The position numbers and the translations under genes are program-made. Of a stretch of 64,000 nt of DNA, positions 1 through 64,000 are shown in pieces. The notes under the pieces were generated by a model. That model did not search any database, had not been told where the DNA came from, and saw only the letters and a program-made list of their open reading frames with translations. Source of the stretch: an uncultured Gammaproteobacteria bacterium (lineage in GTDB: Bacteria > Patescibacteriota > Microgenomatia > UBA8517). The stretch is from assembly GCA_964645605.1 (NCBI GenBank), contig CAZYCE010000002.1, forward strand, positions 3,256 to 67,255, in the 5' to 3' direction. The stretch's first letter is position 1. Every line of letters starts with the position of its first letter.

Positions 1-936
1 TGAGGCAGAAGCGCTTGTTCCTTGAAGGTGGGCAACATCATAGCATTCAATCCTATTTAGTTTTTTTATCTCAAGTCCAAATTTATTTAAAATACTTATT
101 AACGCCCCAAGCTCTTTTCCCCTGACGTCCTCATATAAATTAGGATTTTGTAAATAGGAATCAGTTGAAGTTCTCGGATTGATTATATAGTCCAGTTTCC
201 GGATTTTATCGCGTAAGATACTGGCTTGTTCAAAACTTTGTGAATCGGAATATGCTTTCATTTCCGCCTCAAGCCTTCTTTTTACCAAATTTGGCTTTCC
301 ATCAAGTAGTGAGCGCAAATTTCTAATGTTTTTTAAATAGATTGTTCTTTTGGCGGCCTTTATTGCAGGGTTTGCACTTTCTTCAATTTCATTTGGACAG
401 GGATTGCAAAGTCCCAATTGTGAGTAAAGACACGGCCTTTTGCCTATTTTGTGGTCGGAGTAAGGAAAAACCCTTCTTACGGTTTTAAGAACAGATTTTA
501 CACTTATTGATGAGGGAAAGGGTCCGTAAATAGAAATGCTTTGAATTTTGTTAAGATCCGGCTTTCTAAGGGTTATCACGCGGGGGTATTTTTCCTTGGT
601 TATCTCTATATAAAGAGGATTTTTATCGTCTTTAGAAACAATATTAAATTTTGGTTGGTAATTTTTAATTAATTTAGCCTCTAAAAGCAATGCCTCGAGC
701 TCATTTGCAACTTTGATATAAGAAATTTCCTGAGCCTCACCCATCATGTGGGCTGTTTTTGTCTCTAGTTTAAGTCTAAAATATGAAGCTACTCTTTTTT
801 TTAAATTAATTGCTTTACCTACATATATTGGATAACCATTTTTGAAATAAATATACACTCCGGGTGTATCCGGAAAATCCAGGTAAACCCTAGGGCTTAA
901 TTTGATCTTTTGTAGTTTGGTTATCAACTTTTCCAT
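1..936 (-). CDS. uvrC: Excinuclease ABC subunit C (UvrC), N-terminal part. The gene continues past the left edge of the window.
   Basis: I translated the reverse strand by hand. It begins MEKLITKLQKIKLSPRVYLDFPDTPGVYIYFKNGYPIYVGKAINLKKRVASYF, which is the GIY-YIG nuclease motif at the UvrC N-terminus. The ATG at 934-936 overlaps the last ~47 nt of the upstream ORF. The supplied ORF track does not list this ORF because no stop codon falls inside the window. Confidence 0.8.
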   Translation of the reverse strand, partial: MEKLITKLQKIKLSPRVYLDFPDTPGVYIYFKNGYPIYVGKAINLKKRVASYFRLKLETKTAHMMGEAQEISYIKVANELEALLLEAKLIKNYQPKFNIVSKDDKNPLYIEITKEKYPRVITLRKPDLNKIQSISIYGPFPSSISVKSVLKTVRRVFPYSDHKIGKRPCLYSQLGLCNPCPNEIEESANPAIKAAKRTIYLKNIRNLRSLLDGKPNLVKRRLEAEMKAYSDSQSFEQASILRDKIRKLDYIINPRTSTDSYLQNPNLYEDVRGKELGALISILNKFGLEIKKLNRIECYDVAHLQGTSASAS

Positions 937-2791
937 CGCCAATCTTTTCAGAAGGCCTTATTTTAGCAAATCTGGCAAAGATATTTATTTTTTTAACCTT
1001 CAGAAAAATATAAAGCATTATCAGAAGCAAAACGATCAAGGCAATTGCAAGACTGTCTACAACTATTTGCTTTTTGTTGGTAAGAACTTGCGCTTCACTC
1101 GATCCGACCGAGACTTTAATTACATTAGGCATATCCTTGCCTAAAAAACTATGTTTAAGGGTAAGATCAATTTGATTTTTGGAAAATGGAGGAAGAATAC
1201 TGATTGACTCTCTCGCCTTTTGGGTTAAATCGTAATATATGGTTGGATATACGGAATAAAGAGCTACCGGCCCGGGATTGGAAATGGTTACCTTATATAT
1301 GCTGCTAAAAAAGGGAAGTGTTCTAAGAGGCTCTATTGACACCTTAGGGTTAGAAATTTTGCCATTCGGTAATGTTCCAAATGATACATAAACATCTTTT
1401 TGTGGGTTGGGACCAAGTTTGTATGATCCGGGTGGGTATGGTTCTCGGGGACTTTTTCCGTGGATTACAAAAGCAAAATGCCTTAGATCCAGTTTATTAA
1501 AAAAATCAACTCCTCCGGTAGTAGAACCCCAGGTTGGATCAATTGGAATCCAGACACCCTTATCCTTGTCGTAATATTCAGGCCATGAATGAAGCACGTC
1601 TGCTACAAGCCCCAACGGTTGAAGATCTGGGTTTTCAGTATATGCATATCCGTTTATCTCGCGGGCCGGAATACCGGCCGCCCTGGCGATCGCGATAAAA
1701 AGGTCGGTAAATTCCATACAAATGGCTTGCGACGGATTTTTAAGGGCCTCAACCGCCCCCATTCTCTGGACATTCGGCTGAACACGTTCGACTGAATAGT
1801 TTAAAGTTTTTGAAACATAATCATAAATGGCCTTAGGCGTTTTAAGCTGGCGTGCAAGCTCTTGTATTTTAGGGTCATTTACTTGCCAGTATTCGGTTTC
1901 GGCAAGATCGTCATTAAGTTCTTGATTGGATGGTTTGGTAAAACTTCTATAACTTGCAAAAATTTGTACAGCTCCGGTAACGGTTACATCCACCCTTTCT
2001 CTTGGAGATAAATCAAAAAGAGCCATCCAATTTCCGTCTTGGTCAATAATTACATTTGTTGGTTTAGGTTCAATTTTTTGAATATACACCTTCTGAAATG
2101 CGGTATCGGGGGGCAAGGCTATTTGTGTAGTTGAGGATTTAGACAACGGATTTTCAAGATGATAGGCGAGATTAAAAGAAAATATCTGAAATTGACCAAA
2201 CCCGGCGCTAACACCTGTCTTCATTAAGCTTTCCTTCGAAAAAATATATAAATAGCCCGTTTCATTTTGCTCTTTGGATAAAGGCGAAGGCGAAATATAT
2301 GCTTCAAGTCCGAAACTTTTGGGAATTTTGAGTGTTAACCGATAATTTCTAAAATTACTATCATCACCCAGTTTGGGAATAGACACCTCCCAAATCTCTC
2401 CGGTTCTTACCGCAAAACTTGTATTTTCGTAAGAAATTGAGAAATGTCTTTGAACACCCCTTCCCACACTTGTATCGGAAAACGTAACTTTTATATTTGT
2501 AATATTTCCATTCTTTTGAACGTCAACCGGAAAAACCACATTGGAATCGCTCATAGCCTTTATATTGGTTGCATCAATGTTTTCAAGACCAAGTGTGTAT
2601 GAAGTTGCGTAAAAATCTGAAAAATTATTCTCAAGCGTAACATTATGGGTGACAATAGCTCTCCCGTTATCTTGAATGTTATAGATAACATTTGAGTCAA
2701 CTGAAAATTCACCCTCGGCCTTAACGGGCGCACCAATTACTAAGAATATGAAACTGAAAACTGTGAGGAAAAAATACTTTAAAAACTTCAT
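890..2791 (-). CDS. Membrane-anchored transglutaminase-like protein. It has an N-terminal signal peptide and a C-terminal transmembrane segment.
   Basis: A transglutaminase-like cysteine protease core is present. The Cys sits in CMEFTDLFIAIARAAGIPAREINGYAY and the His/Asp in HSWPEYYD. There is a hydrophobic N-terminus and a C-terminal helix LAIALIVLLLIMLYIFL. Confidence 0.6.
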   Translation of the reverse strand: MKFLKYFFLTVFSFIFLVIGAPVKAEGEFSVDSNVIYNIQDNGRAIVTHNVTLENNFSDFYATSYTLGLENIDATNIKAMSDSNVVFPVDVQKNGNITNIKVTFSDTSVGRGVQRHFSISYENTSFAVRTGEIWEVSIPKLGDDSNFRNYRLTLKIPKSFGLEAYISPSPLSKEQNETGYLYIFSKESLMKTGVSAGFGQFQIFSFNLAYHLENPLSKSSTTQIALPPDTAFQKVYIQKIEPKPTNVIIDQDGNWMALFDLSPRERVDVTVTGAVQIFASYRSFTKPSNQELNDDLAETEYWQVNDPKIQELARQLKTPKAIYDYVSKTLNYSVERVQPNVQRMGAVEALKNPSQAICMEFTDLFIAIARAAGIPAREINGYAYTENPDLQPLGLVADVLHSWPEYYDKDKGVWIPIDPTWGSTTGGVDFFNKLDLRHFAFVIHGKSPREPYPPGSYKLGPNPQKDVYVSFGTLPNGKISNPKVSIEPLRTLPFFSSIYKVTISNPGPVALYSVYPTIYYDLTQKARESISILPPFSKNQIDLTLKHSFLGKDMPNVIKVSVGSSEAQVLTNKKQIVVDSLAIALIVLLLIMLYIFLKVKKINIFARFAKIRPSEKIGDGKVDNQTTKDQIKP

Positions 2792-2810
2792 GACTAAGTA
2801 TAACCTAAAA

Positions 2811-5750
2811 TTATTTCAGATACTGCCCCGTGTACGAAGATTTAGACTTAGCTAGATCGGACGGTTTCCCTGTTGCTACAACATATCCTCCCGCATCTCC
2901 ACCTTCGGGTCCCAAATCGATTATCCAATCACTGTTTTTAACTACATCCAGGTTATGCTCGATCACGAATACGGAATTGCCCTTCTGTACGAGCAGTTTA
3001 AGTACTTTGAGAAGCTTTTCTACATCTGCAAAATGGAGGCCTGTTGTAGGCTCGTCCAGAATATATACGGTTCTTCCAGTTGCACGTCTTGAAAGCTCTG
3101 CTGCCAACTTTACCCTTTGTGCCTCACCTCCGGAAAGGGTCGTAGCAGGCTGGCCCAGCTCCATATAACCAAGCCCCACCAAGGAAAGCGTTTCCAATTT
3201 TTGCTCAATCTGAGGATGTGCGTGAAAAAACTCCAGTGCTTCATCAACAGTCATCCCTAAAACTTCTGCAATATTTTTACCTCTATATGTAACCTCAAGT
3301 GTTTGGGCATTGTAGCGTTTTCCGTGACAAACATCGCAGGTTATCCAAATATCACTCATAAACTGCATTTCTATCTTAATTTGTCCCTGTCCCTCACAAG
3401 CCTCACACCTTCCCCCTCTGACGTTAAAAGAAAACCTCCCTTTCTTAAATCCTAAAGTTTTAGACTCTCGTGTTGCCGTAAATACATCACGTATAGGGTC
3501 AAAAAGTCCCGTATATGTGGCCGGATTGCTTCTGGGCGTTCTTCCAATCGGACTTTGATCTATCAAAATAGCCTTATCTATATAATCCAAACCTTCTACT
3601 TTTTTGTACCCACTGGTTTCACCTCTATAGTTTGGGTTAAGCTCCTTCTGCAAGGCTGGGTAAAGCGTATCAACAAGAAGCGTTGATTTTCCGGATCCCG
3701 ATACTCCTGTTATCGAAACAAGCCTTTGAAGCGGAAATTCAACATTGATATTTTTAAGATTGTATTTGTCGGCACCTATAAGTTTTAATATTTCGTTATG
3801 ATTAAATGAGAACTGTTGTGATCCTAAAATAACCTTCTTTTTACCCGATAGATATTTTCCGGTAATAGAATTAGGATTGGCTTTAATTTGGATAGGGGTA
3901 CCCGTTGCAACAACCTCTCCGCCCTTTTTTCCTGCACCTGGACCGAAGTCGGCTATAAAATCGGATTGGTTCATCATTTCGGCATCATGCTCCACAACTA
4001 TGACGGTGTTACCCAAATCTCTGAGTTTTTTAAGCGTATCGATTAGTTTTTGATCATCTTTCGGGTGAAGCCCGATGGTGGGTTCATCAAGAACATAGAG
4101 TACCCCCGTCAAACCGGATCCTATCTGACTTGCCAGTCTGATTCTTTGGGATTCGCCTCCGGAAAGAGAACCCGCAACTCTATTCAATGTTAAATATTCA
4201 AGTCCTACAGAAACCAAAAAATTAAGTCTTCCGACAGTCTCTTTGATAATAAGTCTCGATATTTCTTTCTCCCTAGCGTTTGTAACGTCTGTTCCCGAAA
4301 GACTTTCTATCCAATTGATGGATTTAATTATTGAAAATGCCGTAACTTCGGCAATAGATAACCCTCCAATTGTAATAGAGAGAGCCTCTTTCTTAAGTCT
4401 TGTCCCGTTGCAATTCGGACAAATCCTCTCTCTCATATATTTTCTGATTTCATCTTTTACCCAATCACTGTCACTCTCGTTATATTTTCTTTCAAGTTCG
4501 GCAACAAAACCACTGAACTTCTCGTAAATATAAGTCTCGTTCCCAAATCTATTGGTACCGTAAACTTTATACAGCCTATCTCCTGTACCGTTAAGCAGTA
4601 TATTTATATTTTCTTGTGATAAGTTCTTAATCGGTGTTCTCATATCTATTTTGTTTTCCTCACACATTTGCTTGATTATTCTTCCATACCATGTTTCGTG
4701 TTCAAAAGTATTTGCGAAAGGTAAAATCCCACCTTCGTTAATGGTAAGTTCCGGAGAAAATATCAAATCAGGTTCAACTTTCAAAATCTTACCCAAACCT
4801 GCACACGTAGAACATGCTCCCTGAGGCGAGTTAAATGAAAAGGTTCTTGGTTCTATTTCCGGAAGACTTATGTTGTCGACCGGACAAGCAAAACGCTCGG
4901 AAAAAAGATGGTCCTCGAATTTTTTTGGGTATGCCGGCACGGTAAACTCCTTATCTAAAATTTGCGCAAAAACGACAAGTCCTTCCGAAAGATTTAAGGC
5001 TTGCTGAATTGAATCGGCTAGTCTGTTTTTAAGTTCCGATTTTGATGGAATACCTTTATATCCCTTTTCCGTGACAATAATTTTGTCAATTACAGCCTCA
5101 ATTGTATGTTTATTTGTTTTAATAAGTATTAAATCCTCCGACAAATCATGAATATATCCATCTATTCTTACTTGCCTGTAACCCTTGCTCTTGAGATTTT
5201 CAAACAGTTGAGAAAACTCGCCTTTCCGTTCTTGAACAACGGGAGAAAGCACCAGAAACCAGGCCTTTTTATTTATTTTTATTGTATCTTCAATCAGTTT
5301 TTGTGCCTGATCGACTATCTGGTCGATTGTTTGGTGCGATATTTCCCTTCCGCATATTGGGCAATGAGGATGCCCTATTCTGGCAAATAAGAGCCTTAAA
5401 TAATCGTATATTTCAGTAACAGTACCCACTGTTGAGCGTGGATTGTGAGAAGTTGTTTTTTGATCGATTGATATGGCAGGAGATAAACCTTCTATTGAAT
5501 CTACGTCCGGTTTTTCCATAATTCCCAAAAACTGCCTCGCATAGCTTGAAAGAGACTCTACATAACGTCTTTGCCCTTCCGCATAAAGTGTATCGAAGGC
5601 CAGTGAACTTTTCCCGCTGCCCGAAACACCTGTTAAAACAACCAGCTTATTTTTGGGAATATCAAGATCAACATTTTTAAGATTATGTTGCCTGGCACCC
5701 CTAATTTTAATGAATTGATTAGATTGATCCATTTTTATATGTCCTTGCAA
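2811..5750 (-). CDS. uvrA: Excinuclease ABC subunit A (UvrA)
   Basis: The protein is 979 aa. It carries [57 protein letters not shown], two ABC ATPase modules (GVSGSGKS appears twice), LSGGE signatures and zinc-finger Cys clusters. Confidence 0.95.
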
Positions 5751-6081
5751 GGATCAACCTTACAAGTGTATATAGTATTTTTTCACGCAAACCACCCGCC
5801 GGTTCTACCCGGTGGACAAGGAATTATAACATAGATTATTGACCGGATAACCTAGACTTACAAACCAAAATTTTTGGCACATTTGAGATACCTTGAAATC
5901 CCTGTCAGAATACCTGTAAGTGGTGTTTGACGACTAATGGTATTAGGGAGATCGAATCCACCACCCTAAATGTAGGATAGACAAACAGAATGCCGATAGA
6001 AAAGGGTTCGGATAAACTAAGCTCTAACCCGGAAAGCTATGTTGTTCAGAGAAAAAATAAAAATAAAAGTTCTGGGGTTAA

Positions 6082-8130
6082 TTACAGATTTATCTCCTTT
6101 ATCTTGTCCCTAATTTCCGCTGCAAGCTCGAAATTCAGGTCTTGGGCTGCGAGGCGCATTTCGGTGGTCAGATTTTTAACTAGACGTTTTTTCTCCATGG
6201 GGGTCATGGCGTCAATCTCCATATGAGGCAGGCTGGCAAAAATGGGTTCTTTTTCACCAAATATCCAAGGAGCTTTTTCTCCCTCGGACCTATCAATAAG
6301 CTTCTCGCGAATGGGCTTGGTGATGCTTATAGGCGTGATTCCGTGCTTTTTGTTGTAGGCAAGCTGGTACTTACGCCTGCGTTTGACTTCAGAAAGTGCT
6401 CTTTTCATGGAGCCGGTCATTCTATCGGCATACATAATAACGCGTCCCTCAACGTGTCTGGCGGCTCTACCCATCGTCTGGATAAGGGTTACGTCACTTC
6501 GGAGGAATCCCTCTTTATCTGCATCAAGAATAGCCACAAGACTTACCTCCGGAAGATCAAGGCCTTCACGAAGAAGGTTGATTCCTACCAAAACATCATA
6601 TTTTCCGCCCCTAAGATCATCTAAGATGTCCGTGCGGTCCAGAGTGGCCACATCCGAATGCAAATATTGCACCTTTAATCCCTGTTCGGATAAATAAGCA
6701 CTCAAATCCTCCGCCGTTTTCTTTGTAAGGGTGGTAACAAGCGTACGCTGTCCTTTGGCTGTTACTTTTTTGATCTCTTCAATTACATCGGCAACTTGGT
6801 TTTTGATCGGTCTAACATCAACTTCGGGATCCGGAATTCCCGTTGGACGAACCAGTAATTCCACAACCCCCGTCTCTGAGACCCCGCGGGTATAAGTCTT
6901 GGATAGTGATGTTTCCCACTTATTTGGAGTGGCCGAGCTGGCGATAAAATTCGGAATTCTTCTCATAAACTCATCGAATTTCAATGGTCTGTTATCAAGG
7001 GCAGAAGGTAGCCTGAAGCCGTAATCTATTAAAGTCTGTTTTCTGGCAAGGTCACCATTGTACATACCTCGTATTTGCGGAAAAGTCATATGGCTTTCAT
7101 CAACCATTAGTGTCCAGTTATCTTTGTACGGCTCGTTAAAATAGTCCAGAAGTGAAAACGGAGGGTCTCCGGGACTCCTTCCGTCAAAATATCTTGAATA
7201 ATTCTCGATCCCTTTTACGTAACCAACTTCTTTTATCATCTCAAGATCGTAGGTTACTTTTTGAGCAATTCTGTGCGCTTCCAGTTCTTTTCCCTGATTT
7301 TTTAATTCTTTAACTCTAAAATTTAAATCATTCATGATATTTTTAAATACCTCATCATAGTTTTCGGGGTCTGTCATAAAATGTTTGGCAGGATAAAGCA
7401 CGAAGGAAGTAGGATCGTAGCCGTCTTTAGTCGACATTTTTTCGCCGCTAACGGTATTTATCATTTCAATTTTAGCAATCACGTTTTCTGCAAATTCGAT
7501 ATGTACCCCCTGATCAAGATAGGCGGGGTAAACATCGACAGAATTCCCTCTAACACGGAATGTTCCCCTGTCAAACCCGAATTCACTTCTTTCATACTGC
7601 AGATCGACAATTCTATCGATAATTTGTTCTCGGGTGACTTTCATACCCTCCGTTATTTCCAGAACAAAATGGCCGTATTCAAGGGGAGAACCGATATTAT
7701 AAATACAGGAGACGGAGGCTACAACAATGGTATCCGTCCTGGTCAGCAAATTGGTTGTGGCAGCCAGGCGGAGTTTATCTATGGTTTCATTGATATCCGC
7801 ATCTTTTTCAATGTAAGTATCCGTTGATGGAATATAAGCCTCAGGCTGGTAGTAGTCATAATATGAAACAAAGTAAGAGACCGCATTTTCAGGAAAAAAA
7901 TCTCTTAGTTCCTGATAGAGCTGCGCTGCCAAGGTTTTATTATGAGAGATAATCAATGTAGGACGCTGGACTTTGGCTATCACATTCGCCAGGGTAAATG
8001 TTTTACCGGAACCCGTAACCCCAAGAAGAGTCTGGTATTTATCCCCTCGCATAATGGCATTGGAAAGAGATTCCACCGCCTTTTCTTGATCGGGGATCAT
8101 TCTGTATTCAGATTTTAGTTTAAATTTCAT
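6082..8130 (-). CDS. uvrB: Excinuclease ABC subunit B (UvrB)
   Basis: The protein is 682 aa. It carries the TLLGVTGSGKTFTLANVI Walker A motif, the YYDYYQPEAY beta-hairpin region, helicase motifs, and a C-terminal UVR domain (AAEIRDKIKEI). Confidence 0.95.
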   Translation of the reverse strand: MKFKLKSEYRMIPDQEKAVESLSNAIMRGDKYQTLLGVTGSGKTFTLANVIAKVQRPTLIISHNKTLAAQLYQELRDFFPENAVSYFVSYYDYYQPEAYIPSTDTYIEKDADINETIDKLRLAATTNLLTRTDTIVVASVSCIYNIGSPLEYGHFVLEITEGMKVTREQIIDRIVDLQYERSEFGFDRGTFRVRGNSVDVYPAYLDQGVHIEFAENVIAKIEMINTVSGEKMSTKDGYDPTSFVLYPAKHFMTDPENYDEVFKNIMNDLNFRVKELKNQGKELEAHRIAQKVTYDLEMIKEVGYVKGIENYSRYFDGRSPGDPPFSLLDYFNEPYKDNWTLMVDESHMTFPQIRGMYNGDLARKQTLIDYGFRLPSALDNRPLKFDEFMRRIPNFIASSATPNKWETSLSKTYTRGVSETGVVELLVRPTGIPDPEVDVRPIKNQVADVIEEIKKVTAKGQRTLVTTLTKKTAEDLSAYLSEQGLKVQYLHSDVATLDRTDILDDLRGGKYDVLVGINLLREGLDLPEVSLVAILDADKEGFLRSDVTLIQTMGRAARHVEGRVIMYADRMTGSMKRALSEVKRRRKYQLAYNKKHGITPISITKPIREKLIDRSEGEKAPWIFGEKEPIFASLPHMEIDAMTPMEKKRLVKNLTTEMRLAAQDLNFELAAEIRDKIKEINL

Positions 8131-8151
8131 AATCTATATTTTATCATGGAG

Positions 8152-8170
8152 ACCAATGTCATATTTTGGT
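8152..8170. promoter_or_regulatory. Candidate operator dyad ACCAA-N9-TTGGT in the uvrB-lexA divergent intergenic region
   Basis: There is a perfect 5+5 inverted repeat, gACCAAtgtcatattTTGGTa. It lies between the divergently transcribed uvrB (start 8130) and lexA (probable ATG 8241). A possible -35/-10 pair TTGACG (8202-8207), 17-nt spacer, TAACTT lies downstream. This is inference only. Confidence 0.2.
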
Positions 8171-8240
8171 AAATGTTTGGGTTTGAATAAGAAAGATCCA
8201 GTTGACGTTTTCGGGTAATGTTTGTAACTTATATTTTAGT

Positions 8241-8864
8241 ATGGCACTTATCGTCTACCGGAAGCAACAGCAAATACTGGGTTTTATAAAGCAGTATATT
8301 GAACTCAATGGCTCGGCACCTACGTTAAAGCAAATTGCAAACGCAATAGGTGTTTCTTCTCTAGCAACGGTTCACGAGCATCTTCAATCACTTGAAGCAA
8401 AGGGGCTTATAAAGAGAAGGCAAGGAAAAGTACGCTCAATTGAGCTTATTGAAGGCGATACCGATTTAGTTAAGGCCGAAAACTTTAATGCACCCATCCT
8501 TGGCTTTATAGCTGCGGGGTCTCCGATCGAACCATATACAGATCCTAATGCAACCATGAGCATTCCCGTATCATTTGTTACCGGAAGCAAAAGAACATAC
8601 GTTCTTCAAGTGCGAGGTGAAAGCATGATTGAGGACGGAATTATGGATGGGGATAATGTAATTGTTGAACAAACCGAACAAGCCAAGGATGGAGATGTTG
8701 TTGTGGCGCTTCTGGATAACGGCATGGCTACACTCAAAAGATATTATAAAGAGGCAACTAGAATTAGACTTCAACCGGCCAACGCATCCATGCAACCAAT
8801 TTTTGTCAAAAATGTAAGAATTCAAGGAAAAGTTGTTGGACTTGTACGTAAATATAAGAATTAA
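8241..8864 (+). CDS. lexA: LexA repressor (S24 peptidase, SOS regulator)
   Basis: It has an N-terminal winged-HTH (TLKQIANAIGVSSLATVHEHLQSLEAKGLI), an Ala-Gly cleavage site (FIAAGSPIEP), the catalytic Ser in RGESMIEDGI and the catalytic Lys in ATLKRYY. The ORF track starts at a TTG at 8202. The in-frame ATG at 8241 (MALIVYRKQQQILGF...) is the more likely start. Confidence 0.85.
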   Translation: MALIVYRKQQQILGFIKQYIELNGSAPTLKQIANAIGVSSLATVHEHLQSLEAKGLIKRRQGKVRSIELIEGDTDLVKAENFNAPILGFIAAGSPIEPYTDPNATMSIPVSFVTGSKRTYVLQVRGESMIEDGIMDGDNVIVEQTEQAKDGDVVVALLDNGMATLKRYYKEATRIRLQPANASMQPIFVKNVRIQGKVVGLVRKYKN

Positions 8865-8872
8865 TTACCCGA

Positions 8873-9502
8873 TTATACCTTTTCTTCTTTCTTGATGTGC
8901 TTCCAAATATAAACAACCACAAGTAGGACGAATATTCCGATGATCACAAATTGAAACTTTCTAAAATATGGTTCAACCAAACCCCAGTTCTGGCCAAGCT
9001 TAAGCCCTATAAAAGCTAGGACTCCGGACCAAATAAATGATCCTATGAATGTTAAAAGGCTAAAAAGTTTAATGTCCATGTTAGCAATTCCGGCAGGTAA
9101 TGAAATAAAGGTCCTAACTATCGGTAGTAAACGCGAGCCAAAAGTAATTCCCTGGCCATATTTGCCAAACCAGGATAAAGATTTATCGAATTCGCCTTCT
9201 CGGATAAGAAAATACTTTCCCCATTTTCTGATCGCCTTCCTTATCCATTCCTCCCCCATTTTTCTACCCAGCCAAAAGGCCAAAAGCGAACCAATGAGAT
9301 TACCCAAGGCACCAATAGCTATGACCACCCAAATATTTAAAATGCCTAAACCGCTTAAAAAACCTGCGAAAGTCATTGTTACCTCTGACGGTATTGGAAT
9401 AAGGCAGCTTTCGGCAGTCATAAAAACAAACACAGCCAAATAGCCGTACGCAGAAATAAAGGATGTCAAAAATTGACCCAAAGCTTCAGTAATATTAGAC
9501 AT
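8873..9502 (-). CDS. DedA/TVP38 family membrane protein
   Basis: It is a polytopic membrane protein with the DedA-type re-entrant motif (ESCLIPIPSEVTMTFAGFLSG) and a RLLPIVRTFISLPAG segment. Confidence 0.7.
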   Translation of the reverse strand: MSNITEALGQFLTSFISAYGYLAVFVFMTAESCLIPIPSEVTMTFAGFLSGLGILNIWVVIAIGALGNLIGSLLAFWLGRKMGEEWIRKAIRKWGKYFLIREGEFDKSLSWFGKYGQGITFGSRLLPIVRTFISLPAGIANMDIKLFSLLTFIGSFIWSGVLAFIGLKLGQNWGLVEPYFRKFQFVIIGIFVLLVVVYIWKHIKKEEKV

Positions 9503-9520
9503 GATATAAGAGTATACTAA

Positions 9521-11185
9521 TTAAACTTCAAATTGTGAACCAATAAGATTTCTGCCTGTCATAACGGGGGGTATGGGAAGACCAAGAATGGCAAGGACGG
9601 TTGGTGCCACATCCGCAAGTATTCCGGAGGTCAAAGTAAGCGGATTCCCCAGTGTTTTTTGAGAAATTACCACAAAGGGTACGGGGTTGGAACTGTGCTC
9701 GGTTTCAATTGCACCTGTTGCAGGATCAATCATTTCCTCAACATTTCCATGGTCGGCGGTAATTAACATGCAACCACCGTAGGATAAAATGAAATCGCCA
9801 AATTTGCCAAGACATTCGTCAACCACCTCGCAGGCTCTAACGGCAGCCCCAATGTTTCCCGTATGTCCCACCATGTCGGGATTGGCAAAGTTTACCAACA
9901 CAAATTGGTACCGACCTTGGACCTTGATTTTAGAAAGAACATTTTCGGTGATCTCACGGGCACTCATTTCGGGTTTTAGGTCGTAAGTTGCAACTTTGGG
10001 AGAAGGAATAATTAGGCGTTCCTCACCATCAAAGGCAGATTCCTGTTGCCCGTTGAAATAAAATGTGACAAAACGTTCTTTTTCACTTTCCGAAACTTTA
10101 AGCTGTTTCATTCCCGAATTGGCAATTACGGCACTGAGTGGTATTTTGACAGTTTCTGGAGGGAAAGCTACCTTAGCCCCAGCCTCGACAATTGCTTTTT
10201 CGTATTGAGTCATGGTGGCAAAATATAAATTTTCAATTCTCTCGCCTCTATTAAAAGGCTCGGTGACGGGAGTTTGTACCGCCAGGTGGGTTTTTTGATA
10301 TCGAACCAAATACGGATCAAATCCAACGGGTAAATTTGCCTTTGTGAAATCGGGGAAAGTAAATGCACGGGTAAGCTGCCTTGGCCTGTCTATCCTGAAA
10401 TTAAAAAAGACAGCCGCGTCATTTGCCTTAATAATAGTTATAGGCTTTCCGTTGGCGTCAGTCATGATGCTTGGCTCAATAAACTCATCCGTCTTTCCCT
10501 CAGCATAAGAAGCATCAATTGCCTCTTCCGGCGTTTTGAAAAGTTGTCCTACTCCCCGTGTTAAGGCATAATAGGCTTTAGCCGTCCTATCCCAACGCAT
10601 ATCCCTATCCATCGCCCAGTATCTGCCACAAATTGAGGCAATTTTGCCAATACCGTTTCCATCAATTACCTCCCTGACTCTACTTATGTAAGTCTTAGCT
10701 GCAGTGGGGGGTGAATCCCTACCGTCGGTAAACAAGTGGAGATAAACTCTATCAAATTGGTGCTTATGGGCAAGCTCAATTAAAGCAAGCAAATGCTCCA
10801 TGTTGCTATGAACTCCGCCTGCCCCAATAAGACCCATCAAATGAAGGTTGCTATTATTAACTCTGGCGTGATCAATTGCCCCAATAAGTACGGGGTTTTC
10901 GTAAAACGCTCCGTCAGCAATAGACGTATTAATTCTTTGTAAGTCCTGATAAACAATTCGCCCTGCCCCAAGGTTCAGATGTCCGGTTTCGGTATTTCCT
11001 GCTTCGCCTCTTGGAAGACCGACTGACTCGCCCGATGCTTGAAGTTGTGTGTGGGGAAAACCCGCCATAAATTTCTGCATATTTGGTATGTTTGCCCGTG
11101 ACAATGGATTTCCGGCGCCAGCGGCCGAAATCCCCCATCCGTCTAAGACTACCAGAAGTACTAATTTTGAGGATTCACCTTCCAT
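9521..11185 (-). CDS. gpmI: 2,3-bisphosphoglycerate-independent phosphoglycerate mutase (iPGM)
   Basis: The protein is 554 aa. It has VVLDGWGIS, GNTETGHLNLGAGR, TDGRDSPP and ADHGN motifs from the alkaline-phosphatase superfamily iPGM. Confidence 0.85.
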   Translation of the reverse strand: MEGESSKLVLLVVLDGWGISAAGAGNPLSRANIPNMQKFMAGFPHTQLQASGESVGLPRGEAGNTETGHLNLGAGRIVYQDLQRINTSIADGAFYENPVLIGAIDHARVNNSNLHLMGLIGAGGVHSNMEHLLALIELAHKHQFDRVYLHLFTDGRDSPPTAAKTYISRVREVIDGNGIGKIASICGRYWAMDRDMRWDRTAKAYYALTRGVGQLFKTPEEAIDASYAEGKTDEFIEPSIMTDANGKPITIIKANDAAVFFNFRIDRPRQLTRAFTFPDFTKANLPVGFDPYLVRYQKTHLAVQTPVTEPFNRGERIENLYFATMTQYEKAIVEAGAKVAFPPETVKIPLSAVIANSGMKQLKVSESEKERFVTFYFNGQQESAFDGEERLIIPSPKVATYDLKPEMSAREITENVLSKIKVQGRYQFVLVNFANPDMVGHTGNIGAAVRACEVVDECLGKFGDFILSYGGCMLITADHGNVEEMIDPATGAIETEHSSNPVPFVVISQKTLGNPLTLTSGILADVAPTVLAILGLPIPPVMTGRNLIGSQFEV

Positions 11186-12453
11186 TATTTAATTCTTTCC
11201 AATTCCACATCAATAGTAGAAAGTCTATTGTATTTGGCCACTCTTTCTCCTCTTGAGGGTGCCCCAAACTTTACATAATCTGCAGAAACTCCAACTCCAA
11301 AATCGGCAATAAAACTATCATTAGTCTCACCTGATCTGTGAGAAACGATAATTTTCCAACCCGCATCGCGGGAAATCTTGATAACCTGTAAAGTTTCCGT
11401 AACCGTTCCTACCTGGTTTGGCTTAATCAAAATTGCATTACAAGCCTTTTCCTTAATAGCCTTTTCAACTCTTTTCGCGTTGGTACAAAGAAGATCGTCT
11501 CCGACCACTAAACATGTAGAAGACTCCTCTTTGGTGAAGCTTTTCCAAGCCTCCCAGGAATCCTCCGCAAAAGGATCCTCCAAAATGGCAAGCTTGTATT
11601 GCTCGATTAAGGAATGATAAAATTCCCCAAGCTGAGTGTCAGTCATTGCTGATGCCCTATCCTTAATAAAATAAACTCCATCTTTGTAAAAGGAGTCGGA
11701 GGCGACGTCCAGACCCAGCAAAACATCACGTCCCAGTGAATAATTTGTCTGGCGGATAGATTCTACAAAAACCTCTAGGGCGTCTGCATTTGTAAATAGA
11801 TCGGGTGCAAAACCACCTTCATCTCCCACTGAATGAATTGCTCCGCGGTGCTTAAGGTTATTCCCTATGGTTACGTAAATTTCTGATCCTATTTGGAGTC
11901 CTTGTGCATATGTTTTGGAAGAAGTGGGAATTATCCAAAATTCTTGAAAATCAAGGTTTCCGGCTCCATGTCTGCCCCCGTTTATCATATTAAAAAGAGG
12001 GGTGGGCACTTTAACACTATTACAGATGCCGTATTTTGTAGCCAAACTAAAAATCCAGGAATATAACGGCTGTCTGGTAACCATCGCTCCGCATTTTGCT
12101 ACAACTTCGGAAATGGATAGTATGGCATTAGCTCCATATTTACTTTTATTTTCGGTTCCGTCCAAAGAAATCAATTTTTTATCTATTGATTCTTGGTCAG
12201 TCGGATCCATTCCTACTATTGCTGGACCCAAAAAGGTGTTTACATTGTTAACTGCTTTGAGAACCCCCATTCCCAAGTATCTGGGATTCTCAGAATCTCG
12301 TAGTTCCAAGGCTTCATGAGTGCCTGTGGATGCACCTGAGGGTACCGAGGATACCGCGATTTCCCCACTATCAAGAAGACATGCGGCTTCTACAGTAGGA
12401 ACGCTTCTCGAATCCAGTATTTCTCTTGCCCAAACCTGTTTAATCTTGCTCAT
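11185..12453 (-). CDS. eno: Enolase
   Basis: It carries RSVPTVEA, SHRSGETND and ILIKPNQVGTVTET, which are canonical enolase signatures. Confidence 0.95.
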   Translation of the reverse strand: MSKIKQVWAREILDSRSVPTVEAACLLDSGEIAVSSVPSGASTGTHEALELRDSENPRYLGMGVLKAVNNVNTFLGPAIVGMDPTDQESIDKKLISLDGTENKSKYGANAILSISEVVAKCGAMVTRQPLYSWIFSLATKYGICNSVKVPTPLFNMINGGRHGAGNLDFQEFWIIPTSSKTYAQGLQIGSEIYVTIGNNLKHRGAIHSVGDEGGFAPDLFTNADALEVFVESIRQTNYSLGRDVLLGLDVASDSFYKDGVYFIKDRASAMTDTQLGEFYHSLIEQYKLAILEDPFAEDSWEAWKSFTKEESSTCLVVGDDLLCTNAKRVEKAIKEKACNAILIKPNQVGTVTETLQVIKISRDAGWKIIVSHRSGETNDSFIADFGVGVSADYVKFGAPSRGERVAKYNRLSTIDVELERIK

Positions 12454-12462
12454 AATTTATAG

Positions 12463-14730
12463 CTAAATTTCCTTTTCTACTTTCGCTACCACCCCCCTTA
12501 CCCTATCGATAGAGTCCGGATTAACGGAGATGCTTGTCACACCCCATCTAACAAGCTCTTTTACCAGATCCTCATATTCACTTGGCGCCTGACCACAAAT
12601 TGACGAGGTAATCCCGGCTTTATTGCATTTTTTGATCACCCTTTCAAGGGCCCAAAGTACAGCGGGACGCATCTCATTAAATTCCGATGCTACTTCGGAA
12701 TTGTCGCGGTCGGTCCCTTCAATGAGCATGGTCAAATCGTTACTTCCGATAGACACTCCATCTATCCCCACTTTTATAAAGTCCTCAATTTGTATAACGT
12801 TTACGGGTATTTCTACCATCATTAAAAATTTAAAACTGGGTTGTTCAAAAAGTCCCTGCACTGCAACCAGTCTTCTGACACGTGTCAGCTCCTCAGGTGA
12901 TCTCACAAAAGGAATCATTAAATTTAAATTATCATATTTCTCACGAACGTTTTTGATGGCCCTAAGTTCAAGATTAAACACTTCAGGGTTTGCGATGTAC
13001 CTGAAAGCACCTCTAAAGCCAAGCATGGGGTTAGGTTCAACCGGTTCCCAAAATTTTCCGCCCGGGAGACTCCTATACTCATTTGTCTTAAAATCCGTTG
13101 CCCGGTAAGTTACAGGTCTAGGGTAGAATGCATTACAAAAAGTTTCTAGTTCATGCGTTAACCTTGTTATAAAAGACTCCTGTTCCTTTCTTTTGATAGC
13201 TTCCTTCGGGTGAATTCCAATGTTGGCAATCATAAACTCAGCTCTTAAAAGTCCAACTCCGTCAACATTCATTTTGGCTATTTCTTTCGCCCTTTCCGGC
13301 TCAGCCAAGTTTACATATACCTTGGTTGCCGTTTTGATATTGGCATGCAGGGGTTTTTCCTTAGATTGAGCCTTCAAAGCGTCGGTTTTTACGACAGATC
13401 CGAGGAACACCTGTCCACTTTCCCCGTTTACCGTAACAATTTGACCATCTTTAAGAATTTTGGTAGCGTCTTTTGTGCCTACTATGCAGGGAATTCCGAG
13501 CTCTCTTGAAACTATAGCTGCATGGGATGTTTGGCCGCCTTCGTTGGTTATAATTGCAGCGGATTTCTTCATCGCAGGTACATAGTCAGGAGAAGTCATG
13601 GGGGCCACTAAGACATCACCCTTTTTAATTTTATCTATTTCTTTGGGTGATTTAAGGATCTTAACCTCGCCCGTACCGATTCCGGGAGATGCAGGAGATC
13701 CTGTAAGAACAGGAGATTCGGCAATTTTCAGTTCACCCATGTCCAGTTTAACAGACTTTGCCGTTTGTTTAATTGTCGTAACAGGACGGGTCTGAACAAG
13801 GTAGAGCTTTCCTTTTTCCATAGCCCATTCAGAATCTTGTGGAAAATAATAATGTTTTTGAAGAGCGTCGGCCCATTTCGCTAGAGTAATAATCTGTTTA
13901 TCTGTAATTTTTTGCTGATTTTGAAGCTTCTTAGGAACATCAATGATTTTAGGCTTACCTTTTGACCGCACTAATTGAATTTTTTGATCGGAAATTTCTT
14001 TTGAGAGAATATCGAAAGTTTCTTTTTGAACAACATAGGTATCGGGTACAACCGCACCCTGAACTATCATTTCACCAAGCCCCCAAACCGACTCGATAAT
14101 TATTCTTTCTTTATCATTTTTAACTGGATCAATCGAAAACATGACACCGGAAACCTCCGATTGAACCATTTTTTGAACAACTACGGAAAGTTTTACACTT
14201 TCGTGAGGAACTTTGTTAATAACGCGGTAGTATATAGATCTGGCCGTAAAAAGAGACGCCCAACACTGACGGACGGCATTAATTAAGTTAGCCTCCCCTT
14301 TAATATCAAGGAAAGTAATTTGTTGTCCGGCAAAACTGGTTCCCGGCATATCTTCTGCGGTTGCTGAGGACCTTACGGCCACCAACACATTTTTCATAAA
14401 ACCTGATAATTTTTTATATGCAGCAATGGTTTTCTGGGATACTTCTTCAGGGACTTTCCCTGTTATTATCATCTTGCGGATTTGTTTCGAGGCTATTTCA
14501 AGTTGCGCTGGATCATCTACATCCAAAACTTTTAATGTTGAATAAATTTTTGTTACCAAATCATTCTCTTCCAAAAACATATCATAGGCATCGACCGTGA
14601 GTGCAAAACCTGGAGGAACAGGAAACCCTGAGTTAAACATTTCGCCAAGGTTAGCACTTTTACCACCAACTAATTCGGTATCGTTTTTATCAATATCTTT
14701 GAAGAATGCAACTATGGGCAGTTTGGACAT
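12463..14730 (-). CDS. ppsA: Phosphoenolpyruvate synthase / PEP-utilising enzyme (pyruvate, water dikinase-like)
   Basis: It has an N-terminal ATP-grasp (ELVGGKSANLGEM), a mobile phospho-His domain (GGQTSHAAIVSRELGIPCIVG) and a C-terminal PEP/pyruvate TIM barrel. The 755-aa length fits PpsA better than PPDK. Confidence 0.7.
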   Translation of the reverse strand: MSKLPIVAFFKDIDKNDTELVGGKSANLGEMFNSGFPVPPGFALTVDAYDMFLEENDLVTKIYSTLKVLDVDDPAQLEIASKQIRKMIITGKVPEEVSQKTIAAYKKLSGFMKNVLVAVRSSATAEDMPGTSFAGQQITFLDIKGEANLINAVRQCWASLFTARSIYYRVINKVPHESVKLSVVVQKMVQSEVSGVMFSIDPVKNDKERIIIESVWGLGEMIVQGAVVPDTYVVQKETFDILSKEISDQKIQLVRSKGKPKIIDVPKKLQNQQKITDKQIITLAKWADALQKHYYFPQDSEWAMEKGKLYLVQTRPVTTIKQTAKSVKLDMGELKIAESPVLTGSPASPGIGTGEVKILKSPKEIDKIKKGDVLVAPMTSPDYVPAMKKSAAIITNEGGQTSHAAIVSRELGIPCIVGTKDATKILKDGQIVTVNGESGQVFLGSVVKTDALKAQSKEKPLHANIKTATKVYVNLAEPERAKEIAKMNVDGVGLLRAEFMIANIGIHPKEAIKRKEQESFITRLTHELETFCNAFYPRPVTYRATDFKTNEYRSLPGGKFWEPVEPNPMLGFRGAFRYIANPEVFNLELRAIKNVREKYDNLNLMIPFVRSPEELTRVRRLVAVQGLFEQPSFKFLMMVEIPVNVIQIEDFIKVGIDGVSIGSNDLTMLIEGTDRDNSEVASEFNEMRPAVLWALERVIKKCNKAGITSSICGQAPSEYEDLVKELVRWGVTSISVNPDSIDRVRGVVAKVEKEI

Positions 14731-14778
14731 ATATTGTAATTATCGGTTAATAATAGGCAATTTTCAATGGGTGGAAAT

Positions 14779-15831
14779 CTAGTGCAAGGGTTGAGAAAGA
14801 TCACTTTTAAGCTTGAGTATCCAGGGCTCAGGACCCGGATCAACCCCATCAAGCATAGAAATGTAAAAACCGAGCCATGAACAATAATAAGGAAGTTCTA
14901 AAGCCTGAGTCAGCTTCGTTTTACCTTTTAATTTATAAGTTTGGTAGGCAAGTTTTTGCTCGTTTAAAATTTTCTTTGTTATCGAAAATCTAAGCCTTAC
15001 TCGCTCACTATTGAAATTACTTTCAAAAAAAAGATAGCGCATATCTTTTGTTGCCTCAGGAGATTTTGTTGCTTCAATAAGAACATGGTTAACCTCAGGA
15101 AAATCATAAAATTGTGTAAAATTCCTGGAGATCTCACACATGGCATTTCTGCCTGCATTAAGCGATCCTAAAAAGGGCCTGCCTCCGAAAAGAACAGGAA
15201 GACTTCCGTGCAGCCACTTAGACATTTCTGTGGCGTCCCAAGAATCTCTAATAACGAAAAGCTCCTTAAGAGAGTCAAAAAGTTCAAGCTCGGTTAAATT
15301 CAATATCTTGCCTTTTGCTAAAGCTCCGAGGAGTCCACCCAAGGAAATTCCTAAACCGCTTTTGGGAAAATTCGGAGGATTTGTCGAACCGGGTGTAATG
15401 ATGGCGCCGTAAATGTCGCCGGATTTGATCATTTCTCCAATTTGTCCACCCGTGGCTATTCCCAAAACCTTTGCTCCAAGTTTTTTCGCCGCATCAATTC
15501 CGGATAAAGTCTCCTCCGTGTTACCAGAATATGAATTGGCAACGACCAACGCTTCAGAATTAACCCATGCGGGGAGACCATAATCATTGTGGACAATGAA
15601 GGGAATCTTCATATCGCTCTCATAAAGACCTTGAATTATCTTTGCCGCATTACTGCTCCCCCCCATTCCCGTAACCACGACTGCTTTGCATGAAATTACC
15701 GGTATATTTGAAGTAACCGTTTGTTCCCAAGTTGTTTTAATTTGCTCGGGAAACAATGTAAGGGCCTCCATAACTCCCATTGAATCAAGTTTTTTGAAAT
15801 CTTCTAAATCTGTTAAGTCCATATTATGCAC
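14779..15831 (-). CDS. Bifunctional phosphoglucose/phosphomannose isomerase (SIS domain, archaeal-type PGI/PMI)
   Basis: It has SIS-domain motifs VVVTGMGGSSNAAK and VVANSYSGNTEETL. The ~350-aa length fits the bifunctional PGI/PMI family. Confidence 0.6.
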   Translation of the reverse strand: MHNMDLTDLEDFKKLDSMGVMEALTLFPEQIKTTWEQTVTSNIPVISCKAVVVTGMGGSSNAAKIIQGLYESDMKIPFIVHNDYGLPAWVNSEALVVANSYSGNTEETLSGIDAAKKLGAKVLGIATGGQIGEMIKSGDIYGAIITPGSTNPPNFPKSGLGISLGGLLGALAKGKILNLTELELFDSLKELFVIRDSWDATEMSKWLHGSLPVLFGGRPFLGSLNAGRNAMCEISRNFTQFYDFPEVNHVLIEATKSPEATKDMRYLFFESNFNSERVRLRFSITKKILNEQKLAYQTYKLKGKTKLTQALELPYYCSWLGFYISMLDGVDPGPEPWILKLKSDLSQPLH

Positions 15832-17188
15832 GTATTATCGCCAGAACCTCATCGCGTTTTTCCTCCATCAATTCCTTAGATTTCGCTTCTAGAGTAAGAC
15901 GAAGTAGAGGTTCCGTATTAGAAGGCCTGACACAGAAACGGTAGTCAGGATACTCAATAGCAACCCCGTCGAGTCTGGAAACTTCTGCATTTGAGTACTT
16001 CCCTGCAATTTCATCCATCTTGCCTTCCTTATCTTGTACTTCACTATTGATCTCGCCGGAAATAAAATATTTATTCATGATTGGAGCCACAACATTGGAA
16101 AGTTTTTCCCCTGTTTCGCTTAAATACTCAAGAACCTGCATCGGTGGAATCATTCCGCAATCGGAATACCAATAGTCACGGTAGTAAGTGTGTCCACTGC
16201 TTTCGCCACCAAAAAGAGCATTTTGTTCTTTCAAAATCTCTTTGATATAAGAATGACCAACCCTACTAATTACGGGTGTGCCGCCGCACTCCTTAATTGT
16301 ATCAATGAGTGCCCATGTATATCTTGGGTCGTAAACTATTTTCTCCCCGGGGTGTTTTTTGAGCATCTGTTTAATAAGTACAGTATTCAAAAAATATGGT
16401 TCGACAAAAAGTCCTCCATCTGCACAGAAAAATACGCGATCGCTATCTGCGTCCCAGGTTATCCCCAAATCAGCACCGCTCTCCTTAACCAAATCCGAAA
16501 ACTCTACCCTGTTCTCGGGTACAAAAGGATCAGGTCTTCCTTTGGGGAAATTTCCATCGGGTTCAAAATTTAACTTTATTAGCTCAATCGGAAGTTTACC
16601 CATTTCCACAATTTTCTCAAAAATCTTTCCACCCAAACCAAAATTTGGGTTCAAAACGACTTTCATAGGCTTAATTTTTGAAGTATCTATCCAGCCGAGA
16701 ATGTGATTACAATAGTCCTCCCAGATATCCATTTTACGTACAGATCCTTTTTTATCTGACGCCAAGGTTTTACCAGAAAGGACAAAATCTCGTACTTGTC
16801 CGATACCGTGCTCCAGAGTCATCGGGGTGGGCCCTTTCTCAACCATTTTGAGTCCGTGCCACTCAGGTGGGTTATGTGAGGCTGTGGATTGCAAACCTCC
16901 CGCAAGTTTATAATTTCCCACACCGAAATAAAGCATGTCTGTAGACATAAAACCGACATCCACCACGCTTATTCCCGCATCAGTAATACCCCTGATGGCA
17001 CTGTCTTTGATTGCTTTCGAATGTAGGCGTATATCCATACCGATCATTACCTCGCCTTCAGGTTTTGTGAAGTCTACGAAACCTTGCCCAATTTTGTAGG
17101 CAATATCTTCATTGATGGAGTCGGGATATATTCCCCTTATGTCATAAGCTTTAAAAATTGTTTCGTCAATTTTCATTGATGTAATCAT
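15824..17188 (-). CDS. Phosphoglucomutase/phosphomannomutase (alpha-D-phosphohexomutase)
   Basis: It has the active-site phosphoserine loop TASHNPPEWHGLK and the sugar-binding GGESSGH motif, and is 454 aa. Confidence 0.7.
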   Translation of the reverse strand: MITSMKIDETIFKAYDIRGIYPDSINEDIAYKIGQGFVDFTKPEGEVMIGMDIRLHSKAIKDSAIRGITDAGISVVDVGFMSTDMLYFGVGNYKLAGGLQSTASHNPPEWHGLKMVEKGPTPMTLEHGIGQVRDFVLSGKTLASDKKGSVRKMDIWEDYCNHILGWIDTSKIKPMKVVLNPNFGLGGKIFEKIVEMGKLPIELIKLNFEPDGNFPKGRPDPFVPENRVEFSDLVKESGADLGITWDADSDRVFFCADGGLFVEPYFLNTVLIKQMLKKHPGEKIVYDPRYTWALIDTIKECGGTPVISRVGHSYIKEILKEQNALFGGESSGHTYYRDYWYSDCGMIPPMQVLEYLSETGEKLSNVVAPIMNKYFISGEINSEVQDKEGKMDEIAGKYSNAEVSRLDGVAIEYPDYRFCVRPSNTEPLLRLTLEAKSKELMEEKRDEVLAIIRA

Positions 17189-17859
17189 TCTAATTGTTTG
17201 ATGATAAAAAGGTCAAGCTCATTAGTAAGATCGGCTTTCGATGTCTTAACTTTTATATCAACTTCTGCAAGAATATTTAATAGGTTTTTAAGTTCATCCT
17301 CTGTATATTTGGCGGCCTGAGACTTCAGTTTGTTAATTTTCCAAAACGGAAAGCCCGATGAAGACGCATCAGACTTTACCCAGTAAAGATCTCGAAAATG
17401 TCTTGAAATTAGAGTAAAAATAAATTCAGCCGGCTGCTTCTCTAAAATTTTATGAAGCATTGACACCTCACGGGTGCAATTTCCCGGCACAAGCCCATCG
17501 AGGAAATTCCAAAGTAGTACGGGAAGTTTAAATTCTTCAATTTTTGAATCGGCCGGAAAGCTTTTTAGGGTAGTGGCATTAAGTGTTCCTTCACTATATA
17601 CAATCAATGTCCCCGAAAGCTCCGTATATTTTTTATTTAGCCATGCGTAACTTTTTTTACTCAATTTTTTAAAATCTTTTAGAATAAAAAATCTTTCCGA
17701 TCCGAAAAGTGAGGTCGCCGATAGTATTTCTTCAAAATTATCTTTTAATTCATCAATGTAGGAAACTTCCCAAGAGCGGGAACGGGCAACGTCTATAAAT
17801 TTTTTCAATCGCTCGTACAATTTTGCCGTATCTTCACCATGCAATATAATTATCTTCAT
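17185..17859 (-). CDS. DNA polymerase III delta subunit-like (HolA-like) protein
   Basis: The N-terminus MKIIILHGEDTAKLYERLKKF resembles the HolA start (xxLxGED). It is short at 224 aa. This is a weak call. Confidence 0.4.
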   Translation of the reverse strand: MKIIILHGEDTAKLYERLKKFIDVARSRSWEVSYIDELKDNFEEILSATSLFGSERFFILKDFKKLSKKSYAWLNKKYTELSGTLIVYSEGTLNATTLKSFPADSKIEEFKLPVLLWNFLDGLVPGNCTREVSMLHKILEKQPAEFIFTLISRHFRDLYWVKSDASSSGFPFWKINKLKSQAAKYTEDELKNLLNILAEVDIKVKTSKADLTNELDLFIIKQLE

Positions 17860-17875
17860 TTATAATTCCTCTGAA

Positions 17876-18298
17876 TCAATTTTTATTAAAATTATCGAAA
17901 TATTTATCGATCAAAATCTCCAATTTATCCTTAAAATTTCCCTTGCCGTGTCTAGTGTGGGCAATCAATGCTCCGGAGAAATTTTTTGGAATATGGCTGA
18001 TCTCGTGTAATAAAACCTTATCCTGTTCACGAGGTGATAGTTTATCAAAATACTTAGAAATTACTTCAATAATGTAAGCGGGTTCAACTTGAAGGGCATT
18101 TTGCCAAAGCTTCGGAAGTCCCCATGTCCTGGCGTATGCCCTGGCCTTAGATCCTTGTGATCGATAAAAAAATAATCTTTCACCAAGCAGGTAATCCAAA
18201 TGAAGATCTTCCGTCAAATGGAGCACGCGATCCTTGATATCGGGAGCTTCAACCCATTCAAACCTTGAATACTTCCGTGTCTTTCTTAGCTTACTCAT
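17876..18298 (-). CDS. Hypothetical small HExxH protein (predicted zinc-dependent hydrolase)
   Basis: It has a VLLHEISHIP motif (HExxH) in a 140-aa soluble protein. This resembles the DUF45/SprT class. Family assignment is uncertain. Confidence 0.35.
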   Translation of the reverse strand: MSKLRKTRKYSRFEWVEAPDIKDRVLHLTEDLHLDYLLGERLFFYRSQGSKARAYARTWGLPKLWQNALQVEPAYIIEVISKYFDKLSPREQDKVLLHEISHIPKNFSGALIAHTRHGKGNFKDKLEILIDKYFDNFNKN

Positions 18299-18387
18299 TA
18301 GTTTTCAATCCTATCATACATGAAGCTCTGTGAGCAAAGATTCATATGTACTTTTTACACATGAAGTACAGAGTAAAGGGATTAAAA

Positions 18388-18633
18388 CTACAGCTTATAC
18401 ACTTCACTTCCCTCCTTAACTTCTTTTTCGGTTTTGAGACCGATTACATCCCCTTTACCGGCGGAATCTCTTTTTTCATGCTCTATTTGAATAGAATCTA
18501 CCGTTTGCTCAAAAAGATCTTCACCGTCCTTAACAAATTTAATTTTGTCTCCAACGGCAAGAGGGCTGTCAAGCTCAACAATAGCAACCCCAATTTTGTC
18601 GTAGAAATGTGTAACGGTACCAATTTTAAACAA
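18388..18633 (-). CDS. Hypothetical small beta-barrel protein (EF-Tu domain-2-like)
   Basis: It is 81 aa. The pattern GTVTHFYDKIGVAIVELDSPLAVGDKIKF...GDVIGLKT looks like a translation-protein beta-barrel. Its stop overlaps the ruvC start by 8 nt, which suggests translational coupling. Confidence 0.3.
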   Translation of the reverse strand: MFKIGTVTHFYDKIGVAIVELDSPLAVGDKIKFVKDGEDLFEQTVDSIQIEHEKRDSAGKGDVIGLKTEKEVKEGSEVYKL

Positions 18634-19147
18634 TCTTTTTCACCTCCTTTGCCTCTCCTATTTTAAACGCATGGGTCAAGGCAATTGCAAGTGCATCGGC
18701 AGCATCATCGAAATGAGTCTTCTTATGCTTTTCACTTTTTACCCTGGAACCTAATATTTTTCTGATGTGCAATTGAACCTCTTTTTTGTTTGCCCTACCG
18801 TTACCGGTGATCATTTTTTTAATTGTACCGGGGGCATACTCCTCTACTTTTACTTTAGTTTTACTGGCTGCAAGAAGCATTACACCTTGGGCCTGCCCAA
18901 CAGCAATTGCCGTTTTGGCATTATTGGAAAAAAAGACTTTTTCAAAAACGAAAACGTCTGGTTTATGCTTATTTATTAAGCCAATAGTTTCTTCAAATAT
19001 AAAATCGAGTCGTTTTTCTTTAAGAAGAGTTTTATCGGTTTCAATAAGCCCCCATTCGACAACCTCATTTCCTTTGCCATTAAGTCTGACCAGTCCAAAT
19101 CCGGTTGTTGCCGTACCGGGATCTATCCCTAAGATTAACATTAACAA
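18626..19147 (-). CDS. ruvC: Crossover junction endodeoxyribonuclease RuvC
   Basis: The N-terminus ILGIDPGTATTGFGLV is the RuvC catalytic Asp motif. The ~170-aa length and the C-terminal acidic residues fit RuvC. Confidence 0.9.
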   Translation of the reverse strand: MLMLILGIDPGTATTGFGLVRLNGKGNEVVEWGLIETDKTLLKEKRLDFIFEETIGLINKHKPDVFVFEKVFFSNNAKTAIAVGQAQGVMLLAASKTKVKVEEYAPGTIKKMITGNGRANKKEVQLHIRKILGSRVKSEKHKKTHFDDAADALAIALTHAFKIGEAKEVKKIV

Positions 19148-19169
19148 GATTATATACTATTAGAACTTG

Positions 19170-19478
19170 TTATTTCTTGGTTTTTTTGGAAGACTTTGGC
19201 CAATTCGAAAAAATAAATAAATAAAGTATGTCCAAAATTCCTAAAGTATGTATAAGTAATAAAATTACAAACCATACTTTATGGCCGTTTTTTGCCGCTT
19301 TCCACAGTGCCAAACCCATCCAAAACAAACTCCAGATAGCTAAAGGAATAATAAATACGCTAAGCCATCCCGCAAAAAATCCGGGATAAAATGCACTTGA
19401 ATAATTATGTGCGTAAGAATTTATCATTTTTATCACCACCTTTCCACATTTTAATGTTAACCTGCTTTTAAGGGTCAA
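19170..19478 (-). CDS. Small integral membrane protein (hypothetical)
   Basis: It has two predicted transmembrane helices and a Lys-rich C-terminus. The likely true start is the internal Met at 19427 (MINSYAH...). Confidence 0.35.
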   Translation of the reverse strand: MTLKSRLTLKCGKVVIKMINSYAHNYSSAFYPGFFAGWLSVFIIPLAIWSLFWMGLALWKAAKNGHKVWFVILLLIHTLGILDILYLFIFSNWPKSSKKTKK

Positions 19479-19772
19479 TCAACATGAATTAAGAGAACTT
19501 CTTAAAGTTTTCCCTGATCAATCTCTGCAGTAAATGTTTCTATTCTCATGTTTTGAGGTAAATCAAAATGGTTTAATACGTATATTCGGCCGTATTTGTT
19601 ATTTTCCAAATTTTAGGTTCCAATGCGCTTTTCCTTACATAAATATCGGAGATCATTTCTTAAGGCAACGATATCAATTTCACCAAACATGCTTCTGAAG
19701 TTTCAGTCTATAATTTTATATCCCCTTTTGGAAAGATACCCTACTGCGAAGTCCTCGGCAAGCCTTTCGGCG

Positions 19773-20141
19773 TCATTTATCTTTTTTGGCTCCACTCTTT
19801 ATTCTGCTACCAGCTTTCTTAAAAATCATCTCAATTTCCGTTGGAGCCTTGCTTCTGGTAAAGTAAAGTTTTGATCTTTTAACTCCCTCTGTACCTCTTT
19901 TAACTACAGTAATTCTATCGATTGTAGGAAGATTAACAGGAAAAATACGCTCAATCCCGACTCCCGCCTCACCGATTCTTCGAACCAAGAAGGTCTTTCC
20001 GGGTTCTCGCCCCTTTATGGCAATAACCATTCCTTCGAAGATTGCTTCACGATTTTTATCCCCGTCTTTAATTCTTTGGACGACACGAACTCGGTCGCCA
20101 ACACCAAATTGCGTATCTTTAATTGAGATTTTTAGTGCCAT
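19773..20141 (-). CDS. rplS: 50S ribosomal protein L19
   Basis: The protein is 122 aa. It carries FGVGDRVRVVQRIKDGDKNREAIFEGMVIAIKGREPGKTFLVRRIGEAGVGIERIFPVNLPTIDRITVVKRG, which matches the L19 family pattern. Confidence 0.9.
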   Translation of the reverse strand: MALKISIKDTQFGVGDRVRVVQRIKDGDKNREAIFEGMVIAIKGREPGKTFLVRRIGEAGVGIERIFPVNLPTIDRITVVKRGTEGVKRSKLYFTRSKAPTEIEMIFKKAGSRIKSGAKKDK

Positions 20142-20174
20142 AGTGGAACATTGTACTAGAAATGGCCTACATCT

Positions 20175-23100
20175 TCAAGAAGACTTATTCTCGAGGATAT
20201 CGCCGATCTTCTGGGCAAGATTTTCGTCCCAATTAATTTTAAAGGGAAGCTTCACTTTCCTCCCGTCTTCAAAGACCAGAAATGCGTCGTGATTTCCAAG
20301 ATTTTCGATAAGAAAAGCTTTTAACCTTTTAAGTGAATTAACATCTGTCTCTTTCGAAACATTAATATATACTTCTCTCTGCTTTTTATCGCCTGCGCCT
20401 GTGATCGTCTCTATCGAGTCTACAATAATTCCGGGAGTCTCATCACGTATATCGACTTTACCTAACACTAAAAGAGGACGGCCCTCATTCCAAAAATCCC
20501 GAGTATCTTTAAATATCTTTGGGAAAACTACTACCTCGATAGTGCCGGTTCCATCATCAAGCTTTGCAAAGGCCATCTCGGCTCCAGATTTTTTTGTGGT
20601 AATTACACGTACCGCCGTAACAACCGCAGCAACTTTAACAGTACCTGTATGTACCTCGGAAGTTATTATTTCATTTATATTATGGGTAGATTGAAACTCG
20701 AGAGACCCTATTATTTCACTAATGGGCTTTGCGCTAAGAGAAAAGCCCATTAGTTGTCTTTCAAGTGATTCGAGTTCATCATCGGGAAATTCATCGATGT
20801 TTGCAACGGTTACAACGGTTGCAGCTTCAGTTTTTTTCAATTCACCCGTAGCAAAAAGGCCCTGTTGGGAATTGTTGCTCTTTGGTTTAGCCATCTTTTC
20901 CCTTACCGTATCCATGGCGGAGAGAAGTGCGGCTCTCTTTCCAAAACGAGACATGGCACCAACCTTAATCAGACTTTCTAATACTTTTTTATTAATTTTT
21001 CGATTATCGACTCTTCCAACAAAATCGGCAAAGGATTCAAAGTTTCCATCCGCTCGGGACGACAAAATTGAAGAAATAGCAGCTTCTCCCACATTTTTGA
21101 TTGCCGAAAGGCCAAACCGTATCGCCTTGCCTCCACGGGAACCTTCAACTTTTTCTATTGTGAACCCAATATCAGATTTATTAATATCGGGTGGTAGAAC
21201 TTTAATTTTCATACGTCTACATTCATTTATTGCAGCGGAGACCTTGTCTTTATCTCCGGATTCGGCAGTAAGAAGAGCTGTCATATATTCAACGGGGTAA
21301 TTCGCCTTCATATATGCCGTTTGGTAGGCAATCATTCCATAGCTTGCGGCATGGGCTTTATTAAAACCATAAGACTGAAAAGGCTCAAACAACTTCCATA
21401 ATTTTTCTGCAAATTCAGAAGTCTGACCATTTGAAATAATACCCTTAATAAACTTTTCCTTCTGGGCAGCCATTTCTTCCGGAATCTTCTTACCAACAGC
21501 TTTTCTAAATTTATCGGCTTCCTCCCAAGTATACCCGGCCAGGTCCAGCGCACAGAACAGGAGATCGTCCTGATAAACAATTAGTCCGTAAGACATTCCC
21601 AAAAATTTTTCCATCCTGGGATCAAGATATTTAACAAGTTTTGGATTATGTTTCCTTTTGATATATTCCGGAATCTGAGAGATCGGACCCGGTCGGTAAA
21701 GGGCCACCATAGCCATCAAATCCTCTATTCTGGTTGGTTTTAGCTCAACCAGGTATTTAGTCATTCCACCACTCGCAAACTGAAAAACGCCCATTGTTTC
21801 ACCAAGTGCAAGCATCTCAAATGTCTTTTTATCATCGAGTGGAATATTGCGAAGGTCTACTTTAATTCCAAACTGATTTTGCACGATATCCACAGCTGCG
21901 CCCAAGATTGACAAATTTCTTATTCCGAGGATGTCAAACTTGATCAATCCAACATCTTCACATGCATGCATTTCATATTGAGTAATTATCTTATCTCCGG
22001 AGGGTTCTTTTTGTACCGGCGAAAAATCAATAATTTCAGTCGGTGCAACCACAACCCCCGCTGCGTGAACAGAGACGTGTCTTGCATTGCCTTCAATTTG
22101 TAACGCTAAGTCAAGAATTTTTTTGGTATCGGGGTCTGTGTCGTACATGGTTCTGAGTTCGGGAACCTCCTCCAAAGCTTTATCTATTGTTATTGGAAAA
22201 CCCTGTCTGGGGGGAGGAATAATTTTGGCAATTTTATCTCCAATCGAGTAGGGATAACCCAACACTCTTGCAACATCTCTAACCGCAGCACGACTTAGCA
22301 TTCTCCCAAACGTGCAAATTTGGGCTACTTTTTCTTTCCCGTACGTCTTGGTGATATAGCCGATTATATCCTCTCTTCTGTCATCGGCGACATCAAAGTC
22401 AATATCGGGCGGGGATGGTCTATATGGATTTAAGAACCTTTCAAAAGGTAAATAATATTTAAGCGGGTTAACGGTAGTGATATTCAAAACATAGGAAACT
22501 AAACTTCCTGCCGCAGATCCTCTGGTGTTTGTAATGATTCCCTGATTATTGGCCCAATGTACTATCCCTCGGACAATTAAAAAGTAAGGTGCATAACCCT
22601 TTTTGCAGATAATATCCAGCTCATATTCAAGTCGGTCTTGAGCTTCTTTTCCCCCATCCGGTATTTTAACCAACAATCCTTCTCTGGCAAGCCTTCTAAG
22701 CTCCTGATCAGCTTTTACACCCTCAGGAAGATCAAAATTTGGGAAAAACCACTTTCCTAAAGTAATTTCCAAGTTGCACTTGTCCGCAATTTTTACGGTA
22801 TTTTCTAATGCATCCGGTGTTTCTAAAAAGAGTTTTTCCATTTCGCCGGGAGTCCTAATATAAAAAGTGGGGGCATCGATGTATCTCATCCTTTTGGTGT
22901 CATTCATTGTTTTACCAGTTGAGATGCAAACAAGAGCATCTTGTGCGAGAGCGTCCTCAGGTTTTATGTAGTGTGCGTCGTTTGTAGCAATGAGTGGAAT
23001 TCCAAAGTCCCTGCTCAATTTGGTAATACCTTTAATCCACTTTTCCTCAGAGTCTTTCATTTCGGTAAGATACGTTTTTACCTCTTGATCGACAGCCTTA

Positions 23101-23651
23101 TCAATCCATTTTTCATACTCGTGCTTTTGTATTTCTAAGTAATAATCATCTTTGAAAACATCAGCGTACCAGGAAGTAATTTTTTTTGCTTCTTCAAGAT
23201 TTTGACCAAGAATGGCTTGACCAACTTCACCCATTGGACAGGCAGATGTGCAAATTATCCCCTTGGAATATTTTTTTAGAAGCTCTCTGTCCATTCGAGG
23301 TTTGTAGTAATAGCCATCAAGTTGTGCAAAAGAGGAAAGTTTCATCAGGTTTTGATAGCCTTCGTGATTTTTTGCAAGAAGAATGACATGGTAATTTTTA
23401 ATCTGTCCCCTTGATGGTCTGTCCAATAAGCTGCCGGAAGTAATATATCCTTCCATGCCAACAATAGGCTTAATTCCTTGTTTCAAAGCTTCTTTATAAA
23501 ATTCCACTCCTCCGTACATAACCCCATGATCTGTTATAGCCAATGCTTCCATACCATTTTCTTTAACATAAGTAATGAGCTTTGGAATATTGCTCAAGCC
23601 ATCAAGAAGCGAATATTCCGTGTGAACATGAAGATGAACAAATTTAGACAT
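20175..23651 (-). CDS. dnaE: DNA polymerase III alpha subunit (DnaE)
   Basis: The protein is 1158 aa. It has an N-terminal PHP domain (FVHLHVHTEYSLLDG), a Pol III alpha core and a C-terminal OB-fold. Confidence 0.95.
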   Translation of the reverse strand: MSKFVHLHVHTEYSLLDGLSNIPKLITYVKENGMEALAITDHGVMYGGVEFYKEALKQGIKPIVGMEGYITSGSLLDRPSRGQIKNYHVILLAKNHEGYQNLMKLSSFAQLDGYYYKPRMDRELLKKYSKGIICTSACPMGEVGQAILGQNLEEAKKITSWYADVFKDDYYLEIQKHEYEKWIDKAVDQEVKTYLTEMKDSEEKWIKGITKLSRDFGIPLIATNDAHYIKPEDALAQDALVCISTGKTMNDTKRMRYIDAPTFYIRTPGEMEKLFLETPDALENTVKIADKCNLEITLGKWFFPNFDLPEGVKADQELRRLAREGLLVKIPDGGKEAQDRLEYELDIICKKGYAPYFLIVRGIVHWANNQGIITNTRGSAAGSLVSYVLNITTVNPLKYYLPFERFLNPYRPSPPDIDFDVADDRREDIIGYITKTYGKEKVAQICTFGRMLSRAAVRDVARVLGYPYSIGDKIAKIIPPPRQGFPITIDKALEEVPELRTMYDTDPDTKKILDLALQIEGNARHVSVHAAGVVVAPTEIIDFSPVQKEPSGDKIITQYEMHACEDVGLIKFDILGIRNLSILGAAVDIVQNQFGIKVDLRNIPLDDKKTFEMLALGETMGVFQFASGGMTKYLVELKPTRIEDLMAMVALYRPGPISQIPEYIKRKHNPKLVKYLDPRMEKFLGMSYGLIVYQDDLLFCALDLAGYTWEEADKFRKAVGKKIPEEMAAQKEKFIKGIISNGQTSEFAEKLWKLFEPFQSYGFNKAHAASYGMIAYQTAYMKANYPVEYMTALLTAESGDKDKVSAAINECRRMKIKVLPPDINKSDIGFTIEKVEGSRGGKAIRFGLSAIKNVGEAAISSILSSRADGNFESFADFVGRVDNRKINKKVLESLIKVGAMSRFGKRAALLSAMDTVREKMAKPKSNNSQQGLFATGELKKTEAATVVTVANIDEFPDDELESLERQLMGFSLSAKPISEIIGSLEFQSTHNINEIITSEVHTGTVKVAAVVTAVRVITTKKSGAEMAFAKLDDGTGTIEVVVFPKIFKDTRDFWNEGRPLLVLGKVDIRDETPGIIVDSIETITGAGDKKQREVYINVSKETDVNSLKRLKAFLIENLGNHDAFLVFEDGRKVKLPFKINWDENLAQKIGDILENKSS

Positions 23652-24258
23652 TTTGTTTTTCCTTTATAAAATCCCGTCCAACTTTTCTGGCGGCTTTATC
23701 AAGTTTCATATTTTTCTCTGCCTTATCCAATGTATCTTCTAGACTATCCCCTATGTTGTGCTTACTAATGCCGATGCTGACTGATATACCCCCATCAGCC
23801 AAATTAGAAATAATTCTTTGAGTAAAATCTTCAACAAAGGTGTCTCTCTTAGTTCCATCCCCTGTGACCTCCAACGCACCCGCAAATTCATCCCCACCTA
23901 TCCTTCCCAGAAGATCGGTGCTTCTTAATGTTGACTTCAGAAGCGAACTTCCACGGCGTAAGAGTTCGTTTCCCGCAGAATGTCCCATTTCGTCATTTGT
24001 TTTTTTGAGATCGTCAAAATCAAAAAAACAAACATAAATTTCTGAATTTCTTCTCTGGGAAGCCTTAGTGAGAATTTCAAATTGTTTTTCAAATTCCTCT
24101 TTGTTTACAAGGCCGGTTAGAGCATCTCTTGTAGCTCTATTCTCAAAATCTGAAATTATTTCTGCTATTTCGGAGACGGTTTTGCCTTCAATTTCCCTGC
24201 TCCAGTACTCTTTCCTATCTGAAAAACCATGTTCGAGTGTGGGCGTTGTTTCTGTCAT
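23644..24258 (-). CDS. Stand-alone GGDEF-domain protein (putative diguanylate cyclase)
   Basis: It has an intact RIGGDEFAG active site and a GGDEF fold ([14 protein letters not shown]...). There is no N-terminal sensor domain. Its stop overlaps the dnaE start by 8 nt. Confidence 0.8.
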
Positions 24259-25559
24259 TTTTGTAATTCTTCAAGTATTTTTCTGCTGACCATGCTTGGG
24301 CTGCCTTTCCCGTTCAGTTTCTTTTGTACCATACCCATCAAAAATCCTACAACCTCTCCTTTGCCGTTCTTGTAATCAGTGACTGCTTTTTTCTGCTCTC
24401 CGATAACCTCCAAAACCGCCACCAATGTGTCAGCGTCTGAAGCATACTCAACTTTTGTTAATTCGATAATTTTTCTGACAAAACTTCCAGGTTCAGGGAA
24501 CCCCGCATCCAGTTTCTTATTAATCATCAAATCCGCGATCATTTTAGCGGATAATCCCGATTCTTTTCCGAGCTTAACCGACGTCTCAAAGTAATCAGAT
24601 CGGGACATATCACTCACAAATATTTCAACATAGTCATTGGGTAATCCGTAGTCCTCGAGAAACCTAGTTCTCTTTTCCCGGGGAAGCTCCGGAAGGGTGT
24701 TTTTAATTTTATCTATTTCCTCGTCGGTAAATTTCATTGGAGGCAAATCGGGTTCAGGAAAATATCTATAATCTTTAGCGCCCTCCTTGCTTCGCTGTAA
24801 ATAAGTTACTTGTTTTATCTCGTCATAACCGCGAGTTTGGGATTCTATCTTTCCGCCCCTGGAAAGAATTTCTTCTTGTCTTTTAATTTCTGCATTAATT
24901 GCCTTCTCCAAAAACCTAAATGAGTTAATATTTTTAAGCTCAACTTTGTAATCGGGAAGCTTTCCGTCTGGCGAAAGAGATATGTTTGCCTCCAATCTCA
25001 TGGACCCTTTTTCCATATCCGCGTTGCTGATTTTCAAATATCTGGCAACCATTTGAACTTCTTTCAAAAACCTAATAATAGAAATTGTGTCATGAAAGTC
25101 TGGTTCAGTAACCATTTCCATCAAAGGAACCGAACTTCTGTTAAAGTCTATTAGTGATGATTTATCTCCTTCGATTGTCTCATGGACAAGTTTCCCCGTA
25201 TCTTCCTCCAAATGTATCCTTGTGATCCTTTTATCTTCAAACATACCTCCAACACAAAGGGGTAAATCATATTGGGAAATCTGGTAACCTTTGGGTAAGT
25301 CGGGATAAAAATAATGTTTTCTATCAAATTTGCTAGAATTATTAATTTTTGATCCGAACGCTAAACCGAATAGAATGGTACTTTTTACAGCTCTCTTGTT
25401 AATATAGGGAAGTGCTCCGGGCAATCCCATGCATACAGGACAAACTTGAGTATTGGGAACTTTTCCAAAATGATCGGCCGGACAGGAGCAAAACATTTTG
25501 CTTTCAGTGGATAGCTCAATATGTATTTCAAGACCGATTATCGGAATGTGTTTATTCAT
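24255..25559 (-). CDS. gatB: Asp-tRNA(Asn)/Glu-tRNA(Gln) amidotransferase subunit B
   Basis: The N-terminus [22 protein letters not shown] is the canonical GatB start. A C-terminal YqeY-like domain is present. Confidence 0.85.
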
Positions 25560-25568
25560 GGCACAATT

Positions 25569-26813
25569 CTAACCCATCAGAAAATTATTCCCAAATTTTT
25601 TTGAGAGCATATACACTCCCAAAACAAAAATTGATATTAAAAGTAGCAGTGATTTAATCCCCAAAATTTCTACCATAGAACCTGAAAATACAACCGGAAT
25701 AACCGAGACCACCGTTACCATAAAAGTGAAATTTCCAAAAACACGACCTCTCAGTCCTTCTGGGGTAGATTCTTGTAAAAAAGTCTGTGAAGGCACTAAA
25801 ATTCCCACAAAACTAAACCCCATAGCCATGATTAGCAAAGATGAGAAAACCACGCGAAGGGTATAGGAAAATAATGGGGTCAAAAACGTCAAAAGAAGCA
25901 TAGATATACCTATTGCCAAAAGTGAAGTGTCAATTATTGTCTTTTTCCTAAAACCGCGCTTAATTTTTTTAGGAAGAGACAGTGTGCCAAGAATAGCCCC
26001 TATTCCTGCTGGAACCAATATGAAAACACTGGCGGCATTGAGAGGAATTCCCAAAATGTTTTTAGCCAGAATAGGAAACTGCACAATAATTACCTGCAGG
26101 GCTACCTGAAAGCCCATCAAAAGTAGCACAGGCGTTAAAACTTTTCTTTCATTTTTAATAAATTTATAACCTTCAAAAATATGTTTAAAGAAACTGAGAA
26201 CCGCTTCCTCAAATTTACCGGATATTAATTTTTGAGGTTTAAACCTCGGTAAAAACAGGGTACTTAGAGAGGCAACAAATAGAAAAATTGAACATAAAAA
26301 CAAAGTGTTTCTGAAACCTAAGAATGTGTTCAAAAATCCGGCCAGCCCGAAACCCAAAACCAGTGAACCCTGCTGGGTAATAAAAAACAAGCTATTTCCA
26401 TGAATCAATTCTTTTTTGTTTAAAACCGCAGGTAGAGTTGATGTTTCGGAAGGAACATAAAACTGATTCAGGAATGAATAGATAAAAGCAACCCCGTAAA
26501 GCAGGAAAGTGCTTGAATTGAAGGCCAGGGCGTAGAGTAAAATCGTTAAAGACTGAAGTAAGTTTGTAAAAACCAAAATTAGTTTCTTGTCAACAAGATC
26601 GATAAGACCCGAAGCAAAAGGTCCGATTAAAATTGCGGGCATTGCATATGCCACCCATAAAAGCGAAGTAGAAATAGCCGATCCTGTAATCTCATAAAGC
26701 CTGATCAGAATCACGAAATTCATCATGTTTATTGTCAGCTGTGAAAAAATTTGCGAGATCCATATATAAACAAAAGATCTATTTTTTATTATTGATTGAT
26801 ATTCAAGTAACAT
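25569..26813 (-). CDS. MFS-type transporter
   Basis: It is a 414-aa polytopic protein with about 12 predicted transmembrane helices. It sits between gatA and gatB. Confidence 0.65.
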   Translation of the reverse strand: MLLEYQSIIKNRSFVYIWISQIFSQLTINMMNFVILIRLYEITGSAISTSLLWVAYAMPAILIGPFASGLIDLVDKKLILVFTNLLQSLTILLYALAFNSSTFLLYGVAFIYSFLNQFYVPSETSTLPAVLNKKELIHGNSLFFITQQGSLVLGFGLAGFLNTFLGFRNTLFLCSIFLFVASLSTLFLPRFKPQKLISGKFEEAVLSFFKHIFEGYKFIKNERKVLTPVLLLMGFQVALQVIIVQFPILAKNILGIPLNAASVFILVPAGIGAILGTLSLPKKIKRGFRKKTIIDTSLLAIGISMLLLTFLTPLFSYTLRVVFSSLLIMAMGFSFVGILVPSQTFLQESTPEGLRGRVFGNFTFMVTVVSVIPVVFSGSMVEILGIKSLLLLISIFVLGVYMLSKKFGNNFLMG

Positions 26814-26816
26814 ATT

Positions 26817-28220
26817 TCAAAGATTGGGTAAGGTTGGTTTGTAGCCGGTTTCCTCCTCAAAAAGATTACCTAAACCGAAAAGTATAGGTTCGGAATACTT
26901 GGGGCCTAAAAGCTGAAATCCGAGAGGGAGACCTTCCTTACTAAACCCGGCCGGAATTGCAAGTCCGGGAATGCCTGCTAAATTTGCCGGTGCAGTAAAA
27001 ATATCTGCCAAATACATTTTAAGAGGATCTGACGTTTTTTCTCCTAGTTTGAAGGCGGGGTTTGGGGAAACGGGTGCCAAGATTGTATCAACTTTCTCAA
27101 AAGCGTTATCAAAATCTTCAATTATTTTCGATCTTACTTTTTGTGCCTTTAGGTAATAGGCGTCGTAATATCCGGCTGAGAGAACATAAGTGCCCAACAT
27201 TATTCTTCTTTTCGCCTCTGCACCAAAGTTGGGCCTACCCTCCCCGTACCTAATTCCATCATATCTGCCCAGATTTGAGGATACTTCAGCCGGCTGAACA
27301 ATATAATAAACAGAAATGGCATATTTGGTATGAGGAAGATTAATCTCAACAAGTTCCATTCCGGCTTTTTCAAAAACTTTTGATACCTCTATCACTTTTT
27401 CGGAAACCTCTTTGTCAACTCCGTCAACAAAATATTCCTTAGGTATTCCTATTTTCATTCTAGATTTAACTGTCTTAAATTCCGGGTTTATAAGCGTGCT
27501 GTCCAAACCGTCTTCTCCTTTTGTAACATTAAAAACCGTTTCAACATCGGAAACGGACCTTCCAAAACTTCCGACACAGTCTAAAGATGAAGCCATCGCA
27601 ATTACTCCATATCTTGAAACCACACCATAGGTAGGTTTGAGCCCTACCACTCCACAAAAATTTGAAGGCTGTCTTATTGAGCCACCCGTGTCGGTTCCCG
27701 TAGCCACTAAAGAAAGTCCTGCAGCAACAGAGGCTGCCGAACCGCTACTGGACCCTCCCGGAACATAACCTTTTTTCCAGGGGTTTTTGGTTGAACCAAA
27801 ATCCGAATTCTCGCCACTTGCGCCATGAGCCCATGCGTCACAGTTTGTTTTACCAATCGTAATTCCTCCAGCTTCATTCATTCGCTTAACAACCGTTCCT
27901 GAATAAACCGGAACATAGCTCTCAAGAACTTTTGACCCAGCAGTTGTTCTCACTCCTTTAGTCAAAAACAAGTCCTTATGGGCAATTGTGGCACCAAGAA
28001 GAGGATACTTTTTCTCAATATCCGACCCTGTTAGCGAAATTAATTTATCAATCTCACCTGCTTTTTGGTAAGCCTCCTCGTCACTTATGGTAATAAAAAC
28101 ATTTAGATCTTTATTTGCTTCAATCCATCCAAGATATTCGTCAACGAGTTCGGTTGCGGAAAATTTCTTATTGATAAGTCCGTCACGTGTCTCTCTTATA
28201 GTCAGCGGAGTATTTGTCAT
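26817..28220 (-). CDS. gatA: Glutamyl-tRNA(Gln) amidotransferase subunit A (amidase)
   Basis: It has the amidase signature GGSSSGSAASVAAG, a catalytic Ser-cisSer-Lys arrangement and K at KDLFLTKG. Confidence 0.9.
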   Translation of the reverse strand: MTNTPLTIRETRDGLINKKFSATELVDEYLGWIEANKDLNVFITISDEEAYQKAGEIDKLISLTGSDIEKKYPLLGATIAHKDLFLTKGVRTTAGSKVLESYVPVYSGTVVKRMNEAGGITIGKTNCDAWAHGASGENSDFGSTKNPWKKGYVPGGSSSGSAASVAAGLSLVATGTDTGGSIRQPSNFCGVVGLKPTYGVVSRYGVIAMASSLDCVGSFGRSVSDVETVFNVTKGEDGLDSTLINPEFKTVKSRMKIGIPKEYFVDGVDKEVSEKVIEVSKVFEKAGMELVEINLPHTKYAISVYYIVQPAEVSSNLGRYDGIRYGEGRPNFGAEAKRRIMLGTYVLSAGYYDAYYLKAQKVRSKIIEDFDNAFEKVDTILAPVSPNPAFKLGEKTSDPLKMYLADIFTAPANLAGIPGLAIPAGFSKEGLPLGFQLLGPKYSEPILFGLGNLFEEETGYKPTLPNL

Positions 28221-28532
28221 TTATTTATCAGTCCTTCCTTCCAAAATAGCTTTAACTTTAAAATAGCCGTTGTAAATCTTGTCGCTACCCGAAAGCGACT
28301 CTTCTTGGGTTAACATGTTTTCACCATTAACCACATCAATTCTGTAGACGTCTTCCAGTCCGGTTGTCTGACTTGTGGGTTCAGTATTTTCTGTATTTAC
28401 TTCTGAAAGTTCACTAAAATGATTAAGCACGTTGGAAAGCTGGGGAGTAATTTTTTTTATTTCATCTTCGCTTAGGTCCAATTTCGCCAGTCGAGCAATA
28501 TGTAAAATCTCTTCCTTTGTTAGCTTTGCCAT
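28221..28532 (-). CDS. gatC: Glutamyl-tRNA(Gln) amidotransferase subunit C
   Basis: It is 103 aa with a LTKEEILHIARLAKLDLSEDEIKKITPQLSNVLNHFSEL GatC fold motif. Its start abuts the gatA stop. Confidence 0.8.
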   Translation of the reverse strand: MAKLTKEEILHIARLAKLDLSEDEIKKITPQLSNVLNHFSELSEVNTENTEPTSQTTGLEDVYRIDVVNGENMLTQEESLSGSDKIYNGYFKVKAILEGRTDK

Positions 28533-28575
28533 GTCTTAGGTAATAATATCGCCAAAGCATAATTTTAACAAGAAG

Positions 28576-29499
28576 TTAAGCCATCGTTTTTAAAACTTTT
28601 ATACGCTCAGGAATGGGGGGATGAGTATTAAATAAATTTGTCAGCCAGGAAACATTTTTTCCTTTAACTTTAAAGGGATTACTGATATAAAGATGTGCGG
28701 TTGCTTTATTCACTCCCCTGAGCGGTGTAGGATCTTCCGAAATCTTCTCTAAAGCAGAAATTAAACCCTGTGGTTGCCTTGTGATCTCAACCGAACCGGC
28801 ATCTGCCATAAATTCACGCCTGCGGCTTATGGCAAGCTGAATTAATGTTCCGACAATAGGTGAAAGAATTGCAAAAACAATCCCTAAAAGAAGAAGAATT
28901 GAAACGGCGTTTCCCTCCCTGTCGTCACGTCCCCTTCCCCAAAACATCGACCTGGTAAACCAGTCGGCTAAAAGAGTGACAAGTCCAATCATTACAGCAA
29001 CAACCGACATAAGCCTCGTATCAAAATTTTTGACATGAGTCATCTCGTGGGCGATCACTCCCTCCAGCTCAGTCCTGTTCAACTTTTCCAAAAGTCCGGT
29101 AGTTACACATACTGCGGCATGGGACGGATCCCGACCCGTTGCAAAAGCATTTGGTGAAGGATCGTTAACTACATATAATTTCGGCTTGGGAAGTCCTTGC
29201 CCAATGGCAATATTTTCGGCCACGGTATAAAAATCAAAATCCTGTCTTCTGTCAGCCGGGCGTGCCCCTGCAATACCTAAAATAATTTTATCGGAGTAGT
29301 AATAGCTAAAAAAACTTGAAATTCCGCTAACTATTAGAGCAATTCCCACATAGCCAAAGCCACCGGCTTGATACCCGGAATTGTAAGCAAGTGCGTTAAT
29401 GAGGATGTAAGTGGCCGCAAAAACAAAGGCTATAAATATAGCCACAATCAAGGAACTTTTAATTTTATTGGCGGTACGAACCTCGTAAATATTTTTCAC
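28576..29499 (-). CDS. htpX: Protease HtpX (M48 zinc metalloprotease)
   Basis: It has the HEMTHVKNFD HExxH motif and an N-terminal transmembrane region. Confidence 0.85.
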   Translation of the reverse strand: MKNIYEVRTANKIKSSLIVAIFIAFVFAATYILINALAYNSGYQAGGFGYVGIALIVSGISSFFSYYYSDKIILGIAGARPADRRQDFDFYTVAENIAIGQGLPKPKLYVVNDPSPNAFATGRDPSHAAVCVTTGLLEKLNRTELEGVIAHEMTHVKNFDTRLMSVVAVMIGLVTLLADWFTRSMFWGRGRDDREGNAVSILLLLGIVFAILSPIVGTLIQLAISRRREFMADAGSVEITRQPQGLISALEKISEDPTPLRGVNKATAHLYISNPFKVKGKNVSWLTNLFNTHPPIPERIKVLKTMA

Positions 29500-29519
29500 A
29501 ATATTCGAACAGGCTTTGC

Positions 29520-30107
29520 TTACAGGTTTACTTTCGGAGTTTTTGTCTCTGACTCCGCTACTTTCAGTTCAGGACCTCCCTGGGGAGTTTCTAAACCTTT
29601 CTGTTTTTCAAAACGGAATATTCCTGCAACAACACTACTTGGAAATGTAACCATTTTAACATTATAGTCGGCCGTCAAGTCAATCAAAAGTCGTCTGGCA
29701 TACATTACCTTGTCAGATGTGTCCCTAAGTTCTTCCATAAGATTTTTGACAACCTCACTGGCCTTGATTTCAGGGTTACTCTCGACAACTACCTGAATTT
29801 TAGGAAGTACGTCCGAAAGCATTTTGCCCGCATCAGCCATGTTTTTAATATCGCCCGATTCAACTGCTGAAGAAATAGCTTTCCTGGCACTTGTCAATTC
29901 ATCAAAAATTCCTTTTTCGTGTTTAAGATAGCCCTTTACCGAGGCTTCTAAATTTGGAATGAGTTCAGACTGTCTTTTGAGTTGATTTCCGATCTCCTGG
30001 ATAGAGGCACCGATTCTGGTTTTTGCACTTACAAAAAAGTTGTAAGTAGAAATTACCCACAAAACTAAAATAACTGCAATTGCTAAAAGAATATAAATTA
30101 AATTCAT
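29520..30107 (-). CDS. LemA family protein
   Basis: It has an N-terminal transmembrane helix followed by the LemA core (YNFFVSAKTRIGASIQEIGNQLKRQSELIPNL). LemA is a typical partner of HtpX-like proteases. Confidence 0.8.
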   Translation of the reverse strand: MNLIYILLAIAVILVLWVISTYNFFVSAKTRIGASIQEIGNQLKRQSELIPNLEASVKGYLKHEKGIFDELTSARKAISSAVESGDIKNMADAGKMLSDVLPKIQVVVESNPEIKASEVVKNLMEELRDTSDKVMYARRLLIDLTADYNVKMVTFPSSVVAGIFRFEKQKGLETPQGGPELKVAESETKTPKVNL

Positions 30108-31843
30108 TTTTTATCACCCTCTTTCAATAGTTTTTCAAAATCAGCTAGATTTCTTGAGTTTATTATATCATGGGCTGTTGCCCAGCCGCGCCTGGCCACA
30201 GAAACGCCAAACGTCATGTTGTTCATTCCGTCGGCATGGTGGGCGTCTGTTCCCAAGGTCATTTTCACGCCAAGTTTCACAGCTTCGCGAACGAGAGTAT
30301 CGGGCAAATCAAGCCTCATGGGATCAGCATTTATTTCTATCCATTTGTTGTTCGTAATACAAAAATCAAAAATTTTCGGCCAATCAAGCTCCACACCTTC
30401 CCTCTCGTTGAGTTTTCTGGCAGTAGGATGAGCAAATATCTTGGCTTTGGGGTGAGAAAGCGCCTGCAAAACTCTTTTGGTCATTTCGATTCTGCCCAGA
30501 CTAAATGAGGAATGAATTGAAACCAAACAAAAATCCAAAAGTTCCAACCCCTTATCAGGGACAGGCAGGGAGCCGTCGCGCAGAATGTCAATTTCAAGGC
30601 TATTGAACACTTTTTTTATTCCCATATGGCCTTGGCGAGACGAGGTTGTATTCCCATTTTTAATTGAGTAATTAATATTATCAATCTTTTCACGCTTCCT
30701 TTTCAGTATTTCCACGAAATCTTTTTCGATGTGGCCTCTCTGGCTAGGATTGTGCTCAGTAAAGGCCAGATATTCATATTGGAGTTCATTGCCTTTTCTG
30801 ATAATCTCTTCCATAGAACTTTCTCCGAGATCGTGTGATGTTTCAATATCGAAGTCTGAATGAATTTGGAGATCTGCCTTAATATCTTTGAGCGTAATAA
30901 GGTTAGGGACCCTATTTTGAGAAGCAACATCAATCTCGCCCGTATCTTCTCTAAGTTCCGGTTCAATATAGGATAGTCCCAGATATTTGTAGAAAGACTC
31001 CTCGTCTTTAAACTCGATAAGTTTTCCCGTCGATTGGCTTTTTATTCCATATTCTGATAATGAAAAACCTTTTTTAAGCGCATATTCACGAAGGGCAATA
31101 TTATGATGTTTTGAACCAGTAAAATGCTGCAGGAGTGCTCCATATGAATCAACAGACTGGACCATAAGATCTACCCGTATTTCCCCGGGAAGCATAATTG
31201 AGGCTGTATGATCTCCCTTTTCTATAGTTTTTTGAGATTTCGGATATTTTGCAAAATACTCAAGGACGGTCGTTGAATTGTCCGCAGCAACGGCAATGTC
31301 AATGTCACCAATTGTTGATGCCTGGCGTCTGAGGCTTCCTAGCGGGTCTACGCGCACTACTCCGGGGCAACTTCGCAAATAGGTGATAATTTCACCGGCA
31401 ATCGAGGCAGCATACGGCAAAAGATACCTTTTAGCCTTCTTTTCCCTGTCCGCAACTTCTCTAAGCTTAGCCTGTACTTCCTTGGGATCTCCTTCTTTAA
31501 TCATATTCATAGCTGTTTTTATGCCTATTCCGGGTAATTCCATAAGTTTAAATGCTTCAGGGGGGATATCTTTCATAAGATCGTCAAAATGTTTTGACCG
31601 GCCTGATCTAAAAAGTTCATCCAGGTGTTCGGCAATCCCGGGGCCGATTCCAGGAACATCTTGGAGTTTTCCCTCATCCCAAATATCTTTAAGTTCCGAG
31701 GACGAATGCTCTACAGCGTCTGCCGCACGCTCATAAGCAATTATCTGAAATTTGTACCTTTGGTCATCTTGCAATTGATATGAGGCTGCAACGTCCCTCA
31801 AAAGCTCTGCAATTTGAAGATTGGTTAAGGATTTTGCTACCAT
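30104..31843 (-). CDS. DNA polymerase X family protein with a C-terminal PHP phosphoesterase domain (PolX)
   Basis: It has helix-hairpin-helix motifs (PGIGPGIAEH, LPGIGIKTAMN), a Pol-beta-like nucleotidyltransferase core (IGDIDIAV) and a C-terminal PHP domain (IHSDFDIETSHD... TDAHHADG). Confidence 0.8.
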   Translation of the reverse strand: MVAKSLTNLQIAELLRDVAASYQLQDDQRYKFQIIAYERAADAVEHSSSELKDIWDEGKLQDVPGIGPGIAEHLDELFRSGRSKHFDDLMKDIPPEAFKLMELPGIGIKTAMNMIKEGDPKEVQAKLREVADREKKAKRYLLPYAASIAGEIITYLRSCPGVVRVDPLGSLRRQASTIGDIDIAVAADNSTTVLEYFAKYPKSQKTIEKGDHTASIMLPGEIRVDLMVQSVDSYGALLQHFTGSKHHNIALREYALKKGFSLSEYGIKSQSTGKLIEFKDEESFYKYLGLSYIEPELREDTGEIDVASQNRVPNLITLKDIKADLQIHSDFDIETSHDLGESSMEEIIRKGNELQYEYLAFTEHNPSQRGHIEKDFVEILKRKREKIDNINYSIKNGNTTSSRQGHMGIKKVFNSLEIDILRDGSLPVPDKGLELLDFCLVSIHSSFSLGRIEMTKRVLQALSHPKAKIFAHPTARKLNEREGVELDWPKIFDFCITNNKWIEINADPMRLDLPDTLVREAVKLGVKMTLGTDAHHADGMNNMTFGVSVARRGWATAHDIINSRNLADFEKLLKEGDKK

Positions 31844-31896
31844 AAAACTATTATATATTAGTCAGTAAACATAGCGGAAAAATACAAATTTCTAGC

Positions 31897-32609
31897 TTAG
31901 TGTTTGGCAGATAGAAAAATAGAAGTTCCCCAAATGGGAAAGTGAGGATCCTTTTTAAGGTATTTTCTAGCCTTTGATACCAGTGGAAAACCTCTGGTTG
32001 ATGAGACTATTTTCTTAAAACCCAAGCTTTTAAGTACCCCTATCATGTCATCAATTGAAGGTAGCCAAATATGCGACGGCTCCATAAATGCATTACGAGT
32101 CCAGGTATTACGGTTAGGAATATTTATAAAAACGTAACCACCTGGTTTGAGTACACGCACAGCTTCATTTAATGCTTTTCGGCATTTGAAGGTTTTAAAT
32201 GCTCTAAGACGTCGGCGTAAACAATGCCTTCAAAAGACTTATTCCTAAAAGGCAAGCTCTGTGCGTCACACTGGATCGGGGTATGTGTATAAACTCTGTT
32301 CTTACTAAAATCAAGCGCCTCGTAGGAAAAATCGGTATGGGTAATTTCAATATCCAAGTTTAATTTATTTATCCAATAGCCCAAATTCCCTGTTGCACCC
32401 CCAACATCTAAAATCATACCCGAACCTTTAAATGTTGAGACGATCCAGGAAGCCATGTCTTTAAATCTATGTTGATATTCAGAATTGGGATCAAGATAGG
32501 ATCCATTCTTGGGGTAGTTAGAGCCTTCACCCCGATAGTAGTCTATCGTATTTTGGTGTTCGTCAGCGTATCTAATCCTCCTGCTTTCAAAAACTTGTTC
32601 AATAGTCAT
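31897..32609 (-). pseudogene. Class I SAM-dependent methyltransferase interrupted by a frameshift. It is split into the two ORFs 32169-32609 and 31897-32160.
   Basis: The upstream ORF carries motif I (ILDVGGATGNLG) and VYADVLEHL. The downstream ORF in another frame carries ALNEAVRVLKPGGYVFINIP, which is the post-II/III MTase motif. The frames differ by one register. The break lies at about 32165-32200 next to homopolymers tttt/aaa. Confidence 0.5.
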
Positions 32610-32747
32610 AAATTATAGGGTAATATAACATTCAATTTATTTATAGTCAAAGACAAAATATTGAATCGCTAGATTAATCACGCAACAATTGATATAATTG
32701 CCTTTATTGCGAGAGTTGTAAGCATGCTGCTTGCGACTTGATCCAAT

Positions 32748-33007
32748 GGGGTCGTAGCTCAACTGGCTAGAGCGCTTCCCTGTCAATTGTGGCAGCGTTC
32801 CGAAGTAATTCGGACTGTAAAACCAGGCTAATTCGGGGAAACCTGTAAAATGGCAATCCCGAGCTAAATCCTGAGAGAAATCGAAGGAAAATGTGTAGAG
32901 ACTATATACCTGGCTCCTATTATTAGGATGATGAGATAGTCCGAACTTTTTGAAAACAAAAAGGTGCACGGAAGAGGTTGCGAGTCCGAATCTCGTCGAT
33001 CCCGCCA
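32748..33007 (+). tRNA. tRNA-Asp(GUC) gene interrupted by a 183-nt group I intron in the anticodon loop. Exons are 32748-32783 and 32967-33007, with an encoded CCA.
   Basis: I folded this by hand. The acceptor stem is GGGGUCG/CGAUCCC with a G·U pair. The D arm is GCUC-AACUGGCUA-GAGC and the anticodon stem is CUUCC/GGAAG. The spliced loop is CUGU|CAC, the canonical tRNA-Asp loop. The T arm is GCGAG-UCCGAAU-CUCGU, followed by discriminator G and CCA. Confidence 0.8.
32784..32966 (+). ncRNA. Group I self-splicing intron inside the tRNA-Asp anticodon loop, inserted after U35
   Basis: P1 pairs C80-G95, U81-A94, G82-C93 and U83·G92, giving a U·G wobble at the 5' splice site. P2 is UCCGAA-GUAA-UUCGGA. 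P3 is CCAGG/CCUGG. P4 is UUCGGG/CCCGA. The P7 strands are GUAGAGACUA and AGAUAGUCC, which match the group I R and S consensus. P8 is UCCUA-UUAU-UAGGA. P9 is CUUUUUG-AAAA-CAAAAAG. The intron ends in G (omegaG) at 32966. Confidence 0.75.
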
Positions 33008-33129
33008 AATAACATTATTATTTTCCTCTTGACTTCGATCGTTTCTTACTTTACATTCAGCCTAATTCTAGCTTTATCAAAAAAGAGGCCTGCCACTCTG
33101 AAGCTGAAGGCGAAGGGTGGTGAATAAAT

Positions 33130-33675
33130 TTGAAATTTGATCTTAAAAAACTTCTAAAAAGAATTAGGCTTAACGAAGAAAATATTAGTATGGTTTTAGG
33201 TGCATTGGTTTTGATAATAGTTGGAGTTTTAGTTGTAAATTATTTCAAGGATAGAAGTAGCGGAAGTATTATCGAGAATGGCAATCAAATATCGGCAGTA
33301 AATGAACACACTGTAGTCGCAGGTGAAACTCTTTGGTCTATCGCAGAAAATTCCTACGGTTCCGGATACAACTGGGTAGATATTAAAAGTGCCAACAATT
33401 TAACATCCGATACTATCGACGTGGGACAAAAATTGGTTATTCCTGAAGATGTTACGATTAAGCAACCAACGACCACCGAAAAGTCTACGGTTTCATCTTT
33501 GGAATCTTCCTCTATACAGGGAAGCACATATACTGTAGTAAAAGGAGATAGTCTCTGGGATATAGCTGTAAGAGCTTACGGAGACGGCTACAAATGGACC
33601 GAAATTGCTCAAGCTAACAAGCTCGCGAATCCCAACATTATCCATGCGGGAAATGTTTTGATTTTACCGCGTTAA
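33130..33675 (+). CDS. LysM-domain protein. It is membrane-anchored and has two LysM peptidoglycan-binding repeats.
   Basis: It has an N-terminal transmembrane helix. The two LysM repeats are HTVVAGETLWSIAENSYGSGYNWVDIKSANNL...GQKLVIP and YTVVKGDSLWDIAVRAYGDGYKWTEIAQANKL...GNVLILP. Confidence 0.8.
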   Translation: MKFDLKKLLKRIRLNEENISMVLGALVLIIVGVLVVNYFKDRSSGSIIENGNQISAVNEHTVVAGETLWSIAENSYGSGYNWVDIKSANNLTSDTIDVGQKLVIPEDVTIKQPTTTEKSTVSSLESSSIQGSTYTVVKGDSLWDIAVRAYGDGYKWTEIAQANKLANPNIIHAGNVLILPR

Positions 33676-33740
33676 CGAAAAACCGAGGGAAGCGTGTACA
33701 TTCGATCAATGATATAATTCGAGTGTATTTGTTGTGCCGT

Positions 33741-33811
33741 GCGGGATTAGTTAAGCGGCCTAACGCTACCTTCCCAAGGTAGAGAAACGGGTTCAACTCC
33801 CGTATCCCGCT
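33741..33811 (+). tRNA. tRNA-Gly(CCC)
   Basis: This is a manual cloverleaf. The acceptor stem is GCGGGAU/AUCCCGC. The D arm is GUUA-AGCGGCC-UAAC. The anticodon stem is CUACC/GGUAG with loop UUCCCAA. The T arm is ACGGG-UUCAACU-CCCGU, with discriminator U. Confidence 0.85.
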
Positions 33812-33826
33812 CAAGCTGCCGAAATA

Positions 33827-34945
33827 ATGAAGAAATACTTTATCTTCTTTGTAATTGCTTGGATTATTTTTGTTTCACACGCTATTTATACACGCCATGG
33901 AATTTACGGCGACGGAAACGGATACTATTCATATACACAGGCTCTATATTTTGATAAATCCTTAAACTTTCAACCGATTTATAATTTTCTGGGGCATTTT
34001 CAGGGGCGGACGGGTGAATTTAGCCGTCTTTTTTGGGATACAAAATTTAATCCTTATTCTATCGGTACAGGCATGGTCTGGCTTCCGTCAATGGCTTTAA
34101 TGAATATTTTCTCCAGCGACAGGTTTAGCTTAATTTATGAACTTGGACCCGGGCTTACCGGCATAATCTGCATGCTTGCCGGCATATTCTTTATAGAGAA
34201 ATATCTTCTGAAACATTTTTCAAAAAAGGCCGTTTTTTGGGCAATACTTACATTATTTTTTGGCTCCAACGTATTTTATTACACATCCTTCGAGCCGGCT
34301 CTTTCACACCAACCCGCTTTTCTAATAATTGCCCTTTTAATTTATCTTACGGACAAAGAAACATTAAATACATTTATCTTGGGACTTTTTGCAGGACTTC
34401 TGGTTTGTATACGTATAGGCGATGCAATTCTTCTAATCCCGATTTTATTTATAATATTTGATAAAAAAGGGAGTCTCTGGAATTTTATTGCCGGGGCATT
34501 TATAGGATATTTGCCTCAACTAGCCAATCAGTATGTACAATTTCATAATTTATTTAATAACCCATATTTAAGCGGACAAAACGGGTCGTGGGATTTTAAT
34601 GTTTTAAACATATTTAGCGTTCTCTTTTCTCCAAGAAAGGGGCTTTTTATCTGGACTCCTTTGTATGCACTGTCCCTATACGGACTTTTTAAATACGAAA
34701 AATATTTAATTCTCATAACAATATTCATATACCTCCTGGCAACTTCTTTTTGGCCGGGAGGTCTTTCTGCCGGGTACGGAATAAGAACCATGTTTTCGGG
34801 AGTGCCGTATTTGTCTATCGGAATTGCGTATGTATTTAGCAAAATTAACCAAAATAATATCGTAAAAACTTTTTCATTTTTTTCGTTATACAATTTTCTT
34901 CTATTGCTTGGTTTCTACTTTCTTGGTTGGAAAAATTTACCTTAA
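33827..34945 (+). CDS. Polytopic membrane protein, possibly a GT-C-type glycosyltransferase or mannosyltransferase-like protein
   Basis: It is 372 aa with 9 or more predicted transmembrane helices and an aromatic-rich N-terminal loop (YTRHGIYGDGNGYYSYTQALYFD). Function is not established. Confidence 0.35.
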   Translation: MKKYFIFFVIAWIIFVSHAIYTRHGIYGDGNGYYSYTQALYFDKSLNFQPIYNFLGHFQGRTGEFSRLFWDTKFNPYSIGTGMVWLPSMALMNIFSSDRFSLIYELGPGLTGIICMLAGIFFIEKYLLKHFSKKAVFWAILTLFFGSNVFYYTSFEPALSHQPAFLIIALLIYLTDKETLNTFILGLFAGLLVCIRIGDAILLIPILFIIFDKKGSLWNFIAGAFIGYLPQLANQYVQFHNLFNNPYLSGQNGSWDFNVLNIFSVLFSPRKGLFIWTPLYALSLYGLFKYEKYLILITIFIYLLATSFWPGGLSAGYGIRTMFSGVPYLSIGIAYVFSKINQNNIVKTFSFFSLYNFLLLLGFYFLGWKNLP

Positions 34946-34984
34946 TATTTTTGTGCCTATAGGTGATATAATTAAGGCACGCGA

Positions 34985-35057
34985 GCCGAGGTAGCTCAGC
35001 TGGCAGAGCGGCGGTATCGTAAACCGCAGGTCGTGGGTTCGACCCCCACTCTCGGCT
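34985..35057 (+). tRNA. tRNA-Thr(CGU)
   Basis: This is a manual cloverleaf. The acceptor stem is GCCGAGG/UCUCGGC. It has U8 A9, a D arm GCUC-AGCUGGCA-GAGC, an anticodon stem GCGGU/ACCGC with loop AUCGUAA, and a T arm GUGGG-UUCGACC-CCCAC. Confidence 0.85.
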
Positions 35058-35067
35058 CAAAAGAAAT

Positions 35068-35784
35068 ATGAGTAGATTTGCAAGAAAATTCGCAGGTTTA
35101 GAGGAAAAGAAAAATACGAGAAAGGCATTTCTTTATGTTTTTCTGACTATTGTCGCTCTTTTCGGTCTTTATTTTCTTGGCATTCCAGCCTTGGGCAGGT
35201 TGACAACCTTTGTTTCGAGCCTTAAGGGAAACGATAAAAAAATTTCAAGCTCCGATTTCACCCCGCCACCTCCTCCCAAATTTAATAATTTTCCCGAATT
35301 CACAAACCAACAAAATTTAACATTAAATGGAAATACTGAGGCAGGATCTACGGTAAAACTTGTTTTTAACGGCACCTCCCAGGAAACACTTTCTGATAGT
35401 GACGGTCAATTTTCTTTTAATGTAACGCTTGAAGACGGAACAAATACCTTTGCCGCAACTGCCACGGATCAGGCAGGCAACCTAAGCCAAAAATCGGAAG
35501 ATTACCAAGTTAACTTTGATAAAAAGGCGCCCGATCTTGAAATTACATCCCCAAATGACGGCAGCAGTTATTTTGGATCAAACCAGAGGCAGGTTACCAT
35601 CGAGGGCAAAGCTGAGACGGACGCCGCAGTTACTATTAATGACAGAATCATTTTTGTAGACGATGAAGGAATTTTTCAATATACGACAACCTTGAAAGAC
35701 GGCAGCAATACTTTTAATATTAAATCTTCAGATAAAGCCGGGAACATAACAGAAAAAAGTTTGACTCTTAATTTCACTCCTTAA
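35068..35784 (+). CDS. Secreted or surface protein with an N-terminal transmembrane anchor, a proline linker and two Ig-like beta-sandwich repeats
   Basis: It has the helix LYVFLTIVALFGLYFLGI, a PPPPP linker, and repeated TDQAGN...S and SDKAGN...S motifs typical of bacterial Ig-like domains. Confidence 0.4.
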   Translation: MSRFARKFAGLEEKKNTRKAFLYVFLTIVALFGLYFLGIPALGRLTTFVSSLKGNDKKISSSDFTPPPPPKFNNFPEFTNQQNLTLNGNTEAGSTVKLVFNGTSQETLSDSDGQFSFNVTLEDGTNTFAATATDQAGNLSQKSEDYQVNFDKKAPDLEITSPNDGSSYFGSNQRQVTIEGKAETDAAVTINDRIIFVDDEGIFQYTTTLKDGSNTFNIKSSDKAGNITEKSLTLNFTP

Positions 35785-36943
35785 TGGCCACAGAAAGAAG
35801 GATACCCATGTAACCCATTACCCATGGGAAAAATAGAGAATTGGAAAAAACGCTATGGACTAAAAGTGCTGCAAATCCTGCAAGTACAGGTATTACGTAA
35901 AGACCTTTTAATGATTTAAGTAATTTGAAAATATTTCCCAAAAAAACCATTAGGCCAATTATGCCTGTTGTTGCCAAAATTAAAAGAATACTTGAATCCG
36001 ATCCTGAACAAGCATGTGAGGTAAATGGTTCTTCTCCTATATACACATTCCTGGCAATGCACATGTTGTTATACCCCACACCAAAAATTGGAGAGTGCCT
36101 GAAAACCTCCAACGCCTCTCTATAATTTGCAAAACGCGCGTCAATACTAAATGTCCGCGTAAGCACTATACTATGGTTTTTGGCAGTCGGTAAAATAAGA
36201 GCAATGATCCCCAAGGCAATTGCCAAATATAATGTTTTTCGAAGTTTCTTTTTTGCAATACCTATTACAATAACTGCCATAAAAAATGCCAGATAGGCGG
36301 CCCTCGCATATGTAAAAGCTAGAGATATTAAGAAAAAAACTATTATCGGGATATGCCATTTTTTCCCAGAATCAAGAAACTCGTTAATCGAAATGGAAAG
36401 GCCAAAAACAATTATTAATCCCAAAAATGTGGGATCCAAAAAAGATCCCGCCAGCCGGTATAAATGCATATCCCATCCAATGTAATAAAGAGGTTTTAGG
36501 TCGGGAACGCTAACAAACTGGATCCAACCGAAAATAGCAGAAAAGATTGAAACAGAAATCAAACTATTTACCAAAAGACGTTTGTTTACTCCACCTTTTT
36601 TGGCAAAATTCCAAACGTATACGAAAAAGTATGCATAAGCAAAAATTCTAAATAAATAAAAGGCGCCGTAAAGTACTGACTTATGAAAAATAGTTATCGA
36701 GAAGATAAAGGAAAAAGCAGTAACGGCAAGGAAAAAGGCAATATATTTAAAAAATTTCGGTGTCTTTTTTTGAAAGAGAATTGTATAAATTGCCCCCAAG
36801 CCTGCCACTATATCAATCGGTAGAAGAGGGATATTAAGTCCGGCAAAATTAAAATTTAACCGAATAATTTGGCCTAATGGAAAAATTATTAAAAACAGAA
36901 AAATAAAAACACTTTCCCAGTTTATTTTTTTTGTAATTCCCAT
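35774..36943 (-). CDS. O-antigen ligase / Wzy-like polymerase family membrane protein
   Basis: It is a 389-aa polytopic protein with a large periplasmic loop near the C-terminal third. It sits in the glycosyltransferase cluster. Family assignment is tentative. Confidence 0.4.
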   Translation of the reverse strand: MGITKKINWESVFIFLFLIIFPLGQIIRLNFNFAGLNIPLLPIDIVAGLGAIYTILFQKKTPKFFKYIAFFLAVTAFSFIFSITIFHKSVLYGAFYLFRIFAYAYFFVYVWNFAKKGGVNKRLLVNSLISVSIFSAIFGWIQFVSVPDLKPLYYIGWDMHLYRLAGSFLDPTFLGLIIVFGLSISINEFLDSGKKWHIPIIVFFLISLAFTYARAAYLAFFMAVIVIGIAKKKLRKTLYLAIALGIIALILPTAKNHSIVLTRTFSIDARFANYREALEVFRHSPIFGVGYNNMCIARNVYIGEEPFTSHACSGSDSSILLILATTGIIGLMVFLGNIFKLLKSLKGLYVIPVLAGFAALLVHSVFSNSLFFPWVMGYMGILLSVAIKE

Positions 36944-37494
36944 AATTTAGCCCAACCCAAAAATGAGTGGAATGATTGTACCATACTAAAAGTGAAACCG
37001 CGTCCCTGAAGCAAGTTTAATAACAACTTGCCTTTAGGATAAATTATTATTTTAAAAAGATTTGATCTTTTTCCCTCATCCCTGTTTTCTTTGGCATGCA
37101 AGCTAGAGTAATTGTTCATTTTCTCTATATATGAATGAAGGTCTTTTGCGGTGTTATGAATTAGATAATTTTCCAGCGTTCCGACTTTTCCTTTAATATT
37201 CCAGGTCTCGTGGACTTTTCTTTTCCAAACCCCGGCATCTGCTTTTCCAAGCCTTAAAACTTTATCTTCACCGATTTCCTCGTCCAAAAAAATAATTTTC
37301 CGCTTTATATAGAAACCGTTAAAGTCTTTCGGGTCAAGTTTTTCTATTTCATTTTTCAACTGTCCGGAAAGAGTTTCATCCGTATCGATAAATAGCACCC
37401 AGTCGGTTTTTGCCGATCTCAAAAGCCTGTTCCTAGCTGTCGCAAAATCCGTAATATTCTTTTCGTTTAAGATCAAAGTATCAATTTTTAACAT
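36922..37494 (-). CDS. Small GT2-like glycosyltransferase
   Basis: It has ATARNRLLRSAKTDWVLFIDTDE, which is GT-A nucleotide-binding with a DxD motif. It is 190 aa and overlaps its neighbours, which suggests operon coupling. Confidence 0.45.
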   Translation of the reverse strand: MLKIDTLILNEKNITDFATARNRLLRSAKTDWVLFIDTDETLSGQLKNEIEKLDPKDFNGFYIKRKIIFLDEEIGEDKVLRLGKADAGVWKRKVHETWNIKGKVGTLENYLIHNTAKDLHSYIEKMNNYSSLHAKENRDEGKRSNLFKIIIYPKGKLLLNLLQGRGFTFSMVQSFHSFLGWAKLWELQKK

Positions 37495-38845
37495 TTTTGA
37501 TTACATCTACGTTTTCCCCTGTTTCTGTAATTGTATAAACAAGGTTCGATTGCTGATCGATTCTACCTCCTTTTATTAAAATCAGATATTTATAATTTTG
37601 ACTGTAATTTTCAGCAAAATAATCAAAAGGGCCGATACGGACAATATTAAATGGACGCCCGGCTGCATCATCTACAATGTTTTGGGCGATTTTCTCTTGT
37701 TCTCCCAGCGGAATATACCCAATATCATTTTTATGTTCATTTTCAATATCAACAGTGCCTACAATAAAAAGTAAGACAAATATTGAAACTGACAATATCC
37801 TTGATGATTTCCTGACCCAGAACATTGATACGAAATAAGAAAAAAGTAATCCGAAATTAAGAAATATCGGAAAGAAATAATGCAGAGGCGGGCTCGTATG
37901 TATAAGAAGAGCAAAACACTGAACAATTGTTGAAAAAATAATATAAAAAGTCAGAAAATCTTTTGAAAATCTTCTCCGGTTTTGTACAAAAAACATGACG
38001 AAAAGAATAATGAAGATTGCGCTTCCCAGTATCCACAAATGGCTATTATAAAATAAATTCCTGCCAAAAAATTCGTTAAAGGAAGTAAGGGTTCCGACAC
38101 CACTTGCTCCGGTTAAATTATTTTTAGGATAGATTCCGGTAAAACCAGCTAATCGGTAGGGAATCCAAAGAACCAGGTTTTTGATCATGGAAAAACTATG
38201 CCCTGCATCATAAATTAAAACGGTAATGTTGGGTAAAATCAGTCCCGCAATAAACATTAAATAATTTTTGATTTTTAAATTTTTTCTTTTTATCCAAAAC
38301 GCCAATACAAAAACGATAAATAGCGGCAACTGGCTATAGTGAAAACTGAAAATCGCTCCAAAAGATACCCCCAACCAAAACATATATTTGTTTTTTCCGT
38401 TCCAAATCTTATACAAAAAATAGATCACAAGAGGCATCAAAATAAAAAAGAATGTGTGGAGTTTGGAAAGACGCGTTGCCCAAACCCAAAGCGGCGAAAC
38501 GGAAATAAAAGAGGTCAAAATTAAAGCAAATTTTTTATCAACGATTTTTTTAAATACCAAATAAGTTAGAAGGATTCCGGTCACCGAAACGGCCAGTGCG
38601 AGCCAAAACAGTATGTACGGCGACCAACCAAAAATTTTGGTTAACGGTATCAGTATCCAATAGTAAATCGGACCGTAGTTTAGCCATTCGTGAGAAGTCG
38701 GCATACCAACGAGAGGAAGGGATCCCTGCGCCGAATACTGCCAGGCATACAAGAGCTCTTTTCCAAGCTCTCCGGTAAAAAAATAGTTGCCCCAAATTTT
38801 ATAAACTCTTAAAAATGTTCCTAATAAAAGTGGGATAATTATCAT
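37481..38845 (-). CDS. GT-C-type membrane glycosyltransferase-like protein (ArnT/PMT-like)
   Basis: It is a 454-aa polytopic protein whose N-terminal region resembles family 39 / ArnT. Assignment is tentative. Confidence 0.4.
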   Translation of the reverse strand: MIIIPLLLGTFLRVYKIWGNYFFTGELGKELLYAWQYSAQGSLPLVGMPTSHEWLNYGPIYYWILIPLTKIFGWSPYILFWLALAVSVTGILLTYLVFKKIVDKKFALILTSFISVSPLWVWATRLSKLHTFFFILMPLVIYFLYKIWNGKNKYMFWLGVSFGAIFSFHYSQLPLFIVFVLAFWIKRKNLKIKNYLMFIAGLILPNITVLIYDAGHSFSMIKNLVLWIPYRLAGFTGIYPKNNLTGASGVGTLTSFNEFFGRNLFYNSHLWILGSAIFIILFVMFFVQNRRRFSKDFLTFYIIFSTIVQCFALLIHTSPPLHYFFPIFLNFGLLFSYFVSMFWVRKSSRILSVSIFVLLFIVGTVDIENEHKNDIGYIPLGEQEKIAQNIVDDAAGRPFNIVRIGPFDYFAENYSQNYKYLILIKGGRIDQQSNLVYTITETGENVDVIKNVKN

Positions 38846-40062
38846 TTTTTAAATACTTTTCTAAGTCCGTAAATAGCCACAGGTAAACTGCAAGCAAAGG
38901 CTATGATTGTGGAGTATCCGGCCCCAACTATTCCATATTTAAGAACCATTGGATAAATTGCCGCCGTCATGCCGACGATTCCGGACAGTTCCGAGTACAT
39001 CACAAGTTTTTGCAGTTTTAACGAGTAAAACAAAGAATAACTGAAGTTTAAAATTGACTTTAGCGCGCCAAAAACGGCCAATATTTTCAAAACCGGCTCG
39101 ATTGTCAACCATTTCTCTCCCAATATAATCAAAATAATAGGTCGGGAAAAGAACAAAAGAAGCAATGAAAAAGGAATCACTAGGGCTGCTATCACAGCAA
39201 TAGTTTTGTAAAAAGCTTTTTTAAGCCTCGCTTTGTCTCCGCCAATAACCACATAAACCGGAAAAGTTACTTTGTTAAATATCTGACCGATCTCGGATAC
39301 GGGAAGAGTTGAAACACTATATGCCTGTTGGTAAAAACCCAAACTCGTGGTTCCCAGAACTTTTCCCACGGTAACGTTATCAATATTTTGAAAAATGTAG
39401 CTAAAGATCGCAGCTCCAGTTACCCATTTTCCGCTGTGAAGTATTTTTTGAATCTTCTCTTTTGAAACCAAAAACTTCGGTTTATCTTTAAACAAAATGA
39501 AGCTTAAGAAAACCTCCGTAACTGCTGCCGCAAGCATTCCGAAAAGCATCGATGATTCTGAGTGCGTCAAAAATCCGAGGCTAACCGCAACTGCGGCATC
39601 AATAAAATATAGAGAACCTCTAAACAGAAACTCTTTCGTAAATTTTAATTCTTTCTGAAAAGCCACCTCCATCGGGTTTATAAATCCGCGGGCAATTGCC
39701 ACCCCCGCGACTATATACAATAGCTTATATACGTCCGGCGTTTTGAAAAAGTAAACAACCAATGGAGACGAGACCAAAATTACCAGAGCTATAAGAGCGC
39801 CCCTGAGGATAGAAACCACCCAAGCTGAATTTAAGTAGGGCTTTATCTCCCCCTTTTCCTGAATCAAAAAAACATTTATTCCCGTTTCAGTCAAGACTTC
39901 CAGAAATCCCAAAACAAGAAGTGCAATCGCATAATTTCCGAATTGGCTTGGAGAAAGGATACGGGCCAATATAGCAATTTTGACAAGCCCCAACCCCCTT
40001 ATGAAAATTCTGAGAAGGCTCATCCAAGTAACACCCTTCATCGCATCCTTAAAGTAGCCCAT
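38842..40062 (-). CDS. Polysaccharide biosynthesis flippase (Wzx/MATE-like)
   Basis: It is 406 aa with about 12 transmembrane helices. The architecture and genomic context fit Wzx-like flippases. Confidence 0.55.
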   Translation of the reverse strand: MGYFKDAMKGVTWMSLLRIFIRGLGLVKIAILARILSPSQFGNYAIALLVLGFLEVLTETGINVFLIQEKGEIKPYLNSAWVVSILRGALIALVILVSSPLVVYFFKTPDVYKLLYIVAGVAIARGFINPMEVAFQKELKFTKEFLFRGSLYFIDAAVAVSLGFLTHSESSMLFGMLAAAVTEVFLSFILFKDKPKFLVSKEKIQKILHSGKWVTGAAIFSYIFQNIDNVTVGKVLGTTSLGFYQQAYSVSTLPVSEIGQIFNKVTFPVYVVIGGDKARLKKAFYKTIAVIAALVIPFSLLLLFFSRPIILIILGEKWLTIEPVLKILAVFGALKSILNFSYSLFYSLKLQKLVMYSELSGIVGMTAAIYPMVLKYGIVGAGYSTIIAFACSLPVAIYGLRKVFKK

Positions 40063-41006
40063 TAGCTTTTGATTATACCCGATACGAAGCCTCTCATCAC
40101 GGATATGTCAGATACAACCTGAAGAACAGGACCCCACAGGGCTATTCGCCAATCTCTGAATTCCAAAAATACCTTTCGATAAGCCCATAAAAAATAACTT
40201 AATAAACAAATGAACAAAATGATAAATAGGGAAGTGTTCAGAATGGATAAAATAAAAAGTCCCATCAAAAAAATATACCTGACAATGATGGAAACGGCTT
40301 TAATATTGTGCGACATAAGCTTTTGGGTTGGGTGCCACCAAATTCCGTACTGCACATCCCATTTTGCATATTCGCTAATTTTGAATCCAAACTCCCGAAT
40401 TGAGTTTGGCATCCCCCACTCCACAATCGCATTTTTCACGCGTGAATATCTTAGTCCAAGTTTTACTGCTTTGTAATTAAAATCTGAATCTTCGGCTGAA
40501 TTGTTTTTTCCCTCCGGAAACCCCCCTACTGCCTCCCATGCGCTTTTTCTGAAAGCCATTGATCTGGTCGATGGCAAAAATTTTACGTCGAACCTCCGCG
40601 GCGTTACTCCCAAAAAAACCGATTCTGCTTTTTGCAAGCGCGAGCTTCCGACCATTTTGTAAAAACCCGCAACAATATCTACCCTTCCGGTTTCGAAGGG
40701 CTTTGTGATATTTTTCAGCCAATCGGGCTTTGCCACACACCCGGCATCGGTAATAGCAATGACTTCATTTCTCGCCAGTTCAACACTTATGTTCCTGCCC
40801 CTGGACCTCGTACATTTCTCAACAACAGATTTAATATAAGAGTGTTTCTTTTGATAATGACGGATTATTTCGCGGGTCTTATCAGTCGATCCCCCATCGA
40901 CAATTATTATTTCATCGGCTTTTTTACTTTGGCCAATCAAAGAATCCAACAGTAAAGAAATATTTGCCTCTTCGTTATAAGTAGTAATGCAGATAGATAC
41001 TTTCAT
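40062..41006 (-). CDS. Family 2 glycosyltransferase with a C-terminal transmembrane segment
   Basis: The N-terminus ICITTYNEEANI...DGGSTDKT and the DAG motif in AITDAGCV fit GT2 (GT-A). Confidence 0.75.
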   Translation of the reverse strand: MKVSICITTYNEEANISLLLDSLIGQSKKADEIIIVDGGSTDKTREIIRHYQKKHSYIKSVVEKCTRSRGRNISVELARNEVIAITDAGCVAKPDWLKNITKPFETGRVDIVAGFYKMVGSSRLQKAESVFLGVTPRRFDVKFLPSTRSMAFRKSAWEAVGGFPEGKNNSAEDSDFNYKAVKLGLRYSRVKNAIVEWGMPNSIREFGFKISEYAKWDVQYGIWWHPTQKLMSHNIKAVSIIVRYIFLMGLFILSILNTSLFIILFICLLSYFLWAYRKVFLEFRDWRIALWGPVLQVVSDISVMRGFVSGIIKS

Positions 41007-41070
41007 CTAGATTTTCTTAACTTTATCGAAAAGACGGGTTTTGAAAGGATGTCTAAAACTTTTGTATCTT

Positions 41071-42162
41071 TCATTTCAAAACTGATTTATACAATGAAAG
41101 GTATTCATCTGCGCTTTTCTTCCAGCCTAACATATTGTAGCGAGTTTTACCTTTCAAAACCATCTCATTGATAGACTCGCCTCTACGGAGTACTTTTTCA
41201 ATAGCACCTGCAATCTCATTTATCTTTTTAGGATTAATAAGAATGGCTGCTCCGTCTGCGACTTCCGGAAGTGAAGTAGTGTTTGACGAAATAACGGGAA
41301 CCCCCGCCCCAAAACCTTCCAGAACTGGGAAACCGAAACCTTCAGATAGTGTTGGGTAACAAATTAAGGTTGCAGATTTAATTATTGCTCCTAAAGTTTT
41401 GTCATCAACATATCCCGTAAACACTACCGAATCGCCTAACTTCAAATCCTCAATAATTTGATCCAGCTGTTCTCTTATTCTCTTATTATCACCTGTGATA
41501 ACCAATTTAATTTCGTCGTGTTTTTCGTGAACGAAAGCAAATGCTTCAATAAGTTTGTCCAAATTTTTTCGAATATCAATTCCTCCGTGATTCAAAATAT
41601 ATTTCTGATTCTTAAGGTTTTTAGGAAGAGTTCCGCCTTTCTCAAGCATTGGGTTTCCCGAATATATTGTCTGAATTTTATCGTCAGCAACACCCAGTCT
41701 TTTCTCAAGTTCACCTTTAACGTAATTTGAAACCGTAACTATTTTTTCAGCTTTTGAAAGTGAACTTTTTAACCGCAAAATGTAAGAAAGTTTAGACAGT
41801 GGCGGTGCCGGGGAGTATGAAAAATAATCCTTTATTTCCAGAGGAATTATGTCATGGACTGTTAAAACCGCAGAAACCGGACACGTTAGGGGAATACCCA
41901 TATTTCCAAGTGCATGGTACAAATGAACCCTCTCGTTTTTAAGAGATCTCGGCAATGCAATTTGTTCAAAAATATACCTATTTTTTGTGGGAAGAATTAC
42001 GGACTTAATATTTTTTCCTTGCAACTTAAATTTAGGCTTTTTGGAGTAAAAAACAACGCATTCGACCCCCATCGTATTTAATTCAGTTAGAAGATATTTT
42101 ATATACTTTCCCACCCCAACAAGATCTCCTTCTGCATATCTTCCGTCAAATCCGATTTTCAT
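41071..42162 (-). CDS. Family 1/4 glycosyltransferase (GT-B)
   Basis: It has EGFGFPVLEGFGAGVPVISSN, which is the EX7E motif region of GT4/GT1. Confidence 0.8.
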   Translation of the reverse strand: MKIGFDGRYAEGDLVGVGKYIKYLLTELNTMGVECVVFYSKKPKFKLQGKNIKSVILPTKNRYIFEQIALPRSLKNERVHLYHALGNMGIPLTCPVSAVLTVHDIIPLEIKDYFSYSPAPPLSKLSYILRLKSSLSKAEKIVTVSNYVKGELEKRLGVADDKIQTIYSGNPMLEKGGTLPKNLKNQKYILNHGGIDIRKNLDKLIEAFAFVHEKHDEIKLVITGDNKRIREQLDQIIEDLKLGDSVVFTGYVDDKTLGAIIKSATLICYPTLSEGFGFPVLEGFGAGVPVISSNTTSLPEVADGAAILINPKKINEIAGAIEKVLRRGESINEMVLKGKTRYNMLGWKKSADEYLSLYKSVLK

Positions 42163-42926
42163 TTTTTCTGCGCGATTATTATGACCAAATTCGGTTCCCT
42201 AATTCTAAACGGCCATATTTTAACAAACAGTTTTTTGAATGCATAAAATTTATCAAAAGCGTAAAGAAACTCCTTATATAATATTTTATAACCATTTAAT
42301 TTAAGTTCTGTCTCTATAATATTAGGGGTATAAACCCTCATGTGCCCAATGGGGTTGTCCCCTTTCGCCACCATTTCTTCAAGTTTTTCGTTAACTGGTA
42401 CAGTAACTATTAATTTGCCTCCCTTTTTTAAAATTTTATTAATAGATTTATAAATACCGAAAATATTACTTGGAGCAATATGTTCTAAAACATCTAATGC
42501 TGTAATGAAATCAAATTTAATGTCCGGATAATGAATATCATAGATATTCCCTACTTTATATTCACCCCTTAAATGTCCTTTAGCGTATTTGACTGCCTCA
42601 CTAGATATATCAAATCCGTAAATTTGAAGATCGTCAAACGCTTGAATCTTTCTCTCTAAACTCGCCCAGCCAAATCCAATATCCAAAAGCCGCCCTTTTT
42701 GAACCGACAGATATTTTGAAACAATTTTAATTTTATCGTTATACATCGGATATTTTCTGAGCATTTCCCGATCGTCAATTATTTTTTTATCCCAAAACGA
42801 TTTTTTGTTTATATTTACAATTTCAGGGTGTTTTTTGGTGTACGTTTTTCTGAAGGCTTTGAATTTATGTTGAACGGCCAGTTTATTTCTTAGTCTTTCG
42901 ACATCAAAAGGTGAATTCATACCCAA
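42159..42926 (-). CDS. Class I SAM-dependent methyltransferase
   Basis: It has LLDIGFGWASLE (motif I), DVLEHI and LKKGGKLIV. Its stop overlaps the start of the downstream glycosyltransferase by 4 nt. Confidence 0.7.
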   Translation of the reverse strand: MGMNSPFDVERLRNKLAVQHKFKAFRKTYTKKHPEIVNINKKSFWDKKIIDDREMLRKYPMYNDKIKIVSKYLSVQKGRLLDIGFGWASLERKIQAFDDLQIYGFDISSEAVKYAKGHLRGEYKVGNIYDIHYPDIKFDFITALDVLEHIAPSNIFGIYKSINKILKKGGKLIVTVPVNEKLEEMVAKGDNPIGHMRVYTPNIIETELKLNGYKILYKEFLYAFDKFYAFKKLFVKIWPFRIREPNLVIIIAQKK

Positions 42927-43344
42927 AGTTTATCACTTTGAAAGCTTTTTGGTGTAAAACATTATTACGTGACCAAATGGACTTTTTGTTTTATGAATTC
43001 CTAGGAAATTTAGATCAAGTATATTGGTAATTTCGCACCCATAGGGAAAAACCCAAAAATCCACAATTGGATTTTATACATGAGTAGAAATTTTTTAATC
43101 GCAGTAGGTTTTGACCCCCTAAAATCTTCCTTACGAGCGAGGGAATCGAAGAAATTTTCTCTAACACTCCCCGCCTCCGCCATTGCAGTCTTAGTTTTAT
43201 GGGAAGTAACAAAATACAAGTTTATTCCCCGTAAAATCCGGATCTTCAGCGGAGAGAATTCCTGGAAGATTCCTTCTCAAAATCATACCAAACCAATAAG
43301 AAAAACAACAACCGCTACAATTTTAACGCAGTTCTTTTTCATTG

Positions 43345-43528
43345 TGGTCGCGTATGGACTCGAACCAGAGACTTTTACAACCCGCCCACCGTACTTAGTG
43401 GATTCGGATGGACTCGGACCATCGACCTTTCGAATGTGAATCGAACGCTCTACCCCTGAGCTACGAATCCCTTTACCAAGGCAGACGCGGTGTAAATGCA
43501 ACGCTCTAACCAACTGAGCTAAGCGACC
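43345..43528 (-). tRNA. tRNA-Val(UAC)-like gene split at position 37/38 by a 110-nt insertion that contains the complete tRNA-Val(CAC). It is either an intron-containing tRNA or a disrupted pseudogene.
   Basis: The 5' half (43528-43491) reads GGUCGCU-UA-GCUC-AGUUGGUUA-GAGC-G-UUGCA-UUUACA. The 3' half (43380-43345) reads U-UGUAA-AAGUC-UCUGG-UUCGAGU-CCAUA-CGCGACC-A. Joined, they give the anticodon loop UUUACAU. There is one mismatch in the T stem and one in the acceptor stem. The insert is flanked by a CCGC/GCGG helix. Confidence 0.35.
43399..43470 (-). tRNA. tRNA-Val(CAC)
   Basis: This is a manual cloverleaf on the minus strand. The acceptor stem is GGAUUCG/CGAAUCC. The D arm is GCUC-AGGGGUA-GAGC. 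The anticodon stem is UUCGA/UCGAA with loop UUCACAU. The T arm is GAUGG-UCCGAGU-CCAUC, which has a non-canonical C55. The discriminator is A. Confidence 0.85.
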
Positions 43529-43567
43529 AATAGTCGTATTTTACCACGAGGCTGTTTTCTCTGCCGA

Positions 43568-44209
43568 GTGGCAAACCCTGTTTATCATCTTGACTGTCTA
43601 TTCATTATTAAAGTAAAAAGTATCATGCCGATAGAAATAGACGCACCCTACAAAACTCCCTATCTGCCATTTTCTGAAAATCCCAATCAAATAGATATTT
43701 CTGGGTTCGATGTGCTTAGCTATATTCCTCCGGAGCAAATGAGTGAATATATAAATGGCCTTTCGGAGAGAATCAAACTAAAAAATTTTGATTTTGTTCT
43801 GGTTAACTTAAATGGTGGAAAATATTTGTTTGATAAACTTTCTCAAATCCAAAATTACCTTAAAAATCCGGTACAAATTGAATATCATAGACCAGATGGG
43901 GGTTTTGGTGCAAAAATCGACATTCCCGTACCGGAAGAGGTAAAAGGCAAAAAATGTTTAGTAATTGATGATATTTATGATACGGGAGGAGTACTTAAAG
44001 CTATTATGTCTGAGCTTTCCGCCGATTCTCAAGCTGCCGTAATAGTGACCAAGCGCGATATACAAAACCAAATTCCAATAGAAAATCTGTCTATCGGGGT
44101 TAAAATAGATAAAGTTTGGGTCGGCGGGTGCGGAATGAACTTGGGGGTGGAGGCAGAAGGAGATATCTTCAGAAATTATCCCGGGATTGTTGTAAACAGT
44201 CGTTCTTAA
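43568..44209 (+). CDS. Phosphoribosyltransferase family protein (type I PRTase), probably purine salvage
   Basis: It has the PRPP-binding motif CLVIDDIYDTGGVLKAI. It is adjacent to the IMPDH-family and purA genes. Confidence 0.6.
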   Translation: MANPVYHLDCLFIIKVKSIMPIEIDAPYKTPYLPFSENPNQIDISGFDVLSYIPPEQMSEYINGLSERIKLKNFDFVLVNLNGGKYLFDKLSQIQNYLKNPVQIEYHRPDGGFGAKIDIPVPEEVKGKKCLVIDDIYDTGGVLKAIMSELSADSQAAVIVTKRDIQNQIPIENLSIGVKIDKVWVGGCGMNLGVEAEGDIFRNYPGIVVNSRS

Positions 44210-44289
44210 AGTTTAGAGTATACTCCCTCCGCTTTTAAAATAAAATCCTTGACATCGATTTAGGAAAATCATACAGTGGGTCATGTTGC

Positions 44290-45330
44290 GTGAAAAAAAT
44301 GAAACAAATTATAGAACTTGCACTTTCCTACGACGATGTTCTTCTTGTCCCTCAATACTCAGAGATTAAAAGCAGATCTGAAGTAGGTTTATCCACCCGA
44401 ATTACTCCGCATGTCAAACTGGGTATCCCCATGATAAGTTCCAATATGAGCAGTATTACCAATGCCAACTTTGCCACTAGATTAGGTAAGTTGGGAGGAC
44501 TTGGGGTTCTGCCCCGGTTCACATCTATTGAAAACGAGGCCGGAATGGTTGCCGCCGTCAAAAAGGAAAAACTTTTTGTTGCTGCTTCGGTTGGTATAAA
44601 AGAAGGATCACTTGAAAGGGCGAAGGTTTTGGTTTTGGCAGGAGCGGATATTTTAGTTTTGGACGTCGCACATGGGCACATGCTGCAAGCCATCGAAGAA
44701 ACTAGAAAACTAAAACAATTTTTTGGAAAAAGCGTTGACATTATTTCAGGAAATGTTGCAACTGCCGAAGGAGCAAAAGATTTATTTTCGGCAGGAGCCG
44801 ACTGTGTCAAAATAGGAATTGGCCCGGGATCCACCTGTATCACCAGAACCGAAACGGGTTGCGGTGTACCCCAAATATCCGCAGTTATGGAATGTGCCAT
44901 TGTTGCTAAAAAATTTAATAAGACAATTATAAGTGACGGAGGAATGAAAAATTCAGGAGACGTAGTTAAAGCTCTCGCAGCAGGTGCATCGGCAATTATG
45001 ACCGGACATCTCTTTGCCGGTATAAAAGAAACGGCGGGAAAAATTGTTGTAAAAAACGGTATTAAATATAAAGAATACAACGGTTCAACTTCTCTTATTG
45101 AAAAATCAAAAAGATCCCCAAAGTTCCCCAATCATATTGAGGGTGTAGCCGGGTTTGTTCCCTATCGGGGAGATCTGGAAACTTGCATTGAAAGAATTAC
45201 TGAAAATATACGTTCCGGTTTTTCCTATATCGGTGCAAAAAATATTAAAGAAATTTGGAGAAAGGCAAAATTTGTCAGAATCTCACCGATGGGCTTTAAA
45301 GAAAGTGGATCACATGATTTATATATTTAA
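44290..45330 (+). CDS. IMP dehydrogenase / GMP reductase family enzyme lacking the CBS subdomain
   Basis: It has DVLLVPQYSEIKSRSEV, the catalytic loop IGIGPGSTCITRTETGCGVPQISAV, and IISDGGMKNSGDVVKALAAGASAIM. The 346-aa length means there is no CBS pair. Confidence 0.75.
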   Translation: MKKMKQIIELALSYDDVLLVPQYSEIKSRSEVGLSTRITPHVKLGIPMISSNMSSITNANFATRLGKLGGLGVLPRFTSIENEAGMVAAVKKEKLFVAASVGIKEGSLERAKVLVLAGADILVLDVAHGHMLQAIEETRKLKQFFGKSVDIISGNVATAEGAKDLFSAGADCVKIGIGPGSTCITRTETGCGVPQISAVMECAIVAKKFNKTIISDGGMKNSGDVVKALAAGASAIMTGHLFAGIKETAGKIVVKNGIKYKEYNGSTSLIEKSKRSPKFPNHIEGVAGFVPYRGDLETCIERITENIRSGFSYIGAKNIKEIWRKAKFVRISPMGFKESGSHDLYI

Positions 45331-45333
45331 TAT

Positions 45334-46434
45334 ATGAAAGAACGTCCCGATTATCCTGGAAAAGCTATATGGGTAGGAGGTGCTCAATTTGGAGATGAAG
45401 GAAAGGGGGTAACATCTGCTATCCTTGCCAATATCTACGACGCAGCTATTGTTGTAAAGACGGGGGTTGGGCCCAATGCAGAACATGGCCTTTTTCTAGA
45501 AGATGAATTAACTTACCTTAAGGTTAATCAGCTACCTCTTGGGTGGATATTAAGCCCTAATACACAAATCAGGATAGGCAGAAATGTTGCAATTGATCCT
45601 GTAAAACTAAACTACGAAATTGAGAGGTATAAACTTCAAGGAAGGGTGAAAGTTGATCCAAACTGTCCGATAATCACACAGGAACATATTAGAAACGAAA
45701 CAGAAAGTAAGAGAATGAAGGATGGAATAGGTTCGACAATGAGTGGCAGCGGTTATGCACATGCCGATCATATCTTGCGTCTAGGTCCTGTGGCCAGAGA
45801 TATCGATTCCCTAAGCCCCTTGCTTATAGATGTGGCTGAGGAAATAAACCGCGTTTGCCGGAAAGAAACTGTCATTTTAGAATCATCTCAGGGATACGGC
45901 CTCTCGCTTTCAACGGAATTTTATCCCAACACAACATCTAAAAACGTAACCAGTACCTCAGCCATGGACGACGCCGGATTAAATCCTCACAGACTAAGCG
46001 ATGTCTTTCTTGCGGTAAAAACCAGACCAACCAGAGAAGGCCAGGGTTCTATGGGAAAAACTGTGGAACTTACCATGGAACAAATTAAAAAACAGGGTTT
46101 GATTGAAGTTAGTTCTATCGGAGGAAAAATAAGAAGAAAGGCGGAGTCTATTGATTTTGAAATGCTCAAAACCGCTTCTGAGGTAAATGGAGCTACACAA
46201 ATCGTACTAACTTTTTGCGAGCAATACGATCCTGAAATTACACATAAAACCAGCAAAAGTCAGGTTACCGATAAAATCTATAAACTTATCGACAAAATCG
46301 AAGAAACAACCAATGTTCCGGTAACTTTATTAAATACCGGAAAACCGTATTATGACTATATAGATCTTACCGACAAAAACCCGGATTTGTCAGCCGAATT
46401 AAAAAAGGTAGATTTATCTACTTTGAAACTATAA
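45334..46434 (+). CDS. purA: Adenylosuccinate synthetase (short, archaeal-type)
   Basis: The N-terminal P-loop GGAQFGDEGKGV is the PurA GDEGKGK motif. The 366-aa length is short, like archaeal AdSS. Confidence 0.7.
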   Translation: MKERPDYPGKAIWVGGAQFGDEGKGVTSAILANIYDAAIVVKTGVGPNAEHGLFLEDELTYLKVNQLPLGWILSPNTQIRIGRNVAIDPVKLNYEIERYKLQGRVKVDPNCPIITQEHIRNETESKRMKDGIGSTMSGSGYAHADHILRLGPVARDIDSLSPLLIDVAEEINRVCRKETVILESSQGYGLSLSTEFYPNTTSKNVTSTSAMDDAGLNPHRLSDVFLAVKTRPTREGQGSMGKTVELTMEQIKKQGLIEVSSIGGKIRRKAESIDFEMLKTASEVNGATQIVLTFCEQYDPEITHKTSKSQVTDKIYKLIDKIEETTNVPVTLLNTGKPYYDYIDLTDKNPDLSAELKKVDLSTLKL

Positions 46435-46456
46435 TTTACTTCTCTATAATGGATTC

Positions 46457-47038
46457 ATGATCAAACGTCTTGGAACGTTTTTTTTAGATGTATTGGAGGT
46501 AGTTGTTTTCGCCATAGGTATATTTTTCTTTATATACCTCCTGGTCATGCGCCCTCACAAAATCGACGGGGCATCAATGATGCCTAATTTTCCAAACTCC
46601 GAGTATCTTCTTACCGAGAGAGTGACGTATTATACAAGAAATCCCCAGCGCGGTGACGTTGTCGTGTTTACTCCCCCTGTTACGAATCTTGACGAATATA
46701 TTAAAAGGGTGATTGCACTACCTGGAGAAAAAGTCATGATTAAGGGAGGTCGTGTTTATATTAATGGCAAGGTTCTTAATGAACCATATCTCGCTGAAAA
46801 TGTGTACACCAACGCAGGCACTTGTAGTGATGAACTTCCTTGTCTTAAAGAAGGAGTTGAATATGTTGTTCCCGAAGGTAACTACATAGTTATGGGCGAT
46901 AATCGTCCGAATTCTTCCGACTCAAGATTTTGGGGCCCGATAACCAAAAAGGTCATTACGGGAAGAGCTTGGATTATTTACTGGCCGCTAAAGCTCGCCG
47001 GGGTCGTTAAACAACCAAATTACAGCTTCGAACAATAA
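46457..47038 (+). CDS. lepB: Signal peptidase I
   Basis: It has an N-terminal transmembrane helix, the Ser box GASMMPNF, the Lys box YIKRVIALPGEKV and GDNRPNSSDSRFWGP. Confidence 0.85.
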   Translation: MIKRLGTFFLDVLEVVVFAIGIFFFIYLLVMRPHKIDGASMMPNFPNSEYLLTERVTYYTRNPQRGDVVVFTPPVTNLDEYIKRVIALPGEKVMIKGGRVYINGKVLNEPYLAENVYTNAGTCSDELPCLKEGVEYVVPEGNYIVMGDNRPNSSDSRFWGPITKKVITGRAWIIYWPLKLAGVVKQPNYSFEQ

Positions 47039-47051
47039 TTAAAGAAGAAAA

Positions 47052-47894
47052 CTATTCTACAATTGACTTATAAATTCTCTGAAGGGTATCTTCGGTCTCG
47101 TCAAGTCCGCCTTTAAGAACAAAAATTATTCTGGTTTCCCTGCGCGACCTGATCAATTTTACGGAGTTCTTTCTGGCAACTTCACCATTGCTGCTCGTAG
47201 CAACAAGTGCCTTCTCCATATCGCTTTGCATTTTATCAATCTCCTCGGAAATAATCCTGATATGTTCGTCCGCTTTCTTGACTTCCTGATTGCTTTTGAC
47301 CTTCATCCTTCTTGCAAGCTCCTCAGCGCGCCTTACCGAACCGCTTTCTCTTAAAACGATCTTATAGGCCTCAATCATAAGATTGCTGTCGTCAATGGCT
47401 GCAAGTGCTCTAGCGTGCCCCTCACTGATGAGTCCCGAGAGAAGTCCGTCTTTAAGCGCGTCCGGAAGACTCAGAAGCCTCAGGGAGTTGCTGACATAGG
47501 CAACGCTTTTCCCGATCCTGACAGCTATTTCACTTGTGGTAAGACCAAATTCATTCATAAGTCTCTCAAAACCTTTGGCTCTATCAAGAGGGTTAAGGTC
47601 AACTCTCTGAACATTTTCAACAAGAGCCATCTCAAGCATACCTTTAGGTGAAGTTTCACGGATTATGGCGGGGACATGCGTAAGCCCGGCCAGTTTTGAT
47701 GCTCTCCAGCGTCTCTCGCCTGCAATTATCTGAAATCCTGCCGGAGTTTTGGCAACAACAAGCGGTTCCAGAATTCCGTGTTCACGAATTGAATCAACAA
47801 GATCTACAAGACTCTCCGGTGTGATGGCACCACGGGGTTGAAGAGGGTTCGGCTGGAGCTGATTTATATCGAGCTGTATTACTTCTTCTGCCAT
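47052..47894 (-). CDS. parB: Chromosome partitioning protein ParB (Spo0J)
   Basis: It carries GILEPLVVAKTPAGFQIIAGERRWRASKLAGL, the ParB box with the GERRxRA motif, and an HTH region. Confidence 0.85.
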   Translation of the reverse strand: MAEEVIQLDINQLQPNPLQPRGAITPESLVDLVDSIREHGILEPLVVAKTPAGFQIIAGERRWRASKLAGLTHVPAIIRETSPKGMLEMALVENVQRVDLNPLDRAKGFERLMNEFGLTTSEIAVRIGKSVAYVSNSLRLLSLPDALKDGLLSGLISEGHARALAAIDDSNLMIEAYKIVLRESGSVRRAEELARRMKVKSNQEVKKADEHIRIISEEIDKMQSDMEKALVATSSNGEVARKNSVKLIRSRRETRIIFVLKGGLDETEDTLQRIYKSIVE

Positions 47895-47895
47895 T

Positions 47896-48147
47896 TTATT
47901 TTTCAGATACGGATATTACCTGCTTACCCATTTTTTTACTTATTTTTACAAATCCATTCAAAATTGAATAAAGTGTATGGTCACGACCTTCTTTGACACC
48001 AGCGCCTTTAGAAAATTTTGTTCCTCTTTGCCTTATTAAAATTTGTCCCTTAAAAATTTTTTCTCCATCAGACACCTTAGGTCCCAACCTCTTCCCTGCG
48101 GGACTTACATGTTGTGAAGCTTTTCCTCCAGCTTTGTGTGTAGACAT
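47896..48147 (-). CDS. rpmA: 50S ribosomal protein L27
   Basis: It has MSTHKAGGKAS... and IRQRGTKFSKGAGVKEGRDHTLYS, the L27 signature. Confidence 0.9.
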   Translation of the reverse strand: MSTHKAGGKASQHVSPAGKRLGPKVSDGEKIFKGQILIRQRGTKFSKGAGVKEGRDHTLYSILNGFVKISKKMGKQVISVSEK

Positions 48148-48247
48148 ATTTTTATTATTAGGAACTTAGTTCTTGATACTTGGTTATAAGGAATATAACT
48201 TACGTTTTCACAGTTGTCAAGAGGTCAGAAAGTTATGGTTTGATACA

Positions 48248-48553
48248 TTAACCGATCTTTTCAACTAGAAGCCTGGTATATTGTGCTCTGAAACCTGTGT
48301 GTCTCTTATATCTGCTTTTAGCTTTGAATTTATAAATTTCTACCTTCTCCCCTTTTTCAAGTTCGGTAATAACCTTTAATTTAACTTCGTTTTTAAGAGT
48401 CGGTTTTCCTACACTTACTTTATCTCCGTCCGCAACCAAAAGAACCTCAGCGGAAATTTTTTTGGGATCGATCAGCTTATCCACTAAAATCTCCTGCCCT
48501 TCTTCAACTTTGTATTGTTTTCCAGCAACTCGAATAACGGCAAACTTTGACAT
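48248..48553 (-). CDS. rplU: 50S ribosomal protein L21
   Basis: The N-terminus MSKFAVIRVAGKQYKVEEGQEILVDKL matches the L21 start pattern. It sits in the rplU-rpmA arrangement. Confidence 0.85.
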   Translation of the reverse strand: MSKFAVIRVAGKQYKVEEGQEILVDKLIDPKKISAEVLLVADGDKVSVGKPTLKNEVKLKVITELEKGEKVEIYKFKAKSRYKRHTGFRAQYTRLLVEKIG

Positions 48554-48598
48554 ATGCGAGTATTTTATAACAGAATGAAAAACTCTACAAGCCTGAGC

Positions 48599-49675
48599 TT
48601 ATAGGTCAATTGAATGCAAAGTTTCCTTTTTGTAGGCACCAAGTGCAATCCCTAAACCTATCATTGTGGCAAGAAGCGAAGATCCTCCTGCCGATAGGAG
48701 CGGAAAAGGAAGACCCGTAATGGGGAGCATTCCCATATTCATTCCCGCATGGACCAGGACTTGTATCAAATATGTCAGGAAAAATCCCGAAAGATAGGCA
48801 CGAGCCTGAGGAGACGAAGAATGTTCCATAAATACCGTTAATCTTAAGAGAATAAAAAAACTAGCCAAAAGTACAAGACCAGCACCAACCAAACCAAGCT
48901 CCTCCGCTGTTGCGGCAAAGATGAAATCGGTTTGCTTTTCAGGTAAAAAGGCAAGTTGTGTCTGCACACCCCTTCCCAGCCCCGTTCCGAAAATTCTACC
49001 GGATCCTGCTGCAATTGTTGCCTGAATACTATTGTAACCCGCTCCCTGAGGATCCCGGGACGGTTCAATAAAAGTGGTAATCCTTTCCTTCTGGTAGGGT
49101 GCCATAAAGTTCCAGGCAACGGGAGCGGCCGCAACTATCACCAATATTCCGATTAGAAGCAGTTTTTTGTTAAATTTTGATGCCAGAAGCACTCCGATAA
49201 ATCCTATAAAGGTCAAGATTGATACTCCTAGCGAAGGCTGAACCAAAATAAGAATTACAGGAATTGCCAAAAGCGCGACCGCCTGTCCGAATTTCTTAAA
49301 AGTCACTGTTCCTTTTCCCAAAAAATTTGCAAAGAACACCAATAAAAAAGGCCTAATAAGTTCTGCCGGCTGTAGTGTGCCAGACCCAACCTGAATCCAG
49401 CGAACGGTATTTCTGGTAACTCTTCCTAAAATAAGAGTTAAAAGTAAAAGCGCAATACTGCCAAAATACAAATGTTTGGAAAAAAGGGAAATTATATCAA
49501 AATTGACCATCGAAAATATCGAAAAAACAACCAATGAGAAAAAGATATATAGGTAGTAGAGTGGAAAAAGCGACGGACTAAGGGAGTTTAGAACGATAAT
49601 ACTGGCCACAATTAAAAACATGACGGAGATGCTAAGAGTAATGTCCTTAAACAAAAATTTTGAAAGCCAGTGCAT
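48599..49675 (-). CDS. SEDS-family peptidoglycan glycosyltransferase (RodA/FtsW-like)
   Basis: It has about 10 transmembrane helices, the GSGTLQPAELIRPFLLV motif and FIFAATAEELGLVGAG. Confidence 0.75.
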   Translation of the reverse strand: MHWLSKFLFKDITLSISVMFLIVASIIVLNSLSPSLFPLYYLYIFFSLVVFSIFSMVNFDIISLFSKHLYFGSIALLLLTLILGRVTRNTVRWIQVGSGTLQPAELIRPFLLVFFANFLGKGTVTFKKFGQAVALLAIPVILILVQPSLGVSILTFIGFIGVLLASKFNKKLLLIGILVIVAAAPVAWNFMAPYQKERITTFIEPSRDPQGAGYNSIQATIAAGSGRIFGTGLGRGVQTQLAFLPEKQTDFIFAATAEELGLVGAGLVLLASFFILLRLTVFMEHSSSPQARAYLSGFFLTYLIQVLVHAGMNMGMLPITGLPFPLLSAGGSSLLATMIGLGIALGAYKKETLHSIDL

Positions 49676-49676
49676 A

Positions 49677-52600
49677 TTACGAGGTCCTTTTGACGCTAAA
49701 ACTGCCCTCTTCCAAATGGGAAATTTGAGCTTTTTTGATCATCCATTGAGTAAGTTTCTTACTCTCTGGCAATTTCTCTATAGTCACGTCAATTTTTTGA
49801 GTAAGATTTAACCCCAATGCCTTTCTTTCTTCCTGAATCTTTCTTACCAAATCTCTAATGTCTGCTTCTTCCTTCAATTCGGGTGTAATTTTCGTATCAA
49901 TTTCTATCTTATCCGATCCTCCTACGAGCTCGATAAATTTAACATTAAGTTCGCTTTCCGCAACCCTAATAATATCTTCAGCAATTGCGCCTTTCTCCTG
50001 CCCGTAAACCATAGCTTTTTGGAGAGGCTGTCTTACCGCTATACCCAGTTCCTTCCTTTTTGCATGGATCTTTTCAACAATGTCACGCATCTTTCGCATT
50101 TGGCTTATCAGGTCCTCATCATCTTTATTCTGTTTCGGAGGTTCATCTGGCCAATCAGAAAGATGAACAGACGCATCATGGGTCAAATTGATATACATAC
50201 TATCAGCAAGGTATGGCGTAAAAGGAGCCAGAAGTTTAGTAAGAATGTAAAGACAATAGTAAGTATTAGAGTAAAACGCGTTGGCATCCTTCTCGGATTC
50301 CTTTGCAGGACCTACACGCTCACGGGATCGCCTGATATACCAAAGAGAGAAATCGTCAACGAATTTTTCTATCTCGAAAGATGCACTAGCCGCATCATAC
50401 TTTTCTAAAGAACCGGTTACCAAATTAACGGTTTGGTCCAATCTCAAAATTATCCATTTATCAAGCACGCCTGTTGGTTTTCCGGGCCTTTTGTGAATTC
50501 CCGGCTTCCATTCATCAAGATTGGCATAAGTTACAAAAAAGTTGTAAACGTTCCAAAGCTTTAAATGAAATCTTCTCCTAACCTCATCGGCAATTTTATA
50601 GCCAAAAAGCAAATTTTCCGACGGGTTTGTACGCGCAAACATCCAGCGCATAACATCAACCCCTATTTTGTCCGCACCTTCATTAAATTCAATCGCATTC
50701 CCCCAACTTTTATGCATAGGTCTGCCGTCCTCACCAAGAAGTGTTCCGTATCCCAAAACCGTTTTATAAGGATTAGTGTCAGTAAGCACAGTACTCATGG
50801 CTATAAGTGCATAAAACCAATTCTTGAATTGCCCGGGAAAACTTTCCGTTATAAATGCCGCTGGAAACCATTTTTGCCACTCTTCCCGATTTTCTAAATA
50901 AAGCGGTTTTATCTTTGAGGGTATTAAGCCGCAGGCTTTGTTATCCTTACTGATTGTCGAAAAAGGCACAATCCCTGCATCAAGCCATGGGTTTCCGACC
51001 GGTTCAATCCTGCTCATTTCCGCACCGCAATTGCTGCACTTCAATCTTATAAAGTCAATTTGAGGCTTGTGGGGACTTTTTCCGTCAAACTTGTCCCATC
51101 CGGATACGGCCCGAGCTTTAAGTTCTTCTCTTGTTCCGATAACCTCGAAATGGTGGCATTTCTTACATTCCCAAATTGGCAAGGCCAGCCCCCAATACCT
51201 GTTTTTCTTGCTTATGAGCCAGTCGTGCATATTTGTCAACCAGTCCATTTCCCGGTCAAGTCCAAATTCCGGAAGCCACTCAATTTTAGCAGCAACCTCT
51301 TTCATTCTTTCCCTAAGCGTTCTTGTATCGGGTGCGGGTTTGGGGGTTTCCTCCTCTTTGTTCCAATTTTCTCTATCTTCGTTTATTTGAATTTTAGGAG
51401 GGACTACTTTGGCTGGTTTATCCATCGAGATATACCATTCGTCGGTTATTTTCCAAACAAGCTCGGTTTTACATCTCCAGCACGCAGGGTATCTGTGGGT
51501 ATATTTCTCGATTTTATAAAAGAAATGTGCTCCTTTTTCTTCCCTCTCTCTCAGAAAATCTAAAATTAATTCTGGATGCTTCTTGGCATTTTGTCCCGAC
51601 AAGAACCCTAAATCTGGCATATATGAAGCATCGTCTTCAATTACCTTGATTACAGGCAGGTTCAGTTTCTTGCCCAATCTGAAATCTTCCGCTCCCGAAG
51701 ATGTGGCCACATGTACTATTCCTGTTCCTTCTTCAGTATTTATCGGAAGTATCAGATCGTCCGTGGCTACAACCGTGTGGAATTTATCATTCCTTGCAGT
51801 TTCCGCTACTTTAGGTAGGGCATCGAAGGCTCCTTTGTATCTTAGTCCAACCAGTTTGGCACCTTTTGTCGTCTTCAGTTCTTTTGCCCTAGTCCCGGCA
51901 AATATCCTGTCTTTCGCCTGTGCGGCAACCCAATACTTGCGCTTTTCTACCTCAATAAGGGTGTAATCGAGGTCGGCATCAATCGCTACGACTACATTGG
52001 CAGGAACGGTCCACGGGGTAGTAGTCCAGACAAGCAAATATTCATCCGTCTGCCCGGTAACCGGAAAAGAAAGGTATATGGAATCGTGCGTAATTTCCTT
52101 GTAATCCTCCGTAAGCATTTCATGCTGGGAAATAGCTGTCTCACATCTCGGGCACCAGGCAACGGCATCCTCGCCTTTATAAATCCAGCCGTGTTCATAA
52201 CATACTTTCAAAAAATGCCAAATCATATAATTGTTGTCGTCACTCAGCGTGTAATAGGAGTGATCCCAATCCATGAAGTATCCCAGGCGTTTACTTTGTT
52301 CCGTTTGAATTTCCGAATATTTTTTGACTCTGTCTTTGCAAAGCTCTACAAATTCGGCAACGCCAAATGTCTCTATGTCTTTTTTATTTTTGAATCCAAG
52401 CTCTTTTTCCACCTCAACCTCAACCCAAAGGCCCTGACAATCAAAACCGTTTTGAAAACGCTCCCGGTATCCCTGCATATTTTTATACCTCTGCCAAATA
52501 TCCTTATATGTTCTCCCCCATGCATGGTGGACCGCCATAGGATTATTCGCAGTCATGGGTCCATCGAGAAAGCTAAAATATTTTTTGGAGTTTTTATTAC

Positions 52601-52715
52601 GTGATAAATATTTCTTAATGACGCCTTTTTTCTCCCAATTTTTATAAATTTCTTTCTCGAGGTCCGGAAAATTTACCTGCAAGTTCACCGGATCAAAAAA
52701 GGATTTTCTTGCCAT
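49677..52715 (-). CDS. ileS: Isoleucyl-tRNA synthetase (type 2, eukaryote/archaeal-like)
   Basis: It is 1012 aa. The HIGH region is PMAVHHAWG. The segment ERFQNGFDCQGLWVEVEVEK aligns with the IleS CP1-proximal motif. There is a KMSKS variant (MHKSWGNAI) and zinc knuckles (CWRCKTE, CSNCGAE). Confidence 0.7.
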   Translation of the reverse strand: MARKSFFDPVNLQVNFPDLEKEIYKNWEKKGVIKKYLSRNKNSKKYFSFLDGPMTANNPMAVHHAWGRTYKDIWQRYKNMQGYRERFQNGFDCQGLWVEVEVEKELGFKNKKDIETFGVAEFVELCKDRVKKYSEIQTEQSKRLGYFMDWDHSYYTLSDDNNYMIWHFLKVCYEHGWIYKGEDAVAWCPRCETAISQHEMLTEDYKEITHDSIYLSFPVTGQTDEYLLVWTTTPWTVPANVVVAIDADLDYTLIEVEKRKYWVAAQAKDRIFAGTRAKELKTTKGAKLVGLRYKGAFDALPKVAETARNDKFHTVVATDDLILPINTEEGTGIVHVATSSGAEDFRLGKKLNLPVIKVIEDDASYMPDLGFLSGQNAKKHPELILDFLREREEKGAHFFYKIEKYTHRYPACWRCKTELVWKITDEWYISMDKPAKVVPPKIQINEDRENWNKEEETPKPAPDTRTLRERMKEVAAKIEWLPEFGLDREMDWLTNMHDWLISKKNRYWGLALPIWECKKCHHFEVIGTREELKARAVSGWDKFDGKSPHKPQIDFIRLKCSNCGAEMSRIEPVGNPWLDAGIVPFSTISKDNKACGLIPSKIKPLYLENREEWQKWFPAAFITESFPGQFKNWFYALIAMSTVLTDTNPYKTVLGYGTLLGEDGRPMHKSWGNAIEFNEGADKIGVDVMRWMFARTNPSENLLFGYKIADEVRRRFHLKLWNVYNFFVTYANLDEWKPGIHKRPGKPTGVLDKWIILRLDQTVNLVTGSLEKYDAASASFEIEKFVDDFSLWYIRRSRERVGPAKESEKDANAFYSNTYYCLYILTKLLAPFTPYLADSMYINLTHDASVHLSDWPDEPPKQNKDDEDLISQMRKMRDIVEKIHAKRKELGIAVRQPLQKAMVYGQEKGAIAEDIIRVAESELNVKFIELVGGSDKIEIDTKITPELKEEADIRDLVRKIQEERKALGLNLTQKIDVTIEKLPESKKLTQWMIKKAQISHLEEGSFSVKRTS

Positions 52716-52744
52716 ATGAAGCTATTCTAACACATATTCCGGAC

Positions 52745-53017
52745 TCAGTTTAAGCCGTTTTTAACTGTTTGAATTTTTCCCTCAGACATTGCCAGAAGTT
52801 TTCCAAGCTCGTTTACGAACTTTTTAGCGTGTTCTCTGCTCATGCCAAACCTTGAAACAATTCTTACCTGATCGGTTGAACCAACTCTTTGGGCGACATC
52901 CAAAACTATCCCTTCCGTATTTGCCGTCATAAATATATTGTCCGTATAGAGAATGGGCGTTGTATCCAAATTCAAATTTACCTGCTGTGCATTATCTTTT
53001 TTCCCTTTGTTGTCCAT
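52745..53017 (-). CDS. Hypothetical small protein
   Basis: It is a 90-aa soluble protein (…RIVSRFGMSREHAKKFVNELGKLL…). I could not assign a domain. Confidence 0.3.
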   Translation of the reverse strand: MDNKGKKDNAQQVNLNLDTTPILYTDNIFMTANTEGIVLDVAQRVGSTDQVRIVSRFGMSREHAKKFVNELGKLLAMSEGKIQTVKNGLN

Positions 53018-53045
53018 AAAATCACCCCCTTTTCTTCTTGTGAAA

Positions 53046-53996
53046 TTATATCACTCCGATAATTTCCCTTACTTCACTGAAGTTTTTTGCCCTCATCATT
53101 TTAATCCTGAGTTTGCTAGCCCCGGGGAATCCTTTTATATACATCTTGAAAAATTTTTTAATAATTTCAAAATTCTTGGAATCTCCCCACACGCTTTCAA
53201 AAAGATCCATGTGTTTACAAAGAAGATTGATATAATCGACTTTTTTATGCTTTATACTTTCGCTTTTATTAAATACCCACGGGTTTGTAAACACACCCCT
53301 TCCAATCATAACCCCATCAACCCCATACCTCTCCCGCATCAAAAGTACCTCTGAATAACTTTTAACATCCCCATTTCCGATAATTAAAGTCGATGGGGAA
53401 ATTCCGTTCCGCAATTCGATAATTTTTCCGATTTCTTCCCAATCCGCCTTCCCTTTGGACATTTGCTTGGCAATCCGCGCGTGTATTGTCAAAGCAGCAA
53501 TCTCTTGCTTCAAAAGAAAAGTTATCCAGTCCTTGGCAATGTTTTCATTCTTGCCAAGTCTTGTCTTAACGCTCACGGGAAGACCCCCCGCCCCCCTTTT
53601 AACAGCCTTTATCAAATCTCCCGCCAGTTTATACTCCCCAATTAGGCCCGCTCCTGCACCCCTCTTAACAACTTCCTTCACGGGGCAACCCATATTAATA
53701 TCTATTCCGTCAAAGTTAAGATTTTTTGCTATTTTTGCGGCTTTTTCCATTTTTACCGGATCGGTGCCCCATATTTGAGCAACTATCGGGTGCTGAGCCT
53801 CCGTAAAGTTCAGCTTTCTTAAAGGAATTCCGTTTGCGCCGTGAATTAACCCGTCTGCATTGGCAAATTCTGTAAAAAAAACGTCAGGGCGTCCCGCTTC
53901 AAGGATTACTTGCCTAAAAACATTATCGGTAACGTCATCCATTGGAGCCATGGCAGTAAAAGGCCGTGGAAGATTTCTCCAAAAATTTATTAACAT
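53046..53996 (-). CDS. tRNA-dihydrouridine synthase
   Basis: It has the FMN/TIM-barrel motifs MAPMDDVTD, IDINMGCPVKEV and HARIAKQ. The length and pattern fit the DusB family. Confidence 0.85.
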   Translation of the reverse strand: MLINFWRNLPRPFTAMAPMDDVTDNVFRQVILEAGRPDVFFTEFANADGLIHGANGIPLRKLNFTEAQHPIVAQIWGTDPVKMEKAAKIAKNLNFDGIDINMGCPVKEVVKRGAGAGLIGEYKLAGDLIKAVKRGAGGLPVSVKTRLGKNENIAKDWITFLLKQEIAALTIHARIAKQMSKGKADWEEIGKIIELRNGISPSTLIIGNGDVKSYSEVLLMRERYGVDGVMIGRGVFTNPWVFNKSESIKHKKVDYINLLCKHMDLFESVWGDSKNFEIIKKFFKMYIKGFPGASKLRIKMMRAKNFSEVREIIGVI

Positions 53997-54035
53997 TAGT
54001 GAATTATACCCTTTAGTGATTATATAATTACACTT

Positions 54036-54431
54036 ATGGAGAACCGTAAAGAGGTAGAAAATTTTATAGCAAGGTCTGTTTTAGCTATATGCGGCGCTGG
54101 CTCCGATAGAAGCAAATACATCGCCGAGGAACTCAACAACCGGGGTTATTTTGCGGTATACGGAGGCATTATGAAAAACCATAATTATGTCACCCCTGAG
54201 GATTTGCAAAATATAGGAACAATAGTGTTTTCTTCGATTTATGAAAAGAAGATTTTTGATGAAAATGCAAAATTAAAACAAATTGTTTCCAGAAATAATA
54301 TTCAGGTAAGAGTTTTGAATATCACAGAAAGAGACAAGAATAAAGCCCATGATGAAAATGCGGTTGATAAACTTAGGATAGAAATAGCCAATCAACTTGA
54401 TTGCGTTGGACTCAAAAATCTCGGAAAATAA
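54036..54431 (+). CDS. CX5R P-loop protein (low-molecular-weight phosphatase / arsenate-reductase-like)
   Basis: It has VLAICGAGSDRSKY, a C-X5-R-S phosphate-binding loop near the N-terminus of a 131-aa protein. Family assignment is tentative. Confidence 0.35.
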   Translation: MENRKEVENFIARSVLAICGAGSDRSKYIAEELNNRGYFAVYGGIMKNHNYVTPEDLQNIGTIVFSSIYEKKIFDENAKLKQIVSRNNIQVRVLNITERDKNKAHDENAVDKLRIEIANQLDCVGLKNLGK

Positions 54432-54440
54432 TTTCTATAC

Positions 54441-54809
54441 GTGGCTTCTTTGACTTTCATACCCTTTAAATCTAAAATCCTCTTAACCATGTTAAAGGAG
54501 ATGGAAAATGAGCTTGAGCCTTTGAACATATGTCGAAAACATTTTTGGGAAATTGCCATTGGTAGAATGTGCGATAACCCCAAGAAGGTATTGCCGGTTT
54601 ACTTGAAGCCGCCTCGATTCAGTAAACCCCTTGGTGACTATTTTCTCCATTTTGTAAAGGAGGACGGCAAGGTATATTTGCAAGCCGAGGGATTTAGCTC
54701 CAAAGAAGTGGAATCCGGGTTTGTGATTGGGTTTGACGAAAATTTGACACACGTTCAGCCCGGTATCTACCGGTTGGACATAACCGATTATCTTGGAGGT
54801 GACCTATAA
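54441..54809 (+). CDS. Hypothetical protein
   Basis: It is a 122-aa ORF with no recognisable motif. An alternative start is the Met at about 54489 (MLKEMENE). Confidence 0.25.
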   Translation: MASLTFIPFKSKILLTMLKEMENELEPLNICRKHFWEIAIGRMCDNPKKVLPVYLKPPRFSKPLGDYFLHFVKEDGKVYLQAEGFSSKEVESGFVIGFDENLTHVQPGIYRLDITDYLGGDL

Positions 54810-54816
54810 ACTGCGC

Positions 54817-55056
54817 TTAATTACAATCTTCTTCCCAAAGTCTTAGACATTTGTCTTTGGAGGCACACCAAACGTAGCCTGCTGAGCCTATGCAGCCGTG
54901 TTCATCTTTATCCCCTCCCACAATTTGCTGGACAGGACTTGAAGTTTTAAAAACCGCATTACTTGCTTCGGTGGTATTAAAGGTATTGTTTTTAAGAAAA
55001 CGGTAAAGAAGAAAACCTAGTATCAAATAGAGAACCAGAACAAGAACATTCTTCAT
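54817..55056 (-). CDS. Small secreted cysteine-containing protein (hypothetical)
   Basis: It is 79 aa with an N-terminal hydrophobic helix (VLVLVLYLILGFLLY) and a C-terminal four-Cys cluster (HGCIGSAGYVWCASKDKCLRLWEEDCN). Confidence 0.3.
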   Translation of the reverse strand: MKNVLVLVLYLILGFLLYRFLKNNTFNTTEASNAVFKTSSPVQQIVGGDKDEHGCIGSAGYVWCASKDKCLRLWEEDCN

Positions 55057-55321
55057 GATTAATTATATTATACAACTAAGGATCCGGTTACCATTGAGTC
55101 AAAATGTCAGCCTCAGATATTCCACAAAGCAATCATCAACTTTCTCTGAAGATTGCCAAATCCAACCAGGCGCCAAAAAAATTCCTCCTGAATTCTAAAA
55201 AAGTTGCGGATACTGAAAGCCCTGAATCCCAAAATTATTAAAACAACCGCAACAATTATATTAATGTACTTTTTTGGTAAAAAATTTCCGACGTCCAAAC
55301 CAATTTTGGCGTGTAATAAGG

Positions 55322-56308
55322 CTATTTTAGATATGTTTCAATGTTTTGAAGATGTTCAGCATAAGTTTTGGCGCAGTGGATTTGACCGGAGGCATCATGC
55401 AGATAAAAAAGACAATCCGTCTCTTCTGGATTTAGCGCCGCCTCGATGGCATCGATATTCGGGCTGCAGATTGGCGTCGGGGGGAGACCTTTATACTTAT
55501 AGCTATTGTAGAGCGAATCGCTTTGTTTTTCGGAAATATCGATTGTTCCCCACCAACTGCCGGTATCATTTTTCCCAAGCGTATATTGCATAGTCGCATC
55601 AATTTGAAGAGGCATTTCATCATTAAGCCTGTTCCAGATAATTCCTGAAATGAGCTTCATATCGGCCTTTCCCGCCGCTTCCCTGGCTATAAGCGACGCG
55701 ATTTTAAGTCCCGTTGTCCATTTAATATTTTTGGCAATATAGGCGTCTGCAAGTGGTGCAAATTTTTGATTAAAATTCGCTATGAATCTCTGTGCAACTT
55801 GAGCAGGAGTTTCATCGGCTGGTATTAAGTAAGTGTCGGGGTAAAAAACGCCTTCAAAATATTCGGAGTTTTTATCTGTATAAAGATTGTTCCATTCCTT
55901 CAGCTGGTCCTCACTCCAGCCAAGAATTTCGGTCAGTTTCTCCCCTACCTGCTCTTTCCTTGGACAATACGAGATCGTAACCCAATAAAGGTCTTGTTTG
56001 CCAAACAATTTTTGAAGAATTTGCCAGGAATTCATTTTTTGGTTCAATCTGTAACCTCCCGATTTTATTTCTTTACCGGCGGCAAAATTATTAAAAATAA
56101 ATTGAAAAGCTTTTTCGTTTTTGATAAGCCCCTGTTTTTTTAAAGATTCTGCAAAATTGAAACCATATTGATCCTCGGGGACTACAAATACCTGTAAGGT
56201 GTCCGATTTACCGACTGGCCCTAGAAAATATAAAAAGGAGGCCGCAAAACCCAATCCAAAAACTATTAAAATAATAAGAATTCGAAAGAAAATCTTCACG
56301 ACAATCAT
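55322..56308 (-). CDS. mltG: Endolytic murein transglycosylase MltG (YceG-like)
   Basis: It has an N-terminal transmembrane anchor and a YceG domain (LQVFVVPEDQYGF... GLPPTPICSPNIDAIEAAL). Confidence 0.75.
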   Translation of the reverse strand: MIVVKIFFRILIILIVFGLGFAASFLYFLGPVGKSDTLQVFVVPEDQYGFNFAESLKKQGLIKNEKAFQFIFNNFAAGKEIKSGGYRLNQKMNSWQILQKLFGKQDLYWVTISYCPRKEQVGEKLTEILGWSEDQLKEWNNLYTDKNSEYFEGVFYPDTYLIPADETPAQVAQRFIANFNQKFAPLADAYIAKNIKWTTGLKIASLIAREAAGKADMKLISGIIWNRLNDEMPLQIDATMQYTLGKNDTGSWWGTIDISEKQSDSLYNSYKYKGLPPTPICSPNIDAIEAALNPEETDCLFYLHDASGQIHCAKTYAEHLQNIETYLK

Positions 56309-56463
56309 TGTATCATGCGTATACTCCCTATGGTTTGGTAAGCATTTATTCGAAGATAATAAAGCGGGAGAAGCGTAATATGTTCAATGTATGCGGTTAC
56401 GCCACGGGTTCGAAGAATACCTTGTTTCTTTAGAGTCACAAAATAATACACTTTCTAAAAGGA

Positions 56464-57630
56464 TTAGTGAATTTTCCTGAGGAAGGCGGGGATTTCAAAC
56501 TTCTCACCAAAAACATCTTCGCCTTTTCCCGAATCTTCGGGATTATCGTCTATCGGTTCCTCTCCCTCTCCGGTATCTTCATGATTTGATGTGGAAATTG
56601 GCGCATCGCTGACAACGCCTTGAATAATCGGTTTTTGAACTGAGGTCTGGCTCATTTGGGCAAGCCTTGAGCGTGTTTCATCAAACCCCGTTGCAATCAC
56701 GGTAATTTTAACTTGATCCGAGAGATCCGGTTTTATAACAGCTCCAAAAATAACATTTGCATCCGGATCGGCGGCTGAAGAAATTATTCTGGCTGCCTCA
56801 TCAACTTCAAACATGGTCAAATCATTTCCTCCTGCAACATTGAACAAAACTCCGCGGGCACCCTCGATAGAAAGGTCGAGAAGAGGTGAGGAAACTGCAG
56901 CTCGAGCGGCCATTTGGGCTCTATTTTCCCCTACTCCAGTCCCGATTCCAAGAAGTGCGGATCCGGCATCCTTCATAATTGTCTTAACGTCGGCAAAATC
57001 TACGTTTACAAGACCGGCTGTTGTAATAATATCGGCAATTCCGCCAACACCTTGACCGAGGACCGAATCAACCACTTTAAATGCTTCAAGAAGAGTCATT
57101 TTTCTATCAATGACATCCATTAACCTTTGATTTGGAATAACAATTAGGGTATCTGTTGCCTCTTTCAATTTCTCGATTCCGTCCTCGGCCGCAACCATCC
57201 TTCTGGTTCCTTCAAACGAAAACGGTTTGGTAACAACCCCGATGGTAAGAGCTCCCGCCTCTTTTGCCAGTTGGGCAATAACTGGGGTAGCCCCTGTGCC
57301 TGTTCCTCCCCCCATCCCCGCCGTAACAAAAACCATATCCGTATCTATAAGAAGTTCTTTTATTTTTTCGACTGATTCCTCCGCTGCCTGACGGCCAACG
57401 TCCGGATCTCCACCAACACCAAGTCCTTTAGTTAGTTTTTCTCCTATCTGAAGTTTCGTCGGAGCCTTGTTGTTTAGAAGAACCTGGGCATCGGTGTTTA
57501 TCGCAACAAATTCTACGCCATCCACAATTCCAGACTCAATCATTGAGCTTATTGCGTTTCCACCACCACCACCAACTCCTATTACTTTTATTTTCGCAAT
57601 CCTTGCGGAATCCGGTTTGACTAATGCCAT
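56464..57630 (-). CDS. ftsZ: Cell division protein FtsZ
   Basis: It has [19 protein letters not shown], the tubulin signature [17 protein letters not shown], and a C-terminal acidic tail with a conserved peptide (FEIPAFLRK). Confidence 0.95.
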
Positions 57631-57719
57631 AATATATAAATTTAACCCAAAACTCTATGTGGCAGAATTGTACCTTGGGCAGAAGAAAAACACAAGCCTG
57701 CCGTCAGGCAGGTAGGCAA

Positions 57720-58988
57720 CTAAGGCAATAAATTTTTAACACTATCAATTAATTTTCCGAGAACTCCGACCGAAGGTAGTTTCACCTTTTTTGATAAGCT
57801 TGTCAAGTTGTCTTGAGGTTTTGACTTTGCACCATAAAGAATAAGTCCAACACATGTAGAAAATGACGGGGTGATTACGTCATCAATTAGTCCTCCCACC
57901 CCTCTGGGAAGGCCTATTCTTACAGGAACGGATAAAACCCTCTTAGCGGAATCAATGACCCCGGCAGTTTCCGCCCCACCACCTGTGATAATTGCGCCTG
58001 AGGGAATCATATTGGTAATACCCTCCTTTTCCAGTTCCAGTTTAACCATTGAAAAAATCTCGTTAAGCCTTGGCCTGATAATTCCCTCAACAAGGGTTTT
58101 TTTGGAAATTTTTCTTATTTCTGTGATATTTAATCCCGCCAGATCCAGTTCGTCGGTTTCCTCAGCATCCTTTTTCTTTTTGGCGGAAAGGGCAATCTTT
58201 ATTTTTTCGGCAGTTTCAAGTGAAACTCTAAGGCCTATCGCAAGATCGTTGGTTACGTTTTTGGCACCTATCGGAATTACGCCTGAATAAGCAATTGACC
58301 CATCAATATATGCCGCAATCGAAGTGGTTCCTCCTCCGATATCAATAAGAACACATCCTAATTCTTTTTCCGTAGGCGTAAGGACGGCCTCAGCAGAAGC
58401 CAAACCCGAAAAAACCATTTCCTCGATTTTGATCCCGACTTCGTTTACTGCCTTTTTGATGTTTTTTAAGGCCGATGAGGCTGCAGAAACTATATGCGTC
58501 TCCACCTCAAGCCTGACTCCGCTCATTCCTACGGCATCTCTGACACCCGCCTCACCATCGACAATAAATTCTCTTGGCACAACAAAAATAACCTCACGGG
58601 ATACGGGAAGAGAAACAGCGGAAGCCGCCTCGATGGCGCGGTCTATATCGTTTTCGGTAATTTCTCCGTTGGGATCAGAAACCGCAACTACTCCGTGTGA
58701 ATTCTGGGAATGAATATGGGCTCCTCCGATTGACAAGTAGGCAACATCAAGATTGTATCCGGCCATACGCTCCGCGGCTTCGACCGAGGTAATCATTGCC
58801 TCTACAGCTTCATCAATATCCACAATTTGCCCTTTTTTAATTCCTTTTGATTCCGATTGGGAGGCTCCAACCACGTTTATCGAGATTTCTCCGGTGACTG
58901 GATCTGTAACCACTTGACTTACTAGAGTCGCAATCTTACTCGATCCCATGTCTATTGCCGCAACGATTCTTGATTTACTCATTTTCAT
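57720..58988 (-). CDS. ftsA: Cell division protein FtsA
   Basis: It has the actin-like ATPase motifs VAAIDMGSSKIATLV and DIGGGTTSIA, a 1C subdomain and a C-terminal amphipathic helix. Confidence 0.9.
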   Translation of the reverse strand: MKMSKSRIVAAIDMGSSKIATLVSQVVTDPVTGEISINVVGASQSESKGIKKGQIVDIDEAVEAMITSVEAAERMAGYNLDVAYLSIGGAHIHSQNSHGVVAVSDPNGEITENDIDRAIEAASAVSLPVSREVIFVVPREFIVDGEAGVRDAVGMSGVRLEVETHIVSAASSALKNIKKAVNEVGIKIEEMVFSGLASAEAVLTPTEKELGCVLIDIGGGTTSIAAYIDGSIAYSGVIPIGAKNVTNDLAIGLRVSLETAEKIKIALSAKKKKDAEETDELDLAGLNITEIRKISKKTLVEGIIRPRLNEIFSMVKLELEKEGITNMIPSGAIITGGGAETAGVIDSAKRVLSVPVRIGLPRGVGGLIDDVITPSFSTCVGLILYGAKSKPQDNLTSLSKKVKLPSVGVLGKLIDSVKNLLP

Positions 58989-58996
58989 TCTTTAAT

Positions 58997-59668
58997 TTAT
59001 CTTAATACAGGATTTTTGTACCGCAAGTCAATCTGTGAATACAGTGTTCCCCCTTCATTCTCACGAATATTTTTATATATAAGCCTCAAAGACCCCAAAA
59101 GCGTATCGGCATCTATACCCGCTAATGGAAATATTACTCTGATTGACCCCGGTAGATCAACCAGCAAAGTATCTCCTTCGATATTGCCCGAGCCGGTTTG
59201 ATACATTTTATATACACCATGGATCAGGTCAAGGGCAAATAAATTTTTTTCACTTACCCGGGAGCCAACCGTGGGCAAATCCTCGTTTATGATAACTACC
59301 GGTAAGCTTGCCTGGCTTGAGGTGGCCAAAACCATCCCCTCTTTGTCGACAAGAGCAAAAGTGCCGGATGTGGCGTTTTTAAGAGCAAAAATCGGTTTTT
59401 TAATAATTAAGTCTACTTTTAAAATATTCGGGAGTTTGAATTGTATGGTGTATGCCGAAACCAAAAAGTTGGTGCTGAGGGTTTTTTCTAATTCGCGCCT
59501 TGCCATTACTAGGCGCTTACCGTTTATTCCGACAAGTTTATCGGAAACCCCGAAAGGACACTCTCCATATTGGCTTCTACAATTTACTCTGACTTTAATA
59601 AGCAATCCGGGCAGAAAAAAAATAAGAAGTAAAATAATAATTGTTGCCGGAATGATAATTTTTTTCAC
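58997..59668 (-). CDS. FtsQ/DivIB-like cell division protein
   Basis: It has an N-terminal transmembrane helix and a POTRA-like region. Its position between ftsA and murG is conserved in dcw clusters. Sequence similarity itself is weak. Confidence 0.5.
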   Translation of the reverse strand: MKKIIIPATIIILLLIFFLPGLLIKVRVNCRSQYGECPFGVSDKLVGINGKRLVMARRELEKTLSTNFLVSAYTIQFKLPNILKVDLIIKKPIFALKNATSGTFALVDKEGMVLATSSQASLPVVIINEDLPTVGSRVSEKNLFALDLIHGVYKMYQTGSGNIEGDTLLVDLPGSIRVIFPLAGIDADTLLGSLRLIYKNIRENEGGTLYSQIDLRYKNPVLR

Positions 59669-60765
59669 TTCATGTAGTCCTCAAGTAATCTGACCAGTCT
59701 TTTGGATGCATCAAAATCCGGACTTTTCTTACCTTTCATCCGCAGTCTTATTTCAGGTAAATCCGATATCAGGGATTCTATTGAACTTAAAAGCCGTTCC
59801 GGAGTTAGCCTGCTTTGGGGAATTATCCTGGCTATGCCCCAATCCTTGGCAATTTTGGCATTTTCGGTTTGCTCATCCAAATAGCTGATTGGTAAAGGAA
59901 TTAAAATAGCAGGGCGCTTAATATACATTATTTCCGAAACCGTATTTGCCCCGGCTCTGCTGACAATTATTGATGCCCGTGAATAAATTTCGGAAATTTC
60001 AAGCGGGTTTACACGCACAAACACCTCATAGTTGTCTCTTAGGGCTTGGGGAAGTTTTTGTTTGATAGTGGAGAACTTGAGATAATCAAGCCCCCCGGTT
60101 TGATGAATTACTTTATATTTACTAAGAAGAATCTTCAATATTTGTTCAACGGCATCATTAATGCTCTGGGAACCTCTCGATCCACCCGTTATATAGATAA
60201 TCGGTATTTCTGAACGTATTGGAGTTTTTACTGTTTTTATCTCTTTCATTATAGGGTTGCCGGTAATCACACAGCTGGAGTTTTTAAAATATTTTTTACT
60301 TTGCTCTCTGGAAATGGCTATCTTGGTTGCAAATTTGGCCGAAGCAAGATTGGCCCGTCCCGCAGCAGAAGTCTGTTCATGAATTATCACGGGAATGCCC
60401 AAAAGCTTTGCATTAAAAGCCACCGGAAAGGAAGCAAAACCCCCAAAAGAAAGTACCGCCTTAGGTCTAATTTTAATTAAGTAATAAAAGGATTGGATAA
60501 AGCCGATGGGAATTTTCAAATATGACGGAATTGTATAAATGGTAAATTTCCTCTGCAACCTCCCTGTTGTTAGGGGTAGAAATTTTACCCCAAGCCGCGG
60601 CAGTACTTCGGACTCCAACGTAACTACTTTCTTACCCTCAATCGCATTTTTAACGCCGATCCAGTAAAGTTTCCAGCCTTTACTCTGGGATCTTATCTCC
60701 TCAACTACCGCAACTGCGGTTGTGGCAGCATGTCCACCTGTTAAAACCAGTCTATTTTTGTTCAT
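59665..60765 (-). CDS. murG: UDP-N-acetylglucosamine--N-acetylmuramyl-(pentapeptide) pyrophosphoryl-undecaprenol N-acetylglucosamine transferase
   Basis: It starts LVLTGGHAATTAVAVVEEI and has a C-terminal GT-B domain with the GAGTVSE motif region (RAGANTVSEIM). Confidence 0.85.
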   Translation of the reverse strand: MNKNRLVLTGGHAATTAVAVVEEIRSQSKGWKLYWIGVKNAIEGKKVVTLESEVLPRLGVKFLPLTTGRLQRKFTIYTIPSYLKIPIGFIQSFYYLIKIRPKAVLSFGGFASFPVAFNAKLLGIPVIIHEQTSAAGRANLASAKFATKIAISREQSKKYFKNSSCVITGNPIMKEIKTVKTPIRSEIPIIYITGGSRGSQSINDAVEQILKILLSKYKVIHQTGGLDYLKFSTIKQKLPQALRDNYEVFVRVNPLEISEIYSRASIIVSRAGANTVSEIMYIKRPAILIPLPISYLDEQTENAKIAKDWGIARIIPQSRLTPERLLSSIESLISDLPEIRLRMKGKKSPDFDASKRLVRLLEDYMK

Positions 60766-61858
60766 GGTTGGTAAATTTCGATATATTAAGTAGTATACCG
60801 CAAGCCGCGAGTATCATCACCAAACTGCTTCCCCCATAAGAGATAAACGGCAGAGGGATTCCGGTTAAGGGAACAAGGGAAACCATTGAACCAATGTTTA
60901 AAAACGCTTGTCCTCCTATCCAGGCAGATATTCCGGCAGCCAAAACGGATGAGAACTTATCCGGTGCATTCTTGGCAATTTTTAAGCCCCGTAAAACAAA
61001 AAAGACAAAAAGAAAAATTATGGCAAGCGCTCCAATAAGTCCAAGTTCTTCGGCAATAACCGCGAAAATAGAATCGGTTGATGCCTCCGGCAGGAACAGA
61101 TACTTTTGACGGGATGCCCCAAGTCCCGTTCCGAATATTCCCCCCGATCCAAGAGCCAAAAGAATTTGCCTAATGTGATAAGACTTCCCCAGAGGGTCAG
61201 ACGTGCTTTCCAGAAAAGTCATTAACCTGTCTTTGCGATAAGGAGAAAACAAAATCAAAATAATAACTCCGATTATTCCGGCCACCACGGATCCAAAAAC
61301 ATAGATAAGGCTTACATCCGCAACGAAAATTTGGGCAAAACCAATTGCAAGAACTACAAGCGTAGTTCCCAAATCGGGTTGAAGCATAATAAGTCCGGCA
61401 ATTAATGCCAAGGGAATAAGATAAGAAAAAGGCGATTTTCCTTTTGAAGCCACTTTTGCAAAATAGATACATATCGCAAATTTAACAATCTCTGACGGTT
61501 GAAAATTAACAGGGCCAATACGTATCCAGCGGGTTGCACCAAGGGCCGAAATCCCAAATTTTTGAATTAATACCATTACCAAAAGGCCAATCGAGACAAA
61601 GAAAAGCGGGGTAGCCAGTTTTTCCCAAAATGTATATTTAATTCTTGATATTACAAAAAATACCGCAAGACCTATTGCCGCCGATATCGCTTGCTCCTTC
61701 AGCAAATAAAATTTATCGCCGTAATTATTTAAAGATTGAGGAGTTGAAACGTCGGCTACGGCAATTATGCCAATCACAACAAGCGCAATAACCAAAAACA
61801 TCAGGTTTTTGTCGAAAGACTTACTTTGCTTTGAAAGTGTCGATTTTCTATTTCTCAC
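60752..61858 (-). CDS. ftsW: Cell division protein FtsW (SEDS family)
   Basis: It has SEDS motifs (IFAVIAEELGLIGA, GGSSLVM). Its position between mraY and murG supports the call. Confidence 0.8.
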   Translation of the reverse strand: MRNRKSTLSKQSKSFDKNLMFLVIALVVIGIIAVADVSTPQSLNNYGDKFYLLKEQAISAAIGLAVFFVISRIKYTFWEKLATPLFFVSIGLLVMVLIQKFGISALGATRWIRIGPVNFQPSEIVKFAICIYFAKVASKGKSPFSYLIPLALIAGLIMLQPDLGTTLVVLAIGFAQIFVADVSLIYVFGSVVAGIIGVIILILFSPYRKDRLMTFLESTSDPLGKSYHIRQILLALGSGGIFGTGLGASRQKYLFLPEASTDSIFAVIAEELGLIGALAIIFLFVFFVLRGLKIAKNAPDKFSSVLAAGISAWIGGQAFLNIGSMVSLVPLTGIPLPFISYGGSSLVMILAACGILLNISKFTNHEQK

Positions 61859-61869
61859 TTGAAATTAAA

Positions 61870-62919
61870 CTACATTGTTGCCAGCCAAAGTCCAAAAACG
61901 GCCAGAATGAGGCCTAAAATCCATGCGCGCATAACTATTTTTGGTTCTTTCCAACCTTTTGCCAAAAATGTATGGTGGATTGGAGCCAAAGGAAAAAGAG
62001 GTCTTTTTAGGTATTTCCAACCTAAAATTTGAGTCATCGAGGAAGCAATTTCAACTACAAAAACGCCCCCTATCACAACCAAAGCTAAAATTTTTCCTGT
62101 AATAAGCCCGATAACCGCCAGCATTGCACCAAAAGAAAGTGCACCGGCATCTCCCAAAAATATTCTTGCCGGCCATACGTTGAAATACAAAAATGCAAAT
62201 ATTGCCCCCGCCCAAAGGGAAATGAAAAACAGAAGCGGCGTGTCCAGGTTTCCCGTTGCAATTACCATAAACGCAGCTAAGCAAATCAGCAAAAGCCCGC
62301 CGGCAAGCCCGTCCAGTCCGTCAGTAACATTAAAAGCATTGGAAAAAGCAACAATCACAAAAGCGGCAAAGGGTATATACCATACACCCAAATCTAACAC
62401 TTTATGGAAGCCGGGGATATTAACTATGTGTATTCCCAGAGAGTGATATATTAAAAACCCGATAAGAAACCCCAAGATCCACTGCAAAATAAACTTCTGC
62501 CTTCTTCTTAGTCCGAACCACAGTCCCAATACACCTTTTGTGGGCTTGGCAAAAATCTTCAGAAGATCATCGGAAAGCCCCAAAAGGCCAAATGAAATAA
62601 ATGTAAGAAAAATAATAAAAACTTCGGATTTTAAAGGAAATGAACTTTTAACATAAAGGCCCATGTTGGAAGCCAAAGGAAATGAGATAGCAAAAAGCAG
62701 ACTAACCACCGCGATAATTAAAACCCCTCCTCCTACGGGTGTGCCAACTTTAATGTCGTGGAGTTTATCAAAAAGGGGTACCTTGCCAGATTCCGGGGCT
62801 TCTTTTCTTCTTGTTAAATGAAGTTTGTAAAGAAGATCAATAAAAGGAACAATCAATACTATACAAATCAGAAATGAAAAAATAATTAGACCCAAGCTTA
62901 ATGTCAGATAATTAGTCAT
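61870..62919 (-). CDS. mraY: Phospho-N-acetylmuramoyl-pentapeptide transferase
   Basis: It has the NAFNVTDGLDGLAGG motif and 10 transmembrane helices. Confidence 0.9.
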   Translation of the reverse strand: MTNYLTLSLGLIIFSFLICIVLIVPFIDLLYKLHLTRRKEAPESGKVPLFDKLHDIKVGTPVGGGVLIIAVVSLLFAISFPLASNMGLYVKSSFPLKSEVFIIFLTFISFGLLGLSDDLLKIFAKPTKGVLGLWFGLRRRQKFILQWILGFLIGFLIYHSLGIHIVNIPGFHKVLDLGVWYIPFAAFVIVAFSNAFNVTDGLDGLAGGLLLICLAAFMVIATGNLDTPLLFFISLWAGAIFAFLYFNVWPARIFLGDAGALSFGAMLAVIGLITGKILALVVIGGVFVVEIASSMTQILGWKYLKRPLFPLAPIHHTFLAKGWKEPKIVMRAWILGLILAVFGLWLATM

Positions 62920-62959
62920 ATTCCTAGTAGATTATAGACTTGCACAAAAAAAGAGGCAA

Positions 62960-64000
62960 TCAGGATAGCGCCTCAACAAGTTTATCAAGGTGTAGGAATC
63001 TGGACCCTTTAACAAAAATGGCTGAATTCCCATTAATGCGGGGCTTAATGATTTCCAAGGCATCGGTGTGGTTTCCCACCAAAAAACAATTCTTATTACC
63101 AATTTTTTTGGAAGCCTCCTCAACAATGAAGCGGGCAGCACTCCCAACTCCAACAAGACAACTAAACTCTATTGTACCGGCCTTTTTGCCAAGTTGCCTG
63201 TGAGCTTCTTCTTCATATTTCCCAAGTTCCAGCATGTCTCCAATTACGGCAATTTTAACTCTGCCCTTCGAGACTGCGGCAAAAGTATCCAATGACTCTT
63301 CTGCCGCTTTAGGGTTACTATTATACGTGTCATCAAAAATGAGAGCTTTGTCCTTACCCAAAAAAGCGTTTAATCTGTGAACAGGACGCCTGAAGGATTC
63401 AATTCCTTCACATATTTTTTCAAAATTCACACCTAAGGCATCGGCTGCCCCCGCGGCCGCCAAGGCATTGTTGACAAATTGGTTACCCAAGGCTTTAATA
63501 TGAACATTTTTTGTATTCTTTTTGATCGTGAGAGCAAAATCTGTGCTCAAATCGTCATTCAATTTAACGTTTGAGGCTGTTATCTCTGAATCTTTTCCAA
63601 AATATATTACCTTAGCTTTTGCCTCTTTTCCCAGCCGGAGGGTAAATTCGTTTTCAGCATTCAAAACCGCAACTCCGCCATCTTCCAGATTTTTTATAAG
63701 TTTTCCTTTTTCCAAAGCAACACCTTTTTTGTCTTTAAGAAATTCCGTATGGGTTGTGGCAATATTTGTCACGATTCCCACATTGGGTCTTGCCAGCCAA
63801 AGATAAAAATCCATCTCATTTGGAAATTCAACCGACATCTCAAGAATTAAAAATTTCGTTTTGCGATTGGCTTTTAAAATCGTATTCGGAATATTGTAAA
63901 CAGGGTCTATACCCTGCGCCGACCAAACGGTATTTCCGACCCCTTCAAGAATTGAAGCCAGGATTTCCGTAGTTGTTGTTTTACCCGTGCTGCCCGTAAT
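62960..64000 (-). CDS. murF: UDP-N-acetylmuramoyl-tripeptide--D-alanyl-D-alanine ligase, partial. The 5' end lies beyond the right edge of the window.
   Basis: I translated the reverse strand from the window edge. It reads ITGSTGKTTTTEILASILEG..., the Mur ligase P-loop, in frame with the listed ORF (MSVEFPNEMDF...). DDTYNSNP and GDMLELG motifs are also present. Confidence 0.8.
   Translation of the reverse strand: MTGSTGKTTTTEILASILEGVGNTVWSAQGIDPVYNIPNTILKANRKTKFLILEMSVEFPNEMDFYLWLARPNVGIVTNIATTHTEFLKDKKGVALEKGKLIKNLEDGGVAVLNAENEFTLRLGKEAKAKVIYFGKDSEITASNVKLNDDLSTDFALTIKKNTKNVHIKALGNQFVNNALAAAGAADALGVNFEKICEGIESFRRPVHRLNAFLGKDKALIFDDTYNSNPKAAEESLDTFAAVSKGRVKIAVIGDMLELGKYEEEAHRQLGKKAGTIEFSCLVGVGSAARFIVEEASKKIGNKNCFLVGNHTDALEIIKPRINGNSAIFVKGSRFLHLDKLVEALS

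Follow-up and report, generated by a model that had tools for sequence, protein, structure and literature searches.

A 183-nucleotide group I intron between positions 35 and 36 of a tRNA-Asp(GUC) gene from a probable member of the Patescibacteria

The window, by which we mean the whole 64-kb stretch of DNA analyzed here, contains what is very probably (at an estimated probability of about 93%) a functional tRNA-Asp(GUC) gene that is split between U35 and C36 by a compact group I ribozyme of 183 nucleotides. The ribozyme belongs to a family of introns in Patescibacteria, and within this family to a compact subfamily in Microgenomatia. Catalysis by the copy in the window would be expected by analogy with an ortholog that has been shown to self-splice.

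The interrupted gene and its splice boundaries

The 5' exon consists of 36 nucleotides at positions 32748-32783 on the forward strand, which correspond to nucleotides 1 to 35 in the standard numbering and end with C32, U33, G34, and U35. The same sequence makes up the 5' part of 4 uninterrupted genes (L121, L137, L146, and L157). The intron covers positions 32784-32966 on the same strand, ends with ωG32966 and contains no open reading frame, and it was identified from the Rfam model RF00028, the alignment of orthologs, and the covariation of the helices. The 3' exon of 41 nucleotides (32967-33007, forward strand) starts with C36, A37, and C38, continues with the 3' strand of the anticodon stem, the T arm, and the 3' strand of the acceptor stem, and carries G73 as well as an encoded CCA. 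The D-loop of the gene has the sequence AACUGGCUA and the T-loop the sequence UCCGAAU, with C55. Removal of positions 32784-32966 yielded a sequence of 77 nucleotides that was identified by ARAGORN as a tRNA-Asp(GTC) with a standard cloverleaf, including G73, C38, the G2-C71 pair, and G10. The preliminary description had placed a 183-nucleotide element after U35 and had claimed that its excision restores the anticodon loop CUGUCAC. Both claims agree with the spliced product identified by ARAGORN and with the uninterrupted genes, which have exactly the predicted junction at the same locus in relatives.

A search with the covariance model RF00028, as had been suggested in the preliminary description, gave a match at positions 32774-32963 on the forward strand with a score of 83.6 bits (gathering score 50, E = 8e-20), which covered all model positions (1-253 of 253). 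This was the only Rfam match in the 64-kb window that did not represent a tRNA. No second tRNA-Asp gene was present in the 64-kb window.

With CUGU as the last nucleotides of the 5' exon and CAC as the first ones of the 3' exon, the insertion lies between positions 35 and 36. This site is defined by the U32783·G32792 wobble pair, the P10 pairing, the terminal ωG32966, and the uninterrupted genes with the exact predicted junction, and an insertion between positions 33 and 34 was rejected. The latter would turn the gene into a tRNA-Ala(UGC) with an intron of the same length shifted by 2 nucleotides, spliced after U32781 and G32964 to give the loop CUUGCAC. Exactly this solution was returned by ARAGORN when the unspliced sequence was analyzed in the intron mode, and both options have a U at position −1 and a G at the ω position. 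However, U32781 forms a Watson-Crick pair with A32794, whereas the wobble falls at U32783·G32792 in all 8 orthologs and at the U·G pair of the Rfam model. The P1 and P10 scores were 2 + 0 for the Ala option, which has no P10, versus 4 + 5 for the Asp option, with 2 G·U pairs included in the P10 count of 5. Bacterial tRNA-Ala is specified by the identity elements G3·U70 and A73, whereas the tRNA body in the window contains G3-C70 and G73. The same tRNA body carries a GTC anticodon in 36 uninterrupted genes. Furthermore, an incorrect call by ARAGORN/tFind as tRNA-Ala(UGC) at 33/34 has been documented for this very class of tRNA-Asp introns (PMC13011429, Table 1). Because of the position of the P1 wobble, the P10 pairing, the G3-C70/G73 body, and the uninterrupted tRNA-Asp junctions, the gene was assigned to tRNA-Asp; we consider the tRNA-Ala option to be refuted for practical purposes and the ARAGORN call to be a known boundary artefact of 2 nucleotides.

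When applied to the interrupted gene, ARAGORN returned either nothing or a tRNA-Ala, and its intron mode gave inconsistent boundaries and isotypes for the window and 119 other loci, and was not used for classification. A gene that is missed or mislabelled in this manner by standard annotation would make the genome appear to lack tRNA-Asp and to be less complete. The coding capacity of the locus may add to the problem: an antisense open reading frame of 123 amino acids with a TTG start codon (32637-33008, reverse strand) spans the entire tRNA gene and its intron, and gene prediction software might list it among the hypothetical proteins, thereby hiding the tRNA-Asp gene. No Pfam match was obtained for this reading frame, and all reading frames inside the intron encode at most 31 amino acids, so a homing endonuclease could be excluded from the intron, as had been claimed earlier.

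Secondary structure, covariation and a proposed splicing route

The secondary structure was derived by hand and its pairs were counted on a MAFFT alignment of 8 orthologous sequences, including the one in the window (alignment A1). All helices are located on the forward strand. P1 is formed by CUGU|CA at 32780-32785 and the guide UGGCAG at 32790-32795, with the loop AUUG, and the 5' splice site is marked by the U32783·G32792 pair, which aligns to the conserved U·G pair of the Rfam model and was retained in 8 of 8 orthologs. Read directly from the sequence, the guide nucleotides GUG at 32789-32791 can also pair with CAC at 32967-32969 to form P10. P2 (32799-32804/32809-32814) is capped by the GNRA tetraloop GUAA at 32805-32808; changes on both sides were observed for 4 of its 6 pairs, and the loop was GYAA in all 8 orthologs. 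P3 (CCAGG/CCUGG, 32823-32827/32909-32913), in which 2 of 5 pairs covary, encloses P4, P5, and P6/P6a. P4 (UUCGGGG/UCCCGAG, 32832-32838/32857-32863) was invariant among the orthologs, P5 (32842-32843/32852-32853) contains one covarying pair, and P6/P6a (32864/32893, 32869-32872/32885-32888, and 32875-32876/32881-32882) has a GAAA loop and covaries in its P6a part.

The P7 pseudoknot (G·GACUA/UAGUCC) is formed by G32898 and positions 32900-32904, with A32899 bulged, together with 32937-32942, and encloses the 3' strand of P3 as well as P8. It was identical in 8 of 8 orthologs and in agreement with the Rfam consensus AGACUA/AUAGUC, and, as in other group I introns, it probably represents the guanosine-binding helix. 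P8 (32915-32919/32924-32928) covaries among the orthologs, and so do 5 of the 7 base pairs of the P9 hairpin (32946-32952/32957-32963), which has the loop AAAA. The intron in the window contains only the helices P1 to P9, with no P7.1 or P7.2 between the 3' strand of P3 and P8. The fold proposed in the preliminary description, with the diagnostic U·G pair in P1, a GNRA-capped P2, the P3 and P4 strands, a consensus-like P7, the P8 and P9 hairpins, and a terminal G, was thus recovered in full.

Across the 8 orthologs, 93.6% of the paired cells in the alignment were compatible with pairing. We counted 25 pairs that changed on both sides, as compared to 13.1 ± 2.1 in shuffled alignments, none of which reached 25 in 500 trials, and to 2 to 11 in controls in which the structure was slid along the alignment. 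The covarying pairs were located in the tRNA stems as well as in P2, P3, P5, P6a, P8, and P9. P4, P7, and the exon part of P1 showed no variation among the 8 sequences and therefore neither support nor contradict the structure. An unconstrained minimum free energy fold of the intron recovered P3, P4, P5, P6a, P8, and P9 at −49.2 kcal/mol (z = −3.4).

On the model of other group I introns and of the ortholog validated in vitro, we propose the following splicing route. The precursor would be transcribed from a conserved promoter-like block located approximately 50 nucleotides upstream. P1 would be formed by pairing of the guide UGGCAG (32790-32795) with C32 to U35 and the first 2 nucleotides of the intron, so that the U35·G wobble marks the 5' splice site, and an exogenous guanosine bound in P7 would attack after U32783. 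The guide would then pair anew with the 3' exon (CAC/GUG) to form P10, ωG32966 would enter the guanosine site, and the 3'-OH of the 5' exon would attack after ωG32966. Ligation of the exons would generate the loop CUGUCAC and the intron would be released.

Related introns, intron-less genes and the history of the locus

One genome per species was searched with a pattern derived from the core motifs of P7 and J8/7, which resulted in at least 119 loci, nearly all of them in metagenome-assembled genomes of Patescibacteria. For classification, we required a U at position −1, a G at ω, an anticodon loop of 7 nucleotides with U33 and R37, an anticodon stem of 5 bp, a valid spliced tRNA, and a P1 with a U·G pair. 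This yielded at least 33 introns in tRNA-Asp(GUC), at least 19 in tRNA-Tyr(GUA) (L009, L019, L037, L048, L049, L052, L058, L059, L062, and others), and at least 17 in tRNA-Asn(GUU) (L011, L026, L051, L060, L061, L066, L068, and others), all of which were inserted at 35/36; these counts leave out 44 of the 119 listed loci, which were not assigned by the classifier. It was also noted that the 5' exon ends with CUGU in all 3 types of host tRNA.

Among the matches listed, the tRNA-Asp introns were divided into 2 subfamilies. The intron in the window was placed in the compact subfamily (183-203 nucleotides) along with L065, L030, L090, L105, and L008. This subfamily also includes both Microgenomatia genomes of Nakagawa et al., and its named members are labelled Microgenomates or Woesebacteria. 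The syntenic relatives L065, L090, and L105 carry these labels, and the gene content of the window is CPR-like, both of which are consistent with a host in the Patescibacteria. Several loci (L008, L030, L005, L011, L049, L088, L096, and others) have TPA_asm titles that read "uncultured Gammaproteobacteria" or "Candidatus Saccharibacteria" despite a synteny and introns of the Patescibacteria type; these titles look like placeholders or incorrect taxonomy labels.

Uninterrupted versions of the gene were collected by scanning metagenomes for the exact predicted ligated junction, and the intron-less set is thus selected by an exact match to the exons. The junction was identified on 37 metagenome contigs, 36 of which contained an uninterrupted tRNA-Asp(GTC), and in L121, L137, L146, and L157 the gene agreed with the spliced tRNA of the window at every base up to G73. 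The majority of the intron-less contigs were syntenic with the window, with the gene order HtpX-LemA-PolX-[tRNA-Asp]-LysM.

In a host tree inferred with the neighbour-joining method from a single protein, PolX, the window was the sister of the intron-less contig L155 with 100 of 100 bootstraps (83% identity in the PolX protein) and the only intron-bearing member of a clade of 13 members that was supported by 94 of 100 bootstraps. The other intron-bearing loci among those listed were interspersed with intron-less ones. On this tree, a single lateral gain would be the more parsimonious solution, since the alternative implies at least approximately 4 independent and precise losses of the intron. 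In the intron tree, the window branched between the pair formed by L008 and L090 and the remaining introns, and the order roughly followed that of the host tree, which leans toward vertical descent with repeated precise loss. No endonuclease gene is present, and a lateral arrival would therefore need reverse splicing or recombination with foreign DNA. We consider it rather unlikely that the intron in the window arrived recently by lateral transfer in an intron-less lineage. Either scenario, lateral gain or repeated loss, means a faster turnover of tRNA introns than in the published view, according to which transfer is limited and loss is difficult. Since alleles with and without the intron alternate from one close relative to the next at one locus, the rates of gain and loss should be measurable.

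The region upstream of the gene contains a block, GCTAGATTAAT...TTGATATAATTGCCTTTATTGCG, at positions 32668-32711 on the forward strand, which the sisters L155, L156, and L139 share in conserved form ahead of their tRNA and which includes the extended −10 motif TGATATAAT at 32690-32698. A scan for sigma-70 consensus sequences called no promoter on the forward strand upstream of the tRNA, because the match to the −35 element in this block is weak; from its conservation the block may nevertheless function as the promoter. A leader of 32 nucleotides, TTGTAAGCATGCTGCTTGCGACTTGATCCAAT (32716-32747), separates the promoter-like block from the tRNA and is absent from the same 3 sisters. It is homologous to a unit that is present in 2 tandem copies upstream of tRNA-Asp in L123 and L153, where approximately the first 9 nucleotides of the tRNA are repeated at the beginning of each unit, and each unit can form a hairpin of 9 bp. 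In L123 and L153, a duplicated 3' end of the tRNA was also observed 43 nucleotides downstream. The leader could represent the footprint of an insertion or of a duplication of the 5' end of the tRNA.

Further upstream, a block of approximately 820 bp (31844-32667) between the start codon of PolX and the promoter-like block had no counterpart in any of the fetched relatives. It contains a SAM-dependent methyltransferase gene that is split into 2 frames, at 32169-32609 (PF13649/PF08241) and 31897-32160 (no Pfam match), and a search for repeats flanking this block gave nothing convincing. In L155, L156, and L139, the nearest sisters among those examined, PolX directly adjoins the promoter-like block.

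The copy in the window differs from its relatives in a few respects, some of which raise the question of whether the intron is decaying. With its 183 nucleotides, it was the shortest among the matches listed and classified, and 1 nucleotide below the minimum in a published survey of 333 bacterial tRNA introns, which range in length from 184 to 894 nucleotides (PMC13011429). The L9 loop is AAAA, compared with GAAA or GUAA in all 7 other orthologs, and the linker from P9 to the 3' splice site consists of GUG only, versus approximately 7 to 8 nucleotides in 5 orthologs, although this linker is also short in L008 and L090. The altered loop and the short linker could each weaken the folding, and nothing else in the intron hints at an impaired function. 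In an extreme case, splicing would be inefficient, the copy in the window would be a pseudogene, and another tRNA-Asp gene elsewhere in the genome would serve the cell. The loss of the GNRA guanosine from L9 and the shortened 3' tail would fit this scenario, as would the frameshift in the adjacent methyltransferase gene and the intron-less alleles in all of the closest relatives. However, the window has retained all columns that are invariant in the other 7 orthologs, including those in P1, P4, P7, J3/4, J6/7, and J8/7, and every helix is still paired in its own sequence. Moreover, the exons are identical to those of intact intron-less genes, and the gene is located at the conserved position of tRNA-Asp, preceded by a promoter-like block that is also conserved. 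In the genomes that have been studied, there is no tRNA-Asp copy apart from the interrupted one (PMC13011429). We therefore regard decay into a pseudogene as very unlikely.

Even less probable, to a degree that we consider negligible, is a chance resemblance to a group I intron or a misassembly of a tRNA fragment with an unrelated sequence. The only other assembly of the region that was found, the Logan contig L001 (SRR13007709), corresponds to positions 32756-39469 of the window and thus begins inside the tRNA, 8 nucleotides into the 5' exon, but it is 100% identical to the window over 32756-33007, which includes the whole intron. The E-value of 8e-20 for the Rfam match and the interrupted orthologs with the same boundaries at syntenic loci of independent assemblies also argue against an artefact. 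The break in L001 may be due to a drop in coverage or to strain variation at the upstream block that is specific to the window.

Position 55 of tRNAs is almost universally a U, which is modified to pseudouridine. In the window, a T-loop of the type UCCGAxU with C55 was identified in 2 of the 4 tRNAs, namely tRNA-Asp (32983-32989) and tRNA-Val (43399-43470, reverse strand). C55 was also present in 8 of 26 tRNAs (Asp, Thr, and Gly) at 15 related loci, including L155, L139, L123, L121, L146, and L150, while L090 has G55. Because C55 is shared with identical intron-less genes and recurs in tRNA-Val and at related loci, it was not taken as a sign of decay; it looks like a trait of the lineage and raises the question of whether TruB has been lost.

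Comparison with published tRNA introns

The classical bacterial tRNA introns are located in tRNA-Leu(UAA) of cyanobacteria at 34/35, in tRNA-fMet at 33/34, and in tRNA-Arg(CCU) and tRNA-Ile(CAU) at 36/37 (Azoarcus), and all of them belong to subgroup IC3. Like the intron in the window, they are small group I introns without open reading frames in the anticodon loop, with P1 and P10 formed from loop nucleotides and the same minimal set of helices, but they differ in host tRNA and position of insertion. The preliminary description had listed these 4 types as the known hosts, and had considered tRNA-Asp at 35/36 to be an unusual host and site. The list is out of date, as the number of intron-split tRNA classes in bacteria was raised from 4 to 21 by Williams 2020 (10.1101/2020.01.27.920355). 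Nor is the site unusual any longer: in Patescibacteria, tRNA-Asp and tRNA-Asn genes that are interrupted at 35/36 by group I introns have been described by Nakagawa et al. (mSystems 2026; preprint 2025, 10.1101/2025.07.03.662931; PMC13011429), who assigned the Patescibacteria tRNA introns to subgroup IA rather than IC. The tRNA-Asp precursor of GCA_001029755.1 self-spliced precisely at 35/36 in vitro, as verified by sequencing of the junction, and a mutant in which ωG was replaced by C stalled before exon ligation (PMC13011429).

Three tRNA-Asp cases were reported among 95 complete genomes (PMC13011429), as compared to at least 33 in our scan, which shows that in draft genomes these introns are far more frequent than the 3 cases suggest. 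The same is true for tRNA-Tyr, which is represented once in the survey of complete genomes, as compared to at least 19 loci here. The introns in tRNA-Asn(GUU) and tRNA-Tyr(GUA) of Patescibacteria (PMC13011429; Asn.4Ug in Williams 2020) share with the window the 5' exon end CUGU| and the insertion at 35/36. They also share the P7 and J8/7 core motifs, on which the scan was selected. In contrast to CAC in the window, their 3' exons start with UAA or AAA, and most of them are longer, with a P4-P6 region that is built differently. Some of the tRNA-Asn introns contain genes for HNH endonucleases (PMC13011429).

The closest published counterparts are the tRNA-Asp introns of GCA_001029755.1 and GCA_030583725.1. 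The host tRNA is the same, with exons that are 93% to 95% identical to those in the window (95% for GCA_001029755.1), and so are the 35/36 site, the P1 guide GGCAG, and the U35·G wobble. The J3/4-P4, P4'-P6, and J6/7-P7-J7/3 segments are identical in sequence, the set of helices from P1 to P9 is shared, none of the introns contains an open reading frame, and ARAGORN makes the same incorrect call of tRNA-Ala(UGC). The introns could be aligned from end to end, with approximately 72% identity of the intron columns in the window to both. The differences are concentrated in P2, P6a, P8, and P9, the sequences of which have diverged with compensating changes, and the length is 183 nucleotides in the window versus 196 in GCA_001029755.1 and 184 in GCA_030583725.1. 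Furthermore, the window has AAAA rather than GAAA in L9, a shorter linker between P9 and ωG, and C55 rather than U55 in the T-loop.

The gene in the window is absent from the supplementary sequence table of Nakagawa et al. (PMC13011429). It is a further example of a published class with an ortholog validated in vitro, and neither the host nor the site is new. What is new is an unlisted copy that is very short, and the closest relatives of which carry the gene without an intron at this locus. Its small size makes it a naturally occurring minimal ribozyme that is suited to studies of folding.

Follow-up and report, generated by a model that had tools for sequence, protein, structure and literature searches.

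The window (the whole stretch of DNA analyzed here, 64,000 nucleotides long and with a GC content of about 40%) carries one tRNA gene inside another on its minus strand, from 43528 to 43345. A 38-nt tRNA 5′ half is followed by a 110-nt insert and then by a 36-nt 3′ half, and the insert consists of a 20-nt flank, tRNA-Val(CAC), and an 18-nt flank. This anatomy had been put forward in the initial annotation and proved correct to the base, with every piece reproduced at its minus-strand coordinates. The features needed below are as follows.

43538..43567, minus: predicted promoter-like site of the whole unit (TCGGCA, 18 nt, TG-extended TAAAAT)
43491..43528, minus: outer tRNA 5′ half, positions 1-37, GGTCGCTTAGCTCAGTTGGTTAGAGCGTTGCATTTACA
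43471..43490, minus: insert 5′ flank, CCGCGTCTGCCTTGGTAAAG
43399..43470, minus: inner complete tRNA-Val(CAC), called by ARAGORN (RF00005, 67.5 bits, E 1.5e-12)
43381..43398, minus: insert 3′ flank, CTAAGTACGGTGGGCGGG
43345..43380, minus: outer tRNA 3′ half, positions 38-73, delimited by orthology to L001
43283..43342, minus: 19-codon ORF, MKKNCVKIVAVVVFLIGLV and stop, starting where, in relatives, the membrane-protein gene downstream of the tRNA begins
32750-33010, plus: tRNA-Asp(GUC) with a group I intron, split at 35/36

The outer 5′ half contains the acceptor strand GGTCGCT, a D arm, the anticodon-stem strand TTGCA, and the loop letters TTTACA, while the 3′ half runs through T38, TGTAA, AAGTC, the T arm TCTGG-TTCGAGT-CCATA, and CGCGACC to the discriminator A. 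Across the join the two halves read ...TTGCATTTACA / TTGTAAAAGTC..., and the proposed split at the canonical 37/38 position was confirmed, both insert boundaries being unambiguous against the ortholog in L001. The insertion is exact, without target duplication at the junctions. Each flank sequence occurs only once in the window, and the two are partly complementary: CCGC (43490-43487) in the 5′ flank pairs with GCGG (43385-43382) in the 3′ flank, as had been noticed before, and past a 2-nt bulge the helix goes on as CUGCC/GGUGG, formed by CTGCC (43484-43480) and GGTGG (43390-43386). The inner tRNA-Val(CAC) is indeed complete and well folding; it has the T loop UCCGAGU (C55), does not encode CCA, and in its core matches L020, a free-standing tRNA-Val(CAC) from Woesebacteria, at 94% identity across 63 nt. 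ARAGORN also calls the artificially joined outer halves as tRNA-Val(UAC), in agreement with the first reading of them. When it was run over the locus with introns of up to 200 nt and lowered thresholds the outer gene was never called in situ, and an Rfam scan at E<=10 returned there only the inner tRNA and two chance matches. The sole promoter-like site at the locus lies upstream of the outer 5′ half, and no separate promoter fits the 20-nt flank ahead of the inner tRNA. The nested arrangement is not a product of chance: shuffled versions of the window are expected to hold the pattern of an outer D arm, 19-49 nt, and a second D-arm start 0.00 times, and 67 of the 74 positions of the outer halves agree with those of an actual orthologous tRNA.

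The ORFs adjoining the locus encode HPRT and a methyltransferase. Among the neighbors in the window are HPRT, an IMPDH/GuaC-like protein, PurA, signal peptidase I, ParB, L27, L21, and FtsW, with glycosyltransferases on the other side of the locus, and one homolog of the HPRT comes from a Patescibacteria MAG (P0022). The tRNA-Asp(GUC) gene, which ARAGORN does not call in the window, is split by a 190-nt intron at 32774-32963 (RF00028, 83.6 bits; junctions CTTCC CTGT / intron / CAC GGAAG) matching the Patescibacteria 35/36 group I type described in PMC13011429. A T loop with UCCGA, and thus C55, was seen in the inner tRNA-Val, in this tRNA-Asp (about 32975-32991, plus), and in the Val tRNAs of L013 at 2839-2913 and 616-689. 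Position 55 of tRNA is otherwise near-universally U; from its distribution, C55 would seem to be characteristic of the lineage, and the Psi55 synthase might have been lost or altered along with it.

The interrupted gene and its orthologs

The same locus could be compared in six relatives (L001, L010, L005, L013, L256, and L257), whose HPRT proteins are 79, 78, 68, 59, 51, and 49% identical to that of the window. In all six the tRNA-Val(CAC) gene is uninterrupted and lies immediately upstream of HPRT, on the same strand, and in L001 and L005 a TGGTAAAAT box (TG-extended TAAAAT) lies at the same distance upstream of the uninterrupted ortholog as in the window. In L258 the expected tRNA-Val stretch, at about 1240-1340, is masked by about 100 N right after ...GGACGACTAGCTCAGC.

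There were seven differences between the joined outer halves and the closest ortholog, that of L001, and all seven are G/C to A/T. In the 5′ half, which is orthologous to the 5′ part of the L001/L010 tRNA-Val(CAC), they are G7T, which breaks pair 7-66, and C34T, which turns the anticodon CAC into UAC. In the 3′ half they are C41T, by which a G-C pair becomes G.U; G45A, in the variable loop; C49T and G65A, which together make a compensatory U-A pair; and G64T, which breaks pair 50-64. Mismatches had been reported for the acceptor and T stems, and both are present (U7.C66 and C50.U64), along with the G29.U41 wobble. By comparison L001 and L010 differ from each other in the T stem only, which is fully paired in both. 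The outer cloverleaf of the window folds at -16.8 kcal/mol and is not the minimum free energy (MFE) structure, whereas that of the ortholog, at -28.7 kcal/mol, is; and ARAGORN loses the window's outer gene at a lower stringency than it does the ortholog or the outer gene of L129. The locus thus has both a syntenic uninterrupted ortholog and structure-damaging substitutions, as would a disrupted pseudogene. The close match to that ortholog and the uniform direction of the changes argue that the “Val(UAC)” is a Val(CAC) gene that has been interrupted and slightly damaged and shows the first signs of decay, and by its anticodon the insert is predicted to supply the same isoacceptor as the gene that it interrupts. 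That the outer gene is still 90% identical to the ortholog and has one compensatory T-stem pair implies either that the insertion is recent or that some constraint is left.

The flanking sequence has also changed. In L001 and L005 the tRNA is followed by a gene for a membrane protein of 222-223 aa with a weak Ferric_reduct match; tblastn found no homolog of it in the whole window, and the 19-codon ORF is probably, from its position, a remnant of this gene. About 420 bp of the window (42927-43344, minus), where the relatives have the membrane protein, are without a convincing gene. Loss of this neighbor in the lineage of the window indicates that the locus has been rearranged.

A family of tRNA genes within tRNA genes

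A scan of GTDB genomes with the inner anticodon arm gave at least 120 loci. Among the GTDB matches listed most were free-standing Val(CAC) genes on contigs named as Patescibacteria lineages, two (L129 and L017) were nested as in the window, and two (L080 and L085) were degenerate versions of the same arrangement. An architecture pattern composed of the outer D arm GCTCAGYTGGTTAGAGC, 19-49 nt, and the inner start TAGCTCAG picked exactly the nested cases among 135 loci, and in JGI metagenomes it returned at least 120 loci, on contigs without taxonomy. The fixed D-arm sequences bias the sample toward Val/Ile-type tRNAs, and the statistics on intact outer genes are partly affected by ascertainment. 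There were at least 41 distinct loci in which an 8-17 bp inverted repeat surrounds a complete inner tRNA within an outer anticodon loop, and among the matches listed the inner and outer tRNAs are usually for the same amino acid (Val CAC/UAC/GAC, Ile GAU, Ile UAU). Of these 41 outer genes at least 20 have 16-17 of 17 stem pairs intact; their sequences are diverse and their T loops canonical. The nested loci are not recent copies of one another, since among the matches listed the outer genes average 75% identity to each other and the inner genes 73%.

The inverted repeats of the flanks are absent from 106 free-standing Val genes, and on that ground the idea that such repeats are a general feature of tRNA genes in these lineages was rejected. 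In what we call class A the base of the helix is conserved as CA/CCYGCC...GGCGGG/T, and in class B as TTCA-CCCCG...CGGGG-CARG; beyond the conserved GC-rich base the helix covaries between loci. Among wobbles and mismatches in the helices there were 9 G.U and 7 A.C, with no strand bias. The junction motif at the loop/helix boundary of class B looks, from its conservation, like a recognition site. A model of single excision was tried for class B, written as TT(N)A-TTCA-CCCCG...CGGGG-CARG-Y, and abandoned when no pair of cuts left a canonical Val anticodon loop. In class B (L150, L175, L183, L196, L143, and L211) the initial two anticodon-like letters of the outer 5′ side vary with the inner anticodon, TTTA occurring with tac, TTGA with gac, and TTCA with cac, and the 3′ side reads CA-RG-Y, as though it had two bases extra. 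Boxes of the integron attC type (GTTRRRY/RYYYAAC) were looked for by eye in class B helices and dismissed, being in the wrong order and missing from several members.

In 9 of 28 cases the outer and inner gene of a locus have the same anticodon stem, compared with 1.9% for pairs from different loci, and acceptor stems are no more alike within a locus than between loci, which suggests that the middle parts of the two genes have undergone gene conversion or have co-evolved. Iterated partial tRNA copies stand beside nested units in L143, L145/L248, L169, and L209, for example as a repeated 3′ flank plus tRNA 3′ half, and their repetition suggests recurrent recombination at these loci. The free-standing tRNA-Val(CAC) of L020 (Woesebacteria GW2011_GWB1_39_12, 7124-7186) resembles the window's outer lineage in its acceptor 5′ strand (GTCGCG...) and the window's inner tRNA in its anticodon and T arms; recombination between outer and inner gene in a nested locus would yield a hybrid of this kind. 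In L247 a unit of about 250 nt is apparently a three-level nest, with tRNA-Val(GAC) in a tRNA-like unit in another tRNA, and at every level a CACCTT.../...AAGGTG helix is stacked directly on the anticodon stem, leaving no anticodon loop.

Within this family the window falls into a sub-class defined by its flanks. Its 184-nt unit is collinear with that of L129/L236, which in L129 is 179 nt long, over 173 nt at 75% identity. The 5′ flank motif CC(N)G(Y)CTGCC is common to the window, L216, L206, L149, L129, L165, and L017, and a 3′ flank ending ...GGCGGG before T38 is common to the window, L129, L165, L017, L085, and L080. Among the matches listed only L129/L236 have a canonical outer gene in this sub-class, with a 37/38 junction in L129 that reads CTGCATTCACA / TTGCAGAGGTC. 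The outer gene of L206 has a chimeric acceptor, and those of L017, L216, L149, and L165 have a plain hairpin instead of the T arm, with acceptor and anticodon stems that still pair perfectly. As predicted from these structures, most outer genes in the sub-class cannot be tRNAs.

Gene order links several nested loci as well. A nested tRNA-Val adjoins signal peptidase I in L206, L216, L149, L223, and L017 and lies about 1 kb from it in L210, and in L206 signal peptidase I is followed by ParB, L27, L21, and FtsW, as in the window. The signal peptidase I proteins at nested loci are 36-43% identical to that of the window. HPRT had been considered as the ORF common to nested loci, which was wrong; the shared ORF is signal peptidase I. 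The closer relatives of the window are all un-nested, and nesting in the window is therefore most simply a later gain. We infer that the insert entered the lineage of the window once this had diverged from its sequenced relatives, with the conserved tRNA halves as the probable route of recombination. A less simple candidate history would have one ancient gain followed by several precise losses, and it would imply a long constraint on the outer gene.

By its structure the insert is one of a recurrent family, that of tRNA-carrying inserts with inverted repeats at their flanks, set in tRNA anticodon loops of Patescibacteria-type genomes, and the window has all the features by which we define this nested tRNA-in-tRNA family. 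The initial annotation had regarded the arrangement as not a known one, and indeed no description of a tRNA-in-tRNA architecture was found in open-access full text. Nor does the architecture fit any known class of intron or mobile element. When the window and 27 family members were formally scanned for a bulge-helix-bulge (BHB) of 3-nt bulge, 4-bp helix, and 3-nt bulge, no arrangement was found that would leave a 7-nt loop, and BHB motif matches all told numbered 15, against 16.6 expected in shuffled flanks. Group I and group II intron models had no match at the locus at Rfam E<=10; a catalytic core would not fit an insert with only 38 nt of non-tRNA sequence, the 5′ exon has A37 as its last base and not the U of the group I end rule, although the insert does end in G, and at 110 nt the insert is not of group II type. 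The adjacent ORFs contain no recombinase gene, neither outer half nor flank is repeated in the window, and the locus has no integrase gene and no attL/attR duplication of the kind that marks tRNA-targeting integrative elements. It also departs from MITEs and DNA transposons, having no target duplication and repeats that are conserved only over the first 5-6 bp. A phage origin was dropped as the inner anticodon arm had no match in viral contigs.

Readings of the locus

Two readings of the outer gene had been offered at the outset, a spliced 37/38 intron and a decaying interrupted gene, and for the window it is the second that the evidence favors. The relatives are uninterrupted, the UAC anticodon is itself one of seven changes that all run from G/C to A/T, pairs 7-66 and 50-64 are broken, the cloverleaf is destabilized, neither an archaeal-type nor any other splicing signal was found, outer genes in the same sub-class are defective, and the neighboring gene has been lost. 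On balance we consider it probable that the inner tRNA-Val(CAC) is the product of the locus and that the outer gene survives as a relic or, at best, in a structural role as leader and trailer. In the ancestor, a tRNA-Val(CAC) gene would have received the 110-bp insert precisely between positions 37 and 38, the insert being a complete tRNA-Val(CAC) between two short, mutually complementary flanks. The whole unit would be transcribed from the promoter of the old outer gene, and RNase P would free the inner tRNA on the 5′ side, while a 3′ nuclease with CCA addition would complete the other end, as in the ordinary end-processing of tRNAs. The inner tRNA would then take over the job of the interrupted gene, and this would be why the insertion was tolerated. 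The outer halves, no longer decoding, would drift under A/T-biased mutation, with the apparent UAC as one outcome, and for the present may be retained as a leader and trailer that pair around the inner tRNA. One point would not be expected of pure relics, namely that about half of the outer genes listed keep 16-17 of 17 stem pairs though their sequences have diverged.

The intact outer genes are what keeps an intron-like reading open at the level of this recurrent, structured family, even if for the window it seems rather improbable. The 110 nt would be removed and the outer halves ligated by a bacterial pathway, possibly one in which RNase P and RNase Z cut the transcript, the flank helix guides the trimming, and an RNA ligase joins the ends, to yield both tRNA-Val(CAC) and tRNA-Val(UAC). 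This would account for a split exactly at 37/38, for joined halves that pass ARAGORN, for flanks that pair beside both junctions, for the conserved junction motifs, and for the many members (at least 20 of 41) with nearly complete outer stems; a double cloverleaf with its stalk is feasible at -51.2 kcal/mol, the MFE being -62.7, and a UAC anticodon would be useful to the cell. It has to contend with the absence of a BHB or of a group I or group II intron, and we know of no protein-dependent tRNA splicing in bacteria. Moreover, the outer gene of the window is destabilized with two stem mismatches and gained its UAC by the same C to T drift as its other changes, outer genes are usually redundant since they share the anticodon of the inner tRNA, no single excision gives class B a canonical loop, and L247 has no loop left at all.

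It could be instead that the outer sequence serves in cis, its pairing enclosing the inner pre-tRNA as a leader-trailer processing stalk or as a stabilizer, much as leader and trailer pair in rRNA operons. The retention of acceptor and anticodon stem pairing in L017, L216, L149, and L165, where the T arm has become a plain hairpin, is consistent with such a scaffold, as are the specificity of the 8-17 bp flank helices to nested inserts and the placement of the only promoter-like site ahead of the outer gene. Free-standing tRNAs of the same lineages, however, need no stalk, that of the window is short and interrupted, and the wobbles and mismatches in the helices are of both types without strand bias, so that they do not tell an RNA-level helix from a DNA repeat, and we regard a scaffold as unlikely. 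Anticodon loops are known integrase targets, and the iterated partial tRNA copies and the terminal inverted repeats of the inserts would suit a tRNA-targeting integrative element with its att site in the anticodon loop, or the remnant of a transposon such as a MITE. With an insert of only 110 bp, no duplicated tRNA 3′ part, target duplication, or adjacent recombinase in the window, and repeats that covary outside their GC-rich base as transposase-bound ends do not, such an origin is very improbable. Finally, the source is a metagenome-assembled contig and might have been misassembled or misbinned, but an independent Logan assembly (L009) agrees with it, at 100% identity, across 8,109 nt that take in the locus, making a single-assembler artifact unlikely, and the same architecture occurs in more than 40 unrelated contigs among the matches listed, such that we give an artifact next to no weight.

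Comparison with known systems

Bacterial tRNA genes are not known to be interrupted by anything but self-splicing introns, and the architecture seen here is stereotyped though without known splicing signals, and is found both in metagenome contigs and in Patescibacteria MAGs. Tentatively, these loci might represent an undescribed Patescibacteria-type class of intervening sequence, in which a complete tRNA on an 8-17 bp stalk sits in the anticodon loop of a tRNA of the same family, is sometimes nested recursively, and recurs beside signal peptidase I/ParB, with outer genes that either mature or are the sites of a self-compensating mobile insertion. If both tRNAs mature in members with intact outer genes, a protein- or RNase P-dependent route not known in bacteria would be needed, and bacteria would have an unrecognized pathway of tRNA splicing or ligation. 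If the outer genes do not mature, an insertion that brings along a copy of what it disables can pass among essential genes without cost. Either way, standard annotation reports the inner tRNA alone and misses or miscounts the outer genes, which matters for tRNA inventories of reduced genomes.

Several known systems share parts of this architecture. The 37/38 tRNA introns of archaea and eukaryotes, processed by EndA/TSEN and RtcB, occupy the same site and likewise have pairing near both junctions, and the intron of the Haloferax tRNA-Trp, with its C/D-box RNA cargo, resembles the window in that an intron carries a second functional RNA. The window differs from them in its bacterial host, in having no BHB, and in a cargo that is a complete tRNA which end-processing could release. 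The 35/36 group I introns of Patescibacteria (PMC13011429) occur in the same phylum, also target the anticodon loop, and escape standard annotation in the same way. The present insert ends in G as they do, but it has no RF00028 match and only 38 nt of non-tRNA sequence, and its 5′ exon ends in A. Among the split and permuted tRNA genes of Nanoarchaeum equitans, Caldivirga, and Cyanidioschyzon merolae, split-tRNA halves are held together by a GC-rich complementary stretch, as the outer halves would be here after removal of the inner tRNA, and joining extensions of this kind are found in the window as CCGC/GCGG and CUGCC/GGUGG. The halves in the window are not separate loci joined through a BHB, however, but are co-transcribed 110 nt apart on one strand, in a bacterium.

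Recursive nesting, apparently to three levels in L247, recalls twintrons and nested mobile elements, from which these loci differ in having no ribozyme or transposase and in that the recurring unit is a tRNA between inverted repeats. A tRNA pseudogene created by insertion would be similar in its intact ortholog, A/T-biased substitutions, and stem mismatches. It would differ in that the insertion at the present locus restores the same isoacceptor, and in that the locus is one of a recurrent structured family and not a one-off.
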